Assembly: GCF_036321535.1 (NCBI RefSeq)
Contig: NC_087473.1
Location: 13,206,001 to 13,270,000, forward strand
From: Camelus dromedarius
Taxonomy: Eukaryota
Direction: 5' to 3'
DNA length: 64,000 bases
This document shows, piece by piece, positions 1 to 64,000 of this stretch. The notes under the pieces were generated by a model. The model made no database searches and was not told where the DNA came from. It saw only the letters and a list, made by a program, of their open reading frames with translations. Both the position numbers and the translations under genes were made by a program. Each line of letters begins with the position of its first letter. Position 1 is the first letter of the stretch.

Positions 1-40
1 GGGATCGCCCTGGCCCAGCGTCCAAGGCCTCCGGGGCACA

Positions 41-65
41 CCCCGCCCCGCCCCGCCCCGCTCCG
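41..65. repeat. (CCCCG)4-5 pentamer run in intron 3, variable between copies
   Basis: Four units in copies 1, 2 and 7; five in copies 3, 4 and 5. Copy 6 has five CCCCG but lacks the following CTCCG, so its length is unchanged. Confidence 0.9.
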
Positions 66-98
66 CTCCCTTCCCCCATCCCGGGACAGCCCACCTAC

Positions 99-1681
99 CT
101 GCGAAGCTAAGGTGATACTCCTTAAGGATCACTTGGTTGCACAAGTAGGGCTTGCTCCGGAAAAAGAACATCAGTCTGCAGCGGTACTCGGGGCGGCCCA
201 GTTCCTGCGCCTGCCACGCCCAACAGCAGGAGAAGAGTGAACTCTCGTCCCGGCCACCTGAGCTGGCCTGCCCGGCAGGGATGAACCACTTCCCCTTCCG
301 CTCTCCCGCTGCTCACACCCAGCCCTCGGGGACACCCGGCCCCCTCCGCCCCGCATCCCCCATCCCCCACCCCCCACCCCCCACCGTGGCCTCCGTCTGC
401 CCGGCCTGACCTCCAGCTGGATCATGTAGCTCCGCACACCTTCGTCTCGGTCACTGATCAAGGCCGACAGCTGGGGATGATTCACAATCTTCAGTAGGTC
501 AAGGAGCCTTCACGTGTTACGGCTGGAAGAGCCACAGCCAACACAGCCAGGCTGGGGCGAAAGGAAGAGACCAGACAGGCGATCTGCCGGGACTCCGGGC
601 GCGCACTGCTGCCCACCCCATCGCCCCACACCTCCGACCTCCTCGGCCCCTGCCCTGCCGTCTCACACGCACGTGGAGGCGGGGTTCCGGCCTTCCCGTG
701 CATCTTGGGCTGTCCGCACCCCCTCGGGGAGCGCCTGTTCCCTCGATCGTCCCCGACATTCCAGCTGGCCTGCGTGTGCTGGGTGCAGGCTTGTCACCGC
801 GGGCGGAGTCGGGATGTGCTCTGCCCCCGTGGACCCATGCCTCCTCTGAGTAGGGGACGCCCCAGGGGTGCTGACAGGAAGCCCCGGGCCTCTGAGCCGC
901 CCTCTGCGGTGAGAGGAGTCTGTCTGTATGGCTAAGTCTGCAGCTCCGGGGGACTCACAGGGTGCAACGGGGAGGGCACGTGCTTCTGCCTGCACGAGAA
1001 GGCCCGGTGGAGGCCGGGCTCGGAGCCCACCCGAGGGCGTGTCTGGGGTCCCGTAGTCTTGCCCGGGACGGGGGCCTCTTGCAGCTCACACCTGGCCGCG
1101 GACGACCTGGGTCCTTGGCACGGACGTGGCGGCAACATATCCACAGCCTCTGGCTGACTGGGATGGGTCCTGCACGCCCACCGGTCTCCTGGGATTTCCC
1201 CCGGAGACTGCACACTTCCACTCTCTGCTCTGTGGGGAAGGTGCTGGGGGCTCTGCGCGTGCTTTCCACTGTTGCCGTGTGCCCCATGACCCCAGGAAGG
1301 CTTCCCCTGCAGGCCCCACGCCAGAAGGTTCCACCCAAATTTGGCGCTCCCACGCCTGCACGTTTGGCCTTTGGCCCTCAGCGCCCTCATGCTGTGCCCT
1401 TGCAGGCCTCCATGCCTCCACTCTCAGGCCTCTTCCCTTGGCCTTGGCGCCCGCCTTCCTCGCTTCCTCCTGCCCCTTGTTCCGCCGCTCCCAGTCCTCC
1501 TCTTCTTTCTCCTCCTGCTTCCCCTCCCCACCCTGCCCTGCGCCCCCGCACCCAGACCCCCGGCCCTGGCCCCGGCCCCAGTCCGTTGCCGCCTCCCCTC
1601 CTCCTCCCCCTGTCCCAACCTCCTTCTCGCCCTGTTCCCCCTCCTCGGCCCCCTCCTGCCCTCCAGCAGCAGCCAGCCCCA

Positions 1682-1755
<74 letters not shown>

Positions 1756-2121
1756 CAGCAGCAGCAAGTATACAGGTTTGGCCCAGAAGCCGGGGATGTC
1801 CTGGATGATGGCTTTTCTTCGATCCAAACGAGGCTCCCGCCTCCGTCGGATCCTGCGCTTGAGCCGCAAGTAGGCCCCGCTGGCTTGGGCGTTCACAGCG
1901 CTCTGCTCTAACTGAAGGGCCCCCAGCGCCTCCAGCGGGCTCAGAGAGGTCGGGGGTCCGCTCCCTGGCTCTGCGCGCCCCTGCTTCCGGGGCTTCTCTT
2001 CCCGCTCCTTGGCCTGCACCTCCTCCTCCTCCTCCTCCTCCCGCGGCTCCTGCTCCTCCTGCTCCTCCTCCGCCACCACCTCCTCCATGTCGTCCGCCAG
2101 CAGCGCCAACGCCTCCCCCAT
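99..2121 (-). CDS. TSPY: TSPY-like protein, copy 1 (partial; exons 4-5 outside window). Exon 1 coding 2121-1774, exon 2 488-411, exon 3 210-99
   Basis: Exon 1 ends ...IIQDIPGFWAKP|gtatac. Exon 2 is IVNHPQLSALISDRDEGVRSYMIQLE (78 nt, aag|...|gtcagg). Exon 3 is AQELGRPEYRCRLMFFFRSKPYLCNQVILKEYHLSFAG (112 nt, cag|...|gtaggt). The start shown is the first ATG after the in-frame TGA at 2175-2173; the true start is uncertain. Confidence 0.88.
1684..1767. repeat. Interrupted CAG/CTG repeat in intron 1, copy 1: (CAG)4 CAA (CAG)5 CAA (CAG)12 TAG (CAG)3 CAA
   Basis: Read directly; 28 triplets, ending 7 nt from the exon-1 boundary. Confidence 0.97.
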
Positions 2122-2172
2122 GCCCACAACCTCCGCCTCTGTCGATGCAGCTGCTGCCGCTGCCGCCGCCGC

Positions 2173-2619
2173 TCACTCCCGCACGGCCTCCACCCTCAGG
2201 CTGCTGGCCTCCTCGCACCTGCCACCCGCTAGTGCCTGCTCTGTTCCCAGCCCTGCCATGGCAGCGGGAGGCCCGCGGGCCCCTGCCTCCTGAAGGCCCC
2301 CTCCCACAGCTAAGGCCACCCAGGATTCCTGGGGAGCCCCGCCTTCCCCGGGCCCCCGCCTCACTGGCCCTGTGGCCCTGGCCCTGAGCTGCGAGCCGCA
2401 GCTGCCAATGCCGAGGAACAAGGAGCGGGAGGTGGAGGCGTAGCACGTGGCCGGAGGAGCCGGCCGAGCGGCCGAGGTCCCCGCGCGCAGGCGCTGCCGC
2501 TGGCGCTGGCGCTGGCGCTCCGCGCTTGGGTCTTCCAGGGCTCGCTGCCGCCCGGACCCGGCGGCCTGCTGTGCGGCCCCCTGGCAGCTGGGGCGCATGG
2601 GCATGGCCTCGTACCCCAT
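2173..2619 (-). pseudogene. Stop-severed TSPY N-terminal segment / upstream in-frame ORF, copy 1 (ATGs at 2619, 2604, 2598, 2259; TGA 2175-2173)
   Basis: Same frame as the NAP-domain ORF. Its end GLGTEQALAGGRCEEASSLRVEAVRE* aligns by eye to the recalled human TSPY N-terminus [28 protein letters not shown]. Confidence 0.7.
2491..2520. repeat. (GCTGGC)n hexamer run encoding RQRQRQ in the upstream ORF; 12 bp shorter in copies 4, 5 and 7
   Basis: Direct comparison between units. Confidence 0.9.
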
Positions 2620-2714
2620 CCCCGCCACGCCCCACGAGGCCCGTGGGAATTTGCAGCTTGGCTGGAAGGAGGCCCGAGTCGAGTCGGGCCCAGGCCGCTC
2701 GCCCCACCTCCCGA

Positions 2715-2765
2715 CCAATCGGGGAGCGGCCAGTGGGCGTCACCCTGCAAGGCCCCGCCCCCCGG
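2715..2765 (-). promoter_or_regulatory. Putative TATA-less TSPY promoter: GC box, TGACG half-CRE, inverted CCAAT box (repeated in every unit)
   Basis: The minus strand reads GGGGCGGGGCC (about 2761-2751), TGACG (2742-2738) and ATTGG (2719-2715), about 100 nt upstream of the first in-frame ATG at 2619. Motif match only. Confidence 0.5.
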
Positions 2766-3144
2766 CCGGGAACCCGGCCGGCCGCCTGGCCTCCGCAGCC
2801 CCAGCTTTCAGCCCAGCTCCCTGCCCAGCTTCCAGGGGGCACCTGGGCCGCGCGCTGCCTCCAGGGAGGCCTCCGGCCTTGCATCTCTCTGGCACTGCCC
2901 GGCGGCCCGCTGACACCTCTTCGGTTTCTGTCACCTCCCACCACGTGCCCCCCACCTCCCCACCCCACCCCCAACCCCACCCCCGACCACCTGTCACTCC
3001 GGTTTCACGCGGCCCCTTCACCCCCTGGGAAATCTGCTAAGCTCCAGAGGGAAAGACAGCCCGGGTACTTTGCTTCCAGCCAGTGTCTGTCAGAGTTGAA
3101 CTGCTCTGCTCTAGGGGACAAAAGCCATGCAGCAGCGTGTTCTC

Positions 3145-3312
3145 TTTGTCTTCGCTCTCTCTCCCTGTCTCCCCCTTGCTGTGACTCTCCCGCGTCTCTC
3201 TCTGTGTGTCTCTGCGCCTCTCTGCGTGTGGCCGTGCGTGTGTGGGTGGGTGTGCGTGTGAGTGTCTCCGCTTCCGCTCTCTCCCTCCCTCCCTCGCCCC
3301 CTCCCCTCCCGT
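3145..3312. repeat. Low-complexity CT/GT-rich tract upstream of the promoter (every unit)
   Basis: Degenerate (CT)n, (GT)n, (GCGT)n and (CCCT)n runs. Confidence 0.75.
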
Positions 3313-4019
3313 TCCCGGGATCTCTGTTAGCTCCCACAGACACATAATGGCTTTCAGAAAGCTACCCTGCCCGGAAATAGAAGACCTCTCCGCCCGGGCC
3401 AGCGGAACCCCACAGTCTGGACGTGGGCGTGTCCACACCATTGCACGACGGCCCTTCCTGTGCTAGAGAGGCCAGGCCGTGCCTTTCTCCCAGCCAGCAA
3501 AGGTGACCGGCATCCGTCGCCGCCGGGATCGCCCGACACTGCGCAAGACGAAGCCCTGGCCAGCCTGTGCAGAGAGAGACAGGCAGAGGGACGACGCGGT
3601 TTGCCGGCACGCTGGACCCACCCCCCCCCCCACCCTCCACCCCGCCCCGAACAGTGGTGTTTGGCAGCCCAGACAGTAAGGTGTTTAGGACGCCACCCGG
3701 GTCGGCGGCCACCGCACGGCACGCCTTCAGCGCCGCAGACGGAAGGAAGTGACTTCTGCCCGCAGTGTGAACGCCCTTGGAGGTGGTTCCGCTCTCGCCC
3801 AGCCTCCAGATGAGCACCCGTCCCAGCCTTCGCCTTCACTGCAGCCTTTCTCGCCGACAAAGCCAGTGTGTGCCACTTGCTAATGCAGCGCTGCTGGTCG
3901 GCCTCCCGAACCTTACCAAACAAGCAAGGCAAGGTGTTTCCTGTCGGCCTACTCGGAGGGAGGACAGGACGCGTGTGCCGCCGCCAAGGAGCTCAAGGTT
4001 CAAAGGCGGTTGTCGCTCT

Positions 4020-4043
4020 GGGGGCGGGGGCGGGGGCGGGGGG
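4020..4043 (+). repeat. G5CG5CG5CG6 run (canonical G-quadruplex motif), every unit
   Basis: Four runs of at least 5 G with 1-nt loops. Confidence 0.85.
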
Positions 4044-4268
4044 CCCTGGTCTTCCGCACGCGGCAAGCAATCTGCCCTATCCTATTTCCTGCGTCCTTCG
4101 CACCTTCCCTGTCTCTCCAGAAAGCACGGGACTTCCCCACTGCCTCTTCTGGCAGCCCGGTGATTCCAGCTGGCCCAGAGTCGACGTCCGTTTCGAAAGC
4201 CTGTCACGTTTTCAGGGTCCGTGCACGCACGCCTGCCTTCGAGCCCCACTCTCAGGCCTCCTCACCAG

Positions 4269-4294
4269 ACACGCACACGCACACGCACACGCAC
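4269..4294. repeat. (ACACGC)4 alternating purine-pyrimidine microsatellite, every unit
   Basis: Read directly. Confidence 0.85.
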
Positions 4295-7200
4295 GAGCGG
4301 AGGCACACCTGCACGCGTGCAGACCTATACGTCTACACGCTGCCCGCCGTCTGTGTTTCCAGGAGAAAGGATTTTTTACCTGCGCCCCTCTCGCCCCGCT
4401 CCCGCAGCCCGTCGTGTGAGTCCTTGTTCTCTCCCCGGATATTGCTGCCTTCCGCCCGCCTGGGTTGGCTTCTCTCCCAGCTGCCTTTGACTGCCGGACC
4501 GCGGGAAGCACACAGGCACGACGTCATTTCCCTTGGTCCTCTCTCACCAAGCGGAGAGGAATCTCAAGCTGTCTGGGGCCTAGCCGTCTTGGAGCTCACC
4601 TGTCCCTTCCTGCCGATGTCCCGGGCGCTCCAGTGCCCCCAGTGAGCTTCCCAGCGAGATGCTCGTGCCCTCCTTTGCTCTGCACGAGCACGTGTCTGCC
4701 CTGAACTGCCTTCTTGTTGCCTCTCACACGGCCTTCGGAGGCCCCTGGCAGCCAGGGCTCTTTGCAAGAGCTGTCTTCCTGTAGCACAAGAGGGCCAAGT
4801 GTAAGCTGTCTTGCCGAAGCGTCCCACACAAGGTCCTTAAGAATGTGGGGATCACCGCCTGTCTGAAGGAAGAAGCCAGTGAAGCCGAGCAGGGAAGGGT
4901 CAGGTGGCCGCCCTTCCCGTCCTGCCGTCTGCCGCAGAGCCTGCCGCGACACACACGGGCAGGCGCGCACTCACTCACAGACACGCACGCTCGCACGCAC
5001 ACTCACGCGCAGAGCCACCTCGGGAATCTTGCAGGCCCTGGGACCAGAGATCGTGCCTCCCTGGGGCGGAAGGCAGCATGCCTTTTCGTGTGCCCGGAGC
5101 CCTGGCTACCACTCAGGGGCCTCAGGGGCTTTGTAAATGTCAGGGCTACCGTTCGGCCTCTCTGGATCCTTCTCTGCTGGCCACGCCCACGGCTCAGGTA
5201 TCCCTCGTGGCCTACACGTCCCTCAGGCCACACGCTCCAGGTCACGGGTGGGCCAGGCCACATCCAAGGGGCCGACTTAAGACGGGCGGTGACCCGTCGG
5301 CGCCCCCTGGCCCAGACCTCTCGCGGGTCGCCTGTGACAAGAGCGGAGGACGGGCCGCAGCATCACAGGCCAGAGACGTGCAAGGCGCCAGCCGCACACG
5401 GACGTGCGTGCATGTGAGGCGTGATGGAGGGCAGGGAGCCGGGGCACCTGACAGGGGGGCTCCCGGCCACAGTCAGACAAACAGACACAGATGCATCCGC
5501 GGCAAGAGGGGAGCAAGACGGGCAAGGCCCACCCAGAAACTGCCTTTCCACGCAGGACACCAGCAAGCCCCTGGCCAACGTCCGTACGCCCGACCCGTCC
5601 TGCGACAGTGGGAGCCTGCCCGTGCGCACTTCCATCGATGAGGGAGACCAGCGCCGGACATGTCGTCGCGCCTGGGACTGCCCGGGTGCCCTGGTACCCG
5701 CAGGGGCGGCACGGAGGATGTGGGTCCTCCACCGTGGGACAACACCTGAAGGTAAGGGCCCGAGTGAAATGCCCCAGCAGGCATGGCCAGTTCCCACGTC
5801 CGTCTGAGCTTTGTCCGAGCCCCAGGAAGAATCCCACTTAAGCCGCGTCGCGTCCTCCAGGTTGGACCGCAAGGCCCGGCCACGGCACCCGAGCCTACGG
5901 GGGCCGGCTGCCTGTAAGCCTTCCTCCCCTACCCGTTGCCGGCTCGACACGTTCCCCGCCTCCACTGCAGGGCAGGCCGGACCCGACCCCAGCCGTGGCG
6001 CCTACGGGCGCTTGGGGCGGCAAAGGTCGAGCGAGCCTTGTGAGAACCCTGCCCAATCATTCCTCGAGTCTCTCCCCTTTGGCAGGTCCTTCTCAAGAGC
6101 CCTGGCCAGGCCTAGAGGCCTGAGGGGCCGCGGCCCTGCGGGGCGCCCACCACGGCCGCCTCAGCCCTCCCTCTGGGCCCCAGCCGCAGGGTCCCTGCAA
6201 CGCAGCTGCCCTCGTGCCTTCAGAGCAGGGGAACCTAGGCACTGACCTGGGGAAGGGGCGAGGACAGCAGCAGCCCGAGCGGGACAAGAGGGGACCTCTG
6301 CCACCCTACGATTGTACACGGAGGCTCTCCGGCCTTCGGGTCCCCAAACCCGACAGGCCGCAGCTGGTAGCGGACAGCCGGTGCCGCTGGGAGGCCAGGG
6401 AGGGCTGGGATCCATGAACCTCCCACCGCAACCCTCCACGACCGTGAAACGTTCTGCTGGGGCAGTCGGTCAAGCACACCCCCAAAGTGCGGCAAAGCAG
6501 GGGCGCTGTGGGGTGTCGTCGGGGACAGAGATGCTCACCACGCGGCCAAACTGCAAGGGACCGGGAGGGAGAGAGGGGGCACGCACCGCGCTCTCCCAGG
6601 CCCGGCTGTCCCACAGACGGTGCCTAGCTTTGTGCGGGGACCTCAGGTGTCTCCGGAAAGCGGCTGTCCCCTCGGGAAGGACCCCGCCGGGTGCTGGCCA
6701 CCGACTGCCCTCCCCATCCCGTCTCGTCCCGCCCCCCACCCCAGACCTGCCCACTCGCCACCCCCCCAACACACACAGCCCCCCACCGCCTGCCGCCATC
6801 CCTCCCACAGGCCCCTTGCCCAAGATCTGTCTGCACCAGGACTGTCCCCTTCCGGTGGCCTGATGCCCAGGCAGCTCGGGGCTGTGTGTTGGAGGGATGT
6901 GTGGCTGGCAGTTCCCTGACCAGGACAGAGCCGCAGGGACTGTGTCCCGAGGAGAAGCGTGAGTTACTCTGAACGTTCGGGCCCCTTAGCTAGCCAGCGC
7001 AGACTCGGGTAGAAGCTTTCGGCCTACGTGTCACACAGCCTGAAGAGCGGCACAGCCCGCCACGGCGCAACGCCGGCGTGGGAGAGAGGGGAGGCGGCAC
7101 ACTGCCGGTCTGGGGCGGCGCGGGCCCTGCGGCCCCGCCCCCTGACCTTCGCCCCTCGGACTGTTGCGCCCCACGAGGAGACCCCAGGGAAAGGAAGGCG

Positions 7201-8891
7201 CTCACGCCCCGGGAGGCCTTTCCAGCAGGGGGAAGGGGCTCCTGTCTGCCACTTCCTCTCCTCCCCAAGACCCCGGAGCCTGAAAGCCAGCAATCTCGCT
7301 GCTGCCCCAGCCCCCGGAGGCGCCGGTCTTTTCCGCTCCCGCCCAGCCCCCGCCCGCAAACAGCCCGGCACCCTTGCCCGCCTGCTCCCCTGCTCCCTCA
7401 CCCGCACAGCCTCACGCGCCGGCACGGGGCCACAGCCGCAGCTCACGCCCGCCTTTCCCTCACACTTGCTTGGACCCCTGCACCGCCCCACCCAGCCAGG
7501 GCTGAGCGGGGTCATGCCCGGAAGGATTCCACACTCACAGCCTGCCTCCTGGGGCGCCTGGGGGTGAACAGGGACCCTCGGCTTAAGAAGTCGCCCGTCT
7601 GGCGTGGGGCCGACGGCTGGCGCACACCCCAGACGGAGGGGGCTGAGTGAGGCTCCGCGAGCAGAGTGAACACTGAACCCAAGCCACAGCGGGCCACGAG
7701 GCCCCTACCCGCCAGCACCGGTCCCCGTCTCCTTCCCCGGCCCACGCAACAGGTCCCCAGCGCACCAGCCTGTCTCTTTCGTTGCTTCCTGCTCCGAGAC
7801 CCTGCCCTGTTCGGAGGCAACCTGGCCTCCCCGGAGCAGCAGCCGAGTCCTGCCCTTCCCACGTCCTCCACTTCCTCAGGACCGCCTCTCTGCCACACAC
7901 GGGCAGCCGGTTCAAAAGCCCCACCGGACTGGGCCGGAACATCGCCAATCGGCGACCCGCGAACAATCACACAGGACGGGAGCAAGACAGGAGCACTCGT
8001 TAGCTTGTTGATGTCTCTCTCGGCCTCATTCCGGGTACGTGCTGCCCACCCTCTGCAACCTCCACTGGCGATCCTTTCCTCGTTCCTCTCCGTTGCCCCA
8101 GACCCCGGCCGCCGGCCTCCCGCGTCTGCACGCGCCTCCGGGCTCTCCTTCTACTCGGCCGAACTCGCCTGCTCCGTCGCCTTCACCGCCAGCTCTGCAG
8201 GACCACCGACGCGTGAGAAAGCCTGCTCGCGGGCACGCGTGCACAGAACGACACGGACACGCTCGGGAACAACACAAGGCGTAGCTGAAGCGGCCTGTGT
8301 CCAACAGACAACCGGAGAGATGGCGCACAACAGGCAGCACGCCCCGCCCTTTCTCCCCGGCGCCTCCCCGCTGGCCACCAGCCAGCCTGCGGCCCTTTCC
8401 AGGGCCGTCCGGGTGGAGCCAGGTCGCTAAGGGATGCGCCTGGACATTCAGGGAAGACTGGGAGAACCAGCCCAGGAGAGGGACGGGACGCGACCCGGGA
8501 GCCCACCTCCTCAGCGTCTGGAGGCCTTGGCCATGCGGCCGGGGGCGGACGGAGGGGCCCAGCTGATCCCAAACGCGGAGGCAGTCGGACGAGGCCCCAG
8601 GGAGGGCCGAAGCCAGGAAGTGCCGACGCACATGAGGGTGCCTGAGGAGGCCCGCTCCTTTCTCGGACACCCCTGGGACGTTCACCGAAAGCTGAAAGCT
8701 TCGGTGCTCTGCGCGTGCGCCTGGGTCCTCCGGGCCCCTGGCTCACCCTCGCGCCCGCTCCCTGGGCGGCCTGGGGTCGCCCCGCTCCCAGGCTTCTCTC
8801 AGCCTGCCTCTCCCCGATTGGGAAAGGGTCCGGGAAACACTCTTCACCAACACCCCCAGCCCCCCGGGCTCCTCAGGGACGTGTCCCCCTC

Positions 8892-10924
8892 TCAGTTACC
8901 TCTCCCGGCGCCTTGCTCCCTCGGGTAGCAGCGCAGGGGGTTGGGCCACAGGTCCTCGCCGATGATCTGGCAGAGGGAACGGGCAGGTCGGGACAGGGCC
9001 CACACCCCTTCCCCGAGCAGCTGGCCACCGCCGACGTCGCCATTTCCGACCAGGCCCCGAGGGACCCCCACCTCAGCAATCCCGTTAGACCCGGGGCACT
9101 TGTGGCCTGACAACCAGTTGAGGAAGTGAAGACTGACGGTGTCCTGCCTGCGGCTGGGGGCTCCCCGTTCGTAATCCCAGAACCACTGGACTGGAGTGGA
9201 ACTATACGCCCTATAGCCTAGAGGAAGAGTGGGGATACGGGGAGGGATCGCCCTGGCCCAGCGTCCAAGGCCTCCGGGGCACACCCCGCCCCGCCCCGCC
9301 CCGCTCCGCTCCCTTCCCCCATCCCGGGACAGCCCACCTACCTGCGAAGCTAAGGTGATACTCCTTAAGGATCACTTGGTTGCACAAGTAGGGCTTGCTC
9401 CGGAAAAAGAACATCAGTCTGCAGCGGTACTCGGGGCGGCCCAGTTCCTGCGCCTGCCACGCCCAACAGCAGGAGAAGAGTGAACTCTCGTCCCGGCCAC
9501 CTGAGCTGGCCTGCCCGGCAGGGATGAACCACTTCCCCTTCCGCTCTCCCGCTGCTCACACCCAGCCCTCGGGGACACCCGGCCCCCTCCGCCCCGCATC
9601 CCCCATCCCCCACCCCCCACCCCCCACCGTGGCCTCCGTCTGCCCGGCCTGACCTCCAGCTGGATCATGTAGCTCCGCACACCTTCGTCTCGGTCACTGA
9701 TCAAGGCCGACAGCTGGGGATGATTCACAATCTTCAGTAGGTCAAGGAGCCTTCACGTGTTACGGCTGGAAGAGCCACAGCCAACACAGCCAGGCTGGGG
9801 CGAAAGGAAGAGACCAGACAGGCGATCTGCCGGGACTCCGGGCGCGCACTGCTGCCCACCCCATCGCCCCACACCTCCGACCTCCTCGGCCCCTGCCCTG
9901 CCGTCTCACACGCACGTGGAGGCGGGGTTCCGGCCTTCCCGTGCATCTTGGGCTGTCCGCACCCCCTCGGGGAGCGCCTGTTCCCTCGATCGTCCCCGAC
10001 ATTCCAGCTGGCCTGCGTGTGCTGGGTGCAGGCTTGTCACCGCGGGCGGAGTCGGGATGTGCTCTGCCCCCGTGGACCCATGCCTCCTCTGAGTAGGGGA
10101 CGCCCCAGGGGTGCTGACAGGAAGCCCCGGGCCTCTGAGCCGCCCTCTGCGGTGAGAGGAGTCTGTCTGTATGGCTAAGTCTGCAGCTCCGGGGGACTCA
10201 CAGGGTGCAACGGGGAGGGCACGTGCTTCTGCCTGCACGAGAAGGCCCGGTGGAGGCCGGGCTCGGAGCCCACCCGAGGGCGTGTCTGGGGTCCCGTAGT
10301 CTTGCCCGGGACGGGGGCCTCTTGCAGCTCACACCTGGCCGCGGACGACCTGGGTCCTTGGCACGGACGTGGCGGCAACATATCCACAGCCTCTGGCTGA
10401 CTGGGATGGGTCCTGCACGCCCACCGGTCTCCTGGGATTTCCCCCGGAGACTGCACACTTCCACTCTCTGCTCTGTGGGGAAGGTGCTGGGGGCTCTGCG
10501 CGTGCTTTCCACTGTTGCCGTGTGCCCCATGACCCCAGCAAGGCTTCCCCTGCAGGCCCCACGCCAGAAGGTTCCACCCAAATTTGGCGCTCCCACGCCT
10601 GCACGTTTGGCCTTTGGCCCTCAGCGCCCTCATGCTGTGCCCTTGCAGGCCTCCATGCCTCCACTCTCAGGCCTCTTCCCTTGGCCTTGGCGCCCGCCTT
10701 CCTCGCTTCCTCCTGCCCCTTGTTCCGCCGCTCCCAGTCCTCCTCTTCTTTCTCCTCCTGCTTCCCCTCCCCACCCTGCCCTGCGCCCCCGCACCCAGAC
10801 CCCCGGCCCTGGCCCCGGCCCCAGTCCGTTGCCGCCTCCCCTCCTCCTCCCCCTGTCCCAACCTCCTTCTCGCCCTGTTCCCCCTCCTCGGCCCCCTCCT
10901 GCCCTCCAGCAGCAGCCAGCCCCA

Positions 10925-10995
<71 letters not shown>

Positions 10996-11361
10996 CAGCA
11001 GCAGCAAGTATACAGGTTTGGCCCAGAAGCCGGGGATGTCCTGGATGATGGCTTTTCTTCGATCCAAACGAGGCTCCCGCCTCCGTCGGATCCTGCGCTT
11101 GAGCCGCAAGTAGGCCCCGCTGGCTTGGGCGTTCACAGCGCTCTGCTCTAACTGAAGGGCCCCCAGCGCCTCCAGCGGGCTCAGAGAGGTCGGGGGTCCG
11201 CTCCCTGGCTCTGCGCGCCCCTGCTTCCGGGGCTTCTCTTCCCGCTCCTTGGCCTGCACCTCCTCCTCCTCCTCCTCCTCCCGCGGCTCCTGCTCCTCCT
11301 GCTCCTCCTCCGCCACCACCTCCTCCATGTCGTCCGCCAGCAGCGCCAACGCCTCCCCCAT
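8892..11361 (-). CDS. TSPY: TSPY-like protein, copy 2. Exons 11361-11014, 9731-9654, 9453-9342, 9217-9072, 8966-8892; 252 aa from the MGEAL ATG
   Basis: The spliced frame is open with GT-AG introns. NAP motifs IPGFW, NHPQ, FFRSKPY, KEY, STPVQW, FLNW, IAE and DLWPNPL are present. There is no C-terminal acidic tail (unlike TSPX/TSPYL2), and introns are present (unlike the intronless TSPYL retrogenes). Upstream in-frame TGA at 11415-11413. Confidence 0.9.
10927..11007. repeat. Interrupted CAG/CTG repeat, copy 2 (27 triplets, middle run of 11)
   Basis: Read directly. Confidence 0.97.
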
Positions 11362-11412
11362 GCCCACAACCTCCGCCTCTGTCGATGCAGCTGCTGCCGC
11401 TGCCGCCGCCAC

Positions 11413-11859
11413 TCACTCCCGCACGGCCTCCACCCTCAGGCTGCTGGCCTCCTCGCACCTGCCACCCGCTAGTGCCTGCTCTGTTCCCAGCCCTGCCATG
11501 GCAGCGGGAGGCCCGCGGGCCCCTGCCTCCTGAAGGCCCCCTCCCACAGCTAAGGCCACCCAGGATTCCTGGGGAGCCCCGCCTTCCCCGGGCCCCCGCC
11601 TCACTGGCCCTGTGGCCCTGGCCCTGAGCTGCGAGCCGCAGCTGCCAATGCCGAGGAACAAGGAGCGGGAGGTGGAGGCGTAGCACGTGGCCGGAGGAGC
11701 CGGCCGAGCGGCCGAGGTCCCCGCGCGCAGGCGCTGCCGCTGGCGCTGGCGCTGGCGCTCCGCGCTTGGGTCTTCCAGGGCTCGCTGCCGCCCGGACCCG
11801 GCGGCCTGCTGTGCGGCCCCCTGGCAGCTGGGGCGCATGGGCATGGCCTCGTACCCCAT
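11413..11859 (-). pseudogene. Stop-severed TSPY N-terminal segment, copy 2
   Basis: As copy 1; ORF-track entry 11413..11958 ends in RVEAVRE*. Confidence 0.7.
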
Positions 11860-14800
11860 CCCCGCCACGCCCCACGAGGCCCGTGGGAATTTGCAGCTTG
11901 GCTGGAAGGAGGCCCGAGTCGAGTCGGGCCCAGGCCGCTCGCCCCACCTCCCGACCAATCGGGGAGCGGCCAGTGGGCGTCACCCTGCAAGGCCCCGCCC
12001 CCCGGCCGGGAACCCGGCCGGCCGCCTGGCCTCCGCAGCCCCAGCTTTCAGCCCAGCTCCCTGCCCAGCTTCCAGGGGGCACCTGGGCCGCGCGCTGCCT
12101 CCAGGGAGGCCTCCGGCCTTGCATCTCTCTGGCACTGCCCGGCGGCCCGCTGACACCTCTTCGGTTTCTGTCACCTCCCACCACGTGCCCCCCACCTCCC
12201 CACCCCACCCCCAACCCCACCCCCGACCACCTGTCACTCCGGTTTCACGCGGCCCCTTCACCCCCTGGGAAATCTGCTAAGCTCCAGAGGGAAAGACAGC
12301 CCGGGTACTTTGCTTCCAGCCAGTGTCTGTCAGAGTTGAACTGCTCTGCTCTAGGGGACAAAAGCCATGCAGCAGCGTGTTCTCTTTGTCTTCGCTCTCT
12401 CTCCCTGTCTCCCCCTTGCTGTGACTCTCCCGCGTCTCTCTCTGTGTGTCTCTGCGCCTCTCTGTGTGTGGCCGTGCGTGTGTGGGTGGGTGTGCGTGTG
12501 AGTGTCTCCGCTTCCGCTCTCTCCCTCCCTCCCTCGCCCCCTCCCCTCCCGTTCCCGGGATCTCTGTTAGCTCCCACAGACACATAATGGCTTTCAGAAA
12601 GCTACCCTGCCCGGAAATAGAAGACTTCTCCGCCCGGGCCAGCGGAACCCCACAGTCTGGACGTGGGCGTGTCCACACCATTGCACGAAGGCCCTTCCTG
12701 TGCTAGAGAGGCCAGGCCGTGCCTTTCTCCCAGCCAGCAAAGGTGACCGGCATCCGTCGCCGCCGGGATCGCCCGACACTGCGCAAGACGAAGCCCTGGC
12801 CAGCCTGTGCAGAGAGAGACAGGCAGAGGGACGACGCGGTTTGCCGGCACGCTGGACCCACCCCCCCCCCACCCTCCACCCCGCCCCGAACAGTGGTGTT
12901 TGGCAGCCCAGACAGTAAGGTGTTTAGGACGCCACCCGGGTCGGCGGCCACCGCACGGCACGCCTTCAGCGCCGCAGACGGAAGGAAGTGACTTCTGCCC
13001 GCAGTGTGAACGCCCTTGGAGGTGGTTCCGCTCTCGCCCAGCCTCCAGATGAGCACCCGTCCCAGCCTTCGCCTTCACTGCAGCCTTTCTCGCCGACAAA
13101 GCCAGTGTGTGCCACTTGCTAATGCAGCGCTGCTGGTCGGCCTCCCGAACCTTACCAAACAAGCAAGGCAAGGTGTTTCCTGTCGGCCTACTCGGAGGGA
13201 GGACAGGACGCGTGTGCCGCCGCCAAGGAGCTCAAGGTTCAAAGGTGGTTGTCGCTCTGGGGGCGGGGGCGGGGGCGGGGGGCCCTGGTCTTCCGCACGC
13301 GGCAAGCAATCTGCCCTATCCTATTTCCTGCGTCCTTCGCACCTTCCCTGTCTCTCCAGAAAGCACGGGACTTCCCCACTGCCTCTTCTGGCAGCCCGGT
13401 GATTCCAGCTGGCCCAGAGTCGACGTCCGTTTCGAAAGCCTGTCACGTTTTCAGGGTCCGTGCACGCACGCCTGCCTTCGAGCCCCACTCTCAGGCCTCC
13501 TCACCAGACACGCACACGCACACGCACACGCACGAGCGGAGGCACACCTGCACGCGTGCAGACCTATACGTCTACACGCTGCCCGCCGTCTGTGTTTCCA
13601 GGAGAAAGGATTTTTTACCTGCGCCCCTCTCGCCCCGCTCCCGCAGCCCGTCGTGTGAGTCCTTGTTCTCTCCCCGGATATTGCTGCCTTCCGCCCGCCT
13701 GGGTTGGCTTCTCTCCCAGCTGCCTTTGACTGCCGGACCGCGGGAAGCACACAGGCACGACGTCATTTCCCTTGGTCCTCTCTCACCAAGCGGAGAGGAA
13801 TCTCAAGCTGTCTGGGGCCTAGCCGTCTTGGAGCTCACCTGTCCCTTCCTGCCGATGTCCCGGGCGCTCCAGTGCCCCCAGTGAGCTTCCCAGCGAGATG
13901 CTCGTGCCCTCCTTTGCTCTGCACGAGCACGTGTCTGCCCTGAACTGCCTTCTTGTTGCCTCTCACACGGCCTTCGGAGGCCCCTGGCAGCCAGGGCTCT
14001 TTGCAAGAGCTGTCTTCCTGTAGCACAAGAGGGCCAAGTGTAAGCTGTCTTGCCGAAGCGTCCCACACAAGGTCCTTAAGAATGTGGGGATCACCGCCTG
14101 TCTGAAGGAAGAAGCCAGTGAAGCCGAGCAGGGAAGGGTCAGGTGGCCGCCCTTCCCGTCCTGCCGTCTGCCGCAGAGCCTGCCGCGACACACACGGGCA
14201 GGCGCGCACTCACTCACAGACACGCACGCTCGCACGCACACTCACGCGCAGAGCCACCTCGGGAATCTTGCAGGCCCTGGGACCAGAGATCGTGCCTCCC
14301 TGGGGCGGAAGGCAGCATGCCTTTTCGTGTGCCCGGAGCCCTGGCTACCACTCAGGGGCCTCAGGGGCTTTGTAAATGTCAGGGCTACCGTTCGGCCTCT
14401 CTGGATCCTTCTCTGCTGGCCACGCCCACGGCTCAGGTATCCCTCGTGGCCTACACGTCCCTCAGGCCACACGCTCCAGGTCACGGGTGGGCCAGGCCAC
14501 ATCCAAGGGGCCGACTTAAGACGGGCGGTGACCCGTCGGCGCCCCCTGGCCCAGACCTCTCGCGGGTCGCCTGTGACAAGAGCGGAGGACGGGCCGCAGC
14601 ATCACAGGCCAGAGACGTGCAAGGCGCCAGCCGCACACGGACGTGCGTGCATGTGAGGCGTGATGGAGGGCAGGGAGCCGGGGCACCTGACAGGGGGGCT
14701 CCCGGCCACAGTCAGACAAACAGACACAGATGCATCCGCGGCAAGAGGGGAGCAAGACGGGCAAGGCCCACCCAGAAACTGCCTTTCCACGCAGGACACC

Positions 14801-17800
14801 AGCAAGCCCCTGGCCAACGTCCGTACGCCCGACCCGTCCTGCGACAGTGGGAGCCTGCCCGTGCGCACTTCCATCGATGAGGGAGACCAGCGCCGGACAT
14901 GTCGTCGCGCCTGGGACTGCCCGGGTGCCCTGGTACCCGCAGGGGCGGCACGGAGGATGTGGGTCCTCCACCGTGGGACAACACCTGAAGGTAAGGGCCC
15001 GAGTGAAATGCCCCAGCAGGCATGGCCAGTTCCCACGTCCGTCTGAGCTTTGTCCGAGCCCCAGGAAGAATCCCACTTAAGCCGCGTCGCGTCCTCCAGG
15101 TTGGACCGCAAGGCCCGGCCACGGCACCCGAGCCTACGGGGGCCGGCTGCCTGTAAGCCTTCCTCCCCTACCCGTTGCCGGCTCGACACGTTCCCCGCCT
15201 CCACTGCAGGGCAGGCCGGACCCGACCCCAGCCGTGGCGCCTACGGGCGCTTGGGGCGGCAAAGGTCGAGCGAGCCTTGTGAGAACCCTGCCCAATCATT
15301 CCTCGAGTCTCTCCCCTTTGGCAGGTCCTTCTCAAGAGCCCTGGCCAGGCCTAGAGGCCTGAGGGGCCGCGGCCCTGCGGGGCGCCCACCACGGCCGCCT
15401 CAGCCCTCCCTCTGGGCCCCAGCCGCAGGGTCCCTGCAACGCAGCTGCCCTCGTGCCTTCAGAGCAGGGGAACCTAGGCACTGACCTGGGGAAGGGGCGA
15501 GGACAGCAGCAGCCCGAGCGGGACAAGAGGGGACCTCTGCCACCCTACGATTGTACACGGAGGCTCTCCGGCCTTCGGGTCCCCAAACCCGACAGGCCGC
15601 AGCTGGTAGCGGACAGCCGGTGCCGCTGGGAGGCCAGGGAGGGCTGGGATCCATGAACCTCCCACCGCAACCCTCCACGACCGTGAAACGTTCTGCTGGG
15701 GCAGTCGGTCAAGCACACCCCCAAAGTGCGGCAAAGCAGGGGCGCTGTGGGGTGTCGTCGGGGACAGAGATGCTCACCACGCGGCCAAACTGCAAGGGAC
15801 CGGGAGGGAGAGAGGGGGCACGCACCGCGCTCTCCCAGGCCCGGCTGTCCCACAGACGGTGCCTAGCTTTGTGCGGGGACCTCAGGTGTCTCCGGAAAGC
15901 GGCTGTCCCCTCGGGAAGGACCCCGCCGGGTGCTGGCCACCGACTGCCCTCCCCATCCCGTCTCGTCCCGCCCCCCACCCCAGACCTGCCCACTCGCCAC
16001 CCCCCCAACACACACAGCCCCCCACCGCCTGCCGCCATCCCTCCCACAGGCCCCTTGCCCAAGATCTGTCTGCACCAGGACTGTCCCCTTCCGGTGGCCT
16101 GATGCCCAGGCAGCTCGGGGCTGTGTGTTGGAGGGATGTGTGGCTGGCAGTTCCCTGACCAGGACAGAGCCGCAGGGACTGTGTCCCGAGGAGAAGCGTG
16201 AGTTACTCTGAACGTTCGGGCCCCTTAGCTAGCCAGCGCAGACTCGGGTAGAAGCTTTCGGCCTACGTGTCACACAGCCTGAAGAGCGGCACAGCCCGCC
16301 ACGGCGCAACGCCGGCGTGGGAGAGAGGGGAGGCGGCACACTGCCGGTCTGGGGCGGCGCGGGCCCTGCGGCCCCGCCCCCTGACCTTCGCCCCTCGGAC
16401 TGTTGCGCCCCACGAGGAGACCCCAGGGAAAGGAAGGCGCTCACGCCCCGGGAGGCCTTTCCAGCAGGGGGAAGGGGCTCCTGTCTGCCACTTCCTCTCC
16501 TCCCCAAGACCCCGGAGCCTGAAAGCCAGCAATCTCGCTGCTGCCCCAGCCCCCGGAGGCGCCGGTCTTTTCCGCTCCCGCCCAGCCCCCGCCCGCAAAC
16601 AGCCCGGCACCCTTGCCCGCCTGCTCCCCTGCTCCCTCACCCGCACAGCCTCACGCGCCGGCACGGGGCCACAGCCGCAGCTCACGCCCGCCTTTCCCTC
16701 ACACTTGCTTGGACCCCTGCACCGCCCCACCCAGCCAGGGCTGAGCGGGGTCATGCCCGGAAGGATTCCACACTCACAGCCTGCCTCCTGGGGCGCCTGG
16801 GGGTGAACAGGGACCCTCGGCTTAAGAAGTCGCCCGTCTGGCGTGGGGCCGACGGCTGGCGCACACCCCAGACGGAGGGGGCTGAGTGAGGCTCCGCGAG
16901 CAGAGTGAACACTGAACCCAAGCCACAGCGGGCCACGAGGCCCCTACCCGCCAGCACCGGTCCCCGTCTCCTTCCCCGGCCCACGCAACAGGTCCCCAGC
17001 GCACCAGCCTGTCTCTTTCGTTGCTTCCTGCTCCGAGACCCTGCCCTGTTCGGAGGCAACCTGGCCTCCCCGGAGCAGCAGCCGAGTCCTGCCCTTCCCA
17101 CGTCCTCCACTTCCTCAGGACCGCCTCTCTGCCACACACGGGCAGCCGGTTCAAAAGCCCCACCGGACTGGGCCGGAACATCGCCAATCGGCGACCCGCG
17201 AACAATCACACAGGACGGGAGCAAGACAGGAGCACTCGTTAGCTTGTTGATGTCTCTCTCGGCCTCATTCCGGGTACGTGCTGCCCACCCTCTGCAACCT
17301 CCACTGGCGATCCTTTCCTCGTTCCTCTCCTTTGCCCCAGACCCCGGCCGCCGGCCTCCCGCGTCTGCACGCGCCTCCGGGCTCTCCTTCTACTCGGCCG
17401 AACTCGCCTGCTCCGTCGCCTTCACCGCCAGCTCTGCAGGACCACCGACGCGTGAGAAAGCCTGCTCGCGGGCACGCGTGCACAGAACGACACGGACACG
17501 CTCGGGAACAACACAAGGCGTAGCTGAAGCGGCCTGTGTCCAACAGACAACCGGAGAGATGGCGCACAACAGGCAGCACGCCCCGCCCTTTCTCCCCGGC
17601 GCCTCCCCGCTGGCCACCAGCCAGCCTGCGGCCCTTTCCAGGGCCGTCCGGGTGGAGCCAGGTCGCTAAGGGATGCGCCTGGACATTCAGGGAAGACTGG
17701 GAGAACCAGCCCAGGAGAGGGACGGGACGCGACCCGGGAGCCCACCTCCTCAGCGTCTGGAGGCCTTGGCCATGCGGCCGGGGGCGGACGGAGGGGCCCA

Positions 17801-18130
17801 GCTGATCCCAAACGCGGAGGCAGTCGGACGAGGCCCCAGGGAGGGCCGAAGCCAGGAAGTGCCGACGCACATGAGGGTGCCTGAGGAGGCCCGCTCCTTT
17901 CTCGGACACCCCTGGGACGTTCACCGAAAGCTGAAAGCTTCGGTGCTCTGCGCGTGCGCCTGGGTCCTCCGGGCCCCTGGCTCACCCTCGCGCCCGCTCC
18001 CTGGGCGGCCTGGGGTCGCCCCGCTCCCAGGCTTCTCTCAGCCTGCCTCTCCCCGATTGGGAAAGGGTCCGGGAAACACTCTTCACCAACACCCCCAGCC
18101 CCCCGGGCTCCTCAGGGACGTGTCCCCCTC

Positions 18131-20165
18131 TCAGTTACCTCTCCCGGCGCCTTGCTCCCTCGGGTAGCAGCGCAGGGGGTTGGGCCACAGGTCCTCGCCG
18201 ATGATCTGGCAGAGGGAACGGGCAGGTCGGGACAGGGCCCACACCCCTTCCCCGAGCAGCTGGCCACCGCCGACGTCGCCATTTCCGACCAGGCCCCGAG
18301 GGACCCCCACCTCAGCAATCCCGTTAGACCCGGGGCACTTGTGGCCTGACAACCAGTTGAGGAAGTGAAGACTGACGGTGTCCTGCCTGCGGCTGGGGGC
18401 TCCCCGTTCGTAATCCCAGAACCACTGGACTGGAGTGGAACTATACGCCCTATAGCCTAGAGGAAGAGTGGGGATACGGGGAGGGATCGCCCTGGCCCAG
18501 CGTCCAAGGCCTCCGGGGCACACCCCGCCCCGCCCCGCCCCGCCCCGCTCCGCTCCCTTCCCCCATCCCGGGACAGCCCACCTACCTGCGAAGCTAAGGT
18601 GATACTCCTTAAGGATCACTTGGTTGCACAAGTAGGGCTTGCTCCGGAAAAAGAACATCAGTCTGCAGCGGTACTCGGGGCGGCCCAGTTCCTGCGCCTG
18701 CCACGCCCAACAGCAGGAGAAGAGTGAACTCTCGTCCCGGCCACCTGAGCTGGCCTGCCCGGCAGGGATGAACCACTTCCCCTTCCGCTCTCCCGCTGCT
18801 CACACCCAGCCCTCGGGGACACCCGGCCCCCTCCGCCCCGCATCCCCCATCCCCCACCCCCCACCCCCCACCGTGGCCTCCGTCTGCCCGGCCTGACCTC
18901 CAGCTGGATCATGTAGCTCCGCACACCTTCGTCTCGGTCACTGATCAAGGCCGACAGCTGGGGATGATTCACAATCTTCAGTAGGTCAAGGAGCCTTCAC
19001 GTGTTACGGCTGGAAGAGCCACAGCCAACACAGCCAGGCTGGGGCGAAAGGAAGAGACCAGACAGGCGATCTGCCGGGACTCCGGGCGCGCACTGCTGCC
19101 CACCCCATCGCCCCACACCTCCGACCTCCTCGGCCCCTGCCCTGCCGTCTCACACGCACGTGGAGGCGGGGTTCCGGCCTTCCCGTGCATCTTGGGCTGT
19201 CCGCACCCCCTCGGGGAGCGCCTGTTCCCCGATCGTCCCCGACCTCTAGCTGGCCTGCGTGTGCTGGGTGCAGGCTTGTCACCGCGGGCGGAGTCGGGAT
19301 GTGCTCTGCCCCCGTGGACCCATGCCTCCTCTGAGTAGGGGACGCCCCAGGGGTGCTGACAGGAAGCCCCGGGCCTCTGAGCCGCCCTCTGCGGTGAGAG
19401 GAGTCTGTCTGTATGGCTAAGTCTGCAGCTCCGGGGGACTCACAGGGTGCAACGGGGAGGGCACGTGCTTCTGCCTGCACGAGAAGGCCCGGTGGAGGCC
19501 GGGCTCGGAGCCCACCCGAGGGCGTGTCTGGGGTCCCGTAGTCTTGCCCGGGACGGGGGCCTCTTGCAGCTCACACCTGGCCGCGGACGACCTGGGTCCT
19601 TGGCACGGACGTGGCGGCAACATATCCACAGCCTCTGGCTGACTGGGATGGGTCCTGCACGCCCACCGGTCTCCTGGGATTTCCCCCGGAGACTGCACAC
19701 TTCCACTCTCTGCTCTGTGGGGAAGGTGCTGGGGGCTCTGCGCGTGCTTTCCACTGTTGCCGTGTGCCCCATGACCCCAGGAAGGCTTCCCCTGCAGGCC
19801 CCACGCCAGAAGGTTCCACCCAAATTTGGCGCTCCCACGCCTGCACGTTTGGCCTTTGGCCCTCAGCGCCCTCATGCTGTGCCCTTGCAGGCCTCCATGC
19901 CTCCACTCTCAGGCCTCTTCCCTTGGCCTTGGCGCCCGCCTTCCTCGCTTCCTCCTGCCCCTTGTTCCGCCGCTCCCAGTCCCCTCTTCTTTCTCCTCCT
20001 GCTTCCCCTCCCCACCCTGCCCTGCGCCCCCGCACCCAGACCCCCGGCCCTGGCCCCGGCCCCAGTCCGTTGCCGCCTCCCCTCCTCCTCCCCCTGTCCC
20101 AACCTCCTTCTCGCCCTGTTCCCCCTCCTCGGCCCCCTCCTGCCCTCCAGCAGCAGCCAGCCCCA

Positions 20166-20236
<71 letters not shown>

Positions 20237-20602
20237 CAGCAGCAGCAAGTATACAGGTTTGGCCCAGAAGCCGGGGATGTCCTGGATGATGGCTTTTCTT
20301 CGATCCAAACGAGGCTCCCGCCTCCGTCGGATCCTGCGCTTGAGCCGCAAGTAGGCCCCGCTGGCTTGGGCGTTCACAGCGCTCTGCTCTAACTGAAGGG
20401 CCCCCAGCGCCTCCAGCGGGCTCAGAGAGGTCGGGGGTCCGCTCCCTGGCTCTGCGCGCCCCTGCTTCCGGGGCTTCTCTTCCCGCTCCTTGGCCTGCAC
20501 CTCCTCCTCCTCCTCCTCCTCCCGCGGCTCCTGCTCCTCCTGCTCCTCCTCCGCCACCACCTCCTCCATGTCGTCCGCCAGCAGCGCCAACGCCTCCCCC
20601 AT
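18131..20602 (-). CDS. TSPY: TSPY-like protein, copy 3. Exons 20602-20255, 18975-18898, 18697-18586, 18456-18311, 18205-18131
   Basis: Same exon structure and motifs as copy 2. Upstream in-frame TGA at 20656-20654. Confidence 0.9.
20168..20248. repeat. Interrupted CAG/CTG repeat, copy 3 (27 triplets)
   Basis: Read directly. Confidence 0.97.
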
Positions 20603-20653
20603 GCCCACAACCTCCGCCTCTGTCGATGCAGCTGCTGCCGCTGCCGCCGCCAC

Positions 20654-21100
20654 TCACTCCCGCACGGCCTCCACCCTCAGGCTGCTGGCCTCCTCGCACC
20701 TGCCACCCGCTAGTGCCTGCTCTGTTCCCAGCCCTGCCATGGCAGCGGGAGGCCCGCGGGCCCCTGCCTCCTGAAGGCCCCCTCCCACAGCTAAGGCCAC
20801 CCAGGATTCCTGGGGAGCCCCGCCTTCCCCGGGCCCCCGCCTCACTGGCCCTGTGGCCCTGGCCCTGAGCTGCGAGCCGCAGCTGCCAATGCCGAGGAAC
20901 AAGGAGCGGGAGGTGGAGGCGTAGCACGTGGCCGGAGGAGCCGGCCGAGCGGCCGAGGTCCCCGCGCGCAGGCGCTGCCGCTGGCGCTGGCGCTGGCGCT
21001 CCGCGCTTGGGTCTTCCAGGGCTCGCTGCCGCCCGGACCCGGCGGCCTGCTGTGCGGCCCCCTGGCAGCTGGGGCGCATGGGCATGGCCTCGTACCCCAT
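20654..21100 (-). pseudogene. Stop-severed TSPY N-terminal segment, copy 3
   Basis: As copy 1; ORF-track entry 20654..21199. Confidence 0.7.
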
Positions 21101-24100
21101 CCCCGCCACGCCCCACGAGGCCCGTGGGAATTTGCAGCTTGGCTGGAAGGAGGCCCGAGTCGAGTCGGGCCCAGGCCGCTCGCCCCACCTCCCGACCAAT
21201 CGGGGAGCGGCCAGTGGGCGTCACCCTGCAAGGCCCCGCCCCCCGGCCGGGAACCCGGCCGGCCGCCTGGCCTCCGCAGCCCCAGCTTTCAGCCCAGCTC
21301 CCTGCCCAGCTTCCAGGGGGCACCTGGGCCGCGCGCTGCCTCCAGGGAGGCCTCCGGCCTTGCATCTCTCTGGCACTGCCCGGCGGCCCGCTGACACCTC
21401 TTCGGTTTCTGTCACCTCCCACCACGTGCCCCCCACCTCCCCACCCCACCCCCAACCCCACCCCCGACCACCTGTCACTCCGGTTTCACGCGGCCCCTTC
21501 ACCCCCTGGGAAATCTGCTAAGCTCCAGAGGGAAAGACAGCCCGGGTACTTTGCTTCCAGCCAGTGTCTGTCAGAGTTGAACTGCTCTGCTCTAGGGGAC
21601 AAAAGCCATGCAGCAGCGTGTTCTCTTTGTCTTCGCTCTCTCTCCCTGTCTCCCCCTTGCTGTGACTCTCCCGCGTCTCTCTCTGTGTGTCTCTGCGCCT
21701 CTCTGTGTGTGGCCGTGCGTGTGTGGGTGGGTGTGCGTGTGAGTGTCTCCGCTTCCGCTCTCTCCCTCCCTCCCTCGCCCCCTCCCCTCCCGTTCCCGGG
21801 ATCTCTGTTAGCTCCCACAGACACATAATGGCTTTCAGAAAGCTACCCTGCCCGGAAATAGAAGACCTCTCCGCCCGGGCCAGCGGAACCCCACAGTCTG
21901 GACGTGGGCGTGTCCACACCATTGCACGAAGGCCCTTCCTGTGCTAGAGAGGCCAGGCCGTGCCTTTCTCCCAGCCAGCAAAGGTGACCGGCATCCGTCG
22001 CCGCCGGGATCGCCCGACACTGCGCAAGACGAAGCCCTGGCCAGCCTGTGCAGAGAGAGACAGGCAGAGGGACGACGCGGTTTGCCGGCACGCTGGACCC
22101 ACCCCCCCCCCCACCCTCCACCCCGCCCCGAACAGTGGTGTTTGGCAGCCCAGACAGTAAGGTGTTTAGGACGCCACCCGGGTCGGCGGCCACCGCACGG
22201 CACGCCTTCAGCGCCGCAGACGGAAGGAAGTGACTTCTGCCCGCAGTGTGAACGCCCTTGGAGGTGGTTCCGCTCTCGCCCAGCCTCCAGATGAGCACCC
22301 GTCCCAGCCTTCGCCTTCACTGCAGCCTTTCTCGCCGACAAAGCCAGTGTGTGCCACTTGCTAATGCAGCGCTGCTGGTCGGCCTCCCGAACCTTACCAA
22401 ACAAGCAAGGCAAGGTGTTTCCTGTCGGCCTACTCGGAGGGAGGACAGGACGCGTGTGCCGCCGCCAAGGAGCTCAAGGTTCAAAGGCGGTTGTCGCTCT
22501 GGGGGCGGGGGCGGGGGCGGGGGGCCCTGGTCTTCCGCACGCGGCAAGCAATCTGCCCTATCCTATTTCCTGCGTCCTTCGCACCTTCCCTGTCTCTCCA
22601 GAAAGCACGGGACTTCCCCACTGCCTCTTCTGGCAGCCCGGTGATTCCAGCTGGCCCAGAGTCGACGTCCGTTTCGAAAGCCTGTCACGTTTTCAGGGTC
22701 CGTGCACGCACGCCTGCCTTCGAGCCCCACTCTCAGGCCTCCTCACCAGACACGCACACGCACACGCACACGCACGAGCGGAGGCACACCTGCACGCGTG
22801 CAGACCTATACGTCTACACGCTGCCCGCCGTCTGTGTTTCCAGGAGAAAGGATTTTTTACCTGCGCCCCTCTCGCCCCGCTCCCGCAGCCCGTCGTGTGA
22901 GTCCTTGTTCTCTCCCCGGATATTGCTGCCTTCCGCCCGCCTGGGTTGGCTTCTCTCCCAGCTGCCTTTGACTGCCGGACCGCGGGAAGCACACAGGCAC
23001 GACGTCATTTCCCTTGGTCCTCTCTCACCAAGCGGAGAGGAATCTCAAGCTGTCTGGGGCCTAGCCGTCTTGGAGCTCACCTGTCCCTTCCTGCCGATGT
23101 CCCGGGCGCTCCAGTGCCCCCAGTGAGCTTCCCAGCGAGATGCTCGTGCCCTCCTTTGCTCTGCACGAGCACGTGTCTGCCCTGAACTGCCTTCTTGTTG
23201 CCTCTCACACGGCCTTCGGAGGCCCCTGGCAGCCAGGGCTCTTTGCAAGAGCTGTCTTCCTGTAGCACAAGAGGGCCAAGTGTAAGCTGTCTTGCCGAAG
23301 CGTCCCACACAAGGTCCTTAAGAATGTGGGGATCACCGCCTGTCTGAAGGAAGAAGCCAGTGAAGCCGAGCAGGGAAGGGTCAGGTGGCCGCCCTTCCCG
23401 TCCTGCCGTCTGCCGCAGAGCCTGCCGCGACACACACGGGCAGGCGCGCACTCACTCACAGACACGCACGCTCGCACGCACACTCACGCGCAGAGCCACC
23501 TCGGGAATCTTGCAGGCCCTGGGACCAGAGATCGTGCCTCCCTGGGGCGGAAGGCAGCATGCCTTTTCGTGTGCCCGGAGCCCTGGCTACCACTCAGGGG
23601 CCTCAGGGGCTTTGTAAATGTCAGGGCTACCGTTCGGCCTCTCTGGATCCTTCTCTGCTGGCCACGCCCACGGCTCAGGTATCCCTCGTGGCCTACACGT
23701 CCCTCAGGCCACACGCTCCAGGTCACGGGTGGGCCAGGCCACATCCAAGGGGCCGACTTAAGACGGGCGGTGACCCGTCGGCGCCCCCTGGCCCAGACCT
23801 CTCGCGGGTCGCCTGTGACAAGAGCGGAGGACGGGCCACAGCATCACAGGCCAGAGACGTGCAAGGCGCCAGCCGCACACGGACGTGCGTGCATGTGAGG
23901 CGTGATGGAGGGCAGGGAGCCGGGGCACCTGACAGGGGGGCTCCCGGCCACAGTCAGACAAACAGACACAGATGCATCCGCGGCAAGAGGGGAGCAAGAC
24001 GGGCAAGGCCCACCCAGAAACTGCCTTTCCACGCAGGACACCAGCAAGCCCCTGGCCAACGTCCGTACGCCCGACCCGTCCTGCGACAGTGGGAGCCTGC

Positions 24101-27100
24101 CCGTGCGCACTTCCATCGATGAGGGAGACCAGCGCCGGACATGTCGTCGCGCCTGGGACTGCCCGGGTGCCCTGGTACCCGCAGGGGCGGCACGGAGGAT
24201 GTGGGTCCTCCACCGTGGGACAACACCTGAAGGTAAGGGCCCGAGTGAAATGCCCCAGCAGGCATGGCCAGTTCCCACGTCCGTCTGAGCTTTGTCCGAG
24301 CCCCAGGAAGAATCCCACTTAAGCCGCGTCGCGTCCTCCAGGTTGGACCGCAAGGCCCGGCCACGGCACCCGAGCCTACGGGGGCCGGCTGCCTGTAAGC
24401 CTTCCTCCCCTACCCGTTGCCGGCTCGACACGTTCCCCGCCTCCACTGCAGGGCAGGCCGGACCCGACCCCAGCCGTGGCGCCTACGGGCGCTTGGGGCG
24501 GCAAAGGTCGAGCGAGCCTTGTGAGAACCCTGCCCAATCATTCCTCGAGTCTCTCCCCTTTGGCAGGTCCTTCTCAAGAGCCCTGGCCAGGCCTAGAGGC
24601 CTGAGGGGCCGCGGCCCTGCGGGGCGCCCACCACGGCCGCCTCAGCCCTCCCTCTGGGCCCCAGCCGCAGGGTCCCTGCAACGCAGCTGCCCTCGTGCCT
24701 TCAGAGCAGGGGAACCTAGGCACTGACCTGGGGAAGGGGCGAGGACAGCAGCAGCCCGAGCGGGACAAGAGGGGACCTCTGCCACCCTACGATTGTACAC
24801 GGAGGCTCTCCGGCCTTCGGGTCCCCAAACCCGACAGGCCGCAGCTGGTAGCGGACAGCCGGTGCCGCTGGGAGGCCAGGGAGGGCTGGGATCCATGAAC
24901 CTCCCACCGCAACCCTCCACGACCGTGAAACGTTCTGCTGGGGCAGTCGGTCAAGCACACCCCCAAAGTGCGGCAAAGCAGGGGCGCTGTGGGGTGTCGT
25001 CGGGGACAGAGATGCTCACCACGCGGCCAAACTGCAAGGGACCGGGAGGGAGAGAGGGGGCACGCACCGCGCTCTCCCAGGCCCGGCTGTCCCACAGACG
25101 GTGCCTAGCTTTGTGCGGGGACCTCAGGTGTCTCCGGAAAGCGGCTGTCCCCTCGGGAAGGACCCCGCCGGGTGCTGGCCACCGACTGCCCTCCCCATCC
25201 CGTCTCGTCCCGCCCCCCACCCCAGACCTGCCCACTCGCCACCCCCCCAACACACACAGCCCCCCACCGCCTGCCGCCATCCCTCCCACAGGCCCCTTGC
25301 CCAAGATCTGTCTGCACCAGGACTGTCCCCTTCCGGTGGCCTGATGCCCAGGCAGCTCGGGGCTGTGTGTTGGAGGGATGTGTGGCTGGCAGTTCCCTGA
25401 CCAGGACAGAGCCGCAGGGACTGTGTCCCGAGGAGAAGCGTGAGTTACTCTGAACGTTCGGGCCCCTTAGCTAGCCAGCGCAGACTCGGGTAGAAGCTTT
25501 CGGCCTACGTGTCACACAGCCTGAAGAGCGGCACAGCCCGCCACGGCGCAACGCCGGCGTGGGAGAGAGGGGAGGCGGCACACTGCCGGTCTGGGGCGGC
25601 GCGGGCCCTGCGGCCCCGCCCCCTGACCTTCGCCCCTCGGACTGTTGCGCCCCACGAGGAGACCCCAGGGAAAGGAAGGCGCTCACGCCCCGGGAGGCCT
25701 TTCCAGCAGGGGGAAGGGGCTCCTGTCTGCCACTTCCTCTCCTCCCCAAGACCCCGGAGCCTGAAAGCCAGCAATCTCGCTGCTGCCCCAGCCCCCGGAG
25801 GCGCTGGTCTTTTCCGCTCCCGCCCAGCCCCCGCCCGCAAACAGCCCGGCACCCTTGCCCGCCTGCTCCCCTGCTCCCTCACCCGCACAGCCTCACGCGC
25901 CGGCACGGGGCCACAGCCGCAGCTCACGCCCGCCTTTCCCTCACACTTGCTTGGACCCCTGCACCGCCCCACCCAGCCAGGGCTGAGCGGGGTCATGCCC
26001 GGAAGGATTCCACACTCACAGCCTGCCTCCTGGGGCGCCTGGGGGTGAACAGGGACCCTCGGCTTAAGAAGTCGCCCGTCTGGCGTGGGGCCGACGGCTG
26101 GCGCACACCCCAGACGGAGGGGGCTGAGTGAGGCTCCGCGAGCAGAGTGAACACTGAACCCAAGCCACAGCGGGCCACGAGGCCCCTACCCGCCAGCACC
26201 GGTCCCCGTCTCCTTCCCCGGCCCACGCAACAGGTCCCCAGCGCACCAGCCTGTCTCTTTCGTTGCTTCCTGCTCCGAGACCCTGCCCTGTTCGGAGGCA
26301 ACCTGGCCTCCCCGGAGCAGCAGCCGAGTCCTGCCCTTCCCACGTCCTCCACTTCCTCAGGACCGCCTCTCTGCCACACACGGGCAGCCGGTTCAAAAGC
26401 CCCACCGGACTGGGCCGGAACATCGCCAATCGGCGACCCGCGAACAATCACACAGGACGGGAGCAAGACAGGAGCACTCGTTAGCTTGTTGATGTCTCTC
26501 TCGGCCTCATTCCGGGTACGTGCTGCCCACCCTCTGCAACCTCCACTGGCGATCCTTTCCTCGTTCCTCTCCGTTGCCCCAGACCCCGGCCGCCGGCCTC
26601 CCGCGTCTGCACGCGCCTCCGGGCTCTCCTTCTACTCGGCCGAACTCGCCTGCTCCGTCGCCTTCACCGCCAGCTCTGCAGGACCACCGACGCGTGAGAA
26701 AGCCTGCTCGCGGGCACGCGTGCACAGAACGACACGGACACGCTCGGGAACAACACAAGGCGTAGCTGAAGCGGCCTGTGTCCAACAGACAACCGGAGAG
26801 ATGGCGCACAACAGGCAGCACGCCCCGCCCTTTCTCCCCGGCGCCTCCCCGCTGGCCACCAGCCAGCCTGCGGCCCTTTCCAGGGCCGTCCGGGTGGAGC
26901 CAGGTCGCTAAGGGATGCGCCTGGACATTCAGGGAAGACTGGGAGAACCAGCCCAGGAGAGGGACGGGACGCGACCCGGGAGCCCACCTCCTCAGCGTCT
27001 GGAGGCCTTGGCCATGCGGCCGGGGGCGGACGGAGGGGCCCAGCTGATCCCAAACGCGGAGGCAGTCGGACGAGGCCCCAGGGAGGGCCGAAGCCAGGAA

Positions 27101-27372
27101 GTGCCGACGCACATGAGGGTGCCTGAGGAGGCCCGCTCCTTTCTCGGACACCCCTGGGACGTTCACCGAAAGCTGAAAGCTTCGGTGCTCTGCGCGTGCG
27201 CCTGGGTCCTCCGGGCCCCTGGCTCACCCTCGCGCCCGCTCCCTGGGCGGCCTGGGGTCGCCCCGCTCCCAGGCTTCTCTCAGCCTGCCTCTCCCCGATT
27301 GGGAAAGGGTCCGGGAAACACTCTTCACCAACACCCCCAGCCCCCCGGGCTCCTCAGGGACGTGTCCCCCTC

Positions 27373-29877
27373 TCAGTTACCTCTCCCGGCGCCTTGCTCC
27401 CTCGGGTAGCAGCGCAGGGGGTTGGGCCACAGGTCCTCGCCGATGATCTGGCAGAGGGAACGGGCAGGTCGGGACAGGGCCCACACCCCTTCCCCGAGCA
27501 GCTGGCCACCGCCGACGTCGCCATTTCCGACCAGGCTCCGAGGGACCCCCACCTCAGCAATCCCGTTAGACCCGGGGCACTTGTGGCCTGACAACCAGTT
27601 GAGGAAGTGAAGGCTGACGGTGTCCTGCCTGCGGCTGGGGGCTCCCCGTTCGTAATCCCAGAACCACTGGACTGGAGTGGAACTATACGCCCTATAGCCT
27701 AGAGGAAGAGTGGGGATACGGGGAGGGATCGCCCTGGCCCAGCGTCCAAGGCCTCCGGGGCACACCCCGCCCCGCCCCGCCCCGCCCCGCTCCGCTCCCT
27801 TCCCCCATCCCGGGACAGCCCACCTACCTGCGAAGCTAAGGTGATACTCCTTAAGGATCACTTGGTTGCACAAGTAGGGCTTGCTCCGGAAAAAGAACAT
27901 CAGTCTGCAGCGGTACTCGGGGCGGCCCAGTTCCTGCGCCTGCCACGCCCAACAGCAGGAGAAGAGTGAACTCTCGTCCCGGCCACCTGAGCTGGCCTGC
28001 CCGGCAGGGATGAACCACTTCCCCTTCCGCTCTCCCGCTGCTCACACCCAGCCCTCGGGGACACCCGGCCCCCTCCGCCCCGCATCCCCCATCCCCCACC
28101 CCCCACCCCCCACCGTGGCCTCCGTCTGCCCGGCCTGACCTCCAGCTGGATCATGTAGCTCCGCACACCTTCGTCTCGGTCACTGATCAAGGCCGACAGC
28201 TGGGGATGATTCACAATCTTCAGTAGGTCAAGGAGCCTTCACGTGTTACGGCTGGAAGAGCCACAGCCAACACAGCCAGGCTGGGGCGAAAGGAAGAGAC
28301 CAGACAGGCGATCTGCCGGGACTCCGGGCGCGCACTGCTGCCCACCCCATCGCCCCACACCTCCGACCTCCTCGGCCCCTGCCCTGCCGTCTCACACGCA
28401 CGTGGAGGCGGGGTTCCGGCCTTCCCGTGCATCTTGGGCTGTCCGCACCCCCTCGGGGAGCGCCTGTTCCCTCGATCGTCCCCGACATTCCAGCTGGCCT
28501 GCGTGTGCTGGGTGCAGGCTTGTCACCGCGGGCGGAGTCGGGATGTGCTCTGCCCCCGTGGACCCATGCCTCCTCTGAGTAGGGGACGCCCCAGGGGTGC
28601 TGACAGGAAGCCCCGGGCCTCTGAGCCGCCCTCTGCGGTGAGAGGAGTCTGTCTGTATGGCTAAGTCTGCAGCTCCGGGGGACTCACAGGGTGCAACGGG
28701 GAGGGCACGTGCTTCTGCCTGCACGAGAAGGCCCGGTGGAGGCCGGGCTCGGAGCCCACCCGAGGGCGTGTCTGGGGTCCCGTAGTCTTGCCCGGGACGG
28801 GGGCCTCTTGCAGCTCACACCTGGCCGCGGACGACCTGGGTCCTTGGCACGGACGTGGCGGCAACATATCCACAGCCTCTGGCTGACTGGGATGGGTCCT
28901 GCACGCCCACCGGTCTCCTGGGATTTCCCCCGGAGACTGCACACTTCCACTCTCTGCTCTGTGGGGAAGGTGCTGGGGGCTCTGCGCGTGCTTTCCACTG
29001 TTGCCGTGTGCCCCATGACCCCAGGAAGGCTTCCCCTGCAGGCCCCACGCCAGAAGGTTCCACCCAAATTTGGCGCTCCCACGCCTGCACGTTTGGCCTT
29101 TGGCCCTCAGCGCCCTCATGCTGTGCCCTTGCAGGCCTCCATGCCTCCACTCTCAGGCCTCTTCCCTTGGCCTTGGCGCCCGCCTTCCTCGCTTCCTCCT
29201 GCCCCTTGTTCCGCCGCTCCCAGTCCTCCTCTTCTTTCTCCTCCTGCTTCCCCTCCCCACCCTGCCCTGCGCCCCCGCACCCAGACCCCCGGCCCTGGCC
29301 CCGGCCCCAGTCCGTTGCCGCCTCCCCTCCTCCTCCCCCTGTCCCAACCTCCTTCTCGCCCTGTTCCCCCTCCTCGGCCCCCTCCTGCCCTCCAGCNNNN
29401 NNNNNNNNNNNNNNNNNNNNNNNNNNNNNNNNNNNNNNNNNNNNNNNNNNNNNNNNNNNNNNNNNNNNNNNNNNNNNNNNNNNNNNNNNNNNNNNNNNNN
29501 NNNNNNNNNNNNNNNNNNNNNNNNNNNNNNNNNNNNNNNCAGAAGCCGGGGATGTCCTGGATGATGGCTTTTCTTCGATCCAAACGAGGCTCCCGCCTCC
29601 GTCGGATCCTGCGCTTGAGCCGCAAGTAGGCCCCGCTGGCTTGGGCGTTCACAGCGCTCTGCTCTAACTGAAGGGCCCCCAGCGCCTCCAGCGGGCTCAG
29701 GGAGGTCGGGGGTCCGCTCCCTGGCTCTGCGCGCCCCTGCTTCCGGGGCTTCTCTTCCCGCTCCTTGGCCTGCACCTCCTCCTCCTCCTCCTCCTCCCGC
29801 GGCTCCTGCTCCTCCTGCTCCTCCTCCGCCACCACCTCCTCCATGTCGTCCGCCAGCAGCGCCAACGCCTCCCCCAT
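27373..29877 (-). CDS. TSPY: TSPY-like protein, copy 4. Exon 1 from 29877 with its donor hidden in the N gap (about 29530); exons 28217-28140, 27939-27828, 27698-27553, 27447-27373
   Basis: Same motifs. The end of exon 1 and the intron-1 donor fall in Ns at 29397-29539. Upstream in-frame TGA at 29931-29929. Confidence 0.85.
29397..29539. other. Assembly gap of 143 N covering the copy-4 CAG/CTG repeat and exon-1 donor
   Basis: Run of N. The flanks match positions 1667 and 1784 of unit 1, where the intervening sequence is 116 nt. Confidence 0.99.
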
Positions 29878-29928
29878 GCCCACAACCTCCGCCTCTGTCG
29901 ATGCAGCTGCTGCCGCTGCCGCCGCCGC

Positions 29929-30363
29929 TCACTCCCGCACGGCCTCCACCCTCAGGCTGCTGGCCTCCTCGCACCTGCCACCCGCTAGTGCCTGCTCTGT
30001 TCCCAGCCCTGCCATGGCAGCGGGAGGCCCGCGGGCCCCTGCCTCCTGAAGGCCCCCTCCCACAGCTAAGGCCACCCAGGATTCCTGGGGAGCCCCGCCT
30101 TCCCCGGGCCCCCGCCTCACTGGCCCTGTGGCCCTGGCCCTGAGCTGCGAGCCGCAGCTGCCAATGCCGAGGAACAAGGAGCGGGAGGTGGAGGCGTAGC
30201 ACGTGGCCGGAGGAGCCGGCCGAGCGGCCGAGGTCCCCGCGCGCAGGCGCTGCCGCTGGCGCTCCGCGCTTGGGTCTTCCAGGGCTCGCTGCCGCCCGGA
30301 CCCGGCGGCCTGCTGTGCGGCCCCCTGGCAGCTGGGGCGCATGGGCATGGCCTCGTACCCCAT
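29929..30363 (-). pseudogene. Stop-severed TSPY N-terminal segment, copy 4 (12-bp in-frame deletion)
   Basis: As copy 1; ORF-track entry 29929..30462. Confidence 0.7.
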
Positions 30364-33300
30364 CCCCGCCACGCCCCACGAGGCCCGTGGGAATTTGCAG
30401 CTTGGCTGGAAGGAGGCCCGAGTCGAGTCGGGCCCAGGCCGCTCGCCCCACCTCCCGACCAATCGGGGAGCGGCCAGTGGGCGTCACCCTGCAAGGCCCC
30501 GCCCCCCGGCCGGGAACCCGGCCGGCCGCCTGGCCTCCGCAGCCCCAGCTTTCAGCCCAGCTCCCTGCCCAGCTTCCAGGGGGCACCTGGGCCGCGCGCT
30601 GCCTCCAGGGAGGCCTCCGGCCTTGCATCTCTCTGGCACTGCCCGGCGGCCCGCTGACACCTCTTCGGTTTCTGTCACCTCCCACCACGTGCCCCCCACC
30701 TCCCCACCCCACCCCCAACCCCACCCCCGACCACCTGTCACTCCGGTTTCACGCGGCCCCTTCACCCCCTGGGAAATCTGCTAAGCTCCAGAGGGAAAGA
30801 CAGCCCGGGTACTTTGCTTCCAGCCAGTGTCTGTCAGAGTTGAACTGCTCTGCTCTAGGGGACAAAAGCCATGCAGCAGCGTGTTCTCTTTGTCTTCGCT
30901 CTCTCTCCCTGTCTCCCCCTTGCTGTGACTCTCCCGCGTCTCTCTCTGTGTGTCTCTGCGCCTCTCTGCGTGTGGCCGTGCGTGTGTGGGTGGGTGTGCG
31001 TGTGAGTGTCTCCGCTTCCGCTCTCTCCCTCCCTCCCTCGCCCCCTCCCCTCCCGTTCCCGGGATCTCTGTTAGCTCCCACAGACACATAATGGCTTTCA
31101 GAAAGCTACCCTGCCCGGAAATAGAAGACCTCTCCGCCCGGGCCAGCGGAACCCCACAGTCTGGACGTGGGCGTGTCCACACCATTGCACGACGGCCCTT
31201 CCTGTGCTAGAGAGGCCAGGCCGTGCCTTTCTCCCAGCCAGCAAAGGTGACCGGCATCCGTCGCCGCCGGGATCGCCCGACACTGCGCAAGACGAAGCCC
31301 TGGCCAGCCTGTGCAGAGAGAGACAGGCAGAGGGACGACGCGGTTTGCCGGCACGCTGGACCCACCCCCCCCCACCCTCCACCCCGCCCCGAACAGTGGT
31401 GTTTGGCAGCCCAGACAGTAAGGTGTTTAGGACGCCACCCGGGTCGGCGGCCACCGCACGGCACGCCTTCAGCGCCGCAGACGGAAGGAAGTGACTTCTG
31501 CCCGCAGTGTGAACGCCCTTGGAGGTGGTTCCGCTCTCGCCCAGCCTCCAGATGAGCACCCGTCCCAGCCTTCGCCTTCACTGCAGCCTTTCTCGCCGAC
31601 AAAGCCAGTGTGTGCCACTTGCTAATGCAGCGCTGCTGGTCGGCCTCCCGAACCTTACCAAACAAGCAAGGCAAGGTGTTTCCTGTCGGCCTACTCGGAG
31701 GGAGGACAGGACGCGTGTGCCGCCGCCAAGGAGCTCAAGGTTCAAAGGCGGTTGTCGCTCTGGGGGCGGGGGCGGGGGCGGGGGGCCCTGGTCTTCCGCA
31801 CGCGGCAAGCAATCTGCCCTATCCTATTTCCTGCGTCCTTCGCACCTTCCCTGTCTCTCCAGAAAGCACGGGACTTCCCCACTGCCTCTTCTGGCAGCCC
31901 GGTGATTCCAGCTGGCCCAGAGTCGACGTCCGTTTCGAAAGCCTGTCACGTTTTCAGGGTCCGTGCACGCACGCCTGCCTTCGAGCCCCACTCTCAGGCC
32001 TCCTCACCAGACACGCACACGCACACGCACACGCACGAGCGGAGGCACACCTGCACGCGTGCAGACCTATACGTCTACACGCTGCCCGCCATCTGTGTTT
32101 CCAGGAGAAAGGATTTTTTACCTGCGCCCCTCTCGCCCCGCTCCCGCAGCCCGTCGTGTGAGTCCTTGTTCTCTCCCCGGATATTGCTGCCTTCCGCCCG
32201 CCTGGGTTGGCTTCTCTCCCAGCTGCCTTTGACTGCCGGACCGCGGGAAGCACACAGGCACGACGTCATTTCCCTTGGTCCTCTCTCACCAAGCGGAGAG
32301 GAATCTCAAGCTGTCTGGGGCCTAGCCGTCTTGGAGCTCACCTGTCCCTTCCTGCCGATGTCCCGGGCGCTCCAGTGCCCCCAGTGAGCTTCCCAGCGAG
32401 ATGCTCGTGCCCTCCTTTGGTCTGCACGAGCACGTGTCTGCCCTGAACTGCCTTCTTGTTGCCTCTCACACGGCCTTCGGAGGCCCCTGGCAGCCAGGGC
32501 TCTTTGCAAGAGCTGTCTTCCTGTAGCACAAGAGGGCCAAGTGTAAGCTGTCTTGCCGAAGCGTCCCACACAAGGTCCTTAAGAATGTGGGGATCACCGC
32601 CTGTCTGAAGGAAGAAGCCAGTGAAGCCGAGCAGGGAAGGGTCAGGTGGCCGCCCTTCCCGTCCTGCCGTCTGCCGCAGAGCCTGCCGCGACACACACGG
32701 GCAGGCGCGCACTCACTCACAGACACGCACGCTCGCACGCACACTCACGCGCAGAGCCACCTCGGGAATCTTGCAGGCCCTGGGACCAGAGATCGTGCCT
32801 CCCTGGGGCGGAAGGCAGCATGCCTTTTCGTGTGCCCGGAGCCCTGGCTACCACTCAGGGGCCTCAGGGGCTTTGTAAATGTCAGGGCTACCGTTCGGCC
32901 TCTCTGGATCCTTCTCTGCTGGCCACGCCCACGGCTCAGGTATCCCTCGTGGCCTACACGTCCCTCAGGCCACACGCTCCAGGTCACGGGTGGGCCAGGC
33001 CACATCCAAGGGGCCGACTTAAGACGGGCGGTGACCCGTCGGCGCCCCCTGGCCCAGACCTCTCGCGGGTCGCCTGTGACAAGAGCGGAGGACGGGCCGC
33101 AGCATCACAGGCCAGAGACGTGCAAGGCGCCAGCCGCACACGGACGTGCGTGCATGTGAGGCGTGATGGAGGGCAGGGAGCCGGGGCACCTGACAGGGGG
33201 GCTCCCGGCCACAGTCAGACAAACAGACACAGATGCATCCGCGGCAAGAGGGGAGCAAGACGGGCAAGGCCCACCCAGAAACTGCCTTTCCACGCAGGAC

Positions 33301-35474
33301 ACCAGCAAGCCCCTGGCCAACGTCCGTACGCCCGACCCGTCCTGCGACAGTGGGAGCCTGCCCGTGCGCACTTCCATCGATGAGGGAGACCAGCGCCGGA
33401 CATGTCGTCGCGCCTGGGACTGCCCGGGTGCCCTGGTACCCGCAGGGGCGGCACGGAGGATGTGGGTCCTCCACCGTGGGACAACACCTGAAGGTAAGGG
33501 CCCGAGTGAAATGCCCCAGCAGGCATGGCCAGTTCCCACGTCCGTCTGAGCTTTGTCCGAGCCCCAGGAAGAATCCCACTTAAGCCGCGTCGCGTCCTCC
33601 AGGTTGGACCGCAAGGCCCGGCCACGGCACCCGAGCCTACGGGGGCCGGCTGCCTGTAAGCCTTCCTCCCCTACCCGTTGCCGGCTCGACACGTTCCCCG
33701 CCTCCACTGCAGGGCAGGCCGGACCCGACCCCAGCCGTGGCGCCTACGGGCGCTTGGGGCGGCAAAGGTCGAGCGAGCCTTGTGAGAACCCTGCCCAATC
33801 ATTCCTCGAGTCTCTCCCCTTTGGCAGGTCCTTCTCAAGAGCCCTGGCCAGGCCTAGAGGCCTGAGGGGCCGCGGCCCTGCGGGGCGCCCACCACGGCCG
33901 CCTCAGCCCTCCCTCTGGGCCCCAGCCGCAGGGTCCCTGCAACGCAGCTGCCCTCGTGCCTTCAGAGCAGGGGAACCTAGGCACTGACCTGGGGAAGGGG
34001 CGAGGACAGCAGCAGCCCGAGCGGGACAAGAGGGGACCTCTGCCACCCTACGATTGTACACGGAGGCTCTCCGGCCTTCGGGTCCCCAAACCCGACAGGC
34101 CGCAGCTGGTAGCGGACAGCCGGTGCCGCTGGGAGGCCAGGGAGGGCTGGGATCCATGAACCTCCCACCGCAACCCTCCACGACCGTGAAACGTTCTGCT
34201 GGGGCAGTCGGTCAAGCACACCCCCAAAGTGCGGCAAAGCAGGGGCGCTGTGGGGTGTCGTCGGGGACAGAGATGCTCACCACGCGGCCAAACTGCAAGG
34301 GACCGGGAGGGAGAGAGGGGGCACGCACCGCGCTCTCCCAGGCCCGGCTGTCCCACAGACGGTGCCTAGCTTTGTGCGGGGACCTCAGGTGTCTCCGGAA
34401 AGCGGCTGTCCCCTCGGGAAGGACCCCGCCGGGTGCTGGCCACCGACTGCCCTCCCCATCCCGTCTCGTCCCGCCCCCCACCCCAGACCTGCCCACTCGC
34501 CACCCCCCCAACACACACAGCCCCCCACCGCCTGCCGCCATCCCTCCCACAGGCCCCTTGCCCAAGATCTGTCTGCACCAGGACTGTCCCCTTCCGGTGG
34601 CCTGATGCCCAGGCAGCTCGGGGCTGTGTGTTGGAGGGATGTGTGGCTGGCAGTTCCCTGACCAGGACAGAGCCGCAGGGACTGTGTCCCGAGGAGAAGC
34701 GTGAGTTACTCTGAACGTTCGGGCCCCTTAGCTAGCCAGCGCAGACTCGGGTAGAAGCTTTCGGCCTACGTGTCACACAGCCTGAAGAGCGGCACAGCCC
34801 GCCACGGCGCAACGCCGGCGTGGGAGAGAGGGGAGGCGGCACACTGCCGGTCTGGGGCGGCGCGGGCCCTGCGGCCCCGCCCCCTGACCTTCGCCCCTCG
34901 GACTGTTGCGCCCCACGAGGAGACCCCAGGGAAAGGAAGGCGCTCACGCCCCGGGAGGCCTTTCCAGCAGGGGGAAGGGGCTCCTGTCTGCCACTTCCTC
35001 TCCTCCCCAAGACCCCGGAGCCTGAAAGCCAGCAATCTCGCTGCTTGCCCCAGCCCCCGGAGGCGCCGGTCTTTTCCGCTCCCGCCCAGCCCCCGCCCGC
35101 AAACAGCCCGGCACCCTTGCCCGCCTGCTCCCCTGCTCCCTCACCCGCACAGCCTCACGCGCCGGCACGGGGCCACAGCCGCAGCTCACGCCCGCCTTTC
35201 CCTCACACTTGCTTGGACCCCTGCACCGCCCCACCCAGCCAGGGCTGAGCGGGGTCATGCCCGGAAGGATTCCACACTCACAGCCTGCCTCCTGGGGCGC
35301 CTGGGGGTGAACAGGGACCCTCGGCTTAAGAAGTCGCCCGTCTGGCGTGGGGCCGACGGCTGGCGCACACCCCAGACGGAGGGGGCTGAGTGAGGCTCCG
35401 CGAGCAGAGTGAACACTGAACCCAAGCCACAGCGGGCCACGAGGCCCCTACCCGCCAGCACCGGTCCCCGTCTC

Positions 35475-35491
35475 ACGCAGCGCTCGACTGT
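35475..35491 (-). other. Probable PacBio barcode bc1008 (ACAGTCGAGCGCTGCGT) embedded in the assembly; technical artefact
   Basis: ACGCAGCGCTCGACTGT replaces the 18-mer CTTCCCCGGCCCAC(G/A)CAA found in all other units. Its reverse complement equals the bc1008 barcoded-overhang-adapter sequence as I recall it. Confidence 0.88.
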
Positions 35492-36633
35492 CAGGTCCCC
35501 AGCGCACCAGCCTGTCTCTTTCGTTGCTTCCTGCTCCGAGACCCTGCCCTGTTCGGAGGCAACCTGGCCTCCCCGGAGCAGCAGCCGAGTCCTGCCCTTC
35601 CCACGTCCTCCACTTCCTCAGGACCGCCTCTCTGCCACACACGGGCAGCCGGTTCAAAAGCCCCACCGGACTGGGCCGGAACATCGCCAATCGGCGACCC
35701 GCGAACAATCACACAGGACGGGAGCAAGACAGGAGCACTCGTTAGCTTGTTGATGTCTCTCTCGGCCTCATTCCGGGTACGTGCTGCCCACCCTCTGCAA
35801 CCTCCACTGGCGATCCTTTCCTCGTTCCTCTCCGTTGCCCCAGACCCCGGCCGCCGGCCTCCCGCGTCTGCACGCGCCTCCGGGCTCTCCTTCTACTCGG
35901 CCGAACTCGCCTGCTCCGTCGCCTTCACCGCCAGCTCTGCAGGACCACCGACGCGTGAGAAAGCCTGCTCGCGGGCACGCGTGCACAGAACGACACGGAC
36001 ACGCTCGGGAACAACACAAGGCGTAGCTGAAGCGGCCTGTGTCCAACAGACAACCGGAGAGATGGCGCACAACAGGCAGCACGCCCCGCCCTTTCTCCCC
36101 GGCGCCTCCCCGCTGGCCACCAGCCAGCCTGCGGCCCTTTCCAGGGCCGTCCGGGTGGAGCCAGGTCGCTAAGGGATGCGCCTGGACATTCAGGGAAGAC
36201 TGGGAGAACCAGCCCAGGAGAGGGACGGGACGCGACCCGGGAGCCCACCTCCTCAGCGTCTGGAGGCCTTGGCCATGCGGCCGGGGGCGGACGGAGGGGC
36301 CCAGCTGATCCCAAACGCGGAGGCAGTCGGACGAGGCCCCAGGGAGGGCCGAAGCCAGGAAGTGCCGACGCACATGAGGGTGCCTGAGGAGGCCCGCTCC
36401 TTTCTCGGACACCCCTGGGACGTTCACCGAAAGCTGAAAGCTTCGGTGCTCTGCGCGTGCGCCTGGGTCCTCCGGGCCCCTGGCTCACCCTCGCGCCCGC
36501 TCCCTGGGCGGCCTGGGGTCGCCCCGCTCCCAGGCTTCTCTCAGCCTGCCTCTCCCCGATTGGGAAAGGGTCCGGGAAACACTCTTCACCAACACCCCCA
36601 GCCCCCCGGGCTCCTCAGGGACGTGTCCCCCTC

Positions 36634-38669
36634 TCAGTTACCTCTCCCGGCGCCTTGCTCCCTCGGGTAGCAGCGCAGGGGGTTGGGCCACAGGTCCTCG
36701 CCGATGATCTGGCAGAGGGAACGGGCAGGTCGGGACAGGGCCCACACCCCTTCCCCGAGCAGCTGGCCACCGCCGACGTCGCCATTTCCGACCAGGCCCC
36801 GAGGGACCCCCACCTCAGCAATCCCGTTAGACCCGGGGCACTTGTGGCCTGACAACCAGTTGAGGAAGTGAAGACTGACGGTGTCCTGCCTGCGGCTGGG
36901 GGCTCCCCGTTCGTAATCCCAGAACCACTGGACTGGAGTGGAACTATACGCCCTATAGCCTAGAGGAAGAGTGGGGATACGGGGAGGGATCGCCCTGGCC
37001 CAGCGTCCAAGGCCTCCGGGGCACACCCCGCCCCGCCCCGCCCCGCCCCGCTCCGCTCCCTTCCCCCATCCCGGGACAGCCCACCTACCTGCGAAGCTAA
37101 GGTGATACTCCTTAAGGATCACTTGGTTGCACAAGTAGGGCTTGCTCCGGAAAAAGAACATCAGTCTGCAGCGGTACTCGGGGCGGCCCAGTTCCTGCGC
37201 CTGCCACGCCCAACAGCAGGAGAAGAGTGAACTCTCGTCCCGGCCACCTGAGCTGGCCTGCCCGGCAGGGATGAACCACTTCCCCTTCCGCTCTCCCGCT
37301 GCTCACACCCAGCCCTCGGGGACACCCGGCCCCCTCCGCCCCGCATCCCCCATCCCCCACCCCCCACCCCCCACCGTGGCCTCCGTCTGCCCGGCCTGAC
37401 CTGCAGCTGGATCATGTAGCTCCGCACACCTTCGTCTCGGTCACTGATCAAGGCCGACAGCTGGGGATGATTCACAATCTTCAGTAGGTCAAGGAGCCTT
37501 CACGTGTTACGGCTGGAAGAGCCACAGCCAACACAGCCAGGCTGGGGCGAAAGGAAGAGACCAGACAGGCGATCTGCCGGGACTCCGGGCGCGCACTGCT
37601 GCCCACCCCATCGCCCCACACCTCCGACCTCCTCGGCCCCTGCCCTGCCGTCTCACACGCACGTGGAGGCGGGGTTCCGGCCTTCCCGTGCATCTTGGGC
37701 TGTCCGCACCCCCTCGGGGAGCGCCTGTTCCCCGATCGTCCCCGACCTCTAGCTGGCCTGCGTGTGCTGGGTGCAGGCTTGTCACCGCGGGCGGAGTCGG
37801 GATGTGCTCTGCCCCCGTGGACCCATGCCTCCTCTGAGTAGGGGACGCCCCAGGGGTGCTGACAGGAAGCCCCGGGCCTCTGAGCCGCCCTCTGCGGTGA
37901 GAGGAGTCTGTCTGTATGGCTAAGTCTGCAGCTCCGGGGGACTCACAGGGTGCAACGGGGAGGGCACGTGCTTCTGCCTGCACGAGAAGGCCCGGTGGAG
38001 GCCGGGCTCGGAGCCCACCCGAGGGCGTGTCTGGGGTCCCGTAGTCTTGCCCGGGACGGGGGCCTCTTGCAGCTCACACCTGGCCGCGGACGACCTGGGT
38101 CCTTGGCACGGACGTGGCGGCAACATATCCACAGCCTCTGGCTGACTGGGATGGGTCCTGCACGCCCACCGGTCTCCTGGGATTTCCCCCGGAGACTGCA
38201 CACTTCCACTCTCTGCTCTGTGGGGAAGGTGCTGGGGGCTCTGCGCGTGCTTTTCACTGTTGCCGTGTGCCCCATGACCCCAGGAAGGCTTCCCCTGCAG
38301 GCCCCACGCCAGAAGGTTCCACCCAAATTTGGCGCTCCCACGCCTGCACGTTTGGCCTTTGGCCCTCAGCGCCCTCATGCTGTGCCCTTGCAGGCCTCCA
38401 TGCCTCCACTCTCAGGCCTCTTCCCTTGGCCTTGGCGCCCGCCTTCCTCGCTTCCTCCTGCCCCTTGTTCCGCCGCTCCCAGTCCTCCTCTTCTTTCTCC
38501 TCCTGCTTCCCCTCCCCACCCTGCCCTGCGCCCCCGCACCCAGACCCCCGGCCCTGGCCCCGGCCCCAGTCCGTTGCCGCCTCCCCTCCTCCTCCCCCTG
38601 TCCCAACCTCCTTCTCGCCCTGTTCCCCCTCCTCGGCCCCCTCCTGCCCTCCAGCAGCAGCCAGCCCCA

Positions 38670-38740
<71 letters not shown>

Positions 38741-39106
38741 CAGCAGCAGCAAGTATACAGGTTTGGCCCAGAAGCCGGGGATGTCCTGGATGATGGCTTT
38801 TCTTCGATCCAAACGAGGCTCCCGCCTCCGTCGGATCCTGCGCTTGAGCCGCAAGTAGGCCCCGCTGGCTTGGGCGTTCACAGCGCTCTGCTCTAACTGA
38901 AGGGCACCCAGCGCCTCCAGCGGGCTCAGAGAGGTCGGGGGTCCGCTCCCTGGCTCTGCGCGCCCCTGCTTCCGGGGCTTCTCTTCCCGCTCCTTGGCCT
39001 GCACCTCCTCCTCCTCCTCCTCCTCCCGCGGCTCCTGCTCCTCCTGCTCCTCCTCCGCCACCACCTCCTCCATGTCGTCCGACAGCAGCGCCAACGCCTC
39101 CCCCAT
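36634..39106 (-). CDS. TSPY: TSPY-like protein, copy 5. Exons 39106-38759, 37478-37401, 37200-37089, 36959-36814, 36708-36634
   Basis: Same structure, with private A>S (LLSDD, 39082) and E>Q (IQLQ, 37403) changes. Upstream in-frame TGA at 39160-39158. Confidence 0.9.
38672..38752. repeat. Interrupted CAG/CTG repeat, copy 5 (27 triplets)
   Basis: Read directly. Confidence 0.97.
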
Positions 39107-39157
39107 GCCCACAACCTCCGCCTCTGTCGATGCAGCTGCTGCCGCTGCCGCCGCCAC

Positions 39158-39592
39158 TCACTCCCGCACGGCCTCCACCCTCAGGCTGCTGGCCTCCTCG
39201 CACCTGCCACCCGCTAGTGCCTGCTCTGTTCCCAGCCCTGCCATGGCAGCGGGAGGCCCGCGGGCCCCTGCCTCCTGAAGGCCCCCTCCCACAGCTAAGG
39301 CCACCCAGGATTCCTGGGGAGCCCCGCCTTCCCCGGGCCCCCGCCTCACTGGCCCTGTGGCCCTGGCCCTGAGCTGCGAGCCGCAGCTGCCAATGCCGAG
39401 GAAGAAGGAGCGGGAGGTGGAGGCGTAGCACGCGGCCGGAGGAGCCGGCCGAGCGGCCGAGGTCCCCGCGCGCAGGCGCTGCCGCTGGCGCTCCGCGCTT
39501 GGGTCTTCCAGGGCTCGCTGCCGCCCGGACCCGGCGGCCTGCTGTGCGGCCCCCTGGCAGCTGGGGCGCATGGGCATGGCCTCGTACCCCAT
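39158..39592 (-). pseudogene. Stop-severed TSPY N-terminal segment, copy 5 (12-bp in-frame deletion)
   Basis: As copy 1; ORF-track entry 39158..39691. Confidence 0.7.
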
Positions 39593-42500
39593 CCCCGCCA
39601 CGCCCCACGAGGCCCGTGGGAATTTGCAGCTTGGCTGGAAGGAGGCCCGAGTCGAGTCGGGCCCAGGCCGCTCGCCCCACCTCCCGACCAATCGGGGAGC
39701 GGCCAGTGGGCGTCACCCTGCAAGGCCCCGCCCCCCGGCCGGGAACCCGGCCGGCCGCCTGGCCTCCGCAGCCCCAGCTTTCAGCCCAGCTCCCTGCCCA
39801 GCTTCCAGGGGGCACCTGGGCCGCGCGCTGCCTCCAGGGAGGCCTCCGGCCTTGCATCTCTCTGGCACTGCCCGGCGGCCCGCTGACACCTCTTCGGTTT
39901 CTGTCACCTCCCACCACGTGCCCCCCACCTCCCCACCCCACCCCCAACCCCACCCCCGACCACCTGTCACTCCGGTTTCACGCGGCCCCTTCACCCCCTG
40001 GGAAATCTGCTAAGCTCCAGAGGGAAAGACAGCCCGGGTACTTTGCTTCCAGCCAGTGTCTGTCAGAGTTGAACTGCTCTGCTCTAGGGGACAAAAGCCA
40101 TGCAGCAGCGTGTTCTCTTTGTCTTCGCTCTCTCTCCCTGTCTCCCCCTTGCTGTGACTCTCCCGCGTCTCTCTCTGTGTGTCTCTGCGCCTCTCTGCGT
40201 GTGGCCGTGCGTGTGTGGGTGGGTGTGCGTGTGAGTGTCTCCGCTTCCGCTCTCTCCCTCCCTCCCTCGCCCCCTCCCCTCCCGTTCCCGGGATCTCTGT
40301 TAGCTCCCACAGACACATAATGGCTTTCAGAAAGCTACCCTGCCCGGAAATAGAAGACCTCTCCGCCCGGGCCAGCGGAACCCCACAGTCTGGACGTGGG
40401 CGTGTCCACACCATTGCACGACGGCCCTTCCTGTGCTAGAGAGGCCAGGCCGTGCCTTTCTCCCAGCCAGCAAAGGTGACCGGCATCCGTCGCCGCCGGG
40501 ATCGCCCGACACTGCGCAAGACGAAGCCCTGGCCAGCCTGTGCCGAGAGAGACAGGCAGAGGGACGACGCGGTTTGCCGGCACGCTGGACCCACCCCCCC
40601 CCCACCCTCCACCCCGCCCCGAACAGTGGTGTTTGGCAGCCCAGACAGTAAGGTGTTTAGGACGCCACCCGGGTCGGCGGCCACCGCACGGCACGCCTTC
40701 AGCGCCGCAGACGGAAGGAAGTGACTTCTGCCCGCAGTGTGAACGCCCTTGGAGGTGGTTCCGCTCTCGCCCAGCCTCCAGATGAGCACCCGTCCCAGCC
40801 TTCGCCTTCACTGCAGCCTTTCTCGCCGACAAAGCCAGTGTGTGCCACTTGCTAATGCAGCGCTGCTGGTCGGCCTCCCGAACCTTACCAAACAAGCAAG
40901 GCAAGGTGTTTCCTGTCGGCCTACTCGGAGGGAGGACAGGACGCGTGTGCCGCCGCCAAGGAGCTCAAGGTTCAAAGGCGGTTGTCGCTCTGGGGGCGGG
41001 GGCGGGGGCGGGGGGCCCTGGTCTTCCGCACGCGGCAAGCAATCTGCCCTATCCTATTTCCTGCGTCCTTCGCACCTTCCCTGTCTCTCCAGAAAGCACG
41101 GGACTTCCCCACTGCCTCTTCTGGCAGCCCGGTGATTCCAGCTGGCCCAGAGTCGACGTCCGTTTCGAAAGCCTGTCACGTTTTCAGGGTCCGTGCACGC
41201 ACGCCTGCCTTCGAGCCCCACTCTCAGGCCTCCTCACCAGACACGCACACGCACACGCACACGCACGAGCGGAGGCACACCTGCACGCGTGCAGACCTAT
41301 ACGTCTACACGCTGCCCGCCGTCTGTGTTTCCAGGAGAAAGGATTTTTTACCTGCGCCCCTCTCGCCCCGCTCCCGCAGCCCGTCGTGTGAGTCCTTGTT
41401 CTCTCCCCGGATATTGCTGCCTTCCGCCCGCCTGGGTTGGCTTCTCTCCCAGCTGCCTTTGACTGCCGGACCGCGGGAAGCACACAGGCACGACGTCATT
41501 TCCCTTGGTCCTCTCTCACCAAGCGGAGAGGAATCTCAAGCTGTCTGGGGCCTAGCCGTCTTGGAGCTCACCTGTCCCTTCCTGCCGATGTCCCGGGCGC
41601 TCCAGTGCCCCCAGTGAGCTTCCCAGCGAGATGCTCGTGCCCTCCTTTGCTCTGCACGAGCACGTGTCTGCCCTGAACTGCCTTCTTGTTGCCTCTCACA
41701 CGGCCTTCGGAGGCCCCTGGCAGCCAGGGCTCTTTGCAAGAGCTGTCTTCCTGTAGCACAAGAGGGCCAAGTGTAAGCTGTCTTGCCGAAGCGTCCCACA
41801 CAAGGTCCTTAAGAATGTGGGGATCACCGCCTGTCTGAAGGAAGAAGCCAGTGAAGCCGAGCAGGGAAGGGTCAGGTGGCCGCCCTTCCCGTCCTGCCGT
41901 CTGCCGCAGAGCCTGCCGCGACACACACGGGCAGGCGCGCACTCACTCACAGACACGCACGCTCGCACGCACACTCACGCGCAGAGCCACCTCGGGAATC
42001 TTGCAGGCCCTGGGACCAGAGATCGTGCCTCCCTGGGGCGGAAGGCAGCATGCCTTTTCGTGTGCCCGGAGCCCTGGCTACCACTCAGGGGCCTCAGGGG
42101 CTTTGTAAATGTCAGGGCTACCGTTCGGCCTCTCTGGATCCTTCTCTGCTGGCCACGCCCACGGCTCAGGTATCCCTCGTGGCCTACACGTCCCTCAGGC
42201 CACACGCTCCAGGTCACGGGTGGGCCAGGCCACATCCAAGGGGCCGACTTAAGACGGGCGGTGACCCGTCGGCGCCCCCTGGCCCAGACCTCTCGCGGGT
42301 CGCCTGTGACAAGAGCGGAGGACGGGCCGCAGCATCACAGGCCAGAGACGTGCAAGGCGCCAGCCGCACACGGACGTGCGTGCATGTGAGGCGTGATGGA
42401 GGGCAGGGAGCCGGGGCACCTGACAGGGGGGCTCCCGGCCACAGTCAGACAAACAGACACAGATGCATCCGCGGCAAGAGGGGAGCAAGACGGGCAAGGC

Positions 42501-45500
42501 CCACCCAGAAACTGCCTTTCCACGCAGGACACCAGCAAGCCCCTGGCCAACGTCCGTACGCCCGACCCGTCCTGCGACAGTGGGAGCCTGCCCGTGCGCA
42601 CTTCCATCGATGAGGGAGACCAGCGCCGGACATGTCGTCGCGCCTGGGACTGCCCGGGTGCCCTGGTACCCGCAGGGGCGGCACGGAGGATGTGGGTCCT
42701 CCACCGTGGGACAACACCTGAAGGTAAGGGCCCGAGTGAAATGCCCCAGCAGGCATGGCCAGTTCCCACGTCCGTCTGAGCTTTGTCCGAGCCCCAGGAA
42801 GAATCCCACTTAAGCCGCGTCGCGTCCTCCAGGTTGGACCGCAAGGCCCGGCCACGGCACCCGAGCCTACGGGGGCCGGCTGCCTGTAAGCCTTCCTCCC
42901 CTACCCGTTGCCGGCTCGACACGTTCCCCGCCTCCACTGCAGGGCAGGCCGGACCCGACCCCAGCCGTGGCGCCTACGGGCGCTTGGGGCGGCAAAGGTC
43001 GAGCGAGCCTTGTGAGAACCCTGCCCAATCATTCCTCGAGTCTCTCCCCTTTGGCAGGTCCTTCTCAAGAGCCCTGGCCAGGCCTAGAGGCCTGAGGGGC
43101 CGCGGCCCTGCGGGGCGCCCACCACGGCCGCCTCAGCCCTCCCTCTGGGCCCCAGCCGCAGGGTCCCTGCAACGCAGCTGCCCTCGTGCCTTCAGAGCAG
43201 GGGAACCTAGGCACTGACCTGGGGAAGGGGCGAGGACAGCAGCAGCCCGAGCGGGACAAGAGGGGACCTCTGCCACCCTACGATTGTACACGGAGGCTCT
43301 CCGGCCTTCGGGTCCCCAAACCCGACAGGCCGCAGCTGGTAGCGGACAGCCGGTGCCGCTGGGAGGCCAGGGAGGGCTGGGATCCATGAACCTCCCACCG
43401 CAACCCTCCACGACCGTGAAACGTTCTGCTGGGGCAGTCGGTCAAGCACACCCCCAAAGTGCGGCAAAGCAGGGGCGCTGTGGGGTGTCGTCGGGGACAG
43501 AGATGCTCACCACGCGGCCAAACTGCAAGGGACCAGGAGGGAGAGAGGGGGCACGCACCGCGCTCTCCCAGGCCCGGCTGTCCCACAGACGGTGCCTAGC
43601 TTTGTGCGGGGACCTCAGGTGTCTCCGGAAAGCGGCTGTCCCCTCGGGAAGGACCCCGCCGGGTGCTGGCCACCGACTGCCCTCCCCATCCCGTCTCGTC
43701 CCGCCCCCCACCCCAGACCTGCCCACTCGCCACCCCCCCAACACACACAGCCCCCCACCGCCTGCCGCCATCCCTCCCACAGGCCCCTTGCCCAAGATCT
43801 GTCTGCACCAGGACTGTCCCCTTCCGGTGGCCTGATGCCCAGGCAGCTCGGGGCTGTGTGTTGGAGGGATGTGTGGCTGGCAGTTCCCTGACCAGGACAG
43901 AGCCGCAGGGACTGTGTCCCGAGGAGAAGCGTGAGTTACTCTGAACGTTCGGGCCCCTTAGCTAGCCAGCGCAGACTCGGGTAGAAGCTTTCGGCCTACG
44001 TGTCACACAGCCTGAAGAGCGGCACAGCCCGCCACGGCGCAACGCCGGCGTGGGAGAGAGGGGAGGCGGCACACTGCCGGTCTGGGGCGGCGCGGGCCCT
44101 GCGGCCCCGCCCCCTGACCTTCGCCCCTCGGACTGTTGCGCCCCACGAGGAGACCCCAGGGAAAGGAAGGCGCTCACGCCCCGGGAGGCCTTTCCAGCAG
44201 GGGGAAGGGGCTCCTGTCTGCCACTTCCTCTCCTCCCCAAGACCCCGGAGCCTGAAAGCCAGCAATCTCGCTGCTGCCCCAGCCCCCGGAGGCGCCGGTC
44301 TTTTCCGCTCCCGCCCAGCCCCCGCCCGCAAACAGCCCGGCACCCTTGCCCGCCTGCTCCCCTGCTCCCTCACCCGCACAGCCTCACGCGCCGGCACGGG
44401 GCCACAGCCGCAGCTCACGCCCGCCTTTCCCTCACACTTGCTTGGACCCCTGCGCCGCCCCACCCAGCCAGGGCTGAGCGGGGTCATGCCCGGAAGGATT
44501 CCACACTCACAGCCTGCCTCCTGGGGCGCCTGGGGGTGAACAGGGACCCTCGGCTTAAGAAGTCGCCCGTCTGGCGTGGGGCCGACGGCTGGCGCACACC
44601 CCAGACGGAGGGGGCTGAGTGAGGCTCCGCGAGCAGAGTGAACACTGAACCCAAGCCACAGCGGGCCACGAGGCCCCTACCCGCCAGCACCGGTCCCCGT
44701 CTCCTTCCCCGGCCCACGCAACAGGTCCCCAGCGCACCAGCCTGTCTCTTTCGTTGCTTCCTGCTCCGAGACCCTGCCCTGTTCGGAGGCAACCTGGCCT
44801 CCCCGGAGCAGCAGCCGAGTCCTGCCCTTCCCACGTCCTCCACTTCCTCAGGACCGCCTCTCTGCCACACACGGGCAGCCGGTTCAAAAGCCCCACCGGA
44901 CTGGGCCGGAACATCGCCAATCGGCGACCCGCGAACAATCACACAGGACGGGAGCAAGACAGGAGCACTCGTTAGCTTGTTGATGTCTCTCTCGGCCTCA
45001 TTCCGGGTACGTGCTGCCCACCCTCTGCAACCTCCACTGGCGATCCTTTCCTCGTTCCTCTCCGTTGCCCCAGACCCCGGCCGCCGGCCTCCCGCGTCTG
45101 CACGCGCCTCCGGGCTCTCCTTCTACTCGGCCGAACTCGCCTGCTCCGTCGCCTTCACCGCCAGCTCTGCAGGACCACCGACGCGTGAGAAAGCCTGCTC
45201 GCGGGCACGCGTGCACAGAACGACACGGACACGCTCGGGAACAACACAAGGCGTAGCTGAAGCGGCCTGTGTCCAACAGACAACCGGAGAGATGGCGCAC
45301 AACAGGCAGCACGCCCCGCCCTTTCTCCCCGGCGCCTCCCCGCTGGCCACCAGCCAGCCTGCGGCCCTTTCCAGGGCCGTCCGGGTGGAGCCAGGTCGCT
45401 AAGGGATGCGCCTGGACATTCAGGGAAGACTGGGAGAACCAGCCCAGGAGAGGGACGGGACGCGACCCGGGAGCCCACCTCCTCAGCGTCTGGAGGCCTT

Positions 45501-45863
45501 GGCCATGCGGCCGGGGGCGGACGGAGGGGCCCAGCTGATCCCAAACGCGGAGGCAGTCGGACGAGGCCCCAGGGAGGGCCGAAGCCAGGAAGTGCCGACG
45601 CACATGAGGGTGCCTGAGGAGGCCCGCTCCTTTCTCGGACACCCCTGGGACGTTCACCGAAAGCTGAAAGCTTCGGTGCTCTGCGCGTGCGCCTGGGTCC
45701 TCCGGGCCCCTGGCTCACCCTCGCGCCCGCTCCCTGGGCGGCCTGGGGTCGCCCCGCTCCCAGGCTTCTCTCAGCCTGCCTCTCCCCGATTGGGAAAGGG
45801 TCCGGGAAACACTCTTCACCAACACCCCCAGCCCCCCGGGCTCCTCAGGGACGTGTCCCCCTC

Positions 45864-47896
45864 TCAGTTACCTCTCCCGGCGCCTTGCTCCCTCGGGTAG
45901 CAGCGCAGGGGGTTGGGCCACAGGTCCTCGCCGATGATCTGGCAGAGGGAACGGGCAGGTCGGGACAGGGCCCACACCCCTTCCCCGAGCAGCTGGCCAC
46001 CGCCGACGTCGCCATTTCCGACCAGGCCCCGAGGGACCCCCACCTCAGCAATCCCGTTAGACCCGGGGCACTTGTGGCCTGACAACCAGTTGAGGAAGTG
46101 AAGACTGACGGTGTCCTGCCTGCGGCTGGGGGCTCCCCGTTCGTAATCCCAGAACCACTGGACTGGAGTGGAACTATACGCCCTATAGCCTAGAGGAAGA
46201 GTGGGGATACGGGGAGGGATCGCCCTGGCCCAGCGTCCAAGGCCTCCGGGGCACACCCCGCCCCGCCCCGCCCCGCCCCGCTCCCTTCCCCCATCCCGGG
46301 ACAGCCCACCTACCTGCGAAGCTAAGGTGATACTCCTTAAGGATCACTTGGTTGCACAAGTAGGGCTTGCTCCGGAAAAAGAACATCAGTCTGCAGCGGT
46401 ACTCGGGGCGGCCCAGTTCCTGCGCCTGCCACGCCCAACAGCAGGAGAAGAGTGAACTCTCGTCCCGGCCACCTGAGCTGGCCTGCCCGGCAGGGATGAA
46501 CCACTTCCCCTTCCGCTCTCCCGCTGCTCACACCCAGCCCTCGGGGACACCCGGCCCCCTCCGCCCCGCATCCCCCATCCCCCACCCCCCACCCCCCACC
46601 GTGGCCTCCGTCTGCCCGGCCTGACCTCCAGCTGGATCATGTAGCTCCGCACACCTTCGTCTCGGTCACTGATCAAGGCCGACAGCTGGGGATGATTCAC
46701 AATCTTCAGTAGGTCAAGGAGCCTTCACGTGTTACGGCTGGAAGAGCCACAGCCAACACAGCCAGGCTGGGGCGAAAGGAAGAGACCAGACAGGCGATCT
46801 GCCGGGACTCCGGGCGCGCACTGCTGCCCACCCCATCGCCCCACACCTCCGACCTCCTCGGCCCCTGCCCTGCCGTCTCACACGCACGTGGAGGCGGGGT
46901 TCCGGCCTTCCCGTGCATCTTGGGCTGTCCGCACCCCCTCGGGGAGCGCCTGTTCCCTCGATCGTCCCCGACATTCCAGCTGGCCTGCGTGTGCTGGGTG
47001 CAGGCTTGTCACCGCGGGCGGAGTCGGGATGTGCTCTGCCCCCGTGGACCCATGCCTCCTCTGAGTAGGGGACGCCCCAGGGGTGCTGACAGGAAGCCCC
47101 GGGCCTCTGAGCCGCCCTCTGCGGTGAGAGGAGTCTGTCTGTATGGCTAAGTCTGCAGCTCCGGGGGACTCACAGGGTGCAACGGGGAGGGCACGTGCTT
47201 CTGCCTGCACGAGAAGGCCCGGTGGAGGCCGGGCTCGGAGCCCACCCGAGGGCGTGTCTGGGGTCCCGTAGTCTTGCCCGGGACGGGGGCCTCTTGCAGC
47301 TCACACCTGGCCGCGGACGACCTGGGTCCTTGGCACGGACGTGGCGGCAACATATCCACAGCCTCTGGCTGACTGGGATGGGTCCTGCACGCCCACCGGT
47401 CTCCTGGGATTTCCCCCGGAGACTGCACACTTCCACTCTCTGCTCTGTGGGGAAGGTGCTGGGGGCTCTGCGCGTGCTTTCCACTGTTGCCGTGTGCCCC
47501 ATGACCCCAGGAAGGCTTCCCCTGCAGGCCCCACGCCAGAAGGTTCCACCCAAATTTGGCGCTCCCACGCCTGCACGTTTGGCCTTTGGCCCTCAGCGCC
47601 CTCATGCTGTGCCCTTGCAGGCCTCCATGCCTCCACTCTCAGGCCTCTTCCCTTGGCCTTGGCGCCCGCCTTCCTCGCTTCCTCCTGCCCCTTGTTCCGC
47701 CGCTCCCAGTCCTCCTCTTCTTTCTCCTCCTGCTTCCCCTCCCCACCCTGCCCTGCGCCCCCGCACCCAGACCCCCGGCCCTGGCCCCGGCCCCAGTCCG
47801 TTGCCGCCTCCCCTCCTCCTCCCCCTGTCCCAACCTCCTTCTCGCCCTGTTCCCCCTCCTCGGCCCCCTCCTGCCCTCCAGCAGCAGCCAGCCCCA

Positions 47897-47970
<74 letters not shown>

Positions 47971-48336
47971 CAGCAGCAGCAAGTATACAGGTTTGGCCCA
48001 GAAGCCGGGGATGTCCTGGATGATGGCTTTTCTTCGATCCAAACGAGGCTCCCGCCTCCGTCGGATCCTGCGCTTGAGCCGCAAGTAGGCCCCGCTGGCT
48101 TGGGCGTTCACAGCGCTCTGCTCTAACTGAAGGGCCCCCAGCGCCTCCAGCGGGCTCAGAGAGGTCGGGGGTCCGCTCCCTGGCTCTGCGCGCCCCTGCT
48201 TCCGGGGCTTCTCTTCCCGCTCCTTGGCCTGCACCTCCTCCTCCTCCTCCTCCTCCCGCGGCTCCTGCTCCTCCTGCTCCTCCTCCGCCACCACCTCCTC
48301 CATGTCGTCCGCCAGCAGCGCCAACGCCTCCCCCAT
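45864..48336 (-). CDS. TSPY: TSPY-like protein, copy 6. Exons 48336-47989, 46703-46626, 46425-46314, 46189-46044, 45938-45864
   Basis: Same structure and motifs. Upstream in-frame TGA at 48390-48388. Confidence 0.9.
47899..47982. repeat. Interrupted CAG/CTG repeat, copy 6 (28 triplets)
   Basis: Read directly. Confidence 0.97.
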
Positions 48337-48387
48337 GCCCACAACCTCCGCCTCTGTCGATGCAGCTGCTGCCGCTGCCGCCGCCGC

Positions 48388-48834
48388 TCACTCCCGCACG
48401 GCCTCCACCCTCAGGCTGCTGGCCTCCTCGCACCTGCCACCCGCTAGTGCCTGCTCTGTTCCCAGCCCTGCCATGGCAGCGGGAGGCCCGCGGGCCCCTG
48501 CCTCCTGAAGGCCCCCTCCCACAGCTAAGGCCACCCAGGATTCCTGGGGAGCCCCGCCTTCCCCGGGCCCCCGCCTCACTGGCCCTGTGGCCCTGGCCCT
48601 GAGCTGCGAGCCGCAGCTGCCAATGCCGAGGAACAAGGAGCGGGAGGTGGAGGCGTAGCACGTGGCCGGAGGAGCCGGCCGAGCGGCCGAGGTCCCCGCG
48701 CGCAGGCGCTGCCGCTGGCGCTGGCGCTGGCGCTCCGCGCTTGGGTCTTCCAGGGCTCGCTGCCGCCCGGACCCGGCGGCCTGCTGTGCGGCCCCCTGGC
48801 AGCTGGGGCGCATGGGCATGGCCTCGTACCCCAT
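48388..48834 (-). pseudogene. Stop-severed TSPY N-terminal segment, copy 6
   Basis: As copy 1; ORF-track entry 48388..48933. Confidence 0.7.
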
Positions 48835-51800
48835 CCCCGCCACGCCCCACGAGGCCCGTGGGAATTTGCAGCTTGGCTGGAAGGAGGCCCGAGTCGAGTC
48901 GGGCCCAGGCCGCTCGCCCCACCTCCCGACCAATCGGGGAGCGGCCAGTGGGCGTCACCCTGCAAGGCCCCGCCCCCCGGCCGGGAACCCGGCCGGCCGC
49001 CTGGCCTCCGCAGCCCCAGCTTTCAGCCCAGCTCCCTGCCCAGCTTCCAGGGGGCACCTGGGCCGCGCGCTGCCTCCAGGGAGGCCTCCGGCCTTGCATC
49101 TCTCTGGCACTGCCCGGCGGCCCGCTGACACCTCTTCGGTTTCTGTCACCTCCCACCACGTGCCCCCCACCTCCCCACCCCACCCCCAACCCCACCCCCG
49201 ACCACCTGTCACTCCGGTTTCACGCGGCCCCTTCACCCCCTGGGAAATCTGCTAAGCTCCAGAGGGAAAGACAGCCCGGGTACTTTGCTTCCAGCCAGTG
49301 TCTGTCAGAGTTGAACTGCTCTGCTCTAGGGGACAAAAGCCATGCAGCAGCGTGTTCTCTTTGTCTTCGCTCTCTCTCCCTGTCTCCCCCTTGCTGTGAC
49401 TCTCCCGCGTCTCTCTCTGTGTGTCTCTGCGCCTCTCTGCGTGTGGCCGTGCGTGTGTGGGTGGGTGTGCGTGTGAGTGTCTCCGCTTCCGCTCTCTCCC
49501 TCCCTCCCTCGCCCCCTCCCCTCCCGTTCCCGGGATCTCTGTTAGCTCCCACAGACACATAATGGCTTTCAGAAAGCTACCCTGCCCGGAAATAGAAGAC
49601 CTCTCCGCCCGGGCCAGCGGAACCCCACAGTCTGGACGTGGGCGTGTCCACACCATTGCACGACGGCCCTTCCTGTGCTAGAGAGGCCAGGCCGTGCCTT
49701 TCTCCCAGCCAGCAAAGGTGACCGGCATCCGTCGCCGCCGGGATCGCCCGACACTGCGCAAGACGAAGCCCTGGCCAGCCTGTGCAGAGAGAGACAGGCA
49801 GAGGGACGACGCGGTTTGCCGGCACGCTGGACCCACCCCCCCCCCACCCTCCACCCCGCCCCGAACAGTGGTGTTTGGCAGCCCAGACAGTAAGGTGTTT
49901 AGGACGCCACCCGGGTCGGCGGCCACCGCACGGCACGCCTTCAGCGCCGCAGACGGAAGGAAGTGACTTCTGCCCGCAGTGTGAACGCCCTTGGAGGTGG
50001 TTCCGCTCTCGCCCAGCCTCCAGATGAGCACCCGTCCCAGCCTTCGCCTTCACTGCAGCCTTTCTCGCCGACAAAGCCAGTGTGTGCCACTTGCTAATGC
50101 AGCGCTGCTGGTCGGCCTCCCGAACCTTACCAAACAAGCAAGGCAAGGTGTTTCCTGTCGGCCTACTCGGAGGGAGGACAGGACGCGTGTGCCGCCGCCA
50201 AGGAGCTCAAGGTTCAAAGGCGGTTGTCGCTCTGGGGGCGGGGGCGGGGGCGGGGGGCCCTGGTCTTCCGCACGCGGCAAGCAATCTGCCCTATCCTATT
50301 TCCTGCGTCCTTCGCACCTTCCCTGTCTCTCCAGAAAGCACGGGACTTCCCCACTGCCTCTTCTGGCAGCCCGGTGATTCCAGCTGGCCCAGAGTCGACG
50401 TCCGTTTCGAAAGCCTGTCACGTTTTCAGGGTCCGTGCACGCACGCCTGCCTTCGAGCCCCACTCTCAGGCCTCCTCACCAGACACGCACACGCACACGC
50501 ACACGCACGAGCGGAGGCACACCTGCACGCGTGCAGACCTATACGTCTACACGCTGCCCGCCGTCTGTGTTTCCAGGAGAAAGGATTTTTTACCTGCGCC
50601 CCTCTCGCCCCGCTCCCGCAGCCCGTCGTGTGAGTCCTTGTTCTCTCCCCGGATATTGCTGCCTTCCGCCCGCCTGGGTTGGCTTCTCTCCCAGCTGCCT
50701 TTGACTGCCGGACCGCGGGAAGCACACAGGCACGACGTCATTTCCCTTGGTCCTCTCTCACCAAGCGGAGAGGAATCTCAAGCTGTCTGGGGCCTAGCCG
50801 TCTTGGAGCTCACCTGTCCCTTCCTGCCGATGTCCCGGGCGCTCCAGTGCCCCCAGTGAGCTTCCCAGCGAGATGCTCGTGCCCTCCTTTGCTCTGCACG
50901 AGCACGTGTCTGCCCTGAACTGCCTTCTTGTTGCCTCTCACACGGCCTTCGGAGGCCCCTGGCAGCCAGGGCTCTTTGCAAGAGCTGTCTTCCTGTAGCA
51001 CAAGAGGGCCAAGTGTAAGCTGTCTTGCCGAAGCGTCCCACACAAGGTCCTTAAGAATGTGGGGATCACCGCCTGTCTGAAGGAAGAAGCCAGTGAAGCC
51101 GAGCAGGGAAGGGTCAGGTGGCCGCCCTTCCCGTCCTGCCGTCTGCCGCAGAGCCTGCCGCGACACACACGGGCAGGCGCGCACTCACTCACAGACACGC
51201 ACGCTCGCACGCACACTCACGCGCAGAGCCACCTCGGGAATCTTGCAGGCCCTGGGACCAGAGATCGTGCCTCCCTGGGGCGGAAGGCAGCATGCCTTTT
51301 CGTGTGCCCGGAGCCCTGGCTACCACTCAGGGGCCTCAGGGGCTTTGTAAATGTCAGGGCTACCGTTCGGCCTCTCTGGATCCTTCTCTGCTGGCCACGC
51401 CCACGGCTCAGGTATCCCTCGTGGCCTACACGTCCCTCAGGCCACACGCTCCAGGTCACGGGTGGGCCAGGCCACATCCAAGGGGCCGACTTAAGACGGG
51501 CGGTGACCCGTCGGCGCCCCCTGGCCCAGACCTCTCGCGGGTCGCCTGTGACAAGAGCGGAGGACGGGCCGCAGCATCACAGGCCAGAGACGTGCAAGGC
51601 GCCAGCCGCACACGGACGTGCGTGCATGTGAGGCGTGATGGAGGGCAGGGAGCCGGGGCACCTGACAGGGGGGCTCCCGGCCACAGTCAGACAAACAGAC
51701 ACAGATGCATCCGCGGCAAGAGGGGAGCAAGACGGGCAAGGCCCACCCAGAAACTGCCTTTCCACGCAGGACACCAGCAAGCCCCTGGCCAACGTCCGTA

Positions 51801-54800
51801 CGCCCGACCCGTCCTGCGACAGTGGGAGCCTGCCCGTGCGCACTTCCATCGATGAGGGAGACCAGCGCCGGACATGTCGTCGCGCCTGGGACTGCCCGGG
51901 TGCCCTGGTACCCGCAGGGGCGGCACGGAGGATGTGGGTCCTCCACCGTGGGACAACACCTGAAGGTAAGGGCCCGAGTGAAATGCCCCAGCAGGCATGG
52001 CCAGTTCCCACGTCCGTCTGAGCTTTGTCCGAGCCCCAGGAAGAATCCCACTTAAGCCGCGTCGCGTCCTCCAGGTTGGACCGCAAGGCCCGGCCACGGC
52101 ACCCGAGCCTACGGGGGCCGGCTGCCTGTAAGCCTTCCTCCCCTACCCGTTGCCGGCTCGACACGTTCCCCGCCTCCACTGCAGGGCAGGCCGGACCCGA
52201 CCCCAGCCGTGGCGCCTACGGGCGCTTGGGGCGGCAAAGGTCGAGCGAGCCTTGTGAGAACCCTGCCCAATCATTCCTCGAGTCTCTCCCCTTTGGCAGG
52301 TCCTTCTCAAGAGCCCTGGCCAGGCCTAGAGGCCTGAGGGGCCGCGGCCCTGCGGGGCGCCCACCACGGCCGCCTCAGCCCTCCCTCTGGGCCCCAGCCG
52401 CAGGGTCCCTGCAACGCAGCTGCCCTCGTGCCTTCAGAGCAGGGGAACCTAGGCACTGACCTGGGGAAGGGGCGAGGACAGCAGCAGCCCGAGCGGGACA
52501 AGAGGGGACCTCTGCCACCCTACGATTGTACACGGAGGCTCTCCGGCCTTCGGGTCCCCAAACCCGACAGGCCGCAGCTGGTAGCGGACAGCCGGTGCCG
52601 CTGGGAGGCCAGGGAGGGCTGGGATCCATGAACCTCCCACCGCAACCCTCCACGACCGTGAAACGTTCTGCTGGGGCAGTCGGTCAAGCACACCCCCAAA
52701 GTGCGGCAAAGCAGGGGCGCTGTGGGGTGTCGTCGGGGACAGAGATGCTCACCACGTGGCCAAACTGCAAGGGACCGGGAGGGAGAGAGGGGGCACGCAC
52801 CGCGCTCTCCCAGGCCCGGCTGTCCCACAGACGGTGCCTAGCTTTGTGCGGGGACCTCAGGTGTCTCCGGAAAGCGGCTGTCCCCTCGGGAAGGACCCCG
52901 CCGGGTGCTGGCCACCGACTGCCCTCCCCATCCCGTCTCGTCCCGCCCCCCACCCCAGACCTGCCCACTCGCCACCCCCCCAACACACACAGCCCCCCAC
53001 CGCCTGCCGCCATCCCTCCCACAGGCCCCTTGCCCAAGATCTGTCTGCACCAGGACTGTCCCCTTCCGGTGGCCTGATGCCCAGGCAGCTCGGGGCTGTG
53101 TGTTGGAGGGATGTGTGGCTGGCAGTTCCCTGACCAGGACAGAGCCGCAGGGACTGTGTCCCGAGGAGAAGCGTGAGTTACTCTGAACGTTCGGGCCCCT
53201 TAGCTAGCCAGCGCAGACTCGGGTAGAAGCTTTCGGCCTACGTGTCACACAGCCTGAAGAGCGGCACAGCCCGCCACGGCGCAACGCCGGCGTGGGAGAG
53301 AGGGGAGGCGGCACACTGCCGGTCTGGGGCGGCGCGGGCCCTGCGGCCCCGCCCCCTGACCTTCGCCCCTCGGACTGTTGCGCCCCACGAGGAGACCCCA
53401 GGGAAAGGAAGGCGCTCACGCCCCGGGAGGCCTTTCCAGCAGGGGGAAGGGGCTCCTGTCTGCCACTTCCTCTCCTCCCCAAGACCCCGGAGCCTGAAAG
53501 CCAGCAATCTCGCTGCTGCCCCAGCCCCCGGAGGCGCCGGTCTTTTCCGCTCCCGCCCAGCCCCCGCCCGCAAACAGCCCGGCACCCTTGCCCGCCTGCT
53601 CCCCTGCTCCCTCACCCGCACAGCCTCACGTGCCGGCACGGGGCCACAGCCGCAGCTCACGCCCGCCTTTCCCTCACACTTGCTTGGACCCCTGCACCGC
53701 CCCACCCAGCCAGGGCTGAGCGGGGTCATGCCCGGAAGGATTCCACACTCACAGCCTGCCTCCTGGGGCGCCTGGGGGTGAACAGGGACCCTCGGCTTAA
53801 GAAGTCGCCCGTCTGGCGTGGGGCCGACGGCTGGCGCACACCCCAGACGGAGGGGGCTGAGTGAGGCTCCGCGAGCAGAGTGAACACTGAACCCAAGCCA
53901 CAGCGGGCCACGAGGCCCCTACCCGCCAGCACCGGTCCCCGTCTCCTTCCCCGGCCCACACAACAGGTCCCCAGCGCACCAGCCTGTCTCTTTCGTTGCT
54001 TCCTGCTCCGAGACCCTGCCCTGTTCGGAGGCAACCTGGCCTCCCCGGAGCAGCAGCCGAGTCCTGCCCTTCCCACGTCCTCCACTTCCTCAGGACCGCC
54101 TCTCTGCCACACACGGGCAGCCGGTTCAAAAGCCCCACCGGACTGGGCCGGAACATCGCCAATCGGCGACCCGCGAACAATCACACAGGACGGGAGCAAG
54201 ACAGGAGCACTCGTTAGCTTGTTGATGTCTCTCTCGGCCTCATTCCGGGTACGTGCTGCCCACCCTCTGCAACCTCCACTGGCGATCCTTTCCTCGTTCC
54301 TCTCCGTTGCCCCAGACCCCGGCCGCCGGCCTCCCGCGTCTGCACGCGCCTCCGGGCTCTCCTTCTACTCGGCCGAACTCGCCTGCTCCGTCGCCTTCAC
54401 CGCCAGCTCTGCAGGACCACCGACGCGTGAGAAAGCCTGCTCGCGGGCACGCGTGCACAGAACGACACGGACACGCTCGGGAACAACACAAGGCGTAGCT
54501 GAAGCGGCCTGTGTCCAACAGACAACCGGAGAGATGGCGCACAACAGGCAGCACGCCCCGCCCTTTCTCCCCGGCGCCTCCCCGCTGGCCACCAGCCAGC
54601 CTGCGGCCCTTTCCAGGGCCGTCCGGGTGGAGCCAGGTCGCTAAGGGATGCGCCTGGACATTCAGGGAAGACTGGGAGAACCAGCCCAGGAGAGGGACGG
54701 GACGCGACCCGGGAGCCCACCTCCTCAGCGTCTGGAGGCCTTGGCCATGCGGCCGGGGGCGGACGGAGGGGCCCAGCTGATCCCAAACGCGGAGGCAGTC

Positions 54801-55105
54801 GGACGAGGCCCCAGGGAGGGCCGAAGCCAGGAAGTGCCGACGCACATGAGGGTGCCTGAGGCGGCCCGCTCCTTTCTCGGACACCCCTGGGACGTTCACC
54901 GAAAGCTGAAAGCTTCGGTGCTCTGCGCGTGCGCCTGGGTCCTCCGGGCCCCTGGCTCACCCTCGCGCCCGCTCCCTGGGCGGCCTGGGGTCGCCCCGCT
55001 CCCAGGCTTCTCTCAGCCTGCCTCTCCCCGATTGGGAAAGGGTCCGGGAAACACTCTTCACCAACACCCCCAGCCCCCCGGGCTCCTCAGGGACGTGTCC
55101 CCCTC

Positions 55106-57138
55106 TCAGTTACCTCTCCCGGCGCCTTGCTCCCTCGGGTAGCAGCGCAGGGGGTTGGGCCACAGGTCCTCGCCGATGATCTGGCAGAGGGAACGGGCAG
55201 GTCGGGACAGGGCCCACACCCCTTCCCCGAGCAGCTGGCCACCGCCGACGTCGCCATTTCCGACCAGGCTCCGAGGGACCCCCACCTCAGCAATCCCGTT
55301 AGACCCGGGGCACTTGTGGCCTGACAACCAGTTGAGGAAGTGAAGGCTGACGGTGTCCTGCCTGCGGCTGGGGGCTCCCCGTTCGTAATCCCAGAACCAC
55401 TGGACTGGAGTGGAACTATACGCCCTATAGCCTAGAGGAAGAGTGGGGATACGGGGAGGGATCGCCCTGGCCCAGCGTCCAAGGCCTCCGGGGCACACCC
55501 CGCCCCGCCCCGCCCCGCTCCGCTCCCTTCCCCCATCCCGGGACAGCCCACCTACCTGCGAAGCTAAGGTGATACTCCTTAAGGATCACTTGGTTGCACA
55601 AGTAGGGCTTGCTCCGGAAAAAGAACATCAGTCTGCAGCGGTACTCGGGGCGGCCCAGTTCCTGCGCCTGCCACGCCCAACAGCAGGAGAAGAGTGAACT
55701 CTCGTCCCGGCCACCTGAGCTGGCCTGCCCGGCAGGGATGAACCACTTCCCCTTCCGCTCTCCCGCTGCTCACACCCAGCCCTCGGGGACACCCGGCCCC
55801 CTCCGCCCCGCATCCCCCATCCCCCACCCCCCACCCCCCACCGTGGCCTCCGTCTGCCCGGCCTGACCTCCAGCTGGATCATGTAGCTCCGCACACCTTC
55901 GTCTCGGTCACTGATCAAGGCCGACAGCTGGGGATGATTCACAATCTTCAGTAGGTCAAGGAGCCTTCACGTGTTACGGCTGGAAGAGCCACAGCCAACA
56001 CAGCCAGGCTGGGGCGAAAGGAAGAGACCAGACAGGCGATCTGCCGGGACTCCGGGCGCGCACTGCTGCCCACCCCATCGCCCCACACCTCCGACCTCCT
56101 CGGCCCCTGCCCTGCCGTCTCACACGCACGTGGAGGCGGGGTTCCGGCCTTCCCGTGCATCTTGGGCTGTCCGCACCCCCTCGGGGAGCGCCTGTTCCCT
56201 CGATCGTCCCCGACATTCCAGCTGGCCTGCGTGTGCTGGGTGCAGGCTTGTCACCGCGGGCGGAGTCGGGATGTGCTCTGCCCCCGTGGACCCATGCCTC
56301 CTCTGAGTAGGGGACGCCCCAGGGGTGCTGACAGGAAGCCCCGGGCCTCTGAGCCGCCCTCTGCGGTGAGAGGAGTCTGTCTGTATGGCTAAGTCTGCAG
56401 CTCCGGGGGACTCACAGGGTGCAACGGGGAGGGCACGTGCTTCTGCCTGCACGAGAAGGCCCGGTGGAGGCCGGGCTCGGAGCCCACCCGAGGGCGTGTC
56501 TGGGGTCCCGTAGTCTTGCCCGGGACGGGGGCCTCTTGCAGCTCACACCTGGCCGCGGACGACCTGGGTCCTTGGCACGGACGTGGCGGCAACATATCCA
56601 CAGCCTCTGGCTGACTGGGATGGGTCCTGCACGCCCACCGGTCTCCTGGGATTTCCCCCGGAGACTGCACACTTCCACTCTCTGCTCTGTGGGGAAGGTG
56701 CTGGGGGCTCTGCGCGTGCTTTCCACTGTTGCCGTGTGCCCCATGACCCCAGGAAGGCTTCCCCTGCAGGCCCCACGCCAGAAGGTTCCACCCAAATTTG
56801 GCGCTCCCACGCCTGCACGTTTGGCCTTTGGCCCTCAGCGCCCTCATGCTGTGCCCTTGCAGGCCTCCATGCCTCCACTCTCAGGCCTCTTCCCTTGGCC
56901 TTGGCGCCCGCCTTCCTCGCTTCCTCCTGCCCCTTGTTCCGCCGCTCCCAGTCCTCCTCTTCTTTCTCCTCCTGCTTCCCCTCCCCACCCTGCCCTGCGC
57001 CCCCGCACCCAGACCCCCGGCCCTGGCCCCGGCCCCAGTCCGTTGCCGCCTCCCCTCCTCCTCCCCCTGTCCCAACCTCCTTCTCGCCCTGTTCCCCCTC
57101 CTCGGCCCCCTCCTGCCCTCCAGCAGCAGCCAGCCCCA

Positions 57139-57233
<95 letters not shown>

Positions 57234-57587
57234 GTATACAGGTTTGGCCCAGAAGCCGGGGATGTCCTGGATGATGGCTTTTCTTCGATCCAAACGAGGC
57301 TCCCGCCTCCGTCGGATCCTGCGCTTGAGCCGCAAGTAGGCCCCGCTGGCTTGGGCGTTCACAGCGCTCTGCTCTAACTGAAGGGCCCCCAGCGCCTCCA
57401 GCGGGCTCAGGGAGGTCGGGGGTCCGCTCCCTGGCTCTGCGCGCCCCTGCTTCCGGGGCTTCTCTTCCCGCTCCTTGGCCTGCACCTCCTCCTCCTCCTC
57501 CTCCTCCCGCGGCTCCTGCTCCTCCTGCTCCTCCTCCGCCACCACCTCCTCCATGTCGTCCGCCAGCAGCGCCAACGCCTCCCCCAT
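55106..57587 (-). CDS. TSPY: TSPY-like protein, copy 7. Exons 57587-57240, 55945-55868, 55667-55556, 55431-55286, 55180-55106
   Basis: Same structure and motifs. Upstream in-frame TGA at 57641-57639. Confidence 0.9.
57141..57233. repeat. CAG/CTG repeat, copy 7: (CAG)4 CAA (CAG)5 CAA (CAG)19 CAA; TAG interruption absent (31 triplets)
   Basis: Read directly. Confidence 0.97.
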
Positions 57588-57638
57588 GCCCACAACCTCC
57601 GCCTCTGTCGATGCAGCTGCTGCCGCTGCCGCCGCCGC

Positions 57639-58073
57639 TCACTCCCGCACGGCCTCCACCCTCAGGCTGCTGGCCTCCTCGCACCTGCCACCCGCTAGTG
57701 CCTGCTCTGTTCCCAGCCCTGCCATGGCAGCGGGAGGCCCGCGGGCCCCTGCCTCCTGAAGGCCCCCTCCCACAGCTAAGGCCACCCAGGATTCCTGGGG
57801 AGCCCCGCCTTCCCCGGGCCCCCGCCTCACTGGCCCTGTGGCCCTGGCCCTGAGCTGCGAGCCGCAGCTGCCAATGCCGAGGAACAAGGAGCGGGAGGTG
57901 GAGGCGTAGCACGTGGCCGGAGGAGCCGGCCGAGCGGCCGAGGTCCCCGCGCGCAGGCGCTGGCGCTGGCGCTCCGCGCTTGGGTCTTCCAGGGCTCGCT
58001 GCCGCCCGGACCCGGCGGCCTGCTGTGCGGCCCCCTGGCAGCTGGGGCGCATGGGCATGGCCTCGTACCCCAT
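57639..58073 (-). pseudogene. Stop-severed TSPY N-terminal segment, copy 7 (12-bp in-frame deletion)
   Basis: As copy 1; ORF-track entry 57639..58172. Confidence 0.7.
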
Positions 58074-61000
58074 CCCCGCCACGCCCCACGAGGCCCGTGG
58101 GAATTTGCAGCTTGGCTGGAAGGAGGCCCGAGTCGAGTCGGGCCCAGGCCGCTCGCCCCACCTCCCGACCAATCGGGGAGCGGCCAGTGGGCGTCACCCT
58201 GCAAGGCCCCGCCCCCCGGCCGGGAACCCGGCCGGCCGCCTGGCCTCCGCAGCCCCAGCTTTCAGCCCAGCTCCCTGCCCAGCTTCCAGGGGGCACCTGG
58301 GCCGCGCGCTGCCTCCAGGGAGGCCTCCGGCCTTGCATCTCTCTGGCACTGCCCGGCGGCCCGCTGACACCTCTTCGGTTTCTGTCACCTCCCACCACGT
58401 GCCCCCCACCTCCCCACCCCACCCCCAACCCCACCCCCGACCACCTGTCACTCCGGTTTCACGCGGCCCCTTCACCCCCTGGGAAATCTGCTAAGCTCCA
58501 GAGGGAAAGACAGCCCGGGTACTTTGCTTCCAGCCAGTGTCTGTCAGAGTTGAACTGCTCTGCTCTAGGGGACAAAAGCCATGCAGCAGCGTGTTCTCTT
58601 TGTCTTCGCTCTCTCTCCCTGTCTCCCCCTTGCTGTGACTCTCCCGCGTCTCTCTCTGTGTGTCTCTGCGCCTCTCTGCGTGTGGCCGTGCGTGTGTGGG
58701 TGGGTGTGCGTGTGAGTGTCTCCGCTTCCGCTCTCTCCCTCCCTCCCTCGCCCCCTCCCCTCCCGTTCCCGGGATCTCTGTTAGCTCCCACAGACACATA
58801 ATGGCTTTCAGAAAGCTACCCTGCCCGGAAATAGAAGACCTCTCCGCCCGGGCCAGCGGAACCCCACAGTCTGGACGTGGGCGTGTCCACACCATTGCAC
58901 GAAGGCCCTTCCTGTGCTAGAGAGGCCAGGCCGTGCCTTTCTCCCAGCCAGCAAAGGTGACCGGCATCCGTCGCCGCCGGGATCGCCCGACACTGCGCAA
59001 GACGAAGCCCTGGCCAGCCTGTGCAGAGAGAGACAGGCAGAGGGACGACGCGGTTTGCCGGCACGCTGGACCCACCCCCCCCCCACCCTCCACCCCGCCC
59101 CGAACAGTGGTGTTTGGCAGCCCAGACAGTAAGGTGTTTAGGACGCCACCCGGGTCGGCGGCCACCGCACGGCACGCCTTCAGCGCCGCAGACGGAAGGA
59201 AGTGACTTCTGCCCGCAGTGTGAACGCCCTTGGAGGTGGTTCCGCTCTCGCCCAGCCTCCAGATGAGCACCCGTCCCAGCCTTCGCCTTCACTGCAGCCT
59301 TTCTCGCCGACAAAGCCAGTGTGTGCCACTTGCTAATGCAGCGCTGCTGGTCGGCCTCCCGAACCTTACCAAACAAGCAAGGCAAGGTGTTTCCTGTCGG
59401 CCTACTCGGAGGGAGGACAGGACGCGTGTGCCGCCGCCAAGGAGCTCAAGGTTCAAAGGCGGTTGTCGCTCTGGGGGCGGGGGCGGGGGCGGGGGGCCCT
59501 GGTCTTCCGCACGCGGCAAGCAATCTGCCCTATCCTATTTCCTGCGTCCTTCGCACCTTCCCTGTCTCTCCAGAAAGCACGGGACTTCCCCACTGCCTCT
59601 TCTGGCAGCCCGGTGATTCCAGCTGGCCCAGAGTCGACGTCCGTTTCGAAAGCCTGTCACGTTTTCAGGGTCCGTGCACGCACGCCTGCCTTCGAGCCCC
59701 ACTCTCAGGCCTCCTCACCAGACACGCACACGCACACGCACACGCACGAGCGGAGGCACACCTGCACGCGTGCAGACCTATACGTCTACACGCTGCCCGC
59801 CGTCTGTGTTTCCAGGAGAAAGGATTTTTTACCTGCGCCCCTCTCGCCCCGCTCCCGCAGCCCGTCGTGTGAGTCCTTGTTCTCTCCCCGGATATTGCTG
59901 CCTTCCGCCCGCCTGGGTTGGCTTCTCTCCCAGCTGCCTTTGACTGCCGGACCGCGGGAAGCACACAGGCACGACGTCATTTCCCTTGGTCCTCTCTCAC
60001 CAAGCGGAGAGGAATCTCAAGCTGTCTGGGGCCTAGCCGTCTTGGAGCTCACCTGTCCCTTCCTGCCGATGTCCCGGGCGCTCCAGTGCCCCCAGTGAGC
60101 TTCCCAGCGAGATGCTCGTGCCCTCCTTTGCTCTGCACGAGCACGTGTCTGCCCTGAACTGCCTTCTTGTTGCCTCTCACACGGCCTTCGGAGGCCCCTG
60201 GCAGCCAGGGCTCTTTGCAAGAGCTGTCTTCCTGTAGCACAAGAGGGCCAAGTGTAAGCTGTCTTGCCGAAGCGTCCCACACAAGGTCCTTAAGAATGTG
60301 GGGATCACCGCCTGTCTGAAGGAAGAAGCCAGTGAAGCCGAGCAGGGAAGGGTCAGGTGGCCGCCCTTCCCGTCCTGCCGTCTGCCGCAGAGCCTGCCGC
60401 GACACACACGGGCAGGCGCGCACTCACTCACAGACACGCACGCTCGCACGCACACTCACGCGCAGAGCCACCTCGGGAATCTTGCAGGCCCTGGGACCAG
60501 AGATCGTGCCTCCCTGGGGCGGAAGGCAGCATGCCTTTTCGTGTGCCCGGAGCCCTGGCTACCACTCAGGGGCCTCAGGGGCTTTGTAAATGTCAGGGCT
60601 ACCGTTCGGCCTCTCTGGATCCTTCTCTGCTGGCCACGCCCACGGCTCAGGTATCCCTCGTGGCCTACACGTCCCTCAGGCCACACGCTCCAGGTCACGG
60701 GTGGGCCAGGCCACATCCAAGGGGCCGACTTAAGACGGGCGGTGACCCGTCGGCGCCCCCTGGCCCAGACCTCTCGCGGGTCGCCTGTGACAAGAGCGGA
60801 GGACGGGCCGCAGCATCACAGGCCAGAGACGTGCAAGGCGCCAGCCGCACACGGACGTGCGTGCATGTGAGGCGTGATGGAGGGCAGGGAGCCGGGGCAC
60901 CTGACAGGGGGGCTCCCGGCCACAGTCAGACAAACAGACACAGATGCATCCGCGGCAAGAGGGGAGCAAGACGGGCAAGGCCCACCCAGAAACTGCCTTT

Positions 61001-64000
61001 CCACGCAGGACACCAGCAAGCCCCTGGCCAACGTCCGTACGCCCGACCCGTCCTGCGACAGTGGGAGCCTGCCCGTGCGCACTTCCATCGATGAGGGAGA
61101 CCAGCGCCGGACATGTCGTCGCGCCTGGGACTGCCCGGGTGCCCTGGTACCCGCAGGGGCGGCACGGAGGATGTGGGTCCTCCACCGTGGGACAACACCT
61201 GAAGGTAAGGGCCCGAGTGAAATGCCCCAGCAGGCATGGCCAGTTCCCACGTCCGTCTGAGCTTTGTCCGAGCCCCAGGAAGAATCCCACTTAAGCCGCG
61301 TCGCGTCCTCCAGGTTGGACCGCAAGGCCCGGCCACGGCACCCGAGCCTACGGGGGCCGGCTGCCTGTAAGCCTTCCTCCCCTACCCGTTGCCGGCTCGA
61401 CACGTTCCCCGCCTCCACTGCAGGGCAGGCCGGACCCGACCCCAGCCGTGGCGCCTACGGGCGCTTGGGGCGGCAAAGGTCGAGCGAGCCTTGTGAGAAC
61501 CCTGCCCAATCATTCCTCGAGTCTCTCCCCTTTGGCAGGTCCTTCTCAAGAGCCCTGGCCAGGCCTAGAGGCCTGAGGGGCCGCGGCCCTGCGGGGCGCC
61601 CACCACGGCCGCCTCAGCCCTCCCTCTGGGCCCCAGCCGCAGGGTCCCTGCAACGCAGCTGCCCTCGTGCCTTCAGAGCAGGGGAACCTAGGCACTGACC
61701 TGGGGAAGGGGCGAGGACAGCAGCAGCCCGAGCGGGACAAGAGGGGACCTCTGCCACCCTACGATTGTACACGGAGGCTCTCCGGCCTTCGGGTCCCCAA
61801 ACCCGACAGGCCGCAGCTGGTAGCGGACAGCCGGTGCCGCTGGGAGGCCAGGGAGGGCTGGGATCCATGAACCTCCCACCGCAACCCTCCACGACCGTGA
61901 AACGTTCTGCTGGGGCAGTCGGTCAAGCACACCCCCAAAGTGCGGCAAAGCAGGGGCGCTGTGGGGTGTCGTCGGGGACAGAGATGCTCACCACGCGGCC
62001 AAACTGCAAGGGACCGGGAGGGAGAGAAGGGGCACGCACCGCGCTCTCCCAGGCCCGGCTGTCCCACAGACGGTGCCTAGCTTTGTGCGGGGACCTCAGG
62101 TGTCTCCGGAAAGCGGCTGTCCCCTCGGGAAGGACCCCGCCGGGTGCTGGCCACCGACTGCCCTCCCCATCCCGTCTCGTCCCGCCCCCCACCCCAGACC
62201 TGCCCACTCGCCACCCCCCCAACACACACAGCCCCCCACCGCCTGCCGCCATCCCTCCCACAGGCCCCTTGCCCAAGATCTGTCTGCACCAGGACTGTCC
62301 CCTTCCGGTGGCCTGATGCCCAGGCAGCTCGGGGCTGTGTGTTGGAGGGATGTGTGGCTGGCAGTTCCCTGACCAGGACAGAGCCGCAGGGACTGTGTCC
62401 CGAGGAGAAGCGTGAGTTACTCTGAACGTTCGGGCCCCTTAGCTAGCCAGCGCAGACTCGGGTAGAAGCTTTCGGCCTACGTGTCACACAGCCTGAAGAG
62501 CGGCACAGCCCGCCACGGCGCAACGCCGGCGTGGGAGAGAGGGGAGGCGGCACACTGCCGGTCTGGGGCGGCGCGGGCCCTGCGGCCCCGCCCCCTGACC
62601 TTCGCCCCTCGGACTGTTGCGCCCCACGAGGAGACCCCAGGGAAAGGAAGGCGCTCACGCCCCGGGAGGCCTTTCCAGCAGGGGGAAGGGGCTCCTGTCT
62701 GCCACTTCCTCTCCTCCCCAAGACCCCGGAGCCTGAAAGCCAGCAATCTCGCTGCTGCCCCAGCCCCCGGAGGCGCCGGTCTTTTCCGCTCCCGCCCAGC
62801 CCCCGCCCGCAAACAGCCCGGCACCCTTGCCCGCCTGCTCCCCTGCTCCCTCACCCGCACAGCCTCACGTGCCGGCACGGGGCCACAGCCGCAGCTCACG
62901 CCCGCCTTTCCCTCACACTTGCTTGGACCCCTGCACCGCCCCACCCAGCCAGGGCTGAGCGGGGTCATGCCCGGAAGGATTCCACACTCACAGCCTGCCT
63001 CCTGGGGCGCCTGGGGGTGAACAGGGACCCTCGGCTTAAGAAGTCGCCCGTCTGGCGTGGGGCCGACGGCTGGCGCACACCCCAGACGGAGGGGGCTGAG
63101 TGAGGCTCCGCGAGCAGAGTGAACACTGAACCCAAGCCACAGCGGGCCACGAGGCCCCTACCCGCCAGCACCGGTCCCCGTCTCCTTCCCCGGCCCACAC
63201 AACAGGTCCCCAGCGCACCAGCCTGTCTCTTTCGTTGCTTCCTGCTCCGAGACCCTGCCCTGTTCGGAGGCAACCTGGCCTCCCCGGAGCAGCAGCCGAG
63301 TCCTGCCCTTCCCACGTCCTCCACTTCCTCAGGACCGCCTCTCTGCCACACACGGGCAGCCGGTTCAAAAGCCCCACCGGACTGGGCCGGAACATCGCCA
63401 ATCGGCGACCCGCGAACAATCACACAGGACGGGAGCAAGACAGGAGCACTCGTTAGCTTGTTGATGTCTCTCTCGGCCTCATTCCGGGTACGTGCTGCCC
63501 ACCCTCTGCAACCTCCACTGGCGATCCTTTCCTCGTTCCTCTCCGTTGCCCCAGACCCCGGCCGCCGGCCTCCCGCGTCTGCACGCGCCTCCGGGCTCTC
63601 CTTCTACTCGGCCGAACTCGCCTGCTCCGTCGCCTTCACCGCCAGCTCTGCAGGACCACCGACGCGTGAGAAAGCCTGCTCGCGGGCACGCGTGCACAGA
63701 ACGACACGGACACGCTCGGGAACAACACAAGGCGTAGCTGAAGCGGCCTGTGTCCAACAGACAACCGGAGAGATGGCGCACAACAGGCAGCACGCCCCGC
63801 CCTTTCTCCCCGGCGCCTCCCCGCTGGCCACCAGCCAGCCTGCGGCCCTTTCCAGGGCCGTCCGGGTGGAGCCAGGTCGCTAAGGGATGCGCCTGGACAT
63901 TCAGGGAAGACTGGGAGAACCAGCCCAGGAGAGGGACGGGACGCGACCCGGGAGCCCACCTCCTCAGCGTCTGGAGGCCTTGGCCATGCGGCCGGGGGCG

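What the first reader, a model, noticed from the sequence alone, without database searches (positions are those of the whole stretch)
2173..2175. A single in-frame TGA is fixed in all seven TSPY copies while the downstream NAP domain stays intact
Seen: TGA at 2175-2173, 11415-11413, 20656-20654, 29931-29929, 39160-39158, 48390-48388 and 57641-57639. It separates a stop-free upstream frame from the NAP ORF, and no readable downstream coding exon has a stop or frameshift. Recalled knowledge: the position matches a Gly in human TSPY ([10 protein letters not shown]), and homology continues upstream of the stop, so it looks like a nonsense change spread through the array by concerted evolution. Filling the stop and starting at the strong-context gccATGG (2259) gives about 298 aa, close to normal TSPY length. 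Inference, three options: (a) a whole amplified array of a young pseudogene; (b) a lineage-specific 252-aa TSPY starting at MGEAL through re-initiation or a downstream TSS, with the old N-terminus turned into a repressive uORF that buffers dosage from many copies; (c) recoding by readthrough or A-to-I editing of UGA to UGG.
Basis: partly seen in the sequence, partly recalled or inferred. Interest (0 to 1): 0.85.

Follow-up and report, generated by a model that had tools for sequence, protein, structure and literature searches.

The report
Shared early stop in camelid TSPY array
Seven near-identical tandem copies of the Y-linked testis gene TSPY, in a llama/alpaca-like genome, share one recent stop-codon mutation near the start of the gene; this fits the known pattern of TSPY arrays carrying disabled or shortened copies and is not a sign of special recoding.

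Summary
TGA lies at all seven stated positions on the minus strand, 28 codons after a strong-context ATG and 17 codons before an in-frame Met (MGEAL). Exons 1-5 are open, with GT-AG junctions, in all six complete copies.

The seven copies are not independent. The 9.24-kb units are 99.67-99.93% identical, so this is one mutation carried by a young or homogenised sub-array.

It is a derived nonsense change. Six Camelus TSPY copies have a sense codon here (GGA in five, GAA in one). Cattle, fallow deer and one whale also have Gly. The closest Camelus ferus copy is collinear and fully open.

Published male-specific alpaca TSPY primers map once per unit, so the window is probably a Lamini Y chromosome.

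Function is undecided, and I lean to relaxed constraint:
- The protein departs at 6 of 38 positions invariant in 22 other mammalian TSPYs. Four of these are private to this lineage, and two of those are also conserved in SET.
- Exon divergence from camel (5.3%) equals intron divergence (5.7%).
- Coding variation among copies is not reduced.
- Against this, the branch dN/dS is about 0.4.

A truncated protein starting at Met47 remains a serious rival. Recoding has no support: no SECIS, an unfavourable stop context and no unusual RNA structure.

Earlier notes from this scan, which I could not check, report other TSPY clusters about 1.1 Mb away in the same genome.

The parts
2173..2175 (-). In-frame TGA (codon 29), copy 1. 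The same codon is at 11413-11415, 20654-20656, 29929-29931, 39158-39160, 48388-48390 and 57639-57641.
   Evidence: The aligned codon is GGA in Camelus copies B, C, D, E and F, and GAA in copy A.
2257..2259 (-). ATG1 (MAGLGTEQ...), context gccATGg. This is the start used by full-length Camelus ferus TSPY models. It recurs in every copy, 84 nt upstream of each TGA.
2119..2121 (-). In-frame Met47 (MGEAL), context ggcATGg, 51 nt after the TGA. It is the candidate start of an N-truncated protein. The Met is camelid-specific; other mammals have Ile, Leu, Ala or other residues here.
   Evidence: NCBI models P0006-P0008 and P0010 start at this Met.
2596..2619 (-). Three further upstream ATGs (2619, 2604, 2598) in the same frame. 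If they are transcribed, they open ORFs of 148, 143 and 141 aa that end at the TGA.
11014..11499 (-). Exon 1 of copy 2, from ATG1 to the donor CCT|GTATAC. It holds the stop, a poly-Ala run, an acidic tract and the start of the NAP region.
   Evidence: The same donor position is used in Camelus.
9654..9731 (-). Exon 2 of copy 2 (IVNHPQLSALISDRDEGVRSYMIQLE).
9342..9453 (-). Exon 3 of copy 2.
   Evidence: Weak Pfam NAP hit (16.4 bits, below the cut-off).
9072..9217 (-). Exon 4 of copy 2.
8900..8966 (-). Exon 5 of copy 2. Exon 6 is uncertain; candidate acceptors lie near 8294 and further downstream.
   Evidence: plus the C-terminal tails of the Camelus models.
2776..12015 (-). One complete 9240-bp repeat unit (the phase is arbitrary). 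There are six complete units up to 58241, plus partial units at both ends of the window.
   Evidence: pairwise identity 99.67-99.93%; the whole unit is collinear with the C. ferus unit at about 90-93%.
29397..29539 (.). Masked N run over the exon 1/intron 1 junction of copy 4. Left unfilled.
2988..3117 (+). Site of the published alpaca primer pair TSPY-1 (transcript-derived, male-specific). The amplicon is 130 bp, as published, and occurs once per unit.
3667..4102 (+). Site of the published alpaca primer pair TSPY-2. The amplicon is 436 bp here against 409 bp published, and occurs once per unit.

Best explanation
**Shown.**
- One G-to-T change turned the ancestral Gly codon 29 (GGA) of a camelid TSPY gene into TGA.
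- All copies of a tandem sub-array of 9.24-kb units now carry that allele.
- These copies can no longer make the full-length protein that starts at MAGL.

**Inferred.**
- The allele spread by recent amplification or by gene conversion (concerted evolution).
- This sub-array is under relaxed selection. It behaves as a young, probably still transcribed, pseudogene-like array, and at most makes small amounts of an N-truncated protein that is not needed.
- Intact TSPY function would then come from other TSPY clusters on the same Y.
For: **Derived state.**
- All six Camelus copies examined have a sense codon at this site. The closest one, C. ferus copy E in L003, is collinear over all 46 upstream codons and open through exon 5.
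- Cattle, fallow deer and one whale have Gly at this site.

**Single event.**
- The units are 99.67-99.93% identical.
- The TGA sits on both local haplotypes, TGA-GCG and TGA-GTG.

**Relaxed constraint.**
- The window protein departs at 6 of 38 positions that are invariant in 22 non-camelid TSPYs. R82G, D133G, L135R and N162K are private to this lineage. Intact camel copies E and F depart at 1.
- L135 and N162 (the NPYF motif) are also conserved in human SET.
- Exon divergence from camel E is 5.3%. Introns are 5.7% and the downstream flank 3.9%.
- Within the array, coding SNV density is 5 in 751 nt, not lower than about 24 in 8,100 nt of non-coding DNA. Copy 5 carries E142Q at a conserved site.

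**Translation context.** ATG1 has a strong Kozak context, so if it is in the mRNA it should capture scanning ribosomes (read from the sequence).

**Known precedent.** Disabled copies are common in TSPY arrays.
- Chimpanzee has 21 pseudogenes against 6 active genes, and Mus has only an inactive copy (PMC3924835, PMC3954093).
- Of the six Camelus copies seen here, four carry a lesion: two upstream of Met47 and two downstream.

**Alpaca annotation.** The published testis-based annotation gives TSPY an ORF of only 140 aa (PMC7830431, Table 3).

**Other copies.** Earlier scan notes report other TSPY clusters about 1.1 Mb away, with coding N-termini. I could not check these.
Against: - On the window branch, polarised with a whale outgroup, there are 8 synonymous and 11-12 non-synonymous changes. 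That gives omega of about 0.4, with binomial p = 0.044 against neutrality. Some constraint therefore acted on this lineage.
- No second disabling lesion exists in about 250 codons in any of six copies, and all splice sites are canonical. With copies this similar, that is nearly a single observation.
- Within-array coding variants are 3 synonymous to 2 non-synonymous (not significant).
- The stop is start-proximal (codon 29), and an in-frame AUG in good context lies 51 nt downstream. This arrangement can escape NMD and allow reinitiation (PMC12776119, PMC8775493).
- The 46 lost residues lie outside the NAP domain, in a region that had already lost its ancestral start codon in camelids.
- All counts are small.
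- The frameshifts in Camelus ferus copies could be assembly errors.
Confidence: 0.5

Rival explanations
1. These copies are functional and encode an N-terminally truncated TSPY of about 250 aa plus a tail, translated from the camelid-specific Met47 (MGEAL). Translation would start there in one of two ways. The main transcription start may lie downstream of ATG1. Alternatively, ribosomes may reinitiate after the 28-codon remnant ORF. On this view the old N-terminus is dispensable.
For: - The frame from Met47 to exon 5 is open, with canonical junctions, in all six complete copies.
- Met47 has context ggcATGg and lies 51 nt after a 28-codon ORF.
- Start-proximal stop codons often escape NMD, and reinitiation after them is documented (PMC12776119, PMC8775493).
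- The missing 46 residues precede the NAP domain. The alignment to SET begins at residue 120 of P0003.
- Two Camelus copies with independent upstream lesions keep an open NAP frame, and NCBI models them from the same Met. Copy A has a frameshift and dromedary copy D has an in-frame TAG (P0008, P0010).
- Camelids had already moved the start once. The ancestral M.SE..GEGG start seen in whales, carnivores and donkey is absent.
- Omega on the window branch is about 0.4.
Against: - Four private replacements fall at positions invariant in other mammalian TSPYs.
- Exon divergence equals intron divergence.
- Coding variants are not depleted within the array.
- ATG1 has a strong context, so leaky scanning should be rare.
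- If transcripts start upstream of 2619, an ORF of 141-148 codons precedes Met47 and reinitiation would be negligible.
- Alpaca transcript-derived primers map 0.7-1.8 kb upstream of ATG1. Their strand and their link to this gene are not known.
- The Camelus copies that start at Met47 were found because the annotation pipeline modelled them as proteins, which biases the sample.
- Lesions in Camelus copies are split 2 upstream to 2 downstream.
Confidence: 0.38
2. The UGA is recoded, so that full-length TSPY is still made. The routes would be translational readthrough, selenocysteine insertion, or A-to-I editing to UGG.
For: Only that the frame is open on both sides of the stop.
Against: - No SECIS or any other Rfam family reaches threshold anywhere in the 64 kb.
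- The base after the stop is G (UGA-GCG or UGA-GUG). This is not the UGA-CUAG type context known to promote readthrough in mammals (established knowledge).
- The A of UGA has a 5' G neighbour, which ADARs like least (established knowledge).
- The surrounding 201 nt fold no better than shuffled sequence: z = -0.65, and 50 of 200 shuffles fold at least as well.
Confidence: 0.02
3. The G-to-T change created a 5' splice donor (GA|GTGAGC or GA|GTGAGT) that removes the stop by alternative splicing.
For:
- The normal exon 1 donor CCT|GTATAC looks weak.
Against: - Joined to the exon 2 acceptor, the frame reads GAA TTG TGA and stops after two codons.
- No AG between the stop and Met47 restores the frame, and an intron that short would not be spliced in mammals.
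- These points come from reading the sequence. This splice would therefore disable the transcript, not rescue it.
Confidence: 0.03
4. The TGA is an assembly or polishing artefact.
For: Tandem arrays are hard to assemble.
Against: - Seven copies that differ at other positions, with 6-30 mismatches per pair, all carry it.
- It sits on two local haplotypes.
Confidence: 0.02

Closest known systems
Camelus ferus / C. dromedarius TSPY (NCBI models P0001-P0010; loci L001-L003)
   Same: - Same gene and the same compact tandem unit, collinear over the whole 9.2 kb at about 90-93% identity.
- Same exon boundaries.
- Same ATG1 and the same camelid-specific Met47.
- C. ferus copy E matches codon for codon across the upstream segment.
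   Different: - Camelus copies carry GGA (GAA in one) where the window has TGA.
- The window lineage also has R82G, A116P, Q130R, D133G, L135R and N162K in the NAP region.
TSPY pseudogene copies within arrays (chimpanzee: 21 pseudogenes against 6 active genes; human: 5; Mus Tspy-ps; PMC3924835, PMC3954093)
   Same: Unprocessed copies in or near tandem arrays that are disabled by point lesions while keeping their overall structure. The Mus copy is still transcribed.
   Different: - Here a single early stop is the only lesion, and every copy seen in this block carries it.
- An in-frame Met lies just downstream, so loss of function is not proven.
Start-proximal premature stops that escape NMD, with downstream reinitiation (HBB, LMNA, BRCA1, DSP/JUP; PMC12776119, PMC8775493)
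   Same: A stop at codon 29, inside the reported NMD-inactive zone of 21-100 codons, with an in-frame AUG in good context shortly after it.
   Different: Those are disease or engineered alleles with measured RNA and protein. Here nothing has been measured, and the transcription start site is unknown.
SET/TAF-I beta and NAP1 histone chaperones (PDB 7mto, 2e50)
   Same: The region encoded downstream of Met47 is the NAP-domain homologue. P0003 matches SET at E 1e-35.
   Different: The window protein replaces residues conserved between TSPY and SET, namely L135R and N162K in the NPYF motif.

Membership tests
TSPY (NAP/SET superfamily, PF00956) | Significant sequence similarity to TSPY proteins | tested here: met
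   exon 1 ORF against C. ferus TSPY, E 5e-57, 80% identity; exons 2-5 are 89-96% identical in DNA to Camelus exons.
TSPY (NAP/SET superfamily, PF00956) | NAP domain recognised by the Pfam model | tested here: inconclusive
   Single exons are too short. Only exon 3 gives a NAP hit, at 16.4 bits against a cut-off of 28.6. The spliced frame is collinear with P0003, which carries PF00956 and aligns to SET.
TSPY (NAP/SET superfamily, PF00956) | Conserved exon-intron structure with canonical junctions | tested here: met
   five exons with GT/AG, and the same boundaries as Camelus.
TSPY (NAP/SET superfamily, PF00956) | Male-specific (Y-linked) tandem array | tested here: met
   Tandem period of 9229-9275 bp. 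Published male-specific alpaca TSPY primers map once per unit. Y linkage of this assembly piece was not itself tested.
TSPY (NAP/SET superfamily, PF00956) | Uninterrupted ORF from the family's start codon | tested here: not met
   TGA at codon 29 in all seven copies.
Unprocessed pseudogene | Disabling lesion relative to the ancestral ORF | tested here: met
   GGA to TGA relative to six Camelus copies and to the Gly of other cetartiodactyls.
Unprocessed pseudogene | Neutral evolution of the former coding sequence | tested here: inconclusive
   For: exon divergence equals intron divergence, replacements at invariant sites and no depletion of coding SNVs. Against: branch omega of about 0.4, p = 0.044.
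Unprocessed pseudogene | No protein product | not testable with these tools
   Needs Ribo-seq or mass spectrometry.
uORF / reinitiation-dependent translation | Short upstream ORF followed by an AUG in good context | tested here: met
   A 28-codon ORF, a 51-nt spacer, then ggcATGg. This holds only if transcription starts between 2598 and 2259.
uORF / reinitiation-dependent translation | Transcription start site that puts only ATG1 in the leader | not testable with these tools
   No transcript data. Three further in-frame ATGs lie at 2619, 2604 and 2598.
Programmed stop-codon recoding (Sec, readthrough, editing) | SECIS element or a readthrough/editing-promoting context or structure | tested here: not met
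   No Rfam hit in 64 kb. Contexts are UGA-GCG and UGA-GUG. Fold z = -0.65.

The most novel reading that the evidence does not exclude
Camelid TSPY may be shortening its N-terminus step by step. The ancestral mammalian start was lost in the camelid ancestor, leaving MAGL as the start. In this lamine array the start has moved again, to the camelid-specific Met47. The result would be a working TSPY of about 250 aa, with its former N-terminus now a 28-codon upstream ORF that lowers output per copy.
Probability: 0.25. Interest if true: 0.5.

Novelty: new member of a known kind. Interest (0 to 1): 0.3.

Why it matters
TSPY is the standard example of a Y-linked ampliconic gene. Which copies in an array actually work matters for copy-number and fertility studies, and for genome annotation.

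For camelids, this block should not be counted as full-length TSPY. Annotators have to choose between calling it a pseudogene and giving it a downstream start.

It also shows clearly how one disabling mutation can come to occupy a whole sub-array on a non-recombining chromosome. Beyond that it is an ordinary case of a known pattern.

Tried and rejected
- **GC-biased gene conversion** as the driver of the odd replacements. Polarised coding changes on the window branch are 8 weak-to-strong, 6 strong-to-weak and 6 other. There is no clear bias.
- **Rescue by the new GTGAG donor.** It breaks the frame when joined to exon 2, and there is no in-frame acceptor (read from the sequence).
- **Selenocysteine or structured recoding signals.** Nothing found.
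- **Pfam on single exons.** They are too short to be informative.
- **'Three independent upstream lesions show the N-terminus is dispensable'.** This weakened once more Camelus copies were read. Their lesions are 2 upstream and 2 downstream, and copies modelled as proteins are a biased sample.
- **The long stop-free upstream frame as evidence of coding.** Other frames in the same GC-rich stretch are open for longer. The evidence for ancestral coding comes from homology instead.
- **Look-ups and runs that failed.** P0003 has no gene on record. A full MAFFT run on the units timed out and was redone with a faster setting. Earlier notes cannot be looked up by place outside the window.
- **Not attempted.**
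  - Comparison with human TSPY letters.
  - Filling the N run.
  - A structure prediction of the spliced protein, which has no single reference.

Full report
**What is in the window**

The 64-kb window holds a head-to-tail array of a 9.24-kb, 67% GC unit, with the genes on the minus strand. Each unit carries a TSPY gene.
- The exon 1 ORF matches Camelus ferus and C. dromedarius TSPY at E 5e-57 and about 80% identity.
- Exons 2-5 are 89-96% identical in DNA to the Camelus exons, with the same boundaries.
- The whole unit is collinear with the C. ferus unit.

Primer pairs published as transcript-derived and male-specific for alpaca TSPY (PMC7830431, Table S1) map once per unit.
- One pair gives exactly the published 130-bp product. 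The other gives 436 bp against the published 409 bp.
- Each reverse primer has two mismatches.

The window is therefore most likely from the Y chromosome of a New World camelid. I did not establish the species.

**Checking the observation**

TGA is present at all seven stated positions.
- It is codon 29 of a frame that opens at gccATGg (2259 in copy 1).
- Seventeen codons later there is an in-frame ggcATGg, the Met of MGEAL (2121 in copy 1).
- In the six complete copies, exons 1-5 are open and every junction is GT/AG.
- Copy 4's exon 1/intron 1 junction is hidden by the masked N run at 29397-29539, which I left alone. Copy 1 is cut by the window edge.

The weight put on 'all seven copies' does not hold. 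The units are 99.67-99.93% identical, so any given base is expected to be shared. This is one mutation. The TGA does sit on both local haplotypes (TGA-GCG in four copies, TGA-GTG in three), so it is at least as old as that difference, or conversion carried it across.

**The stop is derived**

I fetched six Camelus copies from L001, L002 and L003. At the aligned codon, five have GGA and one has GAA. C. ferus copy E is collinear with the window across all 46 upstream codons and open through exon 5.

In an alignment of mammalian N-termini:
- the site is Gly in cattle, fallow deer and one whale;
- it is Cys in delphinids;
- it is Ala in carnivores and donkey.

The upstream frame is also homologous to whale TSPY, even 20 residues beyond the camelid ATG (E 3e-08).

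The same alignment shows two more things.
- The start codon used by most mammals (M.SE..GEGG) is absent in camelids, which start at MAGL.
- The Met of MGEAL is specific to camelids.

**Does the array still work?**

Evidence for continued function:
- The frame from Met47 is open in all six complete copies.
- The stop is close to the start. The published NMD-inactive zone runs to 21-100 codons (PMC12776119), and reinitiation after such stops is documented (PMC8775493).
- The 46 lost residues lie outside the NAP domain.
- With Pseudorca as outgroup, the window branch has 8 synonymous and 11-12 non-synonymous changes over 191 codons. That is an omega of about 0.4, with p = 0.044 against neutrality.
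- Two Camelus copies with independent upstream lesions keep an open NAP frame, and NCBI models them from the same Met. Copy A has a frameshift and copy D has an in-frame TAG.

Evidence against continued function:
- Among 38 positions invariant in 22 non-camelid TSPYs, the window protein departs at six. R82G, D133G, L135R and N162K are private to this lineage. The intact camel copies E and F depart at one.
- L135 and the N of the NPYF motif are conserved even in human SET.
- Total exon divergence from camel E (5.3%) is no lower than intron divergence (5.7%), and it is above the downstream flank (3.9%).
- Among the copies, coding SNVs (5 in 751 nt; 3 synonymous, 2 non-synonymous) are not rarer than non-coding ones (about 24 in 8,100 nt). 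Copy 5 carries E142Q at a conserved residue.
- The other two lesion-bearing Camelus copies have theirs downstream of Met47: B in exon 2 and C in the part of exon 1 after Met47. Lesions in camelid TSPY copies are therefore not confined to the N-terminus.
- ATG1 has a strong initiation context.
- If transcripts begin upstream of 2619, in-frame ATGs open ORFs of 141-148 codons that end at the TGA. Reinitiation after an ORF that long is unlikely.
- The alpaca testis-based annotation lists only a 140-aa ORF for TSPY (PMC7830431, Table 3). This is close to those ORF lengths, but I could not link the two.

**Recoding and splicing**
- No Rfam family, SECIS included, reaches threshold in the window.
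- The stop contexts are UGA-GCG and UGA-GUG.
- The A of the stop has a 5' G neighbour.
- The local RNA fold is unremarkable (z = -0.65).
- The mutation does create GA|GTGAG(C/T), as another note from this scan points out. Splicing from it to exon 2 gives GAA TTG TGA, and there is no in-frame acceptor before Met47. It cannot rescue the frame.

**Verdict**

I am confident, at about 0.9, in three points:
- this is a derived GGA-to-TGA mutation;
- it counts as one event, because the copies are near-identical;
- the upstream segment was once coding.

Function is less certain. I put relaxed constraint, meaning a young pseudogene-like sub-array, at about 0.5. A working N-truncated protein from Met47 gets about 0.38. 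Recoding, splice rescue and assembly artefact together get under 0.1.

Two earlier notes from this scan (s1-175419, s1-182985) report other TSPY clusters 1.08-1.13 Mb beyond the window, one said to encode variable N-termini. I could not read that DNA.

TSPY arrays with disabled copies are well documented (PMC3924835, PMC3954093). This is a new member of a known kind, of moderate to low interest.

**Caveats**
- All counts are small.
- Frameshifts in the C. ferus assembly may be errors.
- The Camelus array sits on a 102-Mb record (CM020804.1) whose identity I did not check.
- Exon 6 and the true C-terminus are uncertain.

Noticed in passing
window 35475-35491 (unit 5); equivalent to 7732-7749 in unit 2: In unit 5 only, an intergenic patch of about 18 bp is replaced. 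TTGCGTGGGCCGGGGAAG in the other units reads ACAGTCGAGCGCTGCGTG here. This accounts for 11 of the 24 intergenic SNV columns. It is a complex event, not a set of point changes.
   Followed up: partly
window 2988-3117 and 3667-4102 (and once per unit): Alpaca TSPY primers designed from testis transcripts map 0.7-1.8 kb upstream of ATG1, which is also 4-5 kb downstream of the neighbouring copy. Much of the 'intergenic' DNA may therefore be transcribed, as a long leader, a long 3' UTR or a separate RNA. The strand is unknown.
   Followed up: partly
window 2596-2619 (and equivalents): Three in-frame ATGs upstream of ATG1 give ORFs of 148, 143 and 141 aa that end at the TGA. The alpaca Y paper lists a 140-aa ORF for its 4,880-bp, 7-exon TSPY transcript. 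The two may be connected.
   Followed up: no
L001 (C. ferus CM020804.1, 100.80 Mb), L003 (100.19 Mb), L002 (C. dromedarius CM070347.1, 9.85 Mb): Of the six Camelus TSPY copies, only E and F are fully open. A has a frameshift in the poly-Ala run. D has an in-frame TAG six codons before Met47. B has a +1 insertion in exon 2. C has a frameshift in exon 1 and an assembly gap. The C. ferus array lies near the end of a 102-Mb record.
   Followed up: partly
window 2119-2121 and the alignment: The Met of MGEAL is camelid-specific; cetaceans, ruminants, the donkey and carnivores have Ile, Leu, Ala or other residues. The start codon used by most other mammals is missing in camelids. The TSPY N-terminus had therefore already been shortened once in this lineage.
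   Followed up: partly
window 1684-1774 and equivalents: A (CTG)n run begins right after the weak exon 1 donor CCT|GTATAC and varies in length between copies. It accounts for most of the indel columns in intron 1. Another note (s1-183009) also flags it.
   Followed up: no
window 2172-2177 and equivalents: The G-to-T change that makes the stop also creates GA|GTGAGC, or GTGAGT in copies 2, 3 and 5. This is a donor-like motif stronger than the normal exon 1 donor. Using it with exon 2 would truncate the frame.
   Followed up: partly
protein P0011 (metaclust): A chimeric database protein joins a translation of TSPY intron 1 (MRALRAKGQTCRRGS..., matching the window ORF at 10175-10633), an unrelated segment, and part of Camelus-type exon 1. 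It looks like an annotation artefact.
   Followed up: no
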